From contig OZ250169.1 of the NCBI GenBank assembly GCA_965237955.1, positions 2,016,001 to 2,080,000 of the forward strand: a stretch of DNA of 64,000 bases, written 5' to 3'. The translations under genes were made by a program, and so were the position numbers. The notes beneath the pieces were generated by a model. The model was not told the origin of the DNA. It made no database searches and saw only the letters and a program-made list of their open reading frames with translations. Positions 1 through 64,000 of this stretch are shown piece after piece. Position 1 is the stretch's first letter. Each line of letters begins with the position of its first letter. This DNA comes from Candidatus Marinacidobacterales bacterium. GTDB lineage: Bacteria > Acidobacteriota > Vicinamibacteria > Marinacidobacterales > SMYC01.

Positions 1-73
1 GAATACCTGCTTCGTCTTGTCATGACTCCATCCTCTCAAGAGTTGGAGTCTCCGGAAAACCCGGGGCGGTTCA
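1..73 (-). mobile_element. Left end (IRL and start of orfA) of an IS3-family element continuing beyond the window
   Basis: Reverse complement of 5004-5076 (TGAACCGCCCCGGGTTTTCCGGAGACT...ATGACAAGACGAAGCAGG); it truncates the IS5 transposase. Confidence 0.9.
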
Positions 74-598
74 CCCTGCTCTTTGGTGCTCTGCGCAGCT
101 GGCCGGCGTGGACAGCGAGACCGCTGCTGTCGATCAAGATGTGCAACGGCGTCTTCTGCTTGTCTTGGTAGAAGGGGACCTTACCCAGCTTCGCCTTGCG
201 CCTCGAGATCGTGGTGTGATCGGGCACATCATTGTCTAGCTTCATCAGAGCGAACAACGATCGCAGCAATCCCTCGCTCTGCCTAGATGACAGATGAAAC
301 ACCATGCCCAGGGTGACAGCCGTCTCGATGGCGTGGTTCGAGTACTTGCGTTGACGGCCCGGTTTCCTCCTCCTCGGCCGGGGCGCGTCCCAGTTCACAA
401 GCTTGCCGGCGGTGAGCGAGACCCAGACGGTCAGGCTCCCGCGGTTGCGTAGACCCGCCTCATATTCACGCCAATTCCTCACGCGATAGGCCTTCTTCAC
501 ATACTTCCGCTGAGTGCGTTTGAAAATGCTCATGGGGAACCTCGAATCCGCGAGTACAGGACAATTGTGGACCGAGATCGCGAGTTGTGCACCAAGGC
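74..598 (-). pseudogene. IS5-family (IS903 group) transposase, N-terminal half with left IR; truncated by IS3
   Basis: ATG at 533; YRVRNWREYEAGLRNRGSLTVW, PDHTTISRR and IDSSG motifs; IR GCCTTGGTGCACAACTC at ~582-598. Confidence 0.85.
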
Positions 599-996
599 AC
601 CGTATCGATGCCTCGTCCGCCGAGCCCGGAGGCTCTAGCGAAGGCGCTACGGCACAGACCGCCGAAGCCAGCAAAAAAGCGTGCTTAGTCAAGTCTGTAA
701 TCCCCTTTTTCAACGCACTCCGTGTTCCCCAGGAGGCCGAGACAAGGGGAATCACAGGAAAAGCCTGAAAAAAATACTCTGACAGAATTTCTGATATCCT
801 GTATTCGCTGTTCATTCGCCATAGTAGCCTATGCGCAAGCCGGCCAAGCTGGAGTGTCTCTACGTTGATTTCGACGGTTTTTTGCGTCCTGTGAGGAGGG
901 GGCGGACCCACCGTGAAGTGGTGGCGTCTCCATTAATGATAAACTTGGGAGGACAGCGTCGGTGATCTGCTTCGGTGCAGGGGGTACAAGGAGATT

Positions 997-1876
997 TTGA
1001 TGGTTCGACGACATAGTCAGATCGGAGTGAGCGGGATGTTGATGTCGGCATTGCTGGTCACGGCGTGTGGCGACAACAACAGTCCCACCGCAGTCAACCC
1101 GGAGAGTCTCGAGTTGTCGTTCAACGGACTCCAGAGTCTGGGTTCTGGTTTCGTCTACGAGGGCTGGGTCATGGTGAACGGCAATCCCGTTTCGACGGGC
1201 AAGTTCAGCGTCGGTGCCGATGGCAACTTGAGTAGGCAACGGTTTGTTGTCGTGGATGGGCTTTCGTCGACGACGAAGTTCATCCTAACCATCGAGCCGG
1301 TACCAGATTTCGATCCGGCACCGTCGGCGACGAAGTATCTCGCCGGTGACTTCTCTGGAAACAGAGCGGCGCTTTCTGTGGCGGACGGTGTAGCGCTGGG
1401 GACAAACTTCGCTTCTGCGTCCGGGAGCTTCATCCTGGAGACACCCTCAACTGCCGCTGTGGCGCGTGATTACGCGTCCGGCATCTGGTGGCTCGACCCT
1501 GGCGGTCCGAGCGCGTCGCTGGTGCTCCCGGCGTTGCCAGCCGGCTGGCTTTACGAGGGCTGGGTGGTCGGCCCCGAAGGACCAGTGTCAACGGGCCGAT
1601 TCGCTCAGGTAATGGGTGCCGACTCGGACGCGGGCGGACCGGCGGCGGGCCCGGATGGCATGCCGCCCTTCCCAGGGCAGGAGTTCATCACGCCGCTGGT
1701 CTCGCTGATCGGCTACCAAGCTGTCGTGTCGATCGAACCGGAGCCGTCCGACAGTCCTGGCCCCTTCACGCTGAAGCCGCTCGTGGATACGAACATTGAA
1801 GATGTTGGACCGGCCGTCCTCCAAGCCCATGGCCAACAGCGTGAGCATGTTCCCGACAGGGACCGCGACCCGCTGA
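997..1876 (+). CDS. Lipoprotein with duplicated YEGW...PVSTGxF module (anti-sigma/RskA-like annotation); probable frameshift near 1825
   Basis: Lipobox-like LVTAC; two YEGW motifs; a plausible C-terminus (PMANNVSMFPTGTATR*) lies in another frame ending at TGA 1874-1876. Confidence 0.6.
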
Positions 1877-2055
1877 CCCGCGTGTCGCGCCGGTCAGCCA
1901 GCCAAGGGCTGCGATCGACCTCGCGGTGGCCATTGGAGAAAGAACGCCTACCTCGTAGAAGTGATGGCCAGGTCGAGCGGGAACGGCAGCGAAGTGAATG
2001 GAGTATAATTGGTGGCTCGATGGGAAAGCATAGCCCATCTCCGGAGTGTTGATCT

Positions 2056-3186
2056 TTGCTCAAGCGCGCGGCACGGACGTTAAAGAACCAGGCAACCCGC
2101 ACGGTTCGGCGTTACCGTACCAATCGAATCGTCAAGCAGGGCGACGGCCGAGCTCCCGAAGTTCCCCACTTCATGGTTTACGAGCCGACGCTGCTCTGCA
2201 ATCTCCACTGCAGCTTTTGCTACGTCGCGGACATCCTCAATCCTTCGGATTGGCGGTCCCGCGAGCTCAGCCTGGAGGAGCTCGACGGCATTTTCTTCGA
2301 AAACGGACTGAAGGCCGTCAACATCACCGGCGGCGAGCCGTTTGTACGCAAGAACCTCCTTTCGATATTCGAGCTGTTGCAAAAAAAGGGGATGCACTGC
2401 GATTACATCACCACCAACGCAACGATGTTGACCGAGGAGAAGGTACAATCTCTGGGGGCACTGGCGGCGTCGGGTTTCCTGCGGCATATCAGCGTTTCCA
2501 TCGACGGCCCGGAGGAGTTCCACGACGAGGTGCGCGGGCTGAAGGGAGCCTTCCAGAAAACCACCACCAACATCAAACGCCTTCGCAAGGCGTTTCGCGA
2601 AAATGGCGTCCCGCCCCGTATCTCGGTAAACACCACGCTCAATCAGGGCAATGTCCATCTCTTCCCCCGGATCATCGACGCGGTCGCCGAGTTAGGGGTG
2701 ACGCTCATCGGCGTCAATCACCTGATGTTTGCCACTCACCAGGAGATAAACGACACACTGGCCATACTCGGCGAGACCGATCCGGAGCTCATCAGCACTC
2801 TGGTCACCGATGACCCGGGGATCGAGCCTCGGGCCGTGCCCAAAGTGCTCGAAGAAGCAGTGGCCTACGGCAAGAGCAAGGGAGTGACCATCAACTGGCG
2901 GCCGGCCCAGTCATTTTCCGCCATGGAGAACTACTACACTCCCAACTACCCGCTCAAAGGCCAGTGCTTTTATCCGTTTTTTGGCGGGAGGATCACCTAC
3001 GACGGCAAGGTCCAATTCTGTCCGTTCATTCGCACCGAGATGGGCGATCTGCGCAAGCAGAGCCTCGCCGAGATCTGGAACGGACCGAAGTTCGTGGACT
3101 ACCGGAAGAAGCTTCTCGATCACGGCATCTTCCCCGCTTGCCGTCGATGTTGTAAAGTCGAGCTCACTCCTATCTCGGTGGACTGA
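2056..3186 (+). CDS. Radical SAM protein with C-terminal SPASM/twitch domain
   Basis: CNLHCSFC (CxxxCxxC), ITGGEP, SIDG; C-terminal CFYP...FCP...CRRCC. Confidence 0.9.
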   Translation: MLKRAARTLKNQATRTVRRYRTNRIVKQGDGRAPEVPHFMVYEPTLLCNLHCSFCYVADILNPSDWRSRELSLEELDGIFFENGLKAVNITGGEPFVRKNLLSIFELLQKKGMHCDYITTNATMLTEEKVQSLGALAASGFLRHISVSIDGPEEFHDEVRGLKGAFQKTTTNIKRLRKAFRENGVPPRISVNTTLNQGNVHLFPRIIDAVAELGVTLIGVNHLMFATHQEINDTLAILGETDPELISTLVTDDPGIEPRAVPKVLEEAVAYGKSKGVTINWRPAQSFSAMENYYTPNYPLKGQCFYPFFGGRITYDGKVQFCPFIRTEMGDLRKQSLAEIWNGPKFVDYRKKLLDHGIFPACRRCCKVELTPISVD

Positions 3187-3198
3187 GGCTCGGAGCCA

Positions 3199-3643
3199 AT
3201 GCTCTGGGCAGTGCCCGCCAAGAGCCCCGTCGCGCCAAGGGCGCTCGCCGTACTTGCTTTTTTTCTGCTCCTGACGCTCTATCTCACCTGGCCACTGCCA
3301 CTGCGCATGGGAAGCGGGCTGAGCACCAACCCCGACTCGCTGCTGAACTTCTGGGCCATGGCCTGGAGCTATCACATCCTCCCGCTCCAGCCGCTCTCCC
3401 TGTTCGACGCAAACATTTTTTTCCCGCGTCCGGATACTCTGGCGTATTCGGAGCATCTGTTCGGTATTACCCTGCTCGCGGCCGCCCGTCTGGTGGCTGA
3501 GTGGCAGCCCGCTGATTGCCTATAATTTCGCCATCGGCCGCATCGTTTTTCTTCTCCGGGCTGGGCATGTATTGCCTGGTGCGAGAGTTGACCGGCAGCC
3601 GCTGGGGCGGCATGGCCGCAGGCATCGTCTACGCCGCCGCCCC
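3199..3643 (+). pseudogene. N-terminal fragment of a multi-TM GT-C/YfhO-like membrane protein; frameshifted and cut at a type-B end
   Basis: TWPL...[11 protein letters not shown]...[17 protein letters not shown]; ends exactly at CGTCGTGTCC (3644). Confidence 0.65.
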
Positions 3644-3720
3644 CGTCGTGTCCAAAAACTCGAACGGTGCCGAGAAGCTAGAATCCTAGAGGCGTTCTCG
3701 AAGTCCGCAAAAATTTTCTG
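3644..3720 (+). repeat. Type-B2 rve-element terminal repeat (tip at 3644, facing left)
   Basis: CGTCGTGTCCAAAAACTCGAACGGTGCCGAG...GAGGCGTTCTCGA; homologous to 16586, 27885, 37451, 38816, 48252. Confidence 0.8.
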
Positions 3721-3735
3721 CGGGCGCCGGGCTGG

Positions 3736-4025
3736 TGACCGCGTAGTCTTCTCCGCTGCGTTTAGACGGCTTGCTCACAAGACACAGGTACACCCTCTAT
3801 CGGACAACGATCACGTTCATACGAGGCTGACTCATAGTATCGAGGTTGCATCGGTTGGCAGGTCTATGGGTACGATCATTGGATCGCCGATCGCGGTTAG
3901 ACTGGGCAATCCCCAGATTACCCCCGATACGTTCGGGTACATCGTGCAAGCAGCCTGTCTCGCCCACGACATCGGCAACCCTCCATTCGGCCATGGTGGG
4001 GAAGATACAATAGGCGGATGGTTTA
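3736..4025 (+). pseudogene. dgt: Internal fragment of an HD-superfamily dGTP triphosphohydrolase
   Basis: [45 protein letters not shown]. Confidence 0.9.
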
Positions 4026-4427
4026 ATGTCCCTCTCGGGGATGGGTGAAATCCCTCGCCTTTAGGCGAAGCCTTCAGGGGGCTTGCGGTACGATGTATGG
4101 ATGCAAGGTTATCGTAAATCATCGCACACGACGTATTTACTGCATTATCACTTTGTATTCATCCCGAAGTACCGCAAGCCGATATTGCGAGGAGATGTAG
4201 CAATTCGAGTTCGGGAGCTGGTAAGGGAGATCTGTCGGACGAACAACATAGAGATCCTGAAGGGACATGTGCGTCCGGAGCACGTGCACCTGTTGTTGAG
4301 CGTGCCGCCGCACCTGGGGCCGAGCCGAGTGATGCAGGCGATCAAGGGGAAGACCTCGCACCATTTGCTGAGAGATTTTCGGGCGCTGAGAAAGCAGTTC
4401 TGGGGCCGGCACCTATGGGCTCGAGGG
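4026..4427 (+). mobile_element. tnpA: IS200/IS605-family left end and Y1 HUH transposase, 3'-truncated
   Basis: Hairpin TCGCCTTTAGGCGA; ATG 4101; YHFVFIPKYR, EHVHLL (HUH), KGKTS, FWGRHLWARG, then unrelated sequence before the catalytic Tyr. Confidence 0.85.
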
Positions 4428-5053
4428 AACAAATCGCTCACACCGAAAAATCTGTGGGCGTTCGCCGCTGGACGCGGCGCGCAAGAAAAAACGCTCGCCG
4501 AGCTGCGCGGTCAGTTCGCACTCGACGTCGTACCCACCAACGACTATGCCGCCAACAACGCTTGGCAGCAATTGAAACATCCTCGCTCACAATCTCTGTC
4601 GAGGATTTCAACTGGATACTATCGCCGAGAACAAGCCGCCCTCACCAAAACGGACCTCCATGTACGTTCTACACAGCGTGAGAACGTTGCGGTTTCTCAT
4701 TATTTCCAAAGCGGGACGACTCGTTCGTATCGGGGGCCGCAACGTCCTCCGAATGTCCAGAAACTCGGACACTCAGCGGCTATTTGAAGATCTCGAACTT
4801 GCCTTGGCGTCTTAGATTTATTTGCGATTAAGGTTAAATTACGGCCAAAATAGCGCTCACGACCTTCGCTGCGCGCTAAATGAAGCGTAAGCGCCTTTTT
4901 TGCAAAGGGATGCGTACACATCACCAACAGCAAACAGCGCAAGCACCATTTTGTCAGTAACCAGCTCAAGTTGACAGTACCCTTATAACCATTTGTTTCA
5001 ATCTGAACCGCCCCGGGTTTTCCGGAGACTCCAACTCTTGAGAGGATGGAGTC

Positions 5054-6285
<1,232 letters not shown>

Positions 6286-6316
6286 AACAGTCTCCGGAAA
6301 ACCCGGGGCGGTTCAA

Positions 6317-7501
6317 TCAGTTGGATCGTTGAACGGCTTTCAATAGATGCTCTAACCGTTCGGCTCGGTGCTCCCACGCAAAGCCATTAGCGTCCTGGAA
6401 AGAATTTTCAGCAATTCGAGTTGCCAACGAAAGGTCATCTACAACACGATTTATGCCGTCAGCGAGCGCGTCTGCATCTGACGGAGTCACAAGAACTGCA
6501 TTACGCCCATCCTCAAGAACTTCACGCGTGGCCTGTAAGTCAGACGCAACAATTGGCTTTCCTGCAGCAAGATACTCAAATAGTTTGAGAGGCGAAGTAT
6601 AGCGATCTGCAGATTCAGTCGACGTGGTCGGAAGGACCAACACATCAGCAGTCCCTAACCTCGTCTGTACATCAGCCACCGAAATCATCCCAACAAAGTC
6701 CACCCGATCACTAATGCCAAGAGACCGTGCTAAATTCTGCAGTCGGAGACGGTCCCCCTCTTCAGGATGGCCACCGACAATAACTGTTCGAACCTTTGGT
6801 AAACGGGTAACGGCACGGAGTAATACCTCGACGCCCTTCCATGGATACAGATGTCCCGCGTATAGGACGACCGGCGACTCAAGCCAACTCGGTGGTGTAA
6901 ATCGCCTATTTGACGAAAGGCGAACACCGTTCGGGATAGTAATAATGTCATCTCTCCGACCAAAACGCGTCTCGAGCTCACTTGCGAGAGTTCTTGTCGT
7001 GGTCACATAACCATCCGCAAGCTTCCATACTCGCTTTTCACGCCTAAAAAGACGGTCCTTTTGGGGCGGCCTTGCACGGCGCCCCCCAGACACGAGTTCG
7101 TCCATTGTCGCGGCAAACACCGGAGCAAATCCGTGAGACTCAAACACAATTGGTGGACGCAGCCACCGCGGCAGGTCCAAAAGTAAGGAAGCGATGCCAA
7201 GATCACGAGTCAGAATTACGTCGGACCGATGGCATACCGAACGTTCGACAGCGAACGCGAAATAGAGGGCCCGACGGACTGCCGGTGGACCGACAACACG
7301 TAGACGGTCAATGGTCAGTGTTGAAAGAGCTTTTAACCCGTAAAACTTGAGCGGGTCCCGTGAGGGTCGTGCAGTATCCGAACGCACGCCCAGAAAGACT
7401 TGGTGCCCACGCGCGGCGAGAGCGTGACACGTTTCCATCGTTTGTACGCCATTGGCTCGCTCAAGTGGAAATCGGATGTCCGAGAAATAGCGAATTCGCA
7501 C
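6317..7501 (-). CDS. Glycosyltransferase family 4 (GT-B)
   Basis: YAGHLYPWKGVEVLL, SPLKLFEYLAAGKPIVASD; lower GC than neighbours; IS3 inserted at its stop codon. Confidence 0.9.
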   Translation of the reverse strand: MRIRYFSDIRFPLERANGVQTMETCHALAARGHQVFLGVRSDTARPSRDPLKFYGLKALSTLTIDRLRVVGPPAVRRALYFAFAVERSVCHRSDVILTRDLGIASLLLDLPRWLRPPIVFESHGFAPVFAATMDELVSGGRRARPPQKDRLFRREKRVWKLADGYVTTTRTLASELETRFGRRDDIITIPNGVRLSSNRRFTPPSWLESPVVLYAGHLYPWKGVEVLLRAVTRLPKVRTVIVGGHPEEGDRLRLQNLARSLGISDRVDFVGMISVADVQTRLGTADVLVLPTTSTESADRYTSPLKLFEYLAAGKPIVASDLQATREVLEDGRNAVLVTPSDADALADGINRVVDDLSLATRIAENSFQDANGFAWEHRAERLEHLLKAVQRSN

Positions 7502-7589
7502 GTCAAGTCACTGGCTTCCGCTCGGACGCGCCCTGTCGGGCGGGCGGCTTTGCGTTGGTCATTTCGATGACACGGGTGCTTCCGCAATT

Positions 7590-8092
7590 AGCGGCTGCCA
7601 CGAGAGGAAATCCCGCAAAAGGCGTTCGACGGCCTGCGCGTCCTGGAGCGTGGCGGCGTTGCTAGCGTCAGCAGCAACATCACCCGACAGCCGGACGACT
7701 CGGTCACAGAGCTGACCATCTCGGTAGAGTGCCCATTCATTGCCGTCGGTGTAGAGAATGTTTGGGATGGCCGAGAAACGCTTGAATTGTTTGCGATTGT
7801 GACCCTTGAACCGACTGGCGGTGGCGCCAACCCCGGGTGCCTTGAGTTCGGCGTATCCGGCGAGCAGTTGGTTGAGATGAACGGCGTAATCAGGTCGCCC
7901 GATGCGCCCAGGCAGGAGCGTCTCACCCGTGCAAACAATATTCCAATTCAACGCCTCAGCGACAGCGTCCATAAAAGCCTCGAACGGGCCACGCATCTGA
8001 TCTTCTTGTGCGCCAGCGATGACCTGCGTACTTTTGGTTGTTACGGCGTTGGCGAAGGCTTGCAGAGCCACGTGGAAGCAAGTCAGATCCAT
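7590..8092 (-). pseudogene. N-terminal nuclease fragment of a type ISP/IIG restriction-modification enzyme
   Basis: EDQMRGPF, GRPDYAV...GYAELKAPG (PD-ExK), NILYTDGNEWALYRDG; ends abruptly. Confidence 0.7.
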
Positions 8093-8449
8093 ATCATCTC
8101 GACTATTGTCGATCCTTGTCCTCTTTGGCAATTCGCAATATGAGATTGTCTCAGGCGAGGCCCGAGGCATCAGCGAGCTCGGCTGGCATCCCGCCGGCCG
8201 CCGTGATCGCGTTCCTAACAGCCCGTGGAAGAAGTCTGTTCGCTGAGCCGGCCTGTTTCAGGCAGCTTGGCGATGAGCGATTGAGTTGACGAGCGCCGCC
8301 GGTGTCCCTTTGGACCCTGGCTCGCTCTTGCGACTGTTTTCGAATATCCGGCCTATTGTTCTGAACGCCAGGGCTGCCCCTAGGCGGTCGTGGAGATCCT
8401 CGCCCATTCGAACGAGGTGACACCAATGCCCTGGGAGGGTGACGTTGTG

Positions 8450-8875
8450 GCCGGCGATTCGGGTTCCCCGTACGCGCAGGGAAACACCGTCCAGAAACGG
8501 GATGCCACGCTCTCTGGGGGAAGACCTGGATCCAGGTCCTGGGCAAAGATGGACATCAAGGAGGCCCGGGCCGCACCTGGATCAGAACGCGCTAGTCCCC
8601 TGGATCTTTGATTACTATACAAAGTTAGGCTTTTCGCCAGCCCATAATATTCATAAGATTCATGCACTTAGAAGGGTTTCGGCAAGCTCTGCTTTATCTA
8701 GTTTGTTCTGATACATGGGACTAGCCCGCTGCGCCGCGGTAGCCCCGGCCCCGATTCTGGGCCTCTCGGGTGGCCTCTTTTCCCGCCGCCCGCATGGCCC
8801 GGTCAGCGCCCGCTCCCCTATTTGGGGCAAACGTGTCCCTCGGAAATCGAGATTAGAGACGAAAACGAATATGAG
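8450..8875 (+). repeat. Long non-coding repeat D, copy 1, left part (continues at 12369-12735 after IS21)
   Basis: GGCGATTCGGGTT...CGGGATGCCACGCTC...GATTCTGGGCCTCTCGGGTGGCCTCTTTT...GATTAGAGACGAA, shared with 25986, 34333, 42435, 59329. Confidence 0.85.
8592..8724. mobile_element. ~130-bp MITE (IS630-like, CTAG/TA target), copy 1
   Basis: CTAGTCCCCTGGATC...GATACATGGGACTAG; the empty CTAG site is visible in other D copies (~26202, 42651); near-identical to 18402-18533. Confidence 0.85.
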
Positions 8876-9024
8876 TGTTAGCGGCGGGCGTAAATTGCAC
8901 ACTTATGGCGGGCGAAAATTGCACACTCGGCCATCCGTAAAAGGAGGCCGTTGTCGTGTGTCTGGAGTGCCAGACATGACGGCGCGCCTTCAATCAGAAT
9001 GGCGTTTCCGGAGTGGAGGCGCCG

Positions 9025-10068
9025 ATGTACGGAAGGGAGAAACGAGTGTTACTACGAGAGTATTTGGAGCAGGGAATCAAGAAGGCGGCGCTAGCAGACA
9101 AGCTAGGAATCAGCCGCCGAACGGTCCACCACTGGATAAAGACGGGTCAACTGGACCGAGAGTTGGACGAGGAAACGGTGCGCTACAAGAAGCGTCCGCG
9201 GATCGAGCGCAGGATCGACCCGTACCGGGAGATCCTTCATTCGCGCCTGCACGAGTTCCCGGAGCTGAGTTCAGTACGCCTGCATGATGAGATCCGTGCC
9301 GCGGGCTATGAAGGCGGCTACACGCAGGTCAAGGAGTACGTGCGGCAGATTCGCCCACAGCCACCGGCGGAGCCGCTGGTGCGTTTCGAGACCCCACCAG
9401 GCCACCAAGCTCAGGTCGATTTTGCACACTTTCGTTTGCCATGGGGTCGTCGGTGGGCACTTCTCGTGGTGCTCGGATACTCGAGGCTGCTATGGCTTCG
9501 GTTTTTCAAGCGACAGGACATGCGGACGTTGTTCGCGGGGCTTGAGCAGGCCTTCCTATTTTTTGGAGGAGTTCCCAAAGAGCTCCTTTTTGACCAGATG
9601 CGTTCGGTCATCGTCGAGGATCACCGCCGGGAAGGTGGCCCTCTCGTTGAGAACCCAGAGTTCGTCCGCTTCGCCCACCACTGGGAGTTTCGAACAAGAG
9701 CGTGTCGCCCGTATCGGGCGAAGACCAAGGGCAAAGTGGAAAGGCCAATCCGCTATGTGAGAGGAAGCTTCTTCTACGGTCGCCACTTTATCAACGATGA
9801 CGACCTCGATGCTCAGCTCGAGCGTTGGCTGAGTGACGTCGCCAACGTCCGACTCCATCGCACAACCAACGAACGACCGATAGAACGATTCGCGCGCGAT
9901 GAAAGGGCCACTCTGAGACCGCTCGTTGAGCGGCCATATCGCTCTCTTGTACTGCCAAACCAACCCGCGAGAAGAACTCCAAAAGCCTGCTTAACCACAC
10001 TGCCTTCGATGGATGTCGAGCATCGTCCCCTCGAAGTCTACACGCGGCTCGTTGGAGGTGGACAATGA
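9025..10068 (+). CDS. istA: IS21 transposase IstA
   Basis: RFETPPGHQAQVDF, LFDQM, CRPYRAKTKGKVERPI. Confidence 0.92.
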   Translation: MYGREKRVLLREYLEQGIKKAALADKLGISRRTVHHWIKTGQLDRELDEETVRYKKRPRIERRIDPYREILHSRLHEFPELSSVRLHDEIRAAGYEGGYTQVKEYVRQIRPQPPAEPLVRFETPPGHQAQVDFAHFRLPWGRRWALLVVLGYSRLLWLRFFKRQDMRTLFAGLEQAFLFFGGVPKELLFDQMRSVIVEDHRREGGPLVENPEFVRFAHHWEFRTRACRPYRAKTKGKVERPIRYVRGSFFYGRHFINDDDLDAQLERWLSDVANVRLHRTTNERPIERFARDERATLRPLVERPYRSLVLPNQPARRTPKACLTTLPSMDVEHRPLEVYTRLVGGGQ

Positions 10069-12296
10069 AGGCGAGCACAATATCGCGACGTGAGCAGATC
10101 CGTACGATGCTGGCCGACCTAAAGATGCCTGGCGCGCTCGAAGCTGTCGACCGCGTACTATCTGATGCCGATGGCGGTGCGGTCACAACGGCGGAGGCCA
10201 TCGAGAACCTTCTTGGAGCGCAGATCACGTTGAGAAACAACCGTCGTCTCCAAGCGGCGATGCGCTCCTCACGACTCCCCGCGGTCAAAACAATCGATGA
10301 GTTCCGATTTTTCGTTCCAGCCATCGATCAAACGCGAGCAGATTGAGAACCTTCACGAGCTCGGGTTCGTTGAACGTAAGGAGAACGTCGTCTTATTGGG
10401 ACCTCCTGGTGTGGGCAAAACTCATCTCGCGATTAGTCTTGCCATCGCCGCTGCCCAGAATGGACGGCGCGTCTATTACGGCACCCTGGCTGAGCTCATC
10501 ACCTCCCTCGAAGAGGCTCGTGACGCGGGCCGCCTCACTCGTCGACTCGCGGTTCTCAGTTATCCGTCACTGCTTGTTGTCGATGAAATCGGATACCTAC
10601 CCGTCACCCAGACCGGCGCGGTGCTTTTTTTCCAGCTCATAAGTAGGCGATACGAGCGCGCTTCGACCGTGCTCACCTCTAACAAAAGTGGGTCTACGCG
10701 GGTTCGTGTGGGTTGAAAACGGCATTTCTGGGTAATGGCGGAAGGAATGCCGCCACGATCTTCAGCTTGAGATATCCCTCGTCACGATAGCCGTAGGCGC
10801 GTCGTTGCAGAACACGGATTTTGTTGTTGACCCCTTCAACCAGTCCGAGACTGACTTTGTTCTCAGGATGACAGTAGGAGGCGATACCATCCCAATGGGA
10901 CTCAATCATTCCGGCGAACTTCTGGTAGGGATGCAGGCGCTGCCATTTGAGGCTGTCTTTCCAACGTGTGAAAAAGGCGCGAGCCCCGCGTTCGGTGCGG
11001 TAATCCCAGAGTTGCCCGAAGGCCTCCTTCAAAACATAGGCGGTGTTCAGGCGCCGGTTGGCCTGGAGCAACTTCTTGAGTGCGCGGCGACCGTCCAGGC
11101 TCAGGTTCTCCCGCCGGGAAAGCAACGTGTAACGCTGCCCCTTGATATACGACCGGTCCTCGCCGCTGAGGCGTTTGTACTCACGGCGCCGGACCTCATC
11201 GAGAGCCTTTGACAGGTGACGCATGATATGAAACTTGTCGAAGATGATCCGCGCATTGGGTGCGTTGTTAATCACCGAGTTCCGGAAGGGCTTCCACATA
11301 TCCATGGCGGCCAGCTTGATACGGGCGCTTTTCTTCCCGCCCAGCGCCTTGAAGAACAAATCGATGTCGGTTTCTTTGCGACCCTCACCGCCCACCCAGA
11401 TGGGACGCGCCCGCTCCAGGTCGCTGACAATGACACGATAGTTATGTCCCTTGCGGATGGAGATCTCATCGAACCGATGGCCCGAGGCGCCGGCAGCCCC
11501 GCCCGCTCGACTTGCTCTTGCATGTAGAGCTTATCCAGGTCCTTCACCGTAGTGTGGTGCAGACGTTCCATCTCGGCCACCGCCTTGTTCGGCATATCCC
11601 GGCACAGCTTGCCCACATGCGTCGCAAAGCGCTGGGTGTAGCGCGGGTTGTTCGCCAGCCAGTCCAAGTGTTCTACATGCACACCACCGCACCCACGACA
11701 GTTGACGCGCCAACGCTCGTATTCCAGATAGATCCGCCAGCCTGCCAACGACAGGTCGCGGACCCGGCACACTTGCTTGTCATAGCGCCCCCGGCACCGA
11801 TGCCCACAGTACGAGCACACGGCTGTTTTTTTCGCCTCTTGAGCTGGATGACGCGGGCGTATCGGTCACCGAATACACCGTTCAATCGGGCGCCAGCCAC
11901 GAAACCTGGTAGCGCAAAAAGCGAGCGGATCGACTGGGGATTTTTCACTCGGTTAGCCTATCCTAAAAACGGATCACTTCTCAGCACCTGATGAAGTGCT
12001 GAATACCTTTTCCACACAATGAGTTACACTATTTCTCCGTCAGCATTCGCCCACAGATTTCCGCGTAGACCCACAAAAGTTTCGAGGAATGGGGCGAGAT
12101 CCTTGGCGACGAAGTCATGGCCGCCGCTCTCATCGACCGCATTCTGCACCACTGCCACCTCGTCAACATCCGAGGAAACAGTTACCGCATGAGAGAGCAC
12201 TCCGAACTGTGGCGAGCGCTCCATCCGGCGGGTTCGGACGAACCTCACCCGCCGGCTAAATCTCATAGGAAATACACGGAGGCGACGGCGTCATAG
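10065..12296 (+). pseudogene. istB: IS21 helper ATPase IstB; +1 frameshift near 10305 and split by ISL3
   Basis: GPPGVGKT, LLVVDEIGY, TSNKS|FEEWGEILGDEVMAAALIDRILHH resuming at 12081. Confidence 0.9.
10690..12072 (-). mobile_element. ISL3-family IS; transposase 11948 to 10694 in three frames
   Basis: IRs GGGTCTACGCGG / CCGCGTAGACCC; 8-bp duplication ACAAAAGT (10682-10689 / 12073-12080); Zn finger CSYCG..CRGCG; AMDMW, FDKFH, VEGVNNKIRVLQRRAYGYRD; A7 run at ~11825-11832 may be a programmed slip. Confidence 0.93.
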
Positions 12297-12368
12297 GGTT
12301 CGCCACCCATGGCTCGGGTGTGCAATTTTCATCCGCCATGAATGCGCAGTTTTCGGCCGGCGTTGACA

Positions 12369-12735
12369 ATGAGACCCTTTCAGCCCTTTTTAGCGCGTCT
12401 CTGGTGACACCTGTTCCTGCAAAACCCCGCAAACCGCGCGGAAAATCTCACCCGTCTCTGCAGTGCCGCAATTGGCCGGACTGGTTGGCGGATGGTGAAG
12501 TCCGGAGCTATCCGGTCTCGGCTGGAAACCCCGAAGCACAGGTCGGAACCTACGTCCTGGCCCATACGGGGGGTTTTGCGAGTTTTGCGAGTCATATCGC
12601 CCTTTTCGCCATGCGCGTGTTGGGGCAATGTAGCGAATACTCAGAGAAGCCGTGGTGTCCACATCATTTTATCCTCTTTTTCTACAGTGATTTAACGGCT
12701 GCCTTCACGTGCTCGGTCCCCGCACACCTCATGGA
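12369..12735 (+). repeat. Repeat D, copy 1, right part
   Basis: CTAGCGCGTCTCTGGTG...AAACCCCG...GACTGGTTGGCGGATGGTG...CTACAGTGATTTAACGG...GGTCCCCGCAC. Confidence 0.85.
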
Positions 12736-13149
12736 TGCGTATTCCAGCCATCGTGAACGCCGAATCCAGAGCAAGCTGAACAGCGAATCCGGTGAAGCCG
12801 AACGCTCATCGAAGCGATGAAGTGTTGGGTGACCTCCTTTCCACTGATTGAAAACGTGAACCTATCTTACCTGCGTGTTGTGTAGCAAGGGGCGGCAGGT
12901 CGCTGCCTACGGGAGCGGGCGTAAGGAAAGACGCGAAGCGACCTTCCCGCTCCCGTAGGCAGCGACCTGCCGCGGCCGAACCCCGGGCGATGTGGGGCTG
13001 GTTTCGGGGGGTTGCTGGGGTATGGCCTGGCTCGAGAAGACGCTTCCTGAGGCATTCTCGCGCGTCGTTTTGGCGCCGCATCGTCTGGTACCCCGGGTTT
13101 GGCGGTTTCACCCGTTTTTATCGCATCGACGCTGTGGTCCCTCGCTCGC

Positions 13150-13908
13150 TCATGCATCGGCGTTGTCAAATGCCTTTGGCGCAGCCTTGGTCTTTCTCAG
13201 AGAAGCTCCTTTGAGAGTGATGCGGTGCGCGCTGTGGAGAATGCGATCGCAGATAGCGTCTGCCTGGTTTGGGTCGCCAATCGCTTCGTGCCACTGCTTG
13301 AGCGGAATCTGGGTCGCGATGAGTGTGGAGCCACGCTCGGCGCGGTCTTCGATGACCTCCATTAGATCCCGTCTCTCCGATTCTTTCAGCGGGTGAAGCA
13401 GCCAATCATCGATAGCCAGTAAGTCCAGCTTGGCGAGTTTCGTCAAAAGCCGGGCGTAGGAACCATCACCACGAGCGACCGCGAGCTCGTGGAGCAAGCG
13501 CGGTGCTCGCACGTAGCATCCGGTGAAGCCGCGACGACAGGCCCGCTCCACGAAGGCGCAAGCCAAGAACGATTTGCCAATCCCCGTCGGGCCGGTGATG
13601 AGCAGGTTATGGCGCTCACCGACAAAGCGGCAGTTGCCCAGGCTCAAGATCTGTTCGCGGTTTAAGCCTCGAGGCGCTTGGAAGTTCACGTTCTCCAAAC
13701 ATGCCGGATAGCGGAGCTTTGCCGCTCGCAGTCGTCGAGAAAGCTTACGCTGTTCGCGGGCGGTCCACTCGGCATCGACCAGGAGTCCCACACGTTCCTC
13801 GAAGCTCAGCTCCTTGTATTCGCTCGAGCTCAACTGGGTTTCGAACGCGGACACCAAGCCGAACAACTTCATGGCGTTCATCTTTTCTATCGTTTCGGGT
13901 GTCAGCAT
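13150..13908 (-). CDS. istB: IS21 IstB ATPase
   Basis: GPTGIGKS, LLAIDDW, ADAICDRILH. Confidence 0.92.
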   Translation of the reverse strand: MLTPETIEKMNAMKLFGLVSAFETQLSSSEYKELSFEERVGLLVDAEWTAREQRKLSRRLRAAKLRYPACLENVNFQAPRGLNREQILSLGNCRFVGERHNLLITGPTGIGKSFLACAFVERACRRGFTGCYVRAPRLLHELAVARGDGSYARLLTKLAKLDLLAIDDWLLHPLKESERRDLMEVIEDRAERGSTLIATQIPLKQWHEAIGDPNQADAICDRILHSAHRITLKGASLRKTKAAPKAFDNADA

Positions 13909-15458
13909 CGGGACTCTCCTCCTTCGTAGTGATCCGCGCCTCGGATGTTCTCGTGCTCCTCTCGCGGTTTCGCTTCGGCGTCCGATTCGAGCACCACACG
14001 ATCTAGACCAGCCGAGAGAATGTTTTTCACCGTGCGATAGCTGTAAGAGCTCAAAGCTTCCGCTCGTGCGCAAGCGGCCTCGAGACGCTCACTGCCCCAG
14101 CGGCTGCCTAGTCGCATGACTCCCAGGCAAGAGCGAAATCCCTGCTCCGGGTGAGGCCGACTCTCTAGAATCCCCGCAACCAGCCTTCCCGTGGCGCGAC
14201 CTGACTGCTCCGCCCAGTGGAGCAGCCGCGACGGCGTCCACTCCAGGTGCTCCCGATGCGAACGTGGCATATGCTCCGGGTTCGTGGAGTAGTGCCCCTT
14301 TCCTTTCTTGCGGGGATGCGACGCGACGCGCTTTCCCTTGAACAGGACCTCCACCACCGAGGCCGTCACCCGTGCCTCGACTTTCTCGTGAATGAGCTGA
14401 TAGGGAACGCTGTACAAGTTGTTCTCCACCTCCACGTGGTAGTCGATGTTCACTCTGCACCGCTTCCACGTCGATAACTCGTAGCTCTCCTGCGGTAGCG
14501 GTTTCAGTACGGGCCGGTCTAGCCTTTCGTACAACTCCCGCCGACTCACACCGAGCTTCTGCATCGGACGCGCATTCAGGACCTCTAACTTCTCCCAGAT
14601 GGCTTCGTTCAGTTCCGCCAGGCTGAAGAACGTGCGATGACGAAGCACCGCCAGGATCCAGCGCTGCGCCACCTGCACTGCCGACTCCACCTTCGCTTTG
14701 TCTTTCGGCTTGAACACCCGAGCCGGGACCACAACCGCACCGTAATGCGTCGCCAGCTCTTCGTACGTCCGGTTGATCCCTGGCTCGTAACGGTCCACCA
14801 AATCCACGCCGCTCTTCAAGTTGTCCGGAACCCAGATCTCCGTACTGCCACCGAAGTAATCCGACATCCCCTTATGGGCCTTCGCCCACGATTCCAGCGA
14901 CTGGTTCAGTGTCGCTTCGACGTAGGTGTAACTGCTCGCGCCCAACGTCCCGACGAACAGCTCCATTTCGACGAGCTCTCCCGTTTTCGGATCGACGATG
15001 TGAGGCTTCTTCCCCGAAAAATAGACGAATGTCTTCTCGCCTGCTCGATGCCGTTGACGCATCGTCGGGTTCAGCTTCTTCTTCCACTGACCGTACAGCT
15101 CGCAATAACGGCTGTAGCCGTACGCTCCCGGCTTATTCTCCGCGTACTCCACCCACAGCTGCAGCAACGTCAGCTCTCGGTGACGCCTCAGCTCCTCGTG
15201 GATGTGGGCATAGTCCAGACCCGGCCGTGCGCCAGACGAGCCCGGCGGCGGAAACAGCCCTGCCTCCAGCTCCCCGTCGCTCAGCTCCTCCGGGAGCGGC
15301 CAGCTCAGACCACCCTTCTTCGCCTTGGCCAGGTACTCACTCACCGTTCCAACCGCCACGCGAAGTGCCTTTGCGATCATGCGGTGAGTAAAACCCAGCT
15401 CGTACTTTAACCTTAGAACCTCTCGTATTTTTCTCATCGATAACCTCTTAGCTGCCAT
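13902..15458 (-). CDS. istA: IS21 IstA transposase (FVYFSG where the family normally has the catalytic D, FVDFSG)
   Basis: MRKIREVLRL, HRAGEKTF, VPDNLKSGV, KPKDKAKVESAV, VNIDYHV. Confidence 0.9.
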   Translation of the reverse strand: MAAKRLSMRKIREVLRLKYELGFTHRMIAKALRVAVGTVSEYLAKAKKGGLSWPLPEELSDGELEAGLFPPPGSSGARPGLDYAHIHEELRRHRELTLLQLWVEYAENKPGAYGYSRYCELYGQWKKKLNPTMRQRHRAGEKTFVYFSGKKPHIVDPKTGELVEMELFVGTLGASSYTYVEATLNQSLESWAKAHKGMSDYFGGSTEIWVPDNLKSGVDLVDRYEPGINRTYEELATHYGAVVVPARVFKPKDKAKVESAVQVAQRWILAVLRHRTFFSLAELNEAIWEKLEVLNARPMQKLGVSRRELYERLDRPVLKPLPQESYELSTWKRCRVNIDYHVEVENNLYSVPYQLIHEKVEARVTASVVEVLFKGKRVASHPRKKGKGHYSTNPEHMPRSHREHLEWTPSRLLHWAEQSGRATGRLVAGILESRPHPEQGFRSCLGVMRLGSRWGSERLEAACARAEALSSYSYRTVKNILSAGLDRVVLESDAEAKPREEHENIRGADHYEGGESRC

Positions 15459-15518
15459 TTCCTAGATCGTCCTCCTTCCGGGTACGACCTAGAGTTGCCT
15501 TGAAACGTGCTATCGATG

Positions 15519-15678
15519 AGCGTTCGCGATGCCGGAACCGGCGTTCACGTTGCCTGGAATCCGTGTTCACCTTCCCCGGAATCGATGTTCACGATCCCCG
15601 GAATCCGTGTTCACGATGCTTTGGAATGGATGTTCACCTTCGGCTGGAATCTGCGTTCACGATGCCCCGGAATACGCA
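15519..15678. repeat. About seven tandem ~22-24-bp subterminal transposase-binding repeats of IS21
   Basis: GTTCACGATGCC(CC)GGAAT units abutting the IS terminus. Confidence 0.85.
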
Positions 15679-16466
15679 CTCTCCATGCGATGAAATTGTA
15701 CGCGTGGATGCGGAACGCGGAAATTACCGCCGATCGAGTAGGCATGGTTTGTTGCCGCAGCTTCGACGTCGCGGCCAATACGTTCTTCAAGCTGTCTTCG
15801 GGTATCACGTCTTCCGTTTTCCAGTTCAGCGTGAAGGAGTACCTGGCGCAGCTCGATGATCTTCGAAGCGAGGTAGCCTCGCAGGAGTCCGATCCAGAGG
15901 ACTGGTTCAGCCCGTATCCCTTCAATCCCATGCGGCTGAAAGCGCTTGAAGTCTTCACCAAGGGCCAGCCCTACCGCGAGCTGATCGGCTCCAACGGAGG
16001 AACCCTCACTGCCGACGAAGTCGCCGATCAGGTGACCGAGCTCATGAGCATCATGGAGCCGACACACCTGACCGACACCGGCGACGTCGGCGACAAGGCG
16101 CGCGCCTATCTACTGAGGGCAAAGTTTCTCGTGGCGGCCGCCAACGGAGTCTTCGAGCGTTCCGAGGTCGAGGCACTCGAGAGTTTGGTGGGGCTGGCCG
16201 TCTCACTGGACGAGATTCGTGAAGTCTTCAACCAGCCCGTCGATGTAGTCCGTGAGCAAGTAGTTGAGCTTTCCAAGGACATTGCCTACATGATGACCGG
16301 CCTCCAGAGGCTTCAGCTGATTCGGGACATTGTTGTGATTTCCTACGCGGACGGATCGATCGACCAGCAGGAAATCGATTGCCTCGTTTGGCTCTGCGAG
16401 AATGTCGGAGTCAACCCGCGGTTCATTCAGCAGATCCTCACTAGCGCGGCCCGCGGAGTGGATTAG
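15679..16466 (+). pseudogene. C-terminal part of an M48-like peptidase / TerB-domain protein, 5'-truncated by IS21
   Basis: WMRNAEITADR, HP-like YPFNPMR; TerB-like VAAANGVFERSE and ISYADGSIDQQE. Confidence 0.6.
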
Positions 16467-16585
16467 AGTTCTTCGACTTGGATCTTCAGGGCGGCGAGCG
16501 TTGTGGCCGATCCGTCGAGCCCTTGTGATGATGCTAGGATCATCCGACCGACGGAAAGCGGCGAGAAGGCGCAAGCCTGCCTGGG

Positions 16586-17456
16586 CGTCGTGTCCTAAAA
16601 TGCGAACGGAGCCGAAAGCTCGAATCCTGGAGGCGTTCTCGAGATTCGCGGAGACCAGCCGACGCGACACGGGCTCTGCGATAGGCGCTCCCGAGCAGGA
16701 CCTCTCCTCCAGACCATCCGTTTCGTCCAGCTGGCGCGCCCGAACTCCTATGCGGCGGCGCGGTGGTAATAACTGAGCAAACCGCCCAATCGCTTACGAC
16801 ATCGCACCTTCCCGTGAGGACTGCCGACGCATTCTTCCGCTTCGAGCAACGAGTTCCCAAGCCCTTGATGGTTGCGCTCTCCGTGATAATGATGGATGAA
16901 CTCAGTGATGGCACGACGCAGCGATGGCTCACTGAAGAAGATCATCCGCTCCAAGCACTCGCTCTTGATCGACAAAACAAACCTTTCGACATAAGCGTTC
17001 AGATTCGGCGAACAGTGCGGCAGCCGAATGACGTCAGTTCCGGCGTGCTCGAGCAAATCGCGAAACTCCGTAGTGAACTTCCTGTCGCGGTCCAGGATGA
17101 GGAATCGCTTGCCGCGCAGAAAGCCGTCGAATGGGTCGGTGAGATTCCGACCCCCGGAGTGATTCCGGCAATGTGTACTTTTCGCGAAGACAGCTCGATG
17201 ACGACGAGCACATAGTAGGTCACGAGCCTACGAACTGTGGCGACCTCGACGGTGAAGAAGTCGGTCGCCGCAACGGTTTCCCAATGGGCGGCGAGAAACG
17301 TACGCCATGGCGTTCGCTCACTTCGCTCCGGCGCAGGCTCGATGCCATGTTCTCGCAGAATATTGGCAATGGTGCTCCTGGCTACCGTATGGCCGAGATT
17401 CAACAGGGCGCCGCGAATGCGTGTATACCCCCACTTCGGATTCGACTTCGCCATCC
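16586..17456 (-). mobile_element. Right end (type B2, tip 16586) and fragmented C-terminal rve transposase
   Basis: [65 protein letters not shown]; a short inverted segment at ~17045-17150. Confidence 0.85.
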
Positions 17457-17970
17457 CGTCGTGTCCAAAAACACAAACGGACTCAAGACCGTCGCGCCGG
17501 GACGTTTCGCATCGGTCAGGCGCAAGCGACCCTGGATCTGATTTCGAAGAACTCGATTCTCGGCCACAAGATACCCGTTGCGCAGGAGCAATTTCTCATC
17601 CACGGATCCTGAGACGTAGCCCAGCATGGTCTTCCAGTCCATCGCGACTCCTTCCGCTGAACTGGAATACGTATCCGACCGCGATGGCGGATTCAAGCAG
17701 CCTTTGGAAAGGTGCAAACTGCTGACCCGCTGGGCGTTCGAGTATATTGACCAGACGCGACGTCGAGCTCGACGTACTATTTGCACCATACGGGGTTGCT
17801 CCGTTTCTACCATCGGGAAGCCGCATGAGTATTTTGATCTAACGACCACGTGCAATTCCTACCGCTCGTTCTGGCTGGCTGGGTCAACCGCCAGCAACAG
17901 GATGTGATTGACTAGCTGCGAGAGGAGAACCGTGTGCTCCGAGCCGGGCTTCGGGGCAAACGTCTCTGGC
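17457..17970. mobile_element. Stack of rve-element ends and transposase N-terminal scraps (B1 tip 17457; F/G tips 17757, 17792, 17844)
   Basis: CGTCGTGTCCAAAAACACAAACG; [22 protein letters not shown] (minus); TTGACCAGACG, TTGCACCATACG, TTTTGATCTAACG; [12 protein letters not shown] scrap. Confidence 0.8.
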
Positions 17971-18036
17971 TTTTTCGCTTGCATCGTTCTCACATTTTGT
18001 ATATATGGCATTGTTGGGTTCTATTAGGAGGGAGCG

Positions 18037-18354
18037 ATGAAGAGAATCTTTGGTTTCGCTGCGATCGCAACTCTTATGTTGATAGTGGGTTTCACCCACG
18101 CCATCGCCGCGCAGGAATCGGAGGCCGTGCAGGAATCGGAAGCGGTAACCGACGCCGCTGGGGAAGCCGCTGAGGCTGCTGGCGAGATGGCGGACTCGGC
18201 TGCCGAATCGGTAGAAGAAATGGCAGAGTCCACCGCTGAAACGGATGAGGCGGCGGCAGCGGAGACCGGGATGAGCCCCGGGCTCATGTTCGGTCTTTTG
18301 ATCCTGGCGCTGGTTCTGGTGGTGCTTGCGGTGAAGCGGCTGCGCAAAGCTTGA
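18037..18354 (+). CDS. Small secreted, acidic low-complexity protein with a C-terminal membrane anchor
   Basis: RBS AGGAGGGAG; signal peptide ..THAIAA; E/A-rich linker; TM helix followed by KRLRKA. Confidence 0.75.
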   Translation: MKRIFGFAAIATLMLIVGFTHAIAAQESEAVQESEAVTDAAGEAAEAAGEMADSAAESVEEMAESTAETDEAAAAETGMSPGLMFGLLILALVLVVLAVKRLRKA

Positions 18355-18401
18355 GGTAATCCAACCTTCGCAATCAAGATGGCGCACGGCGACGGGGACA
18401 A

Positions 18402-18533
18402 CTAGTCCCCTGGATCTTTGATTACTATACAAAGTTAGGCTTTTCGCCAGCCCATAAGATCATAAGATTCATGCACTTAGAATGGTTTCGGCAAGCTCTG
18501 CTTTATCTAGTTTGTTCTGATACAGGGGACTAG
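18402..18533. mobile_element. IS630-like MITE, copy 2
   Basis: CTAGTCCCCTG...CAGGGGACTAG; near-identical to 8592-8724. Confidence 0.85.
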
Positions 18534-18553
18534 GCCCACGCCCTCGCCAGACC

Positions 18554-18859
18554 TGTGCCTTCTATTTATTCATCCGGGCGCCCCGAACTTGATTAGTCTC
18601 CGGTCTGCCGGCACCATACCTGCTTGATTTCGTCGTTTGTTCGCGCTCTCATCTCCGCCTTCAAGGCTCGTCGCGAACTGGCTCTTGACAATGTCGCTCT
18701 TCGGCAGCAGCTCGCCGTCCTCTGCCGTACGGTGAAACGGCGCGGCTCTCGAAGGTCGACTGCGGGTGGGGTAACTGTAAAGCCTAGGGGCCCTTGGCCC
18801 AGTCGCTAAGCTGCTGATTTATGGTCTATTTCGAAAGGGCCGAGTTTTGGTACAGGACG
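18554..18859. mobile_element. Type-C left end with transposase start, fused to a type-A end (tip 18859)
   Basis: TGTGCCTTCTATTTATTCATCCG; ISSFVRALISAFKARRELALDNVALRQQLAVL; CTAAGCTGCTGATTT...GAGTTTTGGTACAGGACG. Confidence 0.8.
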
Positions 18860-18952
18860 GGGTCGTTTTACCCACAAGGAAGTTTCCTGAGATTATGAAC
18901 GCCGACTGCCCCGTGGCCAGCTCCTATCGATCTGGCCCACAATAGCCGGACG

Positions 18953-21493
18953 ATGACGGGTCCCCTCTACGAGTTGCTGCCCCGCGGCGAGGCAGGGAGC
19001 GACGAGCTTCTCGGTCGCTTCCTCGACTATATCTCGCACCTGGGTCTCACACTCTACCCAGCTCAGGAGGACGCGATCCTCGCGCTCTTCGAGGGGCACA
19101 ACGTCATCCTGAACACCCCTACCGGTTCAGGGAAGTCGCTGGTCGCCTCCGCGCTACACTTCATGTCTCTCGCTCATGGGCGACGCTCCGTCTACACCTG
19201 TCCCATCAAAGCGCTAGTCAACGAGAAGTGGATGGCACTCTGCCGCGAGCTTGGTCCTAGGAACGTCGGCCTCTCCACGGGCGACGCCACCGTCAACCGC
19301 GGAGGACCAGTCCTCTGCTGCACCGCGGAGATCCTCGCGAACATGGCCTTGCGAGAGGGGAAAGATGCGGCGGTGGACGACGTGGTGATGGACGAGTTCC
19401 ACTGGTACGCCGACCGCGATCGCGGGGTTGCCTGGCAGGTACCGCTTCTTACCCTGCCCCAGACACGCTTCCTCCTCATGTCCGCCACTCTCGGTGACGT
19501 GGCCTTCTTCGAGGAGGCGCTCACCGGCCGGAATGGTCGGACCACCGTCACGGTGAAGTCCATTGAGCGACCCGTTCCGCTCGACCACGCCTATTCCGAG
19601 ATCCCCTTGGCGAAGGCGGTAGAAAAGCTCGCCTCCGAGGACAAGGCGCCGATCTACATCGTTCACTTCACGCAGAAAGACGCCGCGGACAGCGCGCAGG
19701 CCTTCACGAGCCTCAGGCTCTCGACCCGTCAGGAGAAGAACCAGGTAGCGGCGGCGATCGAAGGGGTCCGCTTCACGAGCCCCTACGGCCCCAAGGTCCG
19801 CAAGTGGCTCCGGCAGGGCATAGGTGTGCACCACGCGGGACTCCTTCCCAAGTACCGGGTGCTGGTCGAACAACTCGTCCAGCAAGGACTCCTCAAGGTC
19901 ATCTGCGGCACGGACACGCTGGGTGTGGGCATCAACGTGCCGATCCGGACGGTTCTCTTCACCAGGCTCTGCAAATTCGACGGGCACAAGACGGCGGTCC
20001 TCTCCGCCCGCGATTTCCACCAGATCGCCGGGCGCGCGGGCAGGAAGGGCTTCGACGAGGAAGGCTTCGTGGTGGCACAGGCCCCGGATCATGTGATCGA
20101 GAACTTGAAACTCGGGGAGAAGGCGAAAGAGGGCAAGAAGGTCGTCAAGAGGAACCCCCCCGAGCACAACTTCGCCAACTGGGACCGGCAGACCTATGAG
20201 CGGCTCATCGTCGCTCCCCCGGAGCGACTCACTTCCCGTTTCGACGTGTCGCACGGGATGCTCTTGAACGTCCTTTCGCGTCAGAGCGACGGGTGCCTCG
20301 CGATGCGGAGGCTTATCCGGGTGAGCCACGAGCCCGACCGCGCCAAGGGAGGTCACTTTCGACGGGGATGGCAGCTTTTCCGTTCCCTTTTGGCGCGCGG
20401 CATCGTCGAAATCGTTCCCAGAACGGCGGAGGGCTCGCGGCTTCGTGTGAATGTCGAGCTTCAAGAGGACTTCTCGATGGATCAAGCCCTCTCGCTCTAT
20501 CTTCTCGAGACGCTCCCGCTCCTCGACCCGGAGTCGGAGATCTACGCGCTCGACATCCTCACGCTGGTCGAAAGCATTCTCGAGGACCCAAAGCTTATCC
20601 TGCGCCGACAGCTCGACAAGCTGAAGGGGAGGGCGGTCGCGGAGATGAAGGCCGAGGGCCTCGACTACGACCAGCGCATGGAAGAACTCGAAAAGCTCGA
20701 GTACCCGAAGCCTCTGCGGGAATTCATCTACGCGACGTTCAACGCCTTCGCCGACCGGCACCCCTGGGTCGAGGAGGAGAACATCCGGCCGAAGTCGATC
20801 GCGCGGGAGATGTTCGAGAGCTTTCGCTCGTTCTCGGATTACGTGCAGGAGTACGACCTTGAGCGGGCCGAGGGGCTCCTCCTGCGCCACCTCAATAGCG
20901 TCTACAAGGTTCTCCGACAGACCGTGCCAGACCAGGTGAAGACCGACGAGGTCGTCGAGATGGAACTCTACCTGCGCGATATGTTGCGTCAGGTGGACTC
21001 GAGCCTTCTTGAGGAGTGGGAGAGGATGCGCGACTCGAACTACCGGCCGGAGGAGCGGGAGGAGTCGCGGCCACCACTTTCGGAGGAGGCACCGGACGTC
21101 ACGCACGATACCAAAGCCTTCACTGCCGCCATTCGCACGCGTGTCTTCGCCTTCCTCCGTGCGTGGTCGGTCGGAGACGACGAAGCGGCGCTTCGTACCA
21201 TCGACTCGGAAATTGATGCTGACGGAGAGCTCTGGAGCCCGGAGCGCCTGCACGCGGCTCGCGAGGCCTTTCGCGTAGACCACGCGGGCCTGCGCCTCGA
21301 CCCCGAGGCGCGGAACCTCCGCCACACGCACGTGAAACTCTCGGACGATCGGACTACATGGCGCGTCGAGCAGATGCTCGTGGATCTGGAGGACCTCAAT
21401 GATTGGATCGCGGAGCTGGGGGTAAATCTCGAAACCTCGCGCGAGGCAGGACAGCCGATGATTCAGCTACTGCGTCTCGAAACCCTGGTCTGA
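18953..21493 (+). CDS. Ski2-like DEAD/DEAH-box helicase with DUF3516 (HelY-like)
   Basis: [42 protein letters not shown]; C-terminal [12 protein letters not shown]. Confidence 0.92.
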
Positions 21494-21561
21494 GCGGCGT
21501 TCAAGGGCGTGAGGTCAAAATACTCATGCGGCTTCCCGATGGTAGAAACAGAGCAACCCCG

Positions 21562-21655
21562 GTAGGGTCGAGGGCTGGCGCGGTGCTCCGTAGGCGCGGC
21601 CTATCTGTTTCTCCCCGTTTCCTGTGGGAGTGCCTCACTAGCCGCACCGTAAGTC
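21562..21655 (-). ncRNA. Group II intron 3' remnant (domain VI)
   Basis: Identical to 25086-25179; ends ...CCCTCGACCCTAC, followed by CGGGG. Confidence 0.85.
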
Positions 21656-21718
21656 GAGCCCGCGTGCGAGACGAGGAAACGGGAGAAACGACAGAGTTCA
21701 GGAGCGAGCTGTTGCCCC

Positions 21719-22951
<1,233 letters not shown>

Positions 22952-23188
22952 TGTCTCTTCATACTTTTTGCCTAAGCCACGCGCCTTTTCCCGGCATATC
23001 TTGGTCAATTCGGCAACGGCAGGTATGAGCGGCTGCGTCTTATCCTTGTCATCGGGCACCGCCACTCTGATCGCACAAGATGTGCCAGCACCTAAGAAGA
23101 AAGCGATAGGCTTGTCATGCCGCGCAAGATGGTCCCTCAGGCTGGAGAGTATTTGTTGAGCGTCATGCGTTTGCTGTGTATTGTTCAT
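22952..23188 (-). pseudogene. SIR2-like domain protein, N-terminal fragment truncated by IS3
   Basis: IAFFLGAGTS (SIR2 GAGxS motif) followed by LIPAVAELT; ATGA overlap with the upstream nuclease. Confidence 0.75.
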
Positions 23189-24687
23189 CCGGGCCCCTCC
23201 GGCATCACGATCAAGCTGTCAAGAGCATCCCGCAGAACGCGCGTCGCACGGCAATCGTCTTCGCTATAATCAAGAATGCGCTGGCGAATCGTAGGGTCAC
23301 CCGTTTCTACCCACCTATGGAACCATTCGATTGAAGCCGCCCCCGAGGGATGTGTGTCGCGCCACGCAAAGACGAGATAGTTCGCCAGTGTTTTGATTGA
23401 GAAGTCTCGTGTTGGCCATTCTGTGGCCTTCAGCACCACATTAGAATAGAGGTCCACGGCCCGTACCGGGTCGAATAGCGCCTCCAGTTCGTCCTCCTTG
23501 CAGACGTCCGGATATTTCTCACGTAGCTTTCGATAGATGGTTCGCTCGTACTTCGAGTAGTAGTAGATCACGCAGGGCTGGCTTTCCTGCATGTAGCGCC
23601 AAGCCTCGGCAAAAGCCTGCTTCTCAGCCTCTGCGGTTGTTTGCTCGGCGAAGAAAGTGATAAACCGTTCTGTGTCGTTGTCGCCGCCCCGCCGTTCGAC
23701 AAAACCGTGCAGGTAACAGATGTTGCGCATGGGATCGACTTCGATGTCGAAGTACAGTTCCAGATCGGCGACCGGCAGCGTTACCGGTTCGCGGAGATAG
23801 GGCTTGGCCTTCTTCCCCGCCGTAATCAGCTTCGCTCGGGCGTGCAGCTTCTCTAGAGTCGCGAGACCTATGCCGGGGAAGATCGTTTTCTTGCCCGTGA
23901 CAAATTCTGCGGGGTAAGCCTCGGCCAGGTCCCGGATCGTTGCGATACGTTCCATCATCACGTCACGCTTCGACCTGCCCAACTCAGGAATCAGCGTCAG
24001 ATCGTTCGCATCGGTTAGGCGTGAGATACAAGCGCTGTACCAATGACAGAGCTTGCAAACCCCGCTATAGGCGGCAAGCGTCTCCGTGCTCTTGCCGACT
24101 ATCGCCTGGGCCTCGGCGAGGCAATCCTGATAATCCTCCCAGAGCGTGCGTGGATTCCGTTTCCCGTATGGTTTTATAAAGTCATAGATGATTTCTTGGC
24201 CATCAATATCCCAGATAAAGCCACGTTTCCCGGCAGAAAGGCCCTTACGTTCCAGGATGTCTGTGTAGAGCCCGAGTTGCACCGCGTAGTGCTTCTTGGG
24301 TTTCGACAGGTCACCCGAGCCTTCCTCCCCTGCGCCTGACTTGATATCTCCAGCGACATACCCGTCACCCTCTTGGCGCAGCAGGTCCGGGTCTCCAAGA
24401 AGGCCTTCGGCCTGCATACGTCCACTGTAGATTAGCGGTTCGCCGCCATGCATAGCCTCAAAAGTCAGCCGTTCCTTTTCATCACCTGCGTATATTGAGA
24501 GATCGGTAAGGGGCATTTCCAGCCTCTCAATAACCTCTTTCTCATAGATGTTACCCTTCTCCCAAAGCAATTGAACAAACGGGTTTGACTCATCGCGTTG
24601 CGCCTGGTCGGCGAAAAGGTCCATGGTCACGCGATGCGGACAAGAAACCAAATCGTAAAGCATTGAGGCGGTGACCGGCGCGGTCAT
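23185..24687 (-). CDS. TM0106-family RecB-like nuclease (PD-(D/E)xK plus RNase H-like domain)
   Basis: CPHR, GDPDLL...DIKS, QLGLY, CKLCHWYSAC, YFDIE, VDLY, SIKTLA, YSEDDCRAT. Confidence 0.85.
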   Translation of the reverse strand: MTAPVTASMLYDLVSCPHRVTMDLFADQAQRDESNPFVQLLWEKGNIYEKEVIERLEMPLTDLSIYAGDEKERLTFEAMHGGEPLIYSGRMQAEGLLGDPDLLRQEGDGYVAGDIKSGAGEEGSGDLSKPKKHYAVQLGLYTDILERKGLSAGKRGFIWDIDGQEIIYDFIKPYGKRNPRTLWEDYQDCLAEAQAIVGKSTETLAAYSGVCKLCHWYSACISRLTDANDLTLIPELGRSKRDVMMERIATIRDLAEAYPAEFVTGKKTIFPGIGLATLEKLHARAKLITAGKKAKPYLREPVTLPVADLELYFDIEVDPMRNICYLHGFVERRGGDNDTERFITFFAEQTTAEAEKQAFAEAWRYMQESQPCVIYYYSKYERTIYRKLREKYPDVCKEDELEALFDPVRAVDLYSNVVLKATEWPTRDFSIKTLANYLVFAWRDTHPSGAASIEWFHRWVETGDPTIRQRILDYSEDDCRATRVLRDALDSLIVMPEGPG

Positions 24688-25085
24688 GATTCAGCCCTCC
24701 TTGTACTGACGGAAATTGGTAGCAAGGTCGGCAAATGATTTTGGGCTGTATCTGTTGAAGCTCTCTTCGTCCACAAAGACGAAATCATAGGACACGTCCG
24801 ACTGTGCCCGATTGATCTCCTCGCACCATGTCTTAGGAACACCAGCGTCCGACAATCGAAGTCACCTCGGCGAAGCCGACGCTCCAGCTTTCTCGTCGCT
24901 TTAAGGAGCGCTCGGATGATGACCAAATCCTCCCCCTGAATTCCGTTGGTCGGCTAGCCTTTGTCGACGTTGTCGAACAATAGCCACAATGAATTCTTCA
25001 GTCCCAAGTTAAGTGTCAGCAGTTCCCGCCTTGCATAAAGGTATCGCCAATCGAATCAGTACTGCAATGCAGTTTTGCAATCCCG

Positions 25086-25985
25086 GTAGGGTCGAGGGCT
25101 GGCGCGGTGCTCCGTAGGCGCGGCCTATCTGTTTCTCCCCGTTTCCTGTGGGAGTGCCTCACTAGCCGCACCGTAAGTCCGTTTCCAGCCCCCGCCACAT
25201 CGCACGCAGCGTGCGGCTTTCCCGCACTACGCGCTCCTGCACACTTCCCGCGAAGGGTTATGTGACCTATCGAGCCGGGGCGTCTTTCGGCGAATCTACG
25301 AGATATCGAACTCGGTAATCTGTGAACAGTCCGACAGTCGCCTACATCCATCGCCTACTCCATCGCTTCCAGCCGAAACCTTGGCGCAAGAAGCGCCAAG
25401 ACTTCTCGGCCTTCGCCTTGACGTATATCCTTCATCTCAGCTCCTGCAGAGTGATGGGTGATTTTGTCATCTCACCCCTGCCTCGCTTGTTGACGAAGGA
25501 GTTGTGTGCAGCAGGGCCCCTTTGCTCCACGGGCGTTGCCCCGTTTCAACGCTACTACGGACCCAGCCGCCACCGTCTCGTCTTCAACCGTTTTCCCGGG
25601 GCCTCCGGTTATGCGGTCTACCTTGCTCCGTCGATTTCTCGACGGGACGAGGACGGCTTCTCCAGTTGCTTGGCATGTCCTTATCACCGTGCTGTCCCTA
25701 CCACCCCGCCAGAGGGATGTGCCTCATCAGATAGTCTGGCGACACATCCTGTTGCCTTCGTCCGACAGGAGAAAACTCGGCCTCTGGGGCTATTTTTTTG
25801 TCGGGGCCACCTATGGGTTCACTTGTGTTACGGCCCGGTGACTCGCTCACCATCCTCAAGATGGCTTTGTCAGTCAGCTTCATCCGTCTCGTTTCCTCCA
25901 CGAACGTGACTCAAGCTACGGGGCGCTAACTTTTACCCCGGTGGGACTCTTTCCCACTGAACATGCCAGCCTTCGCTGGACGCAC
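25086..25985 (-). ncRNA. Group II intron (900 nt) with internally deleted IEP; IIE/IIF-like domains V and VI
   Basis: 5' GTGCG at 25985; DV GAGCGCGTAGTGCGGGAAAGCCGCACGCTGCGTGCGA; 3' end CCCTAC; putative EBS1 UCCUGU (25765-25770) complements the 5' exon ACAGGA. Confidence 0.93.
25267..25470 (-). pseudogene. Remnant of the intron-encoded RT/maturase: N-terminus fused to C-terminus, RT core deleted
   Basis: MTKSPITLQELR*RIYVKAKAEKSWRF joined to LRQGFGWKRWSRRWM*ATVGLFTDYRVRY. Confidence 0.8.
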
Positions 25986-27315
25986 TCCTGTCCAAAAACA
26001 CAAACGAACTCAAGACTGGCGCGCCGGGCCGTTTCGATCGTCATCACCCCGTGGCGAGCCCCAGATCAGGAGCGTGTCGGAGGCGATGTCGGCGATTCGG
26101 GTTCTCCGCACGCGCAGGGAAAACACCGTCCAGCAACGGGATGCCACGCTCCCGGGCGGAGACCTGGGTCCAGGCCCGGGCCGCACCTGGACCAGAACGT
26201 GCTAGCCCGATACGCCGCAGTAACCCGGGCCTCGATTCTGGGCCTCTCGGGTGGCCTCTTTTCCGCCGCCGCACGGCCCGGTCAGCGGCCCGCCACCCTA
26301 TTTGGCGCAAACGTGGCACTCGAAAATCGGGATTAGAGACGAATGTCGAAAATGAGGCCCGTTCAGCCCTTCTAGCGCGTCTCTGGTGACACCTATACCT
26401 GCGAAACCCCGCCAACCGCGCGGAAAATCTCATCCGTCTCTGCAGTGCCACAATTGGGCAGACTGGGTGGCGGATGGTGCAGGTTGGAGCTATCCGGTCT
26501 CGGCAAAATGTGGTCCAGCTTTTGCCGGAAATCCTCAAACAGAAAAGTAAGTGGAGATTCAGGAGGTTTCGAGCTTCGCGCATTTCTTGAGTTTTTTGAT
26601 GCGTACGCAGGTTTGGCGAGAAGGCTGTTTTACGCGCTCTCGGGTTTCAACCGTGATGCCCACGTCGTTCTATCCGCTTCCCCTACAGTGATTTAACGGC
26701 TTCCGTCACGTGCTGGTCCCCGCACGCATCATCGACGGGTGGTCGTTCGAGCCGGAATTTTAATCAGCTTTTCTATACGGCAATTTCAAACTCCTGGACG
26801 CCTGAAAGAGGGCCGTGTCGTAAACCCTCCGGAGGCGGCTCCGACCGTTACTCATTGTCGCAAAAGGCTTTACGTCTCATCAGCGAATGTTCGTCGACGG
26901 GAACATCTTTCCGACTATCGCAGTCGGGAGGCTCGAGTGGAGCTTCCGATTCTTGGCTGGAAACGATCAGAAACAGAGCAAAACAGGCCATTAACGTGCA
27001 ATTTGGGGCGATTTTGGGGCTTATCGTGTCGTTTTTCCACTTAATCGCGCAGACAATGAGAAGACGCTCTACGCCTAGATCGCGCCTGAGGAGAGGACGA
27101 ATAGCGGAATTCGAATTGGCCAAACCTCGAATTCATCCAGTGGAGTTTTACGGAGGAAACGAAGATGACTCCGCAGACGGTCCAGTACAAGGAGCTATCC
27201 GAGTCTGGAAACCATGACAGGGAATTTGGGCCAGTTTGAGGCTGATTGGTGGAGGCCAGTGTCGGAGAGCAGCTTGCTGCTAACCGAGGCCATTCACGAA
27301 GTGGGCGCTGGAGGC
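25986..27315 (+). repeat. Type-B1 end plus repeat D, copy 2 (longest; lies downstream of the serine recombinase fragment)
   Basis: Colinear with 57098-57140 plus 59329-60572. Confidence 0.88.
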
Positions 27316-27830
27316 TCACAGCGTTTTGACGAGCACTCGCTGTTTCTCCCAATCGTCGGGAAGCGGATGATGCAAGAGGTAGCTCGAGGTCAGCCCAACG
27401 GGCTGGCGGCCTTCGACAATGGCGCGGACGATGTCGGGAGCCAGGAAGGCATAACGGATTGCCTTGCGCACGCGGTCCGTTGGGATGGCGTTTTCGGTGG
27501 CAATCTGCTCATAGGTTTTGCCTGCTTTGATTCGGTTGAGCCAGGAGAGGGCGTTGGCGATATTGCGCAGGAGTGTGCGGTCGACGGATTTCGTGGGGTT
27601 GCCCAGAACGAGCTTGGTCTCGACGCCGCGTCGACGCAAGCGGAACGGTGCGAGGATGCGGAGTGCATCCTCGCGAATGCGGTCGGGCCCCATAGACAGG
27701 CAAGCAGCGAACGCATTGCGGTCGAGCAGGATGGACACAGAGCCGGGGCTGATATCGACCCGCCGGATAAGACGGAGCAGGGGGGCTGCCGAGGCACTAT
27801 CATCATTACTACCGGAACACAGCCCGTCTA
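27316..27830 (-). pseudogene. C-terminal fragment of a large serine recombinase
   Basis: PFRLRRRGVETKLVL..DRTLLRNIANA..W...RYAFLAPDIVRAIVEGRQP..LT...LPDDWEKQR. Confidence 0.8.
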
Positions 27831-27885
27831 AAAAGCGACGCACCGAGGCGAGCTCTCGGCTCCGTTCGCATTTTCGGACACGACG

Positions 27886-29440
27886 GCGTTCAGGTCGATG
27901 AGATCTGGAATTTCACCTACGCGAAAGCGAAGAACGTCGCGCGGGCGAAGGCCGCACCCGAGGGCGCGGGCGACACCTGGACGTGGACGGCACTCGACGC
28001 CGACTCCAAGCTGATCGTCTCCTGGCTGGTCGGCGGGCGCGACGCCGGATACGCGGCGGAGTTCATGCAGGACCTGGCCGGTCGTCTTGCCAACCGCGTG
28101 CAGCTCACGAGCGACGGCCACAGGGTGTACCTCTCGGCGGTAGAGGATGCGTTCGGATCTGATATCGACTACGTAATGTTGATCAAAAACTACGGAGACG
28201 CGCCGGAAGGTCAGAGGCGGTACAGCCCGGCCGTCTGCACCGGAGCGACGCGGATACGCGTCACTGGCGACCCCGACGATGACCACATCTCCACGAGCTA
28301 CGTCGAGCGCCAGAACCTGACGATGCGGATGTCGATGCGGCGTTACACGCGGCTGACGAACGCCTTCTCGAAGAAGCTGGCGAACCTGGAGCATCACGTC
28401 GCGCTCTACTTCGTGCACTACAACTTCTGCCGGGTCCACAAGACGTTGAGAACGTCGCCGGCGATGGCAGCCAAAATCACGGACACGCTTCACGACATGG
28501 AGTGGATCGTCGGCCTCATCGATGCGCGGGCACCGAAGCCAGGCCCACGCGGACCCTACCGAAAGCGCCAGCAGGCAGCATAACCCAGGGCTTGGGACTG
28601 TTGGTGCTTGATCTGCCAACCTCGTTCAGCTTAGAATCCCACTAGCTCGGTTTCCCCGAGTCCGTTGATTCTTTCGGCTTAGTCTCCATAGAATCAGCCG
28701 CCCCGCTAGCCGGCCGCTAGCGGGGCGGCGCACTTTCGCCGGCCTCGATGGAGCCGAAACATGGAGACTAAGGATGATAATTCCGTCTTTACCCCCGATC
28801 CCTGATCCGTTCGACGACCCACGACTCAAAAAAGAACTTCTCCAAATGGCGAAGGCGTTCGAAACCCACGAGAAGAAGTTCGCTGCGCTTAAGCCACAAG
28901 TGGAGCGTCAGTTCCGTCATATGTCGGCAGAGTTAGCGCGAAGCTGGCCTGCTCTGAGGCAGTCGCGTGTCAAACTTGAAGGAAAACCAAGCATGAAGAT
29001 TCCATCTATACCCGTCGCTCCATTTGAGCTGAAGCTCCCTAGAAGCGATCAGCTAGAAACCATCATCCGTAGACTTGACGAAATTGATTCTACTCTGGGA
29101 AAGGTCGTAATTTTGATGCAGGAAGGGTTGAATCGGAAGGTTCAGACCGAGACGAGCCCAACGTCGGAAGGACATACTCAACCACCCTCAAAGCCGAAAA
29201 CTGTTCGTTAAATGTCGTTCCACTGTTTTCCAAAAGCTCGATGATAGACTGGGCCAGGGCGAGCGAAATGGCGCGTTTTCCGACTAGATGAGAACCGGGA
29301 AGGTCCGACATGAAACCCCACTTGTGAAGGCCTGGAAGGAAATTATAGCATGAAGCCCAACTGGTAGCGTTCAGAGCGGCGAGGCTTACGCCTTCCAACT
29401 TGTGAGCTCCATTTTCTTAATTTCAAACTGAGACACTACC
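27886..29440 (+). mobile_element. IS1-family element, 5'-truncated at type-B tip 27885; transposase to 28583, passenger DNA, then right IR
   Basis: VQVDEIW, WTWTALDADSKL, LTSDG, ISTSYVERQNLTMRM..RRYTRLTNAFSKK; end ATTTCAAACTGAGACACTACC. Confidence 0.85.
28774..29211 (+). CDS. Hypothetical passenger protein inside the IS1-like element
   Basis: 145-aa ORF, lower GC, coiled-coil-like; no recognised motif. Confidence 0.45.
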   Translation: MIIPSLPPIPDPFDDPRLKKELLQMAKAFETHEKKFAALKPQVERQFRHMSAELARSWPALRQSRVKLEGKPSMKIPSIPVAPFELKLPRSDQLETIIRRLDEIDSTLGKVVILMQEGLNRKVQTETSPTSEGHTQPPSKPKTVR

Positions 29441-29699
29441 CCATCAAGTGTTGCTTCAGTTGGCCTGCCTGTGCCGGCGAACGCGTCGTGTCCAAAAATA
29501 CAAACGAACTCAAGATCGGCACGCCGGGACGTTTCGGAATAGATTGATGACAGCTAGTGGACCCACTGGTAGTTGATGCGGGCACGAATCAAAGCTGGGG
29601 ATTATTACAGCGAATTGGAATCCTCGTTCAAGGGGAAACCGTAGTATCCTGGGAGCGTCTTTCAATACAGAAGGGGGCAACGCCATTTGGAGGAGAACT

Positions 29700-29951
29700 A
29701 TGGCAAAAGCGCGAGTGTTGACGCGGTTGGAACTAGCCGAGCATTTGGGTGTCGATAAACAGATGGTAACGAAATGGGAGCGGTCTGGGATGCCGGTCCA
29801 CACCAGAGGGCGCGGCGTGGCGTCTCAATTCCGTCTGGGGGAGGTCCGGGCGTGGCTAAGGGTGCGGGAAGCGAAGGCCAAAGCGGCGGAGAAGGCGAAG
29901 GTGCGGGAAGCCAAAGCGTCAGAGAAGGCGAAGAAGACAGCGAAGGGTTAG
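29700..29951 (+). CDS. Small winged-HTH DNA-binding protein (phage Nu1 / excisionase-like)
   Basis: RBS GGAGGAG; TRLELAEHLGVDKQMVTKWERSGMP...FRLGEVRAW; K/A-rich tail. Confidence 0.65.
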   Translation: MAKARVLTRLELAEHLGVDKQMVTKWERSGMPVHTRGRGVASQFRLGEVRAWLRVREAKAKAAEKAKVREAKASEKAKKTAKG

Positions 29952-30089
29952 CCCCAAAGGTTTGCTCCCAGACCCGCCGTAAGCTGGCGAAGTCCAAACC
30001 GTCCAAAACGACGTTCCGGCCAATCCCTGTATCCTGCGGCATCACCGAACGTTCGCTCTTGTGCTCGATAAAGTCCAGTCTAATGAAGG

Positions 30090-30306
30090 ACTTCCGGGTG
30101 CGAAGTTCACTGCCCGCAGCTCGCCCCGCAGCCGATTTGAGCCAGCCGTGCGCACCCCCGGTGGGCCTGTCGCTCGCCACCCGCAGCCCAGGGGTCGGAA
30201 GCCAGCCCTGCGGCGCGAAATACCCTCGATTCTGCGCGGATTCCAAGAGCGTCTAAGCTGCTGATTTGTGGTCTATTTCAAAAGGGCCGAGTTTTGGCAC
30301 AGGACG
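30090..30306 (+). repeat. Type-A2 end with long subterminal region (tip 30306)
   Basis: CTTCCGGGTGCGAAGTTC...CGGATTCCAAG.GCGTCTAAGCTGCTGATTTGTGG...CACAGGACG; also at 22035-22145, 36793-36850, 46385-46508, 50317-50501. Confidence 0.88.
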
Positions 30307-32901
30307 GGGTGAGCGACCCGCCGGAGGAGAACACGTGCTCATGGCTGGCCTCGGTGCTCAGCCGCAGCCGCCGCATGTCGACCGTCACCGCCCCGAACGT
30401 CTCCCCATCGCCCGCGACGTCGAGCCGCGCCAGCGCCCCCTCTCCCTTCAGCTTCACACTCGTCGTCCCGCGCGCCAGGAGCCGACCGCTGACGCCTACC
30501 GCTCCAGAGTCCAGCATCGCCTCGCTCGTCCGGGGATCCCCGGCGAGGTCGTCCACGATCCGGATTTCTCCCCAGGAGTGACCGACCGTTCCCCACACGT
30601 CCAGGTCGGACGACACCGACCAGCCCAGGTAGGGATGGACGCCCGTCAGCTGCAGCTCGTACGCGCCGCCCCCGGCGTCTCTGCCGCCCGCGTAGTAGTC
30701 GAACGAACCCCTCGACCGGGATACGGACAGCCCCGCCAGCACGTCGGAACCAAGCCGCACATCGGCCCCGAGGTGCACGCTGAACACCTCGCCGTTCCAA
30801 GCGACCACGCCGTCCTCGCCGCCGCCCGCCAGGTTGCGGTAGTCGCCGCAGCCCCACGCCGCGAAACGTCCCGCCCCGCCCTCTTCCTCCTTCGACGGCA
30901 TCAGGAACGACGAATCGCCGAGCGCCTGCTCCAGGGTCAGCGGCTCGGTGCCCGCCGCGGCCCACCCGTCGGAGGTCGGCGCGAGAGATAGCGACAGACG
31001 GCCAACCGGCTCCTCCGCCCTGCCCTGGGCGGCGTCCGAGAACGCCTGATCGCTGCGACACCTGACAGCGCTGAAAGCCAGCGTCCGCCCTATCTCCGGA
31101 AGGACGGTCTGGTTAACCAGCCCGATGCGGCGCTCCACGTCGTCGGTGATCGTTCCCACCCCTGTGTCGTCCGCCAACGTCGTCCCCACCGGGTCGCTCA
31201 ATTCCACCGTAAACTGCTCGGCGCCCTCCATCAGCTGGTCAATCAGCGTCGCCACGGCAACCGCCCGGGTCGTTTCCCCCGGCTCGAAGCGCAGCGTTCC
31301 CGATGTCGTCGTGTAGTCCGAGCCCGCAACCGCCGTCCCGTCGACCGTCTGGTACGACACCGTCACTGCGACGCCGCTCACGGCGCTCAACCGCATCACG
31401 AACTCCGCCGTACCCCCTTCGCCAACTGGCGGCGCGTCGTCGATCGCAAGCGTGGGCGGTTCGTCTTCGTCGGTGATCGTCCCCGCGCCGGTGTCGTCCG
31501 CCACCGTCGCCCACGACGGGGCGCTCAGCTCCACGGTGAAAGCTTCGGTCTCCTCCGGCGTGTCGTCGGTCGGCCGGAGCGTCTTCGTCGTGTCGCCCGG
31601 CTCGAAGCGCAGCGTTCCCGATGTCGTCGTGTAGTCCGAGCCCGCAACCGCCGTCCCGTCGACCGTGCGGTAAGCCACCGTCACCGGCTCGCCGCTCTCT
31701 CTGCGCAACGTCACCCTGAACTTGGCCGTGCGCCCTTCGGGCACCGGCGCGGCGTCGCCGATGGACAGGGTCGGGAGGCTGCGGCTCCCGCCGTCGTCGT
31801 CGCTGATCGTCCCCGTCCCGGTTCCGTCGGCCACCGTCGCCCCCGACGGGGCGCTCAACTCCACGGTGAAGGCTTCGGTCTCCTCCGGCGTGTCGTCGTC
31901 CACGGTCGGTACCCGGAGCGTCTTCGTTGTCTCCCCCGGCTCGAAACGCAGCGTCCCCGCCATCGCCGTGTAGTCCGAGCCTGCAACCGCCGTTCCGTCC
32001 TTCGTCTTGTACGATACGGTCACCACGTTCTCGCTCGCCGCGCTCAACGTCACCCGGAACGTGGCCGTGTCTCCCTCTACCACTGCGGCGTCGCCGACGG
32101 ACAGGGTCGGGAGGCTACCGCCCCCGCCGTCGTCGTTATCCCTGATCGTTCCCTCCCCGGTGTGGTCGTCCAGCGTGGCCCCGTCCGGGTTGCGCAGGGT
32201 CACCATGAAGCGTTCGTCCGACTCCTGGGCGTCGTCATCCACCGTCGACACCGAGATCGTCTTCGTTGGTTGCCCCGCTGTGAAAGTCAGCGTCCCCGAT
32301 GTCTCTGTGTAGTCCGAGCCCGCCTTGGCCGTCCCGTCCGCCGTCTCGAAGTTCACCGTCACCGGCTCGGTGCTGGCCGGTGTCAACGTCACGACGAACT
32401 CGGCCGTACCCCCTTCGGCCACCGCCGCGTCCGCGATGGACAGGGTGGGCAGGCTGCTGCCCCGGTCATCGTCGTCGTCGATGACCCGCACCGTCACCGG
32501 GCTCTCACCCTTCACCGGGCAATCGGCATTCTCATCCCAAACGTCGTGGGTGAAGGTCACCGACCCATCCAATCCATCTTCGTCCTGAAGCGCCGTTACC
32601 CTGACCTCCCGCCAAGTGTCCCAGTTGTCCCGATTGAACTCCCAGCCGACCGACGGCACCCAACTGATTCCTCTATAGTGGCCGGCGTCGCGTATCGAGC
32701 CGTTGACGCGCAGCACGACCCACCATCCGTCGGCGAGGGGTGGCTCAGTCAGTCTCAGGCGGTAGGTGAGAGATTCGCCCTCGTCGATGCTCAGCGTGGT
32801 CGGCGACACCTCCACTCCCCAGGTGGTCTGGGCGTGTACCCGCGGCGCCGCGATGCCGGACAGCAGCGCCGACAGCGTGACGGCGAAGGCGACTAGACGC
32901 T
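30307..32901 (-). pseudogene. Calx-beta repeat adhesin / autotransporter; beta-barrel truncated at type-A tip, 5' end clipped by IS5
   Basis: Signal-like AVTLSALLSGIAAPRVHA; four repeats (V.EG..A.F.V.L...VTV.Y.T.DGTA.AGSDY...SGTL.F..G.T); C-terminal WGCGDY..HLGAD..HPYLGW barrel strands. Confidence 0.88.
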
Positions 32902-33051
32902 GCCTTGGTGCACAACTCCGATAGAGGCCGAGAGCTCGCTTGGCCCCGACTCCCATCATCCGATCATCTCGCTATCAGGCATCCCGAGCGCCGTCATGGT
33001 GTTGAGAATCTTGCACCCGATCCTTGCCTCGACTCTCTGTGCCGCCAACCC
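32902..33051 (-). mobile_element. IS5/IS903 transposase C-terminus and right IR
   Basis: LAAQRVEARIGCKILNTMTALGMPDSEMIG*; IR GCCTTGGTGCACAACTC identical to that at ~582-598; cut at B tip 33052. Confidence 0.8.
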
Positions 33052-33116
33052 CGTCGTGTCCAAAAACACAAACGAACTCAAGACCCGCCTGGGCTGCAAC
33101 AAGCAGGTGCAGATGG

Positions 33117-33674
33117 CTAAACAGCCTGGAGGGAATAAGTGGCCAGCCCGATGGCCGCCACATGGTCGTTGCCCCCAACGACCTCGAGCCGGCAGGTGGC
33201 GAGCGTGCGTCCCTTGCGGACGACCTCTCCGACGGCGAGCAGGTCTTCCTGGACTCCCGCCAGCAAGCTCATCTTGAACTCCACCGTCTTGACCGTGGAG
33301 CCCGGCGAGACCGAACCCACCGCGAAGTTACCCGCCGTGTCCGCCAGCAGACCGATGAGACCCCCGTGGATGACGCCATGCCTTTCTTCGAACTCGGCCC
33401 GAAACGGCAACCGCACGCGCGCCACGCCGTTCTCGCAATAGCTGAGTGTCATGCCCAGGTAGCGGCTGATCGGAGCCGCCTCGAAGAGTTGTTTGAGTTT
33501 TTCGAGATGCGCGGAACGTTCCGTCGTTTCACCCACCCGCTGGTGGCGGACACCTTCGGGCAGAGGAACCGGCACCGGCTTGGGTTCATTGCGGGGAGCC
33601 GAAGGAGGCCGTGCAGCGGCTTTCTTGCTAGCAGGCCTCGAAAGGATGTCTCTCTTCCTTGGTCCTTCTTTCAT
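33117..33674 (-). CDS. PaaI-family hotdog thioesterase, copy 1 (true start may be the GTG near 33537)
   Basis: APISRYLGM, GVIHGGLIGLLADTA, TVEFK, GEVVRKGRTL. Confidence 0.85.
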   Translation of the reverse strand: MKEGPRKRDILSRPASKKAAARPPSAPRNEPKPVPVPLPEGVRHQRVGETTERSAHLEKLKQLFEAAPISRYLGMTLSYCENGVARVRLPFRAEFEERHGVIHGGLIGLLADTAGNFAVGSVSPGSTVKTVEFKMSLLAGVQEDLLAVGEVVRKGRTLATCRLEVVGGNDHVAAIGLATYSLQAV

Positions 33675-33826
33675 ATCGAGACACGCTCCACGATGTTGCG
33701 AGTGACGTGCTGTCTACGCCGGTCATAGATCTGTGTGGCCCGAGGGGTTGGAGTGTCCGGCCAGATACTGCACGTCCTCCAGGGGCACGTCCTGGCTGAG
33801 TATATCCGTGATCTCCATCACGCGGA
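33671..33826 (-). pseudogene. C-terminal scrap of a tyrosine recombinase (second copy at ~36618-36773)
   Basis: RVMEITDILSQDVPLEDVQYLAGHSNP/..TQIYDRRRQHVTRNIVERVSI* (LAGH and catalytic Y); frameshifted. Confidence 0.7.
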
Positions 33827-34332
33827 TGAATAAATAGAAGGCACAACCTGGGAAAGTATAATTGAGGTGGCATGGAGAAGCTCACGCTGGCCCTGGCGTA
33901 CATGTTCGCCGTCGCCCTACCCGCAGCGGCGTCGGTTCAGCAACAGGAACGAGAGGACGATCCCGAGGCGCGCTCCCGTTCTGTGCCAAAACTCGGCCTT
34001 TTTGAAATAGACCATCAATCAGCAGCTTAGTGTTTGTGTTTGCGACCGGGCCAAGGGCCGTGGGCTTTACAATCGTATGGCTCGAGTCACCCGCTGATCA
34101 TGGAGCGTGTTTCTGTTCAGGTGTTGATCCCGGATCGCAAGCAGCGCGGCACCGAGAAAGACACCTACGACCATGACTCTGCCCAAAGGGGGGCGCGCCC
34201 AGAGGTAGGTCAAGAACAACCCTCCCAACAAACAGGCGAGCGAGAACGACTTCCGCTCGACCCGGTAGCCCATTGCTTTGGCAATGACGGCGTCGTCGCG
34301 TAAGGCGGCATCATCGCGACCAGCCGCGCTGC

Positions 34333-34821
34333 TGATTCTGGGCCTCTCGGGTGGCTTCTTTTCCGACGCCGCACGGCCGGTCAGCAGCCCACTCCCCCCT
34401 TTGGCGCAAACGTGGCACTCGAAAATCGGGATTAGAGACGAATCCCGAAAATGAGGCCCGTTCCGCCCTTCTAGCGCGTCTCTGGTGCCACCTACCCCTG
34501 CAAAACCCCGCCAACCGCGCGGAAAACCTCACCCGTCTCTGCAGGACCGCAATTGGCCGGACTGGGTGGCGGATGGTGCAGGTTGGAGCTATCCGGTCTC
34601 GGCAAAAGGCGGTCCAGCTTTTAGCGGAAATCCTCAAATAGAAAAGTAAGTGGAGATTCAGGAGGTTTCGAGTTTCGCGCATTTCTTGACTTTTTTGACG
34701 CGTACGAACAGGTTTTGCGAGAAGGCTGTTTTACGCCCTCTCGGGTTTCAACCATGATGCCAATTTCGTTACATCCTCTTCCCCTACAGTGATTTAACGG
34801 CCTCCGTCACGTGCTGGTCCC
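34333..34821 (+). repeat. Repeat D, copy 3
   Basis: Colinear with 26234-26720; cut by the type-A MITE. Confidence 0.88.
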
Positions 34822-35138
34822 CGTCCTGTGCCAAAACTCGGCCCTCTTGAAATAGCCGATAAATCAGCAGCTTAGCGTCTGTGTTTTGCGATGGTGCCAA
34901 GGGCCGTGGCCTTTACAATCGTCTGGCCCGAGGGTGTTATCTTCGGATCCATCATGACGTACCATGTGCAATTCCTACTGTTGGTCAGCCAGCCGTTGTT
35001 CGATCGGGCAGCCCTGCCGCTCACACAGACCTCATGGGTGCTTCCGCCATTAAGTGTTGGCAAAATGACACTAAGACTTTACAGTGCATTAAATTACAGC
35101 CATGGTCTTTCAAAAGGGCCGAGTTTTGGCACAGGACG
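34822..35138. mobile_element. Type-A MITE, copy 2
   Basis: Near-identical to 21719-22034; different flanks, no target duplication. Confidence 0.88.
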
Positions 35139-36073
35139 AGGGAATCTACTACTGCTCGATCCGCACGATGTATCGGATTCTGGCGGAGAACGGAGAGGTC
35201 CGAGAGCGCCGGAACCAGCTGCGACATCCGAATTATCAAAAGCCGGAGCTGCTGGCCGAAGCGCCGAACCAGGTTTGGTCGTGGGATATCACCAAGCTGC
35301 GTGGCCCCGTCAAGTGGACCTACTACTACCTCTACGTGATTCTGGACATCTTCTCCCGTTACGTGACCGGGTGGATGTTGGCTCGACGAGAAAGCGCTGA
35401 GCTCGCTCGTCGTCTCATCAGCGAGAGCTGCCGCAAACAGAACATTGAACCAGACCAGCTCACCATCCACGCCGACCGTGGCAGCTCGATGCGAAGCAAG
35501 TCCGTAGCTATGCTCCTGGCTGACCTCGGCGTTACCAAGACCCACTCCAGACCTTACGTCTCGAACGATAACCCCTACTCCGAGTCCCAGTTCAAGACTC
35601 TGAAGTATTGCCCTCAGTTTCCGAGCCGTTTTGGTTCCATCGAAGACGGCCGGCTGTTCTGCGGCGGCTTCCTCGACTACTACAATCACGAACGCCGGCA
35701 CTCGGGAATCGGCCTCATGACACCGGCCGCCGTTCACGATGGTCTCGCGGAACAGCTCACCACTGCCCGGCGCCAAATCCTCCTCGAAGCTCATCGGGCT
35801 CATCCCGAACGCTTCGTTCGCGGAATGCCACAGCCCCCCGTTTTGCCTCCTCAGGCCTGGATCAACCCGCCGCCGGAGAAAACGACGCGCCAGGAGGCCG
35901 CCGGAGCCACTTTCTCGAGGTGGTCCACACCTGGGGACCCCCGGATTCAGGCCAACGCGACCAGATCTCGCCGCACGCAGACGGTGACCGCCCCGGGCCC
36001 ACGAGTCTTACTGCATTGATTGAGGCTCACTAAATGCAGTCCGCGGGTGTCTCAAAGTTGTTGACACGTTCCG
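35139..36073 (+). pseudogene. IS3-family (different subgroup) orfB and right end, 5'-truncated at type-A tip
   Basis: PNQVWSWDITKL, HADRGSSM, SNDNPYSESQFKTLKY; end TGTCTCAAAGTTGTTGACACGTTCCG. Confidence 0.88.
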
Positions 36074-36792
36074 TGGAGGGAATAAGTGGCCAGCCCGATG
36101 GCCGCCACATGGTCGTTGCCCCCAACGACCTCGAGCCGGCAGGTGGCGAGCGTGCGTCCCTTGCGGACGACCTCTCCGATGGCGAGCAGGTCTTCCTGGA
36201 CTCCCGCCAGCAAGCTCATCTTGAACTCCACCGTCTTGACCGTGGAGCCCGGCGAGACCGAACCCACCGCGAAGTTACCCGCCGTGTCCGCCAGCAGACC
36301 GATGAGACCCCCGTGGATGACGCCATGCCTTTCTTCGAACTCGGCCCGAAACGGCAACCGCACGCACGCCACGCCGTTCTCGCAATAGCTGAGTGTCATG
36401 CCCAGGTAGCGGCTGATCGGAGCCGCCTCGAAGAGTTGTTTGAGTTTTTCGAGATGCGCGGAACGTTCCGTCGTTTCACCCACCCGCTGGTGGCGGACAC
36501 CTTCGGGCAGAGGAACCGGCACCGGCTTGGGTTCATTGCGGGGAGCCGAACGAGGCCGTGCAGCGGCTTTCTTGCTAGCAGGCCTCGAAAGGATGTCTCT
36601 CTTCCTTGGTCCTTCTTTCATATCGAGACACGCTCCACGATGTTGCGAGTGACGTGCTGTCTACGCCGGTCATAGATCTGTGTGGCCCGAGGGGTTGGAG
36701 TGTCCGGCCAGATACTGCACGTCCTCCAGGGGCACGCTCTGGCTGAGTATATCCGTGATCTCCATCACGCGGATGAATAAATAGAAGGCACA
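36074..36792. repeat. 719-bp near-identical direct duplicate of 33127-33845 (thioesterase, recombinase scrap, type-C end)
   Basis: Only a few substitutions; both copies end in GGATGAATAAATAGAAGGCACA. Confidence 0.93.
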
Positions 36793-36850
36793 GCGTCTAA
36801 GCTGCTGATTTGTGGTCTATTTCAAAAGGGCCGAGTTTTGGCATAGGACG

Positions 36851-37292
36851 AGATCGCGGTCAGCGTCAGCGCGGCGCCGGAGCGGCCCGCGACCGCCGCA
36901 CCGAGCAGCACCAGCGCCCACCCGATCAACTGGGGATTGCGGCTGTACGCGTACGGGCCGGTCGTGATCAGCCGGTCGGTTTTCATACCCCAGTTGCACC
37001 GCAGCGAGTGAAACTCGCGCCGGGCCGCGTTGTACCCGACCAGGCCCAGCACCAGCAACGCGCCGCCGAACGGGTAGGCCAGCCCGCGCGGAAGCGGAAG
37101 CAGCCAGGCCGACCACCACGACGCCAGCAGCGAACAGACGCTCGGCCCAAGGTAGGCGACAAAGGCGGCGATGACCGTCGGCACGGTGACCCGGCCCGAT
37201 CGCGCGCGTTCCACGTGGGCGCGTCTCAGCGCGATGAAACCGCCGACGGCAAGAGAGGCGGCGCCGACCGCCACCAGAATCAGACCTCGCAT
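36851..37292 (-). pseudogene. Isoprenylcysteine carboxyl methyltransferase / PEMT-family membrane protein, 3'-truncated at type-A tip 36850
   Basis: LITTGPYAYSRNPQLIG motif; hydrophobic helices. Confidence 0.8.
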
Positions 37293-37401
37293 CGCGCGTT
37301 CAGTATCAGTCCTCGCGTTCAGGTCGGGTTGTGCGTCGTCCGGTTTTCGCGGCGTTGCACACATCAGCGCGCAACGGCCGGCGTAGTCCTGTCGCTCTTC
37401 G

Positions 37402-37679
37402 CGTCGTGTCCAAGAATACAAACGAACTCAAGACAGGCGCGCCTGGACCCCGTCGTGTCTGAAAACGCGAAGGGAGCCGGAAGCGGCTACCAGCAGATGT
37501 CGGACTAAACCCTGAATCTCCAGACGCGCGAAGAGCGACTTTCCCGAGAGCTAGCTCGGGCCGAGCCTTGAGGGCTGCGATGAGAGCGCGAACAAACGAC
37601 GAAATCCATGCAGGCATGATGCCGGCAGACTGGAGACTAATCCAGTTCGATGCGCGCGGATGAATAAATAGAAGGCACA
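37402..37679. mobile_element. Stacked ends: B1 (37402), B2 (37451), C (37679) with transposase N-terminal scrap
   Basis: CGTCGTGTCCAAGAATAC, CGTCGTGTCTGAAAACGCG, MPAWISSFVRALIAALKARPELAL (minus). Confidence 0.8.
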
Positions 37680-37831
37680 GGACACCACTACGCGGGACGC
37701 GGCGGTGGTCGAGGCGCTACAAACCGTAGTCGCGGCCAATCCAAAGATTCCGGGAATTTACTGATGGACAATCACTTCATCCAGGGAGCGGATTGGTCAA
37801 GCAGGTCAATCGTGAGAATATTGGATCGAGC

Positions 37832-38479
37832 ATGAAGAAACGTTCCCTCCGATACGCTGGCGACAAGGCCGTTCGCGCTGTATTGGAGCGTTATGCGTGT
37901 CCGACGTCATTCCATGTCGTCCGCACACGACTCCTCGGCAACATCGCGACGCCCAAGCTCGACGCATCGCCCCTCCGGGCTATAGAGAGCTGTTGGGAAG
38001 GTGAGCTGCCGGAGTTCGACAATGTCGGCGCAGCCAATGAGCTATTCGAGTCCCTGATGGGGCTTTGGAACGAACTGGCAAGGCATCAATCAGCAACCAA
38101 GCCGTTCCGTTTGACGCGGATGGAGGCTAAGCCGGATACGGATGACATTCGCCGTCTGTGCCGGACCCGCACCGAGGAGCTTGAAGGCTTCATCGACGGA
38201 CTGTTCGGTGACGCGGAGCTCATGGATCTGCCCGAGTGGGCCAACGAGGCTCTGGACAACCTCGGCCAAGTCCATACCAAGACCCGCGGTATCATCGATC
38301 TCCTGGAGAGAGAGTCGGCGTTACCGGCGTCAGAGGGGGACCTGAGGGGAATTCTCAAGGAGGTTGGGGAGCTCTCACACATCGCAGAGAAAGAACTGCA
38401 CGCGGTGATGCTTGCCTGCAAGCGCGCCCGCCAACAGACCCTTTCCACTATCGCCGTGGGCAAGCCCACCATCCATTGA
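37832..38479 (+). CDS. Hypothetical protein
   Basis: Clean ~215-aa ORF (LERYACPTSFHVVRTRLLGNIA...WEGELPEFD...LMGLWNEL) ending PTIH. Confidence 0.7.
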   Translation: MKKRSLRYAGDKAVRAVLERYACPTSFHVVRTRLLGNIATPKLDASPLRAIESCWEGELPEFDNVGAANELFESLMGLWNELARHQSATKPFRLTRMEAKPDTDDIRRLCRTRTEELEGFIDGLFGDAELMDLPEWANEALDNLGQVHTKTRGIIDLLERESALPASEGDLRGILKEVGELSHIAEKELHAVMLACKRARQQTLSTIAVGKPTIH

Positions 38480-38599
38480 AGGGAAGTGTCACGAGCAGCC
38501 GGAAGTAGTTCTCACCGAGGCGATGTTCCGGAAGCGGCGTCGCTCCGATGCCGATTGATGCGGCTCGTGGCCGTCGAAACTGCTGCTAGGAGGGCTTGC

Positions 38600-39000
38600 G
38601 ATGTCGTAAGCGATGGGGTGGCTTGCTCCGTTATTACCACCGCGCCGCCGCATAGGAGTTCGGGCGCTCAAGCTGGACGGAACGGATGGTTTGGAGGAGA
38701 GCTTTGCTCGGGAGCGCCTATCGCAGATCCAGTGCCGCGTCGGCTGGTCTCCGCGAATTTCGAGAACGCCTCCAGGATTCGAGCTTTCGACTCCGTTCGC
38801 ATTTTCGGACACGACGGGGTCAGCAGTTTGCACCTTCCCAAAGGCCGCTTGAATCCGCCATCGCGGTCGGATACGTATTCCAGTTCAGCGGGCGGGTTGC
38901 TACGTTTCTACCATCGGGAAGCCGCATGAGTATTTTACCTCACGAGACCGGAAACTAATCAAGTTCGGTGCGCGCGGATGAATAAATAGAAGGCGCCCCT
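38600..39000 (+). mobile_element. Stacked rve-element ends (B2 tip 38816, F tip 38944, degenerate C at ~38995)
   Basis: Reverse complement of 16586-16800; GGLLRFYHREAA* GTATTTTACCTCACG; GGATGAATAAATAGAAGGC. Confidence 0.8.
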
Positions 39001-39547
39001 GGCACTACTGCCAGACATCATGATCCAATCCGGCCTCGCTGCAAAGCGGAAACCGAGCCTGCACGGTTCTGGCTGTTCTAATTCCAGCGTAAGACGACGC
39101 AAAGCAGGCCCGGTAATCCCGATGGCTACTGCTTCTTCTTTTTTCTGCGCGTCCCCAGGGTAAGCCGTATCCGCTTTCCGAGCCCAAGTTCCGCACGCAG
39201 TTGGTCGCTACGGATCAACACGAACGACAAGGCGACAGCAAGGCACAATACCGCCAGAGTGGGAATAGCATCCATGTCGCATTCCTTCGTCAGTTCTTCT
39301 TCGTTGAAGACAGTTTTGGCCTCGACACCCTCTGAAGGGTATCCGCGAACTCACGCGCAGCCTCGATCTTACCCCGGACTATCTCGGTGGTTTCTCGTGC
39401 CTGCTTGGTGAGTTCGTCCAGAAGGTTCGGAAGAACTCGGGTCGCGGCGACTCTCAAGAGGCGCGCGGATTCGTTAAAGGCCCAACTGGCGAGTCTGAAC
39501 GTGTTCGGGTAACTCGTAGTCACCCGATCCACTTCGGATTGCAAGCC

Positions 39548-39942
39548 CGTCTGGTCAAAATACTCGAACGCCCAGCGGGTCAGCAGTTTGCACCTTTCCA
39601 AAGGCCGCCTACCGCCCTTGGCCCGGTCGCAAACACAGACACTACGCTGCTGATTTATGGTCTATTTCAAAAGGGCCGAGTTTTGGCACAGGACGGGGTG
39701 CTTGCCGGCCACGGGGATCGTATTCGACTGTCGCACGACCGCACGCGCGAGAGCTTGCTGGCGCTGACCCGTCAGTACTCTCGCGTGTGAATCATCGCCC
39801 GCTCGCCGCACTCGCTACCGAGCATGAATCTGTTCGTGCACGCAACGTAGCAACCCGCCAAGCCGTTCACGGGAGCGCACCATAGACACTAAGCTTTTGA
39901 TTTATGGTCTATTTCAAAAGGGCCGAGTTTTGGCGCAGGACG
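39548..39942. mobile_element. F end (39548) and two type-A ends (39695, 39942) enclosing a short MBL-hydrolase-like C-terminal scrap
   Basis: CGTCTGGTCAAAATACTC; two GAGTTTTGGC.CAGGACG; VLAGHGDRIRL...*. Confidence 0.75.
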
Positions 39943-40060
39943 GGTTCGCAGCGGCGTAGAATACCTCGTGTTGTCTAGTTCGTGTGCCTCGCAGTGCGGC
40001 TACAATGTCTCGACTGCGCCGGACTAACCGGGACTGCCGCTACAGAAAGGAGAATTGAGC

Positions 40061-41296
40061 ATGTCTAACCGCTCCAGATACGGTCAGACAGTCTACCTTC
40101 CAAAACTTAAGGGAAGCCGCGCGGTTCCGTTGCACCGGCGTCGACTGGAGATCGGGTCCGGCGGTAACGGGTATGACGAGGATTGGCTTCAACGGCTTCT
40201 GTTCGAGACGCCTGAAATCCTCCCAATCGGAGAAATCGATCCTGCGTTCGCTCCTGCCACACCGCTTTGTCGCGAGTTGCCAACCGCGGCCGGGCCGATC
40301 GACCTCGCCTACATGAGCGAGGAGGGTCGATTGTCCATCGTTGAGTGCAAGCTGTGGCGTAACCCCGAGGCACGGCGCGGTGCTGTCTCCCAGATCCTCG
40401 ACTACGCGAAGGAGATCAGTCGCTGGTCGTACGATGAGCTGAACGATGCCGTTTGCCGGGCTGCAAGACGTTCCGGAAACACCAACGCGTTGTTCGATAT
40501 CGTGCGGGCGCAGCACGATACGCTTGACGAAGCGACCTTCGTGGACGACGTCGCGCGTAGCCTTACCAGCGGCCGCTTTCTCCTGATCGTGGTGGGCGAC
40601 GGCATACGCGAAGGGGTTGAACGCATCGCGGATTATCTCAACCAGTCCGCCGGCATTCGAATCACGTTCGGGCTCGTGGAGTTGGCCATCTTCGACATGC
40701 CGGAGGGCTCGGCGGGCGGGGTTATCGTAGAGCCGAGGGTACTCGCCAAGACGATCGAAATCGAACGTGCTGTCGTGCGACGGGCCGACGCGGAGGTCGT
40801 GGTGGAAGACCCGCCACCAGCGTCAGGTGGTGTAAGAGTCAGGACGCAGATCACGGAGAAGGAGTTCTACGAACAGATCGAACAGGTCGATCCGGCACTA
40901 CCGTTGCGCGTGCGGGCATTCTTCCAGAGCTACGAGGCCCAGGGCGACGATTTCGAAGTCACCTTGTCACGCGCCTCGTACATCTTGAACTGGCATCGGA
41001 GCGATGGAAGCAAGGTTAACTTCGGCACGTTGTTTCCGAATGGAGATCTCGACACGAACTACGTGGTCTATTACGCGGAGCAATGCGGCGATCCGCAAGT
41101 AGGGGTGGATTACCTTGAGGCCGTGGCCCGGCTCCTTCCCGGAGCAACCGTGAAAAAGGACGGCAACTATTGGTCATGGCGCGTAGTCGTCGACGGGAGA
41201 AAGCCGAAGGTCGGCGATCTACTCGAACACTCCAATGAATGGCTGACCGCGATAGGCCAGGCGGTAATAGCCTTCAATCGGCTCGACGAGGACTAA
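40061..41296 (+). CDS. PD-(D/E)xK nuclease-domain protein (NucS/DUF91-like N-terminus)
   Basis: RBS AAAGGAG; EDWLQ, CRELPTAAGPIDL, IVECKLWRNPEARR, QILDYA. Confidence 0.8.
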   Translation: MSNRSRYGQTVYLPKLKGSRAVPLHRRRLEIGSGGNGYDEDWLQRLLFETPEILPIGEIDPAFAPATPLCRELPTAAGPIDLAYMSEEGRLSIVECKLWRNPEARRGAVSQILDYAKEISRWSYDELNDAVCRAARRSGNTNALFDIVRAQHDTLDEATFVDDVARSLTSGRFLLIVVGDGIREGVERIADYLNQSAGIRITFGLVELAIFDMPEGSAGGVIVEPRVLAKTIEIERAVVRRADAEVVVEDPPPASGGVRVRTQITEKEFYEQIEQVDPALPLRVRAFFQSYEAQGDDFEVTLSRASYILNWHRSDGSKVNFGTLFPNGDLDTNYVVYYAEQCGDPQVGVDYLEAVARLLPGATVKKDGNYWSWRVVVDGRKPKVGDLLEHSNEWLTAIGQAVIAFNRLDED

Positions 41297-41581
41297 ACAT
41301 CTCGTTCGGCGTGTTCTGTGGACAGATTACGCGGCGGCCTGAATTGTGAACCGTACCGGGTTTGCGAGATGGGCGTCACTTCTGACCGTTTCAACATAGT
41401 CGACCGTGTTGAAGCCGCTTCGCAGGCGGAGCACGACGCAGCGGGACGCTGTTTTGCGCGCGCTTGAGTTTCAATCTGCTCCCCAGACGGCAACCTCAAT
41501 TGATCTGCCCCCACCAACGAGACCATCTACTAAGAGCGGCCTGACGAACGTCTAGTGGCTGGTGTGGCGGAGAAAGAACCG

Positions 41582-42367
41582 ATGCGGGTCGTGAGCTGGA
41601 ACGTAAATGGGATTCGCGCTTGCGTGCGGCGCGGGTTCGTGGACTTTTTGGACCGGTCTGGAGCCGACATCCTCGGCGTCCAAGAGGTCCGCGCGCTGCC
41701 CGAGGAGATCCCTCTCGCCGCACGGAGGCCGACCGACTGGCACGCCGTGTTCGCGGTAGCCGAGCGCCGGGGATACAGTGGTGTCGGAATCTACTCGAAG
41801 TTCCAGCCCGTTCTAGTGGAGACCTCCCTCGGAGAGCCTCGGTTCGATATTGAGGGCCGGTTCATCGCTGCTCACTTCCGGACCGATCGCGGGCGGTTCG
41901 CGGTTGTAAACGGCTATTTTCCCAAGGGAAGCGGGAAGGACCGGGACAACAGCCGGGTCGGCTACAAACTCGACTTCTATCGGGCTGTGTTCGACCGGGC
42001 GCAGCAACTGCGGCGCCGATGTCCAGTGCTCGTGATCGGGGATTTCAATACCGCGCACCGCGAGATCGACCTCGCTCGCCCGAAATCCAATGTCAAGAAC
42101 AGCGGGTTCCTCCCCGAGGAGCGGGTCGAGCTCGACCGCTGGCTCGAAGCGGGCTGGGTGGACACCTTTCGCGCCCTGCATCCCGACCAGCCGGACCATT
42201 ACACTTGGTGGCGGCAGTGGGGCGGCGCGCGCGAGCGGAACGTCGGGTGGCGCATCGACTACGTCCTCGCGTCGCCGAGCGCGATGGAACGATTGAAGGA
42301 CGCCTTCATCTGGCCCAACGAGCGGGGCTCCGACCACTGCCCGGTAGGTGTCGACATCGACCTCTAG
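41582..42367 (+). CDS. xth: Exodeoxyribonuclease III (AP endonuclease)
   Basis: SWNVNGIRA, QE, GYSGV, EGR, YFP, GDFNTAH, GWRIDY, SDHCP. Confidence 0.95.
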   Translation: MRVVSWNVNGIRACVRRGFVDFLDRSGADILGVQEVRALPEEIPLAARRPTDWHAVFAVAERRGYSGVGIYSKFQPVLVETSLGEPRFDIEGRFIAAHFRTDRGRFAVVNGYFPKGSGKDRDNSRVGYKLDFYRAVFDRAQQLRRRCPVLVIGDFNTAHREIDLARPKSNVKNSGFLPEERVELDRWLEAGWVDTFRALHPDQPDHYTWWRQWGGARERNVGWRIDYVLASPSAMERLKDAFIWPNERGSDHCPVGVDIDL

Positions 42368-42389
42368 GAAGGCAGTACGGAGAAGCGCG

Positions 42390-42434
42390 GTAGAGTCGAG
42401 AGCTGGCGCGGTGCTCTGTAGGCGCGGCCTATCT
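42390..42434 (-). ncRNA. Diverged group II intron 3' remnant (domain VI end)
   Basis: GTAGAGTCGAGAGCTGGCGCGGTGCTCTGTAGGCGCGGCCTATCT matches 25086-25130 with 3 changes. Confidence 0.8.
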
Positions 42435-42848
42435 CGTTGTGTCCAAAAACACAAACGAACTCAAGATCGGCGCGCCGGGGCCGTTTCGATCGTCATCAAC
42501 CTGTGGCGAGCCCCAGATCTGGGGGTCGGAGGCGATGTCGGCGATTCGAGGTCTCCGTACGCGCAGGGAAAACACCGTCCAGCAAGGGGATGCCACGCTC
42601 CCGAGCGGAAACCTGGGTCCAGGCCCAGGCTGCACCTGGACCAGAACGTGCTAGCCCGCTGCGCCGCGGTAGCCCCAGCCTCGATTCTAGGTCCTCTAGA
42701 GACGAGAGCGCGAACAAACGACGAAATCATGCCGGCATGGTCCCGGCAGACCGGAGACTAATCAAGTTCGGTGCGCGCGGATGAATAAATAGAAGGCACA
42801 AGCTGAATTATGGGCTATTAAAAAAAGGCCGAGTTTTGGCACAAGACG
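42435..42848. mobile_element. Block: B1 end, repeat D copy 4, C end (42800), degenerate A end (42848)
   Basis: Sequence identity to the other copies. Confidence 0.82.
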
Positions 42849-44530
42849 GGGTGCGCCTCAGCGCGGACTCCGTCCACTACTTTGTTCAAGGTCGATCCCT
42901 TTTGTTCGACGGTGACGTCGATTTCACGAACGACTACCAGGGCGTGCGACCACGGATCAAGATCTCCGAGCGGTACCCTGTGGGCCTGCCGTTGCTGTCA
43001 TTGCCGTTTCTCGCCGGCGCACACCTTCTCGTTCGCATCGGCATAGGGCTTGGCCTCGATCTCCCAGCTCATGGATTCGGCTATCCATACGAGACCGCGT
43101 TCGAGCTGAGCGGCTATTTCTTTGCTTCGCTCGCACTCGTTTGGCTCCTTCGCACCGTGAGCGCGTTTGTGCCTCTCGGGCTCGCGGCACTGAGCCTCGT
43201 CACATCCGTGGCCGCGTCGTTTCTTGGATGGTACATGGTGGTCGAAGCAGGCATGCCTCATGCGATGTCGTTCGCATGGACGAGCTTCTTCCTCTGCTAC
43301 TGGCTAAACGCCCGGCCCGTTACTCGTAGGCGCGATTTCGCCTTGCTCGGTCTGCTGATTGGTGTCGCCGCGCTGGTGCGGTGGCAGAACGGCGTGATGA
43401 TAGTGCTTCCTCTCCTCGATCGGTTCTGCGATTCTCGCGAAGCAAAGACACTTCTCCACGACGGTGTCGTTCTGGTTGCAAGTGCGGCGGCGGCATTCCT
43501 GCCTCAGTTGGTGTTTTGGCAGGTGGTATCGGGAAGCCCAGTGGCTCTCCCCACGGAGGGACACAACGTCTCCTGGACCCAGATGCGGTGGTCCGAGGTG
43601 CTGTTCTCTACGAATCGAGGTCTCTTCCCCTGGAACCCGGTCGCGTATCTGGGCGTTCTCGGCCTAGTGCTCTGGCTTCGCTCTTCCAGACTGGCATGGC
43701 TCTTCATGACCGGGTTCGCGCTGCAGGTCTACGTGAATGCAAGCGTAGGTATCTGGTGGGCAGGCTGGTCGTTCGGTGGGCGGCGTTTCGACGGTTGTTT
43801 CCTGTTCTTCGTGGTGGGTCTCGCGGTGCTCTTCGATTGGCTGCGTCGGCATCCCATCATCCCAATTCTCGGAGGAAGCCTAGCCCTCGTTTTGTGGAAT
43901 CTGGAACTTGCGCATCAAACGCGGCGAGGGCTCGTGCCACCCGATCGCCTCGTCTCCTTCCGAAGCGTATCGGAGAGGACCGTCCGAGAGCTATATGACC
44001 GCTTCGGCTACCCGTTTGCCGCGCCTGCGAATTGGATCTTCGCCAGGCGCTTTGGCGTTTCGCCGGAGAAGTTTGACCGCGTCTTCGGTCACGAGGGCTT
44101 CGGAAATTTTAAGCTGGTGTTCGATTCGGGTAGCGAGCCGTTTGTTGCAACCGGCTGGGGAGACGCAGAGCTCGACGCTGATGGACGACCGTTTCGATGG
44201 TCGCTAGGCGAGGTGTCTCAGCTATTAGTCCCGTTGCGGGCCGTGCGGGAGTACGAGTTGAACGTTGAAGTACGGCCGTTTTCTGAGACCGTGCCCAACG
44301 AGCTTCGGGTGTCCGTGAATGGCTCGACCGAGCCGGGTCGCCGTTTGAGCACGGCCGAAACGTTGACAGCGCGATGGGTCCTCTCCGCTGAGCTCTTTCG
44401 GCCTGGAGTCAACGTCCTTGCGTTCCGCCTCGTTAAGACGAAGCGCCCCTCGGAGCTCGACCTGAGTGCAGATTCCCGCGAACTCGGGGCAGCGTTTTAC
44501 CGGATGGAGCTCGTCGCCGTACCGGACTGA
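42849..44530 (+). pseudogene. Multi-TM GT-C-like membrane protein, 5'-truncated at type-A tip
   Basis: DSVHYF..RSLLFDGDVDFTND, LVRWQN, VLFSTNRGLF.WNP, WWAGWSFGGRRF; periplasmic C-terminal domain. Confidence 0.75.
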
Positions 44531-44705
44531 GGCCCATCGAGGCATCCATGTCTCAGACGTGTGCTAGGATACCCGCCTTCTTATGGCAGAGCTCCGGCGC
44601 TGGACTGCGACGGCTTCTCTGACACGCCCTGCCGTACTTCTCGCAATTCTCATTCTCGCGGCGGTTCGTTGGTGGGCTTCAAGGGGAGCTGCTTTCCGAG
44701 GAAGT

Positions 44706-45591
44706 CAGATAGTTTGTGAGCCATCGTACTTGGCTGCGATGAGGCAGCGGTACCAACGCAGAAGCGTAGCGGGTGTGGCAACGGACGTAATCTGGGCCAG
44801 CGCCTCGCGGCCCAAAGCCTGGGCCTTGACGGCGAGCCTGCGCCGGTCGTCGTCCGAGAGCCTGAGACGCTTGCCCCGAAGCCCGGCTCGGAGCACACGG
44901 TTCTCCTCTTGCTGGTAGTCGATCACATCCTGCTGCTGGCGGTTGACCCAGCCAGCTAGAACGAGCAGTAGGAATTGCACGTGGTACGTCATCATGGATC
45001 TGAAGATAACACCCTCGGGCCAGACGATTGTAAAGCCTACGGCCCTTGGTCCGGTCGCAAACACAGACACTAAGCTGCTGATTTATGGTCTATTTCAAAA
45101 GGGCCGAGTTTTGGCACAGGACGGGGTCCATATCTCGATACCGACACCAAACCCGGACCGAGTCTTCATGAAACAAGTAGCGCTCGACCTTACGCGGAGC
45201 GCTTCTTGCGCTCGATCAAAGAGGAGTGCTTGAACAGGATGGTCTTGCTTGGCCGGAATGCGTTGGAACGCGCTCTCCGCGAATATCGTCTCCATTATCT
45301 GCGTGAGAGAAATCACCAGGGTCTCGGCAACCGTTTGCTAGAGGATTTTCCCCAGGACGCGGATGGGCCCAGCGTCGAGTGCCGCGAGCGACTCGGCGGC
45401 CTACTTCGTTATTACTATCGTGGGGCTGCCTGAGTAGATACGTTCGAGTGCCGTCCGAGCCGCCCGGTGGGTTTCGTATCGTCGTGGCATTGACCTCGGC
45501 TGGCAGCCTATCGAATCCTCGATTCGCGTAGACCCGGTCATCGACCCTCCACAGGCCGACTTCGAGCTCGACGTACTATTTGCACCATACG
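44706..45591. mobile_element. Type-A left end with transposase 5' fragment (minus, tip 45123), followed by the C-terminal fragment and right end (tip 45591) of another rve element
   Basis: [15 protein letters not shown]...YDGS; SIKEECLNRM...ERNHQGLGN...LGGLLRYYYRGAA*; TTTGCACCATACG. Confidence 0.82.
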
Positions 45592-45728
45592 AGCTCGCCA
45601 ACATCGTGGTTCCATCATCCGCATCGTTGGCGGCGGACGCCGGTGTCAAACCGTAGACTTTGCAACGGGTTATCCATCTGTAGCTCTTTTTTACGATGGC
45701 GGCAGGAAAACGTTCCTATAATAGCGGT

Positions 45729-46205
45729 ATGGGAAAGCTTCTTTTGCTGTTCATCATCGTCCCCGCCGTGGAGCTCGGTCTTCTCATCCAAGTGGGAATC
45801 TATCTCGGTACGTGGCCGACGCTCGCGTTGATCGTCTTCACCGGCATCGTGGGTGCGTATCTGGCACGGCTGCAAGGTCTCTCGGTTTTGACCTGCGCTC
45901 AGGAGCAGATGGACCGTGGCGAGCTCCCCGCGAGCTCGCTCGCGGACGGCGTCATGATCCTCGTCGCGGGCGCACTGCTGATGGCACCGGGGATCCTCAC
46001 CGACGCATTCGGCTTCTCGCTGCTCGTGCCCGGCTTCCGCAACCTCATCAAAGACATCTTGCTGGCGTGCTTCCGTAGAGCGGTCGAAGAAAATCGAGTA
46101 CACGTGCACGTCTCCGGGATGGGATTCGACGCCGACTCGGGTCCGGTGGTGGACATTCGACCCGAGAGCTTCGAGCCCGATCCGCCGAAATACAAAGTGC
46201 ATTGA
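45729..46205 (+). CDS. fxsA: FxsA family membrane protein
   Basis: LLLFIIVPAVEL..LIQVG..G.WPTL...GAYLARLQG...AGALLMAPGILTDAFGF. Confidence 0.9.
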   Translation: MGKLLLLFIIVPAVELGLLIQVGIYLGTWPTLALIVFTGIVGAYLARLQGLSVLTCAQEQMDRGELPASSLADGVMILVAGALLMAPGILTDAFGFSLLVPGFRNLIKDILLACFRRAVEENRVHVHVSGMGFDADSGPVVDIRPESFEPDPPKYKVH

Positions 46206-46566
46206 CCGTCTTCTGGCGCTACTGGCTCCTCCAAATTCCCGGATGGGTCGTCTTGGTCGGTCTGGATCGGCGTGCTCATGACCGAGGACGCTAGCTTTCT
46301 GTTGGCGAAACAAGCGTAGGCAGGTCTAATTCGAGACATCCCGGTGCGTAGGTCCTGAGTGCGTTTGTGTTTTTGGACACGACGACTTCCGGGTGCGAAG
46401 TTCACTGCCCGTAGCTCGCCACGCAGCCCAAGGGTCGGCGGATTCCAAGGGCGTCTAAGCTGCTGATTTGTGGTCTATTTCAAGAGGGCCGAGTTTTGGC
46501 ACAGGACGGGGTATCATGGACGCGTGGCCGGCCGGTTCGGCTGCCATCCTTGGCTCCGGGCACGCG

Positions 46567-48135
46567 ATGAGAAAGGCTCTCGCAGAGGGACGTACCCACT
46601 CCCCTGGACGCGTGCGATTGCCAATCGGGCAAGGGCGCTCCGCGGCACGGGCTACCGCGCCGTTTCTCTGTGTGATGGTCGGCGTGCTCGCCTCTACCTT
46701 CCTCACACCATTATCGGCGGCCCAGCAACCTCCGGATGTCGAGCTCTTCTTTCAGGCGGCGAGCTACGACAAAGAGGAAGCGGAGGCGGCGCTGGCGCAG
46801 ATCGCGGAAGGATGGAACGACGGATACGCGACGATGGTCATCGATATCGTTCGTTTCCTGCAAACCGCTCCACGACGACCTCGGGGAGACGATCTCTTCG
46901 ATGGTCCGACAGGGGCGATTAACGCGCCGAGCGCGCCGCCTTCCGGACCGGGCCGTCGCTCCCCCACGGACATGGCACGAGCCAGACTGACGCACTTTCT
47001 GGAAAGACAAACACGCGAGGGCTTCGGTGACAACTTCTTCGGCTGGCGAGACTGGATGTGGAACCGCCCCTACGAACCTCACCCGGACTACGTATTCTTC
47101 AAGGCGATGCTCTATAGACTGGTCGACGAGCGCATGCCAGAGTTCTTTCGGTCCGGAGGGCAGACCCTGATCCGTCTCGACGAGGTGGAATGGGGCGGGG
47201 TCCGGGTGAACGGCATTCCTCCTCTCGATCACCCCGAGCATGTTCCCGCTTCCGAAGCGAGCTACCTCGGCAACGACAACATCGTTTTCGGAATCGCGCT
47301 ACACGGCGATGTGCGAGCCTACCCCAAGCGCATTCTGGCGCGGCACGAGCTGGCTCGAGACCGGGTGGGCGGGATCGAGCTCGCCATCGTCTACTGCACG
47401 CTTTGCGGAACCGTGATCCCTTACGAGGCCGAAGTCGGAGGCGAGCACCGTACCTTCGGAACCAGCGGACTCCTCTATCGTTCGAACAAGCTCATGTTCG
47501 ACGAGGAATCGATGAGTCTCTGGTCGACAGTCGAAGGCCGGCCAGTGATTGGCAGGCGGGCGGGACAGGACCTGGAGCTCCAGTTCCGGCCGGTGGTGAC
47601 GACGACCTGGAAGGAGTGGCGCACCCTCCATCCCGACACGGTGGTGCTATCCCTCGATACCGGCTACGAGCGCGACTACTCCGAGGGCGCGGCGTACCGG
47701 GATTATTTCCGGACCGACCGATTGATGTTCGGGGTTCCGAAGAGGGACAAGCGTCTCAAGAACAAAGACGAGGTGCTGACGCTTCTGCTCCGCCCGAAAG
47801 GAGAGGGCTCCGATGCCGAGCGGAAGACCCTCGCGCTGTCAGCGAAGTTCCTGAAGAAGAATCGCATCCATCATGTCTCCTTCGCTGGCCACGACCTAGT
47901 CGTGGTCACGAGCAAAGAGGGCGCGAACCGCGTCTACGATACTTCCCAGCGACGCTTCGTCAGGCAGACGAAGGACGGTTTGCTCCAGGATAACGAAGGC
48001 AGTCTTTGGCAGGTGACGGAAGACGCTCTGCTGATTGAGGACATCTCGCTCATGCCGCTTGCCCGCGTGCCGGCTCGACGGGCCTTCTGGTTCGGCTGGT
48101 ACGCGCAGTTTCCCGAAACGGAGCTCATCCGCTGA
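46567..48135 (+). CDS. DUF3179 domain-containing secreted protein (start uncertain: 46516, 46567 or 46675)
   Basis: WGGVRVNGIPPLDHP, RAYPKRIL..HE, YCTLCGT, FGTSGLLYRSNKLMFD, FWFGW.AQFPET. Confidence 0.88.
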   Translation: MRKALAEGRTHSPGRVRLPIGQGRSAARATAPFLCVMVGVLASTFLTPLSAAQQPPDVELFFQAASYDKEEAEAALAQIAEGWNDGYATMVIDIVRFLQTAPRRPRGDDLFDGPTGAINAPSAPPSGPGRRSPTDMARARLTHFLERQTREGFGDNFFGWRDWMWNRPYEPHPDYVFFKAMLYRLVDERMPEFFRSGGQTLIRLDEVEWGGVRVNGIPPLDHPEHVPASEASYLGNDNIVFGIALHGDVRAYPKRILARHELARDRVGGIELAIVYCTLCGTVIPYEAEVGGEHRTFGTSGLLYRSNKLMFDEESMSLWSTVEGRPVIGRRAGQDLELQFRPVVTTTWKEWRTLHPDTVVLSLDTGYERDYSEGAAYRDYFRTDRLMFGVPKRDKRLKNKDEVLTLLLRPKGEGSDAERKTLALSAKFLKKNRIHHVSFAGHDLVVVTSKEGANRVYDTSQRRFVRQTKDGLLQDNEGSLWQVTEDALLIEDISLMPLARVPARRAFWFGWYAQFPETELIR

Positions 48136-48395
48136 GTCCACCACAGAAGCTCACCGTGGATACTCGTCGATGGTTCTCGACCGCGTTCGCATTCTGCTGG
48201 GGCTGTGCCGCCGTGCCAACGGCGCAGCCTCTGCTGGAAGAAAACGAAGCCCGTCGTGTCCGAAAACGCGAACGGAGCCGAAATCTCGAGTCCTAGAGGC
48301 GTTTTCGAAATTCGCGGAGACCAGCCGACGCGGCTGTGATCCGCAAAAAAAGAAGATCGCGTATGGACGGGCAGACAGCTATGAGAGCGACATCC

Positions 48396-49844
48396 CGTCC
48401 TGTGCCAAAACTCGGCCCTTTTGAAATAGGCCATAAATCAGCAACTTAGTGTCTGTGTTTGCGCCGGGGCCAAGGGCCGTAGGCTTTACAATCGTCTGGC
48501 CCGAGGGTGTTATCTTCAGGTCCATGATGACGTACCACGTGCAATTCCTACTGCTCGTTCTAGCTGGCTGGGTCAACCGCCAGCAGCAGGATGTGATCGA
48601 CTACCTGCAAGAGGAGAACCGTGTGCTCCGAGCCGGGCTTCGGGGCAAGCGTCTCAGTCTCTCGGACGACGAGCGGCGCAGGCTCGCGGTCAAGGCCCAG
48701 GCTTTGGGCCGCGAGGCGCTGGCCCAGATTGCGTCCGTTGCCACACCCGCTACGCTTCTGCGCTGGTACCGCCACCTCATCGCAGCCAACTACGATGGCA
48801 GCAAGAACCGGAGTCCAGGCCGACCTCCGACGGCGAAGGACATCCGTGAGCTCATTGTGCGCGTGGCGCGGGAGAACCCGACGTGGGGATATACGCGCCT
48901 GCGAGGCGCACTCAAGAACCTAGGACATGAACTCGGACGCAACACTATCAAGAGGATCCTCGCCGAGCACGGTATCGCTCCTGCGCCGGAGCGGGGCAGG
49001 AGCATGTCGTGGAGCACCTTCATCAAGGCTCATTGGGGTGCCATCGCTGCGACAGACCTGTTCACCGTCGAGGTTGTGAACCCGTTCGGGCTCGTCCGCT
49101 ACCATGTCCTGTTTGTCATCGATATCGCCACTCGCTGCGTGTGCATCGGTGGGATAACGTCGGACCCCAACGGGGAGTGGATGAAGCAGGTTGCAAGAAA
49201 CCTCACTGACATGTGGGATGGTTTCCTCCTTGGCAAGCGATACCTCATCCACGACCGGGACCCGCTATTCACCGAGGCGGTACGTGGGCTGTTGAGAGAT
49301 TCAGGCGTGAAGCCCCTTCGCCTTCCCGCTAATAGTCCGAATCTGAACGCATATGCGGAAAGATTCGTTCTCTCCATACGTCGAGAGTGTCTCGACCGCT
49401 TCGTACCTCTCAGTGAGCGACACCTGCGCACAGCGGTAACCGAATACGTAGTGCACTATCACACAGAACGGAACCACCACTCGGCAACGAGCTCTGATGG
49501 AGGTCTCGGCAACGAGCTCCTCACACCTCTGCCGGCAAGCGCGAATGACGCTGGCCCCATCGTGTCGCGAGAGCGACTTGTGGGCATTCTCAACTACTAC
49601 TGCCGTGCCGCGTAGATGGTCGCCGGCGACGGTAGCCCCTCGGCGGGCTCGACCGGCGTAGCGTGGAAACCGCTTCAGGAACACGCTTCGATATTCGCTC
49701 TCGACTAGGTGGTCATCTGCATGGTGACGACCCGCCCGCCCAAGACGATTGTAAAGCCCACGGCCCTTGGCCCGGTCGCAAACACAGGCACTAAGTTGCT
49801 GATTTATGGCCTATTTCAAAAGGGCCGAGTTTTGGCACAGGACG
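48396..49844 (+). mobile_element. rve/IS481-like element bounded by ~100-bp inverted type-A1 ends
   Basis: 48396-48497 is the reverse complement of 49743-49844; flanks ACATCC / CCATTC are not a duplication. Confidence 0.8.
48524..49615 (+). CDS. Integrase-core (rve) DDE transposase, the only full-length copy
   Basis: [14 protein letters not shown]; ATDLFTVE (D), IHDRD (D), NAYAERFV (E); small in-frame insertion after ERNH. Confidence 0.9.
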
Positions 49845-50284
49845 CCATTCGGGATTGGGCTGACAGCTTTGGTTGGGGCACTCGACCGTTACAGATCGAG
49901 AACGCGCTTATCGCCTTCGAGGTGACTCTGTTTAACAACGCTGTCCGCATTTCAGTAATCCAGCGAGAACGACTCAAAGGATTCTTGTCGATTGGAATAA
50001 ATATAGTCCTATCTGACGATCAGCAAGAGCAGTTTTACGACTTGGAACAGGACGTTGCGGATCTACTTGTAAGAACGCTTCGGATTGAAATGTCACGCAT
50101 GGGAATGGACTTTTCAAACATCGACGTGCCGTTAACTCGTGTCTCACTAGAAAAGAAGTTGCCCATCACTGGCTCTCTGGCACAGCATGAGTTTCTGTCT
50201 ACTGTCGCGCAAGTTAATCGTGCGCGTATTCTATATAGCGAGACCATCGGGCTGACGCTTAACCAAGGCAATATCACTCAGTGA
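49845..50284 (+). pseudogene. Hypothetical protein C-terminal part, cut at type-A tip
   Basis: Open ~145 codons, low GC, begins at the tip. Confidence 0.5.
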
Positions 50285-50712
50285 GCTTGCTGTATTCGAT
50301 GTGCCCGGTGTTTACGAGCCCCGCAGCCGATTTGAGCCAGCCGTGTGCACCCCCGGTGAGCCTGTCACTTGACACCTGCAGCCCAGGGGCCGTAAGCCAG
50401 CCCTGCGGCGCGAAATACCCTCGCTTCTGCCCGGATTCCAAGGGCGTCTAAGCTGCTGATTTGTGGTCTATTTCAAAAGGGCCGAGTTTTGGCACAGGAC
50501 GGGACGCGCTTACGCTCCATTTAGCGCGCAGCGAAGGTCACGAGCGCTATTTTGGCTGTAACTTAATGCACCGTAAAGTCTTAGCGACATCTCACCAACA
50601 CTTGATGGCGGAAGCACCGAGCTTCCTGGAAACGCCCGACCCGTCACCGCAGAACCTCATGGCGATCGCACCCTCCCGCAACCTCGCTGGCCCGTTCCCG
50701 TCGCGGCGCTCA

Positions 50713-52236
50713 TCACGGGCGCGGTCCGGAGCGTCGCTCGTTCCCCTGTGAACCCTGGCGCAAACTGGCGAGCACCTTGCGAAAACTATTCAAGCCAGCC
50801 GCAAGGGTTTCGATGATCTCCTCGGCGAGGTCGTCGGGCTCCGGAAGGTTGTCCAGGTCCGTCAGGCTTTTGTCCTTGAGCCAGAAGATGTCGAGACTGG
50901 TCTTGTCGCGCGCTCTGAGCTCCTCGTAGCTGTAGCTGCGCCAACGGCCTTCCGGTGCGTCCTTTTCGTCCCAGGTCGCCTTGCGCTTGTGCCGGTTCTG
51001 TGGGTTGTAGCAGTGGACGAAGTCCGCGAGATCGTCAAGGCGCATGGGCTTCTTCTTTAGCGTGTGGTGGATGTTGGTACGGTAGTCGTAGTACCAAACT
51101 TGCTTCGTCCAGGGATTAGGGCTGGCTTCGCGGTTATCGAAGAAAATCATATTGGCCTTGACCCCCTGCGAGTAGAACACGCCGGTCGGAAGGCGCAGGA
51201 TGGTGTGCAGGTCGGTGTTGTCCAGCAACTTCTTGCGGATCGTCTCACCGGCGCCGCCTTCAAACAGCACGTTGTCTGGCACTACTACGGCAGCGCGGCC
51301 CGTGGTCTTGAGCATCGTACGAATGTGCTGCACGAAATTGAGCTGTTTGTTCGAGGTGGTCGCCCAGAAGTCCTGCCGGTTGTAGGTCAGGTCGTCCTTT
51401 TCCTGTTCGCCTTCTTCGTTCGTGAAGCTCATGGAACTCTTCTTGCCGAAGGGCGGGTTCGCGAGCACATAGTCAAAGCGCTTGCCAGCATCGGCCACAA
51501 GCGAGTCATTCGGCGATATGGGCGCGCCTCCCTCGATCTCACCGATGTTGTGCAAGAACATGTTCATCAGGCACAGGCGGCGCGTGTTGGCGACGATCTC
51601 GTTGCCACGAAACGCCTCGTGCTTCAGGAACGCCTTCTGTTTCTTGTCGAGCTTGAAGTTGTCCGAATTGGTAATGAAGTCGTAGGCGGCCAGGAAGAAA
51701 CCGCCCGTGCCACAGGCAGGGTCGGCGATGAGCATGCCCGGTTCAGGCTGTACACATTCGACCATGGCACGGATGAGGGCTCTCGGCGTGAAATACTGGC
51801 CCGCGCCCGACTTGGTGTCTTCGGCATTCCTCTCCAGCAGGTTCTCATAGATGTCGCCCTTGATGTCGGCACCCATGGTCACCCACTCGGTATCGTCGAT
51901 CATGTCGATCAAACGATAGAGCTTAGCCGGGTCCTGGATCTTGTTTTGAGCCTTGGTGAAGATCTGCCCCAGCATGCCCGTCTTGGTGCCGAGCTCGTGA
52001 AGCAGAGCGATGTAGTGGCCTTCGAGTTCTGAGCCCCTCTTCGATTTCAGGCTTTGCCAGTTGTATTCGGCGGGGATGCCGACATTGCGATTGTAAGGCG
52101 GTTTGGCATACTCGTCGGCCATCTTGAGGAAGATCAGATAGGTGAGCTGCTCCAGGTAGTCGCCATAGCCGACCCCGTCATCGCGCAGGGTAGTACAGAA
52201 GCTCCAGACTTTGGAAATTATGGGGGCGGTGTTCAT
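50713..52236 (-). CDS. hsdM: Type I R-M N6-adenine methyltransferase subunit
   Basis: GAGQYFTPR, DPACGTGGF, ANPPF, VVPDNVLF. Confidence 0.95.
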   Translation of the reverse strand: MNTAPIISKVWSFCTTLRDDGVGYGDYLEQLTYLIFLKMADEYAKPPYNRNVGIPAEYNWQSLKSKRGSELEGHYIALLHELGTKTGMLGQIFTKAQNKIQDPAKLYRLIDMIDDTEWVTMGADIKGDIYENLLERNAEDTKSGAGQYFTPRALIRAMVECVQPEPGMLIADPACGTGGFFLAAYDFITNSDNFKLDKKQKAFLKHEAFRGNEIVANTRRLCLMNMFLHNIGEIEGGAPISPNDSLVADAGKRFDYVLANPPFGKKSSMSFTNEEGEQEKDDLTYNRQDFWATTSNKQLNFVQHIRTMLKTTGRAAVVVPDNVLFEGGAGETIRKKLLDNTDLHTILRLPTGVFYSQGVKANMIFFDNREASPNPWTKQVWYYDYRTNIHHTLKKKPMRLDDLADFVHCYNPQNRHKRKATWDEKDAPEGRWRSYSYEELRARDKTSLDIFWLKDKSLTDLDNLPEPDDLAEEIIETLAAGLNSFRKVLASLRQGSQGNERRSGPRP

Positions 52237-53810
52237 ACGACGGTCCTCATTTTTCTGGTTTTCTCGGTGGTCTCACCGTTCTTTCTGGCCTGATCCTTAA
52301 CCGCCTTGATCCTGTCCAGAAGAACCGATGCGGGCTCGTCGCTGAGGTCCTGCGCGACGAGTTGACCGGCGAAGGCTTTCTTCAGAACCGATTGGCGAAG
52401 TGCATCTGCCTTCTGCAGTTCCTGACTGATACCCGCTTCCGTTTCATCAACGAGCGACAGCGTCTTCTCAAGAATGCTGGCGACTTCGCGCTGTTCTTCA
52501 ATCGAACAGCACGGAAATGGGTAGTTTGAGAGTTTGGTGCCGTTGATGTTTGACTGGTTGACTCCGTCAGTTTTGACACTGTTGCCGTACTTCCGGGCAA
52601 CGTGCGAGTTGAGGAACAGGTTTACGTATTGGCTGTCAGCAATCGAGCGGATGTGGTTCACACGAATGAGGTATCCTGCGAAGATGGCTCGGCGTTCGCC
52701 CCTGTAAATGGCAGTTTTGCCAACTAGTTCAGGACTGTTAGTACGGTTGAAGAGGACGTCGCCATCGTGAAGCAGATATTCCGAGATCTCATCATCATCT
52801 GAGGTATAGACAAGGTCCGCCCAATCAAACTTCGCATTCTGGATATTTCCCATGCGAAGTACTGGTGCTGTGCCCGCCTTCGCAGACTTTGCAGCTGTCC
52901 CGTATTTCACTCCGCAAGTCAGCGACCCCAGCTTTCGCCATACCCACAATTCTGGCAACTGCGGTAGTTTCGCGATCACATCGTGGGGAACATCAGCTAT
53001 TTCTAGCAGCTTCTTCGGCCTCGGAGGCTTCTTGCCAGCCTTACCGCTTTCTTCCCACATTTTGACAGCGGTCTTCCACTCCTGGAGTTGCAGCTCGTAG
53101 CGTGCCTCCCGCTCCTGTTTGATGCGAGCGAGCAATTGCTCAGGCGTCTCAAGCTTGTCTTTGTTCTCTGAGCGCCATTGGGCCGTTAGCTTGCCTTCGA
53201 AGGCGTGTTTGAGCACAGCCTGGCGGTAGGTTGCCAATTGTGTGCGCGCTATCTTCAGGCTCTCGATGCCCTTGTCCAGTGCGGAAAACAGTTCCTCGAT
53301 CTTGGTCACAATGCGGTGTTGCATGACTGTTGGAGCGAGAGGTATCGGAAGGCTGCCGAAAGCTCTACCAGATAGCTCCAAAAACGTCGTGCCACTTGCG
53401 CGCTTGCGCGCATACTCTCGTGACGCTATCAAGTAGTAGTAGACGAACTCGTTCGAGATGCCAGGAGCGGGAACAAGGCTCTTGAAGCCTTGATTTGTTG
53501 CTAACTGCTCCGAGCTGATGACTACGTAGCCGATTGGCGCGCGCGAGGAAAAATGCACGCTGCCTGCAGGCATCACCTTTGCTGAGCTGTTCGCTAGGCC
53601 GACCCGGGAGATGCTCTTTGTGCCATTCTTGATTGTCTTGGCCGAGTAGCCCGTCAAGTCGGCTGGTGAAATCCAATTGATCTCATTTGACCAATAGGTT
53701 GGTTCCTTGGTTGACGGCGTTCCACCCGCAACGATTTCCCCGATTTTCGACAGGCTCGTCCACGCCCAGTTATCGGGGACTGTCCATCGCAATTCTGGCT
53801 CGTAACTCAT
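52233..53810 (-). CDS. hsdS: Type I R-M specificity subunit
   Basis: Two TRDs; PDNWAW / LPELWVW; RQAVLKHAFEGKLT and RQSVLKKAFAGQL; EPASVLLDRI. Confidence 0.93.
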   Translation of the reverse strand: MSYEPELRWTVPDNWAWTSLSKIGEIVAGGTPSTKEPTYWSNEINWISPADLTGYSAKTIKNGTKSISRVGLANSSAKVMPAGSVHFSSRAPIGYVVISSEQLATNQGFKSLVPAPGISNEFVYYYLIASREYARKRASGTTFLELSGRAFGSLPIPLAPTVMQHRIVTKIEELFSALDKGIESLKIARTQLATYRQAVLKHAFEGKLTAQWRSENKDKLETPEQLLARIKQEREARYELQLQEWKTAVKMWEESGKAGKKPPRPKKLLEIADVPHDVIAKLPQLPELWVWRKLGSLTCGVKYGTAAKSAKAGTAPVLRMGNIQNAKFDWADLVYTSDDDEISEYLLHDGDVLFNRTNSPELVGKTAIYRGERRAIFAGYLIRVNHIRSIADSQYVNLFLNSHVARKYGNSVKTDGVNQSNINGTKLSNYPFPCCSIEEQREVASILEKTLSLVDETEAGISQELQKADALRQSVLKKAFAGQLVAQDLSDEPASVLLDRIKAVKDQARKNGETTEKTRKMRTVV

Positions 53811-56599
53811 CCCGCTAACGCTTCATTCAATTCGTCAATCACGCTATCCATCCGGTTCCCGAAGAGCTTGTACATTTGGCCCATGCCGCCCTTGCTATCG
53901 AACGGAGCCATGTCAAGGTCGTCGCGGTCCAGATGAAAAGAACTGATGACGTGGTCGCGAATCATGCGCAGCCATTCCATCTGCTCCTCATTGAATTTCT
54001 GTCCGCGACCACTATGTCGCGTCATGATCCAGTTCTGGAAGTTGCGCCGCACGGTTTCTGAATAGGGCGAGACCTTCGCATCAATGCCACAGACGCAGCG
54101 GATCAGCGCCACGAGCGCCGTTAGTTCAGTGGCGGGCTGCTGCCCCTTGTAGTCATCGAGCAGGGCGTAGGCCTGCCAGACGCGTAAGGGGGCTAGGCGG
54201 GGCTTGTCAGCTCTAAGCTTGTCGAAGATTTTGCGGATCATCGCGTAGCTCAGCTCACTGCGCCGATGCGGCTGGGCGTAGAAGATGGTCAGGGCTTCGA
54301 TCTCGTCGCGGTTAGCTTCCAGATATTGCTGGAAGTCCTGTGCCATCGCCTCTGCATTTTCCTTGGCGTCGCCCTCCCATTCGGCCCGGAGCACGGTGTC
54401 GAGGCTCTCATGATCGATGGTCTGTTCCTTGTCGCGGCGGATGGAGTCGATCAACTCAATCAGCTCACCGTTGAAGACGGTTGCCGCATCACTGACCAGC
54501 TCGTCCTGAGCTTTTTCGCGTGCGGCCAGTGCCGGCTCAGCGCCGTCTGCGATCGGCTCGATCACGCGGGCCCTGGCCTCAACGCGATCGGGATCGATGG
54601 CGGCCAGCAGATTGCCGATGATCTCGGTGAGCTCTATGCCGCTCGCCTTCTCCCGGATGCGCTCCTGCTCCTGGTGGTCGAGCTGCCGGTTGAGGCGGGC
54701 GAGGCGGCCGGCGAGTGAGCTCACCGTGTCTTCGTCACGAGCACCCATCATCACGCCCATGGCCAGATCCTTGAGCGGGACGGAAGGCTTTGTGATGAGT
54801 GGCTGGCTGGCGGTCTTGAGCGATTTCGTCACACCGACGGCGTCGACAATCACATAGTGCGTCTTGCCGCAGGCGACTGAGGGCGAAACCTTCTTGAGGT
54901 CGTCATGGTCGAGTGTGCGGGTGCCGCGGCCTTTCATCTGTTCGAAATAGTTGCGGCTCCTCACGTCGCGCATGAAGAGCAGGCATTCGAGCGGCTTGAC
55001 GTCGGTACCCGTGGCGATCATATCCACGGTTACAGCGATACGCGGGTAGTAGTCGTTTCGGAACTGGGCGAGGACGGATTTCGGATCTTCTTCGACCTTG
55101 TAGGTGATCTTCTGGCAGAACTCGTTGCGTTCAGCAAATTCCTCGCGCACGGTCTGGATGATGTCGTCGGCGTGGCTGTCGGTTTTGGCAAAAACAAGCG
55201 TCTTTGGGACTTCGCCGCGGCCGGGGAATATCTCCGACAGCTTGTCGCGAAAGGTGCGGACGACAGTGCGGATCTGATCAGGGTTGACGATGTCTCTGTC
55301 GAGTTGCCGGGCGGCATAGGTGACGTCCTCATCCTGGATCTCCCAGCGCTTTCGGCGTGTCAGGCGCTCGCGCTTCTCGACCTTCTGGTCCTCCTTGAGT
55401 TGGCCGCCATGCTTGGTCTTCTCCGTATCGATGACATAAATTTCGTTGCCGACATTGACGCCGTCCGCGACGGCTTGCTCATGGGCATACTCGCTGACGA
55501 CGTTCTTCTTGAAGAACCCATAAGTGCGGTTGTCCGGCGTGGCGGTGAGGCCGATGAGATAGGCGTCGAAATATTCAAGGACCTGGCGCCAGAGGTTGTA
55601 AATTGAGCGGTGGCATTCGTCGATGATGATGAAGTCAAAAAACTCAAGTGGAATCTTGCCGTTATAGACGACCGGCATCGGTTGTTTGGGCTGCACCATC
55701 TCCGCCGGGTTGATCTGCTCCACGGCTTCATCCAACTCCTGGTCCTTCAACAGCGAGTACATACGCTGGATGGTGCTGATGCAGACCTGGCTGTCCTTGG
55801 CAACGAAGGAGGATTTCAGCCGCTGCACGTTGTACAGCTCCGTAAATTTACGGTTGTCGTCACTAGGCACGTAGGCCGTAAATTCCTGCTCGGCCTGTTC
55901 ACCGAGATTCCTGGTGTCCACCAAGAACAGGATCCGTTTGGCGTCAGCGTGCTTCAGCAGACGATAGATCGATGTGATGGCGGCGTATGTCTTGCCGGAC
56001 CCGGTCGCCATCTGGATGAGGGCCCGCTGGCGGTCGTCCCGCAGCGACTCTTCGAGCCCTTCAATCGCTGTGATCTGGCACGCCCTGAGGCCTGAGGGGT
56101 TGAGGCTGGGCATGGTGCGTAGCCGTGCGCGCAGCGGTGCGGGTTGCGTGAACCACCCGGCCAGCGTTTCAGGGCGGTGGAAATTAAAGACCTCGCGCGA
56201 GCGGGGCTTCGGGTCGCGGGTATCGGTGAAGCGCGTCACGACGCCCGTGCTCTCTTAGATGAAGGGAAGCGGCTCCTTGTTGTTTAGCCATTTCAGCTTT
56301 GCGGCCGCGTAGCCAGCAGACTGATCTTCAACCGTCGTGATCTTCTGGCCCCAGTCCTCGGGTTTTGCCTCGATGACGCCGACCGGGTTCTTGTCGATGA
56401 ACAGAACGTAGTCGGCGGGACCGACATCCGTCTGGTATTCGCGGATGGCGATGCCGAAGCCAGCGCTGAAGTCTATCTCGTTTTTCGACTGCACCTTCCA
56501 GCCAGCCTCGTCCAGCAGCTGGTCGATGGTGTCGCGCGCCTTTTGTTCGGGGGTGCGGTTCTTGTCAGCCATTGCTTCGGTCATTTCATATTGAGCCAT
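53807..56599 (-). pseudogene. hsdR: Type I R-M restriction subunit with an in-frame premature TAA at 56255-56257
   Basis: PADY..IEAK, LPFI*ESTG, MATGSGKT, DECH, LTATP, QMKGRG; the two ORFs are in the same frame. Confidence 0.92.
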
Positions 56600-56649
56600 C
56601 GGTTGAACTAGTTTTGCGCGAGTCGGTTTGTGCCGTCGATACTGAAAAT

Positions 56650-56875
56650 ACCGTGATCGGCCAGCACAGCATAGTCTCCCTCGGAGGCAAGCGCGATCTG
56701 ATTGCGCAGGTCTACGACGGACTCATACCCGTTGCGGCGTCCCTTCTCTTTCGTCGTGGCCGGCGCGTTCTCGTAGTAGCTGCGACCCAACGCCTCCGTG
56801 ACCTTACGCTCGAGTGCGTACTGAAGCATCATCCGCGCTCCCGGGATGTGTCTCGAACACGGAGGGCAGCGCGCA
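56650..56875 (-). pseudogene. IS256-family transposase N-terminal scrap
   Basis: ARMMLQYALERKVTEALGRSYYE...RRNGY. Confidence 0.6.
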
Positions 56876-56938
56876 TTGTGAACGTGCGCACCAGTACGAG
56901 CAGAGCTCAACAGATTTGCGATAACGCCGAAGTGACCT

Positions 56939-57090
56939 TGACCTGACCCCACGGTTAGTACCACGTTGTATCTCAGTAACTCGGTGCTGACAAGGGCTGG
57001 TTGAAGCCGGCGGAGCGGAGCCGGTTTAAACCAAATCGTTTCCGGTGAGCAGTTCGTCGCGTAGCTTACAGTTGAAGCTCTCTACGTAAG
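56939..57090 (-). mobile_element. IS3-family 3' scrap with right IR
   Basis: YVESFNCKLRDELL; end GTGGTACTAACCGTGGGGTCAGGTCA. Confidence 0.55.
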
Positions 57091-57265
57091 CTGTGCCCGT
57101 CGTGTCCAAAAACACAAACGAACTCAAGACTGGCGCGCCGTGTTAGCGGCGGGCGTAAATTGCACACTCGGCCATCCGTAAAAGGAGGCCGTTGTCGTGT
57201 GTCTGGAGTGCCAGACATGACGGCGCGCCTTCAATCAGAATGGCGTTTCCGGAGTGGAGGCGCCG

Positions 57266-58419
57266 ATGTACGGAAGGGAGAAACGAGTGTTACTACAAGA
57301 GTATTTGGAGCAGGGAATCAAGAAGGCGGCGCTAGCAGACAAGCTAGGAATCAGCCGCCGAACGGTCCACCACTGGATAAAGACGGGTCAACTGGACCGA
57401 GAGTTGGACGAGGAAACGGTGCGCTACAAGAAGCGTCCGCGGATCGAGCGCAGGATCGACCCGTACCGGGAGATCCTTCATTCGCGCCTGCACGAGTTCC
57501 CGGAGCTGAGTTCAGTACGCCTGCATGATGAGATCCGTGCCGCGGGCTATGAAGGCGGCTACACGCAGGTCAAGGAGTACGTGCGGCAGATTCGCCCACA
57601 GCCACCGGCGGAGCCGGAGCTGAGTTCAGTACGCCTGCATGATGAGATCCGTGCCGCGGGCTATGAAGGCGGCTACACGCAGGTCAAGGAGTACGTGCGG
57701 CAGATTCGCCCACAGCCACCGGCGGAGCCGCTGGTGCGTTTCGAGACCCCACCAGGCCACCAAGCTCAGGTCGATTTTGCACACTTTCGTTTGCCATGGG
57801 GTCGTCGGTGGGCACTTCTCGTGGTGCTCGGATACTCGAGGCTGCTATGGCTTCGGTTTTTCAAGCGACAGGACATGCGGACGTTGTTCGCGGGGCTTGA
57901 GCAGGCCTTCCTATTTTTTGGAGGAGTTCCCAAAGAGCTCCTTTTTGACCAGATGCGTTCGGTCATCGTCGAGGATCACCGCCGGGAAGGTGGCCCTCTC
58001 GTTGAGAACCCAGAGTTCGTCCGCTTCGCCCACCACTGGGAGTTTCGAACAAGAGCGTGTCGCCCGTATCGGGCGAAGACCAAGGGCAAAGTGGAAAGGC
58101 CAATCCGCTATGTGAGAGGAAGCTTCTTCTACGGTCGCCACTTTATCAACGATGACGACCTCGATGCTCAGATCGAGCGTTGGCTGAGTGACGTCGCCAA
58201 CGTCCGACTCCATCGCACAACGAACGACCGATAGAACGATTCGCGCGCGATGAAAGGGCCACTCTGAGACCGCTCGTTGAGCGGCCATATCGCTCTCTTG
58301 TACTGCCAAACCAACCCGCGAGAAGAACTCCAAAAGCCTGCTTAACCACACTGCCTTCGATGGATGTCGAGCATCGTCCCCTCGAAGTCTACACGCGGCT
58401 CGTTGGAGGTGGACAATGA
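57266..58419 (+). pseudogene. istA: IstA with a 114-bp tandem duplication (57500-57727) and a 4-bp deletion near 58220
   Basis: Direct comparison with 9025-10068. Confidence 0.9.
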
Positions 58420-59256
58420 AGGCGAGCACAATATCGCGACGTGAGCAGATCCGTACGATGCTGGCCGACCTAAAGATGCCTGGCGCGCTCGAAGCTGTCG
58501 ACCGCGTACTATCTGATGCCGATGGCGGTGCGGTCACAACGGCGGAGGCCATCGAGAACCTTCTTGGAGCGCAGATCACGTTGAGAAACAACCGTCGTCT
58601 CCAAGCGGCGATGCGCTCCTCACGACTCCCCGCGGTCAAAACAATCGATGAGTTCGATTTTTCGTTCCAGCCATCGATCAAACGCGAGCAGATTGAGAAC
58701 CTTCACGAGCTCGGGTTCGTTGAACGTAAGGAGAACGTCGTCTTATTGGGACCTCCTGGTGTGGGCAAAACTCATCTCGCGATTAGTCTTGCCATCGCCG
58801 CTGCCCAGAATGGACGGCGCGTCTATTACGGCACCCTGGCTGAGCTCATCACCTCCCTCGAAGAGGCTCGTGACGCGGGCCGCCTCACTCGTCGACTCGC
58901 GGTTCTCAGTTATCCGTCACTGCTTGTTGTCGATGAAATCGGATACCTACCCGTCACCCAGACCGGCGCGGTGCTTTTTTTCCAGCTCATAAGTAGGCGA
59001 TACGAGCGCGCTTCGACCGTGCTCACCTCTAACAAAAGTTTCGAGGAATGGGGCGAGATCCTTGGCGACGAAGTCATGGCCGCCGCTCTCATCGACCGCA
59101 TTTCTGCACCACTGCCACCTCGTCAACATCCGAGGAAACAGTTACCGCATGAGAGAGTACTCCGAACTGTGGCGAGCGCTCCATCCGGCGGGTTCGGACG
59201 AACCTCACCCGCCGGCTAAATCTCATAGGAAATACACGGAGGCGACGGCGTCATAG
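58416..59256 (+). pseudogene. istB: IstB with a +1 frameshift near 59101
   Basis: GPPGVGKT, DEIGY; CGCATTTCTG here versus CGCATTCTG in copy a1. Confidence 0.88.
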
Positions 59257-59328
59257 GGTTCGCCACCCATGGCTCGGGTGTGCAATTTTCATCCGCCATG
59301 AATGCGCAGTTTTCGGCCGGCGTTGACA

Positions 59329-60830
59329 CGCCGAGCCGTTTCGAGCGTCATCGCCCCCTGGCGAACTCCAGATCAGGGGCGTGTCGGAGGCGATGTCGGC
59401 GATTCGGGTTCTCCGCACGCGCAGGAAAAACACTGTCCAGCAACGGGATGCCACGCTGCCGGGCGGAGACCTGGATCCAGGCACGGGCCGCACCTGGACC
59501 AGAACGTGCTAGCCCGCTATGCCTCGGTAGCCCCGGCCTCGATTCTGGGCCTCTCGGGTGGCCTCTTTTCCGCTGCCGCACGGCCCGGTCAGCGCCCGTT
59601 CTTCTATTTGGCGCAAACGTGGCACTCGAAAATCGAGATTAGAGACGAAAGCCGAAAATGAGGCCCGTTCCGCCCTTCTAGCGCGTCTCTGGTGCCACCT
59701 ACCCCTGCAAAACCCCGCCAACCGCGCGGAAAATCTCATCCGTCTCTGCAGTGCCACAATTGGCCAGACTGGGTGGCGGATGGTGCAGTCTCGAGCCATC
59801 CGGTCTCGGCAAAAGGTATTTTGGCAATTTTGGGAGTCAGGATCGAACTTTTGGCCGTGCGCGTGGTTGGGGCAATGTAGCGAAAACTCAGAGAAGCCCT
59901 GATGCCCACAGCGTTCTATCCTGTTTTTTTACAGTGACTTAAAGGAAGCCACCACGTGCTGGTCCCCGCACATCTCATCGACGGGTGCTCGTTCCGAGCC
60001 GGAATCGAATTTGCTTCAATCAAATTTCTTATACGGCAATCTCAACCTCCTGGATGCTTGAAAGAGGGCCGTGTCGTAAACCCTCCGGAGGCGGATCCGA
60101 CCGTTACTCATTGTAGCAAAAGGCTTTACGTCTCATCAGCGAATGTTCGTCGACGGGAACATCTTTCCGGCTATCGCAGTCGGGAGGCTCGAGTGGAGCT
60201 TCCGATTCTTGGCTGGAAACGATCAGAAACAGAGCTAAACAGGCCATTAACGTGCAATTTGGTGTGATTTTGGGGCTTATCGGGACGTTTTTGCGCTTAA
60301 TCGTGCAGACAATGAGAAGACGCTTAACGCCTAGATCGCGCCTGAGGAGAAGGCGAATGGCGGAATTCGAATTGGCCAAACCTCGAATTCATCCAGCGGA
60401 GTTTTATGGAGGAAACGAAGATGACTCCGCAGACGGTCCAGTACAAGGAGCTATCCGAGTCTGGAAACCATGACAGGGAATTTGGGCCAGTTTGAGGCTG
60501 ATTGGTGGAGGCCAGTGTCGGAGAGCAGCTTGCTGCTAACCGAGCCCATTCACGGAGTGGGCGCTGGCAGGCTCACAGCGTTTTGACGAGCACTCGCTGT
60601 TTCTCCCAATCGTCGGGAAGCGGATGATGCAAGAGGTAGCTCGAGGTCAGCCCAACGGCCTGGCGGCCTTCGACAATGGCGCGGACGATGTCGGGAGCCA
60701 GGAAGGCATAACGGATTGCCTTGCGCACGCGGTCCGTTGGGATGGCGTTTTCGGTGGCAATCTGCTCATAGGTTTTGCCTGCTTTGATTCGGTCGAGCCA
60801 GGAGAGGGCGTTGGCGATATTGCGCAGGAG
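59329..60830 (+). repeat. Repeat D copy 5 plus second serine recombinase C-terminal fragment (60573-60830, minus)
   Basis: Colinear with 26022-27572. Confidence 0.9.
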
Positions 60831-60969
60831 TTCCGTCTGGGACCGCGCCGTTGACGCCGCGGCAAGGATGGTCACGAGGAAAACCGCCGAAAGGCGGGGG
60901 GAAAGATCCGTGTGCATGGCGTCTATCTCCCTGGACTTACTTGAGGAACATAAAGGAACGGCTTAGACT

Positions 60970-63900
60970 CTATCGCGGCTGTCTCCAATCGACGCTCAGA
61001 GGCTCCTTCGCTGGGAAGAGCTCCGCGTTGAGCCCGGCCGCCACCCGCTCCCGGAACCGCGCCACCTCCTCCGCGAAGACCCGGTTCGTGCGCTCGAGCG
61101 CTCGCTTCAGGTCCTCTTCGGCCGCCCGCAGGTGTAGCCGCTCGGCCTCGGTCGGCGCCTCGCGTGCGGAGCTGAGCGTGCCGTGGATGTCACCGAAGAG
61201 ATTGCCGAGCTGCGGCAGCACCTCGTCCGACCAGCTCACCTGCCCCTGAACCCCGTGTCCAGTGAACAGTTCCTCCACGCTCGTGAGCGCCTTTTTGAGG
61301 TCGTGGCCGGCCGATGCCAGCGCCTTGGCGGTGCTGTCGGTCGCCCCGCGGTTGGCTTCGACTTGCTCCACCGCGCGGTCGACGGCGCGCTTCGCGTCTC
61401 GTAGACGATCGACCGCTTCGGCGGCGACTTCCTGACGCTGGCCCACGGTCATGATGAAGTCCAGCCTCTCACGCTGCACCGCCATCGGGACCTGGAAGCG
61501 CGGATCCTCCCGGACCTCGACCGCCGCGCTCGCTTCCTGGCCCTCGAACTTCACCCGGACGGTGTAACGGCCGGGCAGCACCTCCGGCCCCCGTACGAGC
61601 GACGGGCTGGCTGCGTCTTCCTCCTGAACACGGGGCTGGCGGAACGCGTCGCGTCGCAGGTTCCACGCGGTCCGGTTGACGCCCGGCTTGGCCGGAGCCT
61701 CGAACGTGCGAATCGTGGCACCAGCCTCGTCAAGGACTTCGAAGGTCACCTTGGCGGTGTCTCTTACCGCGGACTCGGCGGGAATGGAGTAGGTCACGAG
61801 CGCCCCGTAGGGCCGATTCTCCCCAATGAACATCCCGTCCCCCGTGACCTGCATCCCATCCGGCGGCGCCACCTGATAGCGAATGGCCACCGGGACCTCG
61901 AACAAGTGCAGCGACCTGTTTGCGATCGCGGGATCGCGCGCCAGCGCGCGCAGCGGCCCCACATCGTCCAGGATGTACACCGAGCGGCCGTGTGTCGCGA
62001 TCACCAGGTCGTGATCCCTCGGATGCACGACGAGGGCCCGCGTGGGAGCCCGCGGGAGTCCGTGACGCCACAGATGCCACTTCTGGCCTCCGTTCAGCGA
62101 CACGTACATTCCGTGCTCGGTGCCCAGGAACAGCAAATTCGCCTCGACGGGATCCTGCTCGATCACATGAACGAAGTTGAATGGCTCGATGTCCGCGGTG
62201 ACGAGGCTGGTCCAGGTGGTGCCGTAATCCATGGTCTTGAAGACGTACGGCGTGTTGTCGCCCCGACGGTGATCGTCGAAGGTCACGAACGCCGTGCCGC
62301 CGTCGAACTTGGACGCCTCGATGTGCGGCACCCAGCTGTTCGGGCGCACGCCGCGGATCCGCTCCACCACGTTGAGCCAGGTGCGGCCGCCGTCGCGCGT
62401 CAGCTGCACGTTGCCGTCGTCGGTGCCGACCCAGAGCACCCCGCGCTCGACCGGCGACGGCGCGATGGTGAGGATGGTGGTGTGATTCTCCGCCCCGGTG
62501 TCATCGAGCGTGAGCCCGCCGGACTCGTCCTGCATCTGCTTCTCAGGGTCGTTGGTGGTGAGGTCTGGGCTGATGAGGGTCCACGTCCTTCCCATGTCCG
62601 TGCTGCGATGGACGAACTGGCTCCCGATGTAGAGCGCTTGGTCGTGGGGGTCGATCGCCATCCCCGCGTTCCAGCTGAACCGGAGCTCGATCGCCTCGGG
62701 ATGGGCCGGCACGATGGACTTGCGCTCGCCGGTTTGAAGATCGGACTGGAGGATGCGGCCGCCTTGCCTCGTGGCGTAGACGTAGCGCGGGTCGTTGGGC
62801 TCGGCGAGCACGGCGAAGCCATCACCGAATCCGATGTTCTTCCAGTCGTAGAAGCGGATGCCGCCGTTGTGCCACACGGAGCTCGGCCCGTGCCACATGT
62901 GGTTGTCCTGGAGCCCACCCATGATGTTGAACGGCGTCGCCAGGTCCACGTTGACGTGGTAGAACTGGCCGAGCGGCAGGTTCTCGATGAAGCGCCACGA
63001 GGCGCCGCGATCGCGCGAGAGGTAGACCCCGCCGTCGTTGCCGTCGATCAGGAACTTGCCGTCGGGGCTCACCCAGAACGCGTGGTGATCCCCGTGCACC
63101 CGCCCCAAGCGGAGGAGCGGCCGAAAGAGCTTGCCGCCGTCCTCTGAGCGATCAATCGTCCCGTGCAAGTTATACACGCGGTCCTCGTTGGTGGGGTCGA
63201 CCCGCACCTGCGCGTAGTAGAACGGCCGCCCGGCGATCCTTTCAGCGACATCGCTTCCGTGAACGTGGAAGGCCGTGAACGAGTCGTTCACGACCTTCCA
63301 CGTGTCGCCACGGTCGTGGGAGCGCAGCATTACGCTGCGCTTGGCCTCGACCACGGCATAAACCACCTGGGGTCCCCCGCGCGAAGTCGAGCCCCATGCG
63401 GCCGAGCTCGCCCTCGGGGAGGCCTTCGTTGGGACTCAGCCGCTTCCAGCTCTCGCCGCCGTCGTACGTGACGTGGAGCCCGCTCCCCGCTCCACCCGAG
63501 CGGAAAAACCACGGCCAGCGCCGGTGATCCCACATGGCGGCGATGAGGTGATTGGGGCTCGCGGGATCCATGACGAGGTCGCCGGCACCGGTGGTCTCGT
63601 TCACGTAGAGCACCTTGTCCCAGCTCTTGCCGCCGTCGGTGGTCTTGTACACGCCCCGGTGCGGGCTCTCCTTCCAGGTGTTGCCGAGGGCGCCGACGTA
63701 GGCAAGCTCCGGATTGCTCGGGTGCAACACGATCGCGTCGATCGCGCCGCTCGACTCGAGCCCTACGTGTTGCCAGCTCTTGCCGCCGTCCAGCGACTTG
63801 TACACCCCGGTGCCGACCCCGGCCGAGTTGCGGCGGTTGCGCTCGCCGGTGCCGATCCAGACGAGCTCGGGCGCCGCCTGGTAGATGGCGATCGCCCCCA

Positions 63901-64000
63901 CCGAGGACGCGGGCAGGCTGTCGGTGAGCGGCGTCCAGGTCACGCCGCCGGAGGTGGACTTCCATAGACCGCCGGTGGCCGCGCCCACGTAGATGATGTT
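60970..64000 (-). CDS. BNR/Asp-box (VPS10/sortilin-like) glycosyl hydrolase; 5' end outside the window, frameshift near 63370
   Basis: Many S/TxDxGxTW boxes; RPFYY, HGDHH, GNDGG, GGLQDN, RFSWNA, ISPDLT, VGTDDG, IATHGR. Confidence 0.9.

Follow-up and report, generated by a model that had tools for sequence, protein, structure and literature searches.

Homing of a group II intron into the terminal repeats of an insertion sequence (IS) is already published, and the strategy is known. In Sinorhizobium meliloti GR4, both inverted repeats of ISRm17 serve as homing sites for the intron RmInt2 (PMC4615759, PMC5894124), which has been proposed to limit the spread of the IS (PMC4615759). The intron described here lies in a 64,000-nt stretch of DNA (the window) from a Candidatus Marinacidobacterales genome. 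It resembles RmInt2, as those reports describe it, in being an IIB-like intron of endonuclease-minus type whose likely homing site is a multi-copy IS terminal inverted repeat, which RmInt2 reads through EBS1 to EBS3, and copies of its lineage also sit in IS terminal inverted repeats. However, RmInt2 is a class D, protein-coding intron reported as seven copies in one strain and one IS, whereas the window intron has no open reading frame (ORF), is 98–99% identical across four genera and belongs to a clade whose EBS1 fits at least 19 end sequences at a fixed -2 position. Furthermore, RmInt2 homing was shown by experiment, whereas that of the window intron is deduced from sequence.

Other described introns share single traits with it. 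Class E/F introns have an IIB-like RNA, a 5-nt domain V loop, small forms without an ORF and proteins with reverse transcriptase (RT) and maturase domains but no endonuclease (PMC3753933, PMC3552965); the accessible sections of these two reports mention no habit of targeting transposon ends. Introns that hide in mobile elements, and ORF-less copies with helpers acting in trans, are known as well (PMC7306698, PMC4424553, PMC2504315). Like the window intron, known ORF-less introns carry an internal deletion that keeps the first and last ORF codons, and their near-identical copies occupy several sites. They nearly always co-occur with a related intron in the genome (PMC4424553), unlike the window intron, for which no such helper was found in its genome. 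The attC- and terminator-targeting IIC introns are lineages tied to one class of repeated site (PMC4424553, PMC7923331), yet in these introns a hairpin replaces IBS2 and IBS1 is short, whereas the window intron has a full 6-bp EBS1 and an EBS2. A literature search, mostly of papers outside subscription, listed no account of a clade following transposon tips in a constant register.

We consider it quite probable that the window carries a non-autonomous intron that entered its site by base-paired retrohoming with a borrowed RT, two bases inside the tips of one type of transposon end (B-type). The occupied site is likely the outcome of ordinary retrohoming and not of a new kind of system. The relatives of the intron extend the one-strain case of RmInt2 and ISRm17 to the level of a lineage, with 19 naturally occurring guide-target pairs that form a series in one register. 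The series lends itself to tests of natural group II retargeting and of the restraint of transposon spread (723 ends in this genome).

The intron and its guide sequences

The initial annotation proposed a group II intron with the 5' exon TTTTTG-G-ACAGGA and the 3' exon CG, and we confirmed it at that position (Table 1). Read from 25985 to 25086, it starts with GTGCG and ends with CCCTAC, in agreement with the group II boundary rule (5' GUGYG, 3' AY), and matches the Rfam model group-II-D1D4-4 with 116 bits (cut-off 49). Its fold has a z-score of -6.3 against shuffled sequences (n = 20) and contains six domains, with the domain V triad and the bulged A of domain VI. The folding of domains I to VI suggested earlier gave domains V and VI in the expected form and EBS1 in a hairpin loop. 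The terminal loop of domain V is GAAAG in the centroid structure, and the minimum-energy fold also has a 5-nt loop, in another register. A 5-nt loop is among the class E/F features described in PMC3753933. The protein of a coding relative (L036) is 71% identical to Bradyrhizobium ltrA proteins. We take the window intron to belong, probably, to class E. A search for a sigma-70 promoter near the intron found none, and the ligated-exon junction was absent from the contigs of four RNA runs, a weak test, as the material searched was contigs only and these span the intron in parts. Near-identical stretches of the intron also occur in a run labelled sponge metagenome.

Table 1. Coordinates of the intron, its occupied end and associated features in the window
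Feature	Position	Strand	Remarks
ORF-less group II intron	25086..25985	-	900 nt; IIB-like; domains I–VI present
Extended domain VI	25086..25200	-	bulged branch A at 25092 (seven bases from intron end)
Domain V	25201..25236	-	AGC triad, 2-nt bulge, 5-nt terminal loop; centroid structure
Remnant of the intron-encoded protein gene	25266..25470	-	~27 N-terminal and 38 C-terminal codons, with stop codons
Id3 hairpin with EBS1 (stem GUUU/GGAC)	25760..25776	-	pairs kept in 86–90 of 90 distinct homologous segments
EBS1, UCCUGU (TCCTGT)	25765..25770	-	lineage majority is UCGUGU
EBS2, CAAAAA	25795..25800	-	predicted partner: T-tract of the end
IBS1, ACAGGA	25986..25991	-	the six 5' exon bases next to the intron, within the B1 end
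IBS2, TTTTTG (predicted from sequence)	25993..25998	-	
Terminal CG of the B1 end	25084..25085	+	now 900 bp from the repeat
B1-type terminal repeat body	25986..26036	+	separated from its tip; no transposase gene behind it
3' stub of the intron	21562..21655	-	intron positions 807–900, then CG
3' stub of the intron	42390..42434	-	intron positions 856–900; truncated on the 5' side at the tip of a different B end
Full-length rve element with A-type ends	48396..49844	+	ORF 48449–49615; relative of the target, not the target

The conserved hairpin that presents EBS1 sits inside a second helix, GCC/GGC. The initial annotation had drawn TCCTGT in a CCGA...TCGG hairpin; its place in a loop holds, but two of the four pairs of that hairpin are kept in only 22 and 48 of the 90 segments. 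The CCGA/UCGG pairing was therefore rejected as the conserved Id3 stem, being unconserved, though the isolated 71-nt segment can fold in this way (z -0.2). The proposed EBS1/IBS1 pairing is supported, with compensatory changes across relatives of the covarying kind that identifies group II introns. For EBS2/IBS2, a subgroup IIB feature, CAAAAA matches TTTTTG and, by inspection, the region changes with the target class: all 21 end-targeting relatives with a readable EBS2 region are rich in A there, and relatives that target domain V of other introns differ. A candidate EBS3/IBS3 position is paired in 70 of 78 relatives and has an A-C mismatch in the window copy and its lineage.

No intact RT/maturase ORF remains in domain IV. 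The two parts of the gene remnant are joined by a deletion near 25385–25391, within domain IV, and their codons are 76–81% identical to the ends of the L036 protein. L036 and a second relative (L037) are 2010 nt long and 85% identical to the window intron in the 5' part; L036 encodes an unbroken 435-residue protein with RVT_1 and GIIM domains only, ending 30 residues past GIIM, without an endonuclease. Comparison with these longer introns indicates that the window intron is the product of an internal deletion of ~1.1 kb. Another ORF-less derivative (L038, G013:C1:2087237-2088002), 88% identical, has a different and larger deletion, so the gene was apparently lost more than once. The EBS1 of L038 is matched to its own ACAGTA end.

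The occupied end and its transposon family

The source genome contains 723 ends in two patterns, 512 A-type and 211 B-type, which flank paralogous rve transposases. These ends cluster in islands where several further end types also occur, one such array spanning 17450–57150 of the window, with type I restriction-modification genes (M, S and R) at 50713–56239 (minus strand) in its midst. The intron had been described as interrupting an rve element. The end does belong to an rve family; the occupied copy itself lacks a transposase gene. The full-length rve element in the window is a relative of the target: its own ends are A-type, and B ends are those of a paralogue whose transposase is ~50–54% identical to the A-type enzyme in the window. 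The statement that the occupied end is the only B copy with ACAGGA is true of the 10 B matches in the window but not genome-wide, where 42 of 211 B ends have it; ACACGA is the majority form, as noted earlier (143 of 211).

The A-type transposase in the window is closest to IS481, yet falls below the cut-off of that model (94.9 vs 224 bits, NF033577) and below that of the IS3 model (80 bits, cut-off 160), and the family passes the cut-off of no NCBIfam IS model. The family shares with IS481, IS3 and IS1202 (PMC10045372) the rve DDE domain and, in some of its ends, the start TGT, whereas its A and B ends begin CGT and no target duplication was found. IS481 elements duplicate 2–15 bp of their target, mostly 6 (PMC10045372). 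Among 26 element-sized A-end pairs, a duplication of 3–35 nt was found in none and one of 2 nt in a single pair, a signal that later rearrangement could erase. By these comparisons, the target element is an unclassified, IS481/IS3-like transposon. A search for paired empty sites found none, and in no case did the flanks on the two sides map to the same site. The lack of duplications together with flanks that never meet at one empty site suggests that transposition by this family deletes or rearranges adjacent DNA.

The earlier claim that the intron lies 2 nt from the tip is borne out by the flanks of the ends: across 214 of them, identity to an end-free copy jumps from 0.37 at the G of the terminal CG to 0.87 at the next base. 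This jump also argues against reading CG as a 2-bp target duplication, with the intron exactly at the tip, and CG occurs in only 42 of 195 end-free copies. By analogy with other DDE elements, it is reasonable to suppose that the intron disables the occupied transposon end: with its terminal dinucleotide now 900 bp away from the transposase-binding repeat, cleavage would fail and the end would be inactive, and RNA splicing could not repair the DNA.

Targets of the lineage and of its protein-coding relatives

Two further full copies of the intron in the source genome are 99% identical to the window copy, and all three lie in B ends, between ACA[C/G]GA and CG. The window copy carries the EBS1 UCCUGU and sits at ACAGGA; the other two carry UCGUGU and sit at ACACGA. 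The UCGUGU form accounts for nearly all depth at 25768 in four sequencing runs. Matches to the intron occur in 14 of the 41 genomes searched, with nine full copies (at least 98% identical) in five genomes of four genera and two families, and a phylum-wide DNA search recovered the 5' end of the intron in 7 of 400 other genomes. The source genome also has a relative 72–75% identical, in two pieces (G000:C1:6210729-6212203, minus strand), at a site unrelated to these ends.

The 5' junctions of the lineage support the proposal that multi-copy transposon termini are its target. B-type ends (20 with ACACGA, three with ACAGGA) account for 23 of the 25 junctions, from seven genomes and five genera, a count that leaves out five distant rows and in which some junctions share an exon and are not all independent. 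Of the other two, one lies in a B-like end and has an EBS1 altered accordingly, and the other is at an unrelated site. All six EBS1 positions are paired in 14 of 17 readable junctions, and two UCCUGU copies sit at ACACGA. Within this lineage, the exons, which the initial annotation proposed to align, are mostly end sites and not unrelated sites. They span many B1 subtypes as well as B2 ends, which also occur without the intron. The more specific suggestion that ACAGGA-CG tips of A-type ends are the homing site did not survive: none of the 25 junctions is in an A end, even though the genome has 512 A ends and only 211 B ends, and the usual guide is UCGUGU for ACACGA, with UCCUGU in the minority. 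The T-tract of A ends lies one base further out, yet a relative with that spacing is used elsewhere (L082). A group of introns 81–89% identical to the window intron, which includes protein-coding copies, has all five of its junctions in a further end type (D), before CA in L037 and before CT in L036, and its EBS1 is changed to match in all three readable junctions.

To extend the comparison, we used the L036 protein as query and took the best 80 genome and 79 metagenome loci, each of ~600 candidates, of which 113 relatives had a mapped 5' boundary and enough exon. By a rule of our own, 41 of these target domain V of other group II introns, 47 other sites and 25 end-like sites; inspection by eye removed two of the latter, leaving 23. 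The domain V targets share one position, which makes nested introns (L067–L225), and several other relatives lie inside transposase genes. In the 23 end-like relatives, which have 19 distinct IBS1 hexamers, EBS1 and IBS1 pair at 136 of 138 positions; shuffling gave a mean of 81, and none of 10,000 shuffles reached 136. Relatives with other targets pair equally well, so what stands out is the target and not the pairing.

A tree of 68 of the 113 rows, with six long branches and many non-end rows excluded and the group defined once a first tree was in view, places 19 end-like rows in a single clade of 21 rows (SH-aLRT 98), L036 among them. This suggests that the lineage likely keeps its position while changing its guide. 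The remaining four end-like rows form a separate clade, and two origins of end-targeting were not accepted since one clade is not rejected (AU p 0.066). The 3' exons start with CA or CG in 15 of 18 cases in the clade and a sister row versus 25 of 71 in other target classes. Independently of our rule, 8 of the 23 end-like loci have a transposase gene of the family no more than 603 nt from the junction. Furthermore, in five of ten genomes tested, the exon matches the repeats that flank intron-free rve transposase genes, followed by CA or CG. No matching end was found in the other five; four of these have only 1–5 loci, and L057, with seven, gave no convincing match. Named hosts include Acidobacteriota, Gemmatimonadota and Pseudomonadota.

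Base pairing could account for this constancy of position. The A-rich EBS2 would pair with the T-tract common to the ends, and EBS3 would read the conserved C of the CA or CG tip. These two pairings would set the -2 register and leave EBS1 free to change along with the six variable bases that lie between T-tract and tip. In class E/F introns, EBS2 is dispensable for splicing and a homing role has been suggested for it (PMC3753933), a role that fits the present case. Alternatively, the intron protein could recognise the transposon end itself, as a DNA structure or as an intermediate opened by the transposase, with EBS1 adapting afterwards; if true, such recognition would add a further targeting mode to those that use homing sites, terminators and attC sites. 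The -2 register is indeed constant over 19 target hexamers, CA and CG tips and several phyla, and a second, unrelated intron sits exactly at the tip of related ends at three or more of its four junctions. But EBS1 pairing is near-perfect, and just as good in relatives with other targets; EBS2 and the C of the tip can set the register by known means; close relatives have moved to other targets, domain V among them; and the commoner A ends are unused even by the UCCUGU variant. We therefore regard recognition of the end by the protein as improbable and retain base-paired targeting. A broader and rather speculative proposal, with odds clearly against it, is that the multi-phylum clade is a specialised killer of the ends of one widespread, unclassified DDE transposon family. 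Its -2 register would fall at the cleavage dinucleotide, EBS1 would be re-guided from end to end, possibly with protein help from the transposase-bound end, and MITE-like ORF-less copies would have crossed genera and be now without a helper.

Mobility, recombination and intron fragments

The borrowed protein of our preferred reading is not apparent in the source genome, where the search found no matching intron protein and reverse transcriptases only 29–34% identical. Of the 41 genomes, a single one gave an unbroken match, and the intron copy encoding it targets D ends. The protein may have been supplied in trans by a full-length relative since lost from the genome; alternatively, homing may have taken place in another host and the copies arrived inside mobile arrays. 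An ORF-less intron in a genome without a matching protein bears on the range over which helper proteins are shared.

An intron-free allele of the locus also exists. In one public contig (run X3, depth 4.7), which has ~19 nt of B-side sequence, 25085 is followed by TCG and then by 25989, giving an ACACGA end. The window copy and a second full copy in the genome have 2286 bp of 3' flank in common and are identical past intron position 303, but differ at six positions before it and in the 5' flank. This combination suggests that the window copy is likely a recombinant of two intron copies. An insertion in an ACACGA end would have supplied its 3' half, and a variant located at an ACAGGA end would have supplied the 5' half. 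A gene for a TM0106-family RecB-like nuclease (23185–24687, minus strand) adjoins the intron and is duplicated along with its 3' flank (G000, ~3.0 Mb).

The shared 3' flank with differing 5' sides, a sign of recombination, is also what would be expected if the ORF-less copies were dead passengers, old insertions shuffled by recombination and array transposition that cross genera as cargo. The absence of the helper protein from most genomes with many copies, the EBS3 mismatch and the fragmentary state of the majority of copies are consistent with such an origin. Set against it are the 5' exons spread over many B1 subtypes and B2 ends that are also found intron-free, the 24 distinct CG-starting 3' flanks in one genome and the empty allele. 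Moreover, it covers present mobility only and leaves the retargeted protein-coding relatives unexplained. Overall, we judge it a possible but less probable account than retrohoming with a borrowed RT. The intron may still be mobile, but the missing protein, the EBS3 mismatch, the lack of ligated exons and the lack of a strand bias of the RmInt2 kind, towards the lagging-strand template, speak against it. For the bias, 15 of 37 junctions have the replication-strand orientation seen in 78 of 194 B ends (p = 1.0), in a genome with weak GC skew and heavy rearrangement.

Most intron copies in the genomes are fragments, with 3' junctions exceeding 5' junctions by 40 to 4 in the source genome and by 85 to 24 in 19 family genomes. 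In the source genome, 24 of 27 distinct 3'-junction flanks start with CG, and their profile is nearer to the flanks of B ends than to those of A ends. This excess of 3' stubs could arise if the 3' end of the intron plus the displaced CG acted as a new transposon end moved by the transposase, and the stub flanks do fit the target profile of the enzyme. However, the flanks are equally explained by the original insertions, the tip of a different end truncates the 5' side of ~23 of 35 stubs (25 by rule, two of them false by eye), and the same excess (13 to 4) is seen in a second intron that carries no tip at its 3' terminus. Movement of such a hybrid end is hence very unlikely. As a weak check on the proposed disabling of the occupied end, a search for B ends that had moved off the intron with its first two bases as their tip gave none among 211 besides three intron junctions. 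Intron positions 793–796, 828–831, 856 and 878, in domain VI, are repeatedly cut by different end types and look like target hot spots of the transposase.

The second, unrelated group II intron encodes a protein and is ~2005 nt long (G000:C1:373223-375227, minus strand), with other 5' junctions at 466168, 881615 and 3640597. At three of these four junctions, its first base directly follows the terminal CG of a C-type end belonging to the same transposon family; the fourth also follows CG, preceded by a T-tract. Its 13 3' junctions have varied flanks. Elsewhere in the window, an IS3-family element (5054–6285, plus strand) contains an ALIL frameshift pseudoknot at 5332–5445, and minus-strand genes at 30278–32959 and 60970–63988 encode a Calx-beta repeat protein with an autotransporter-like end and BNR/sortilin-repeat proteins.
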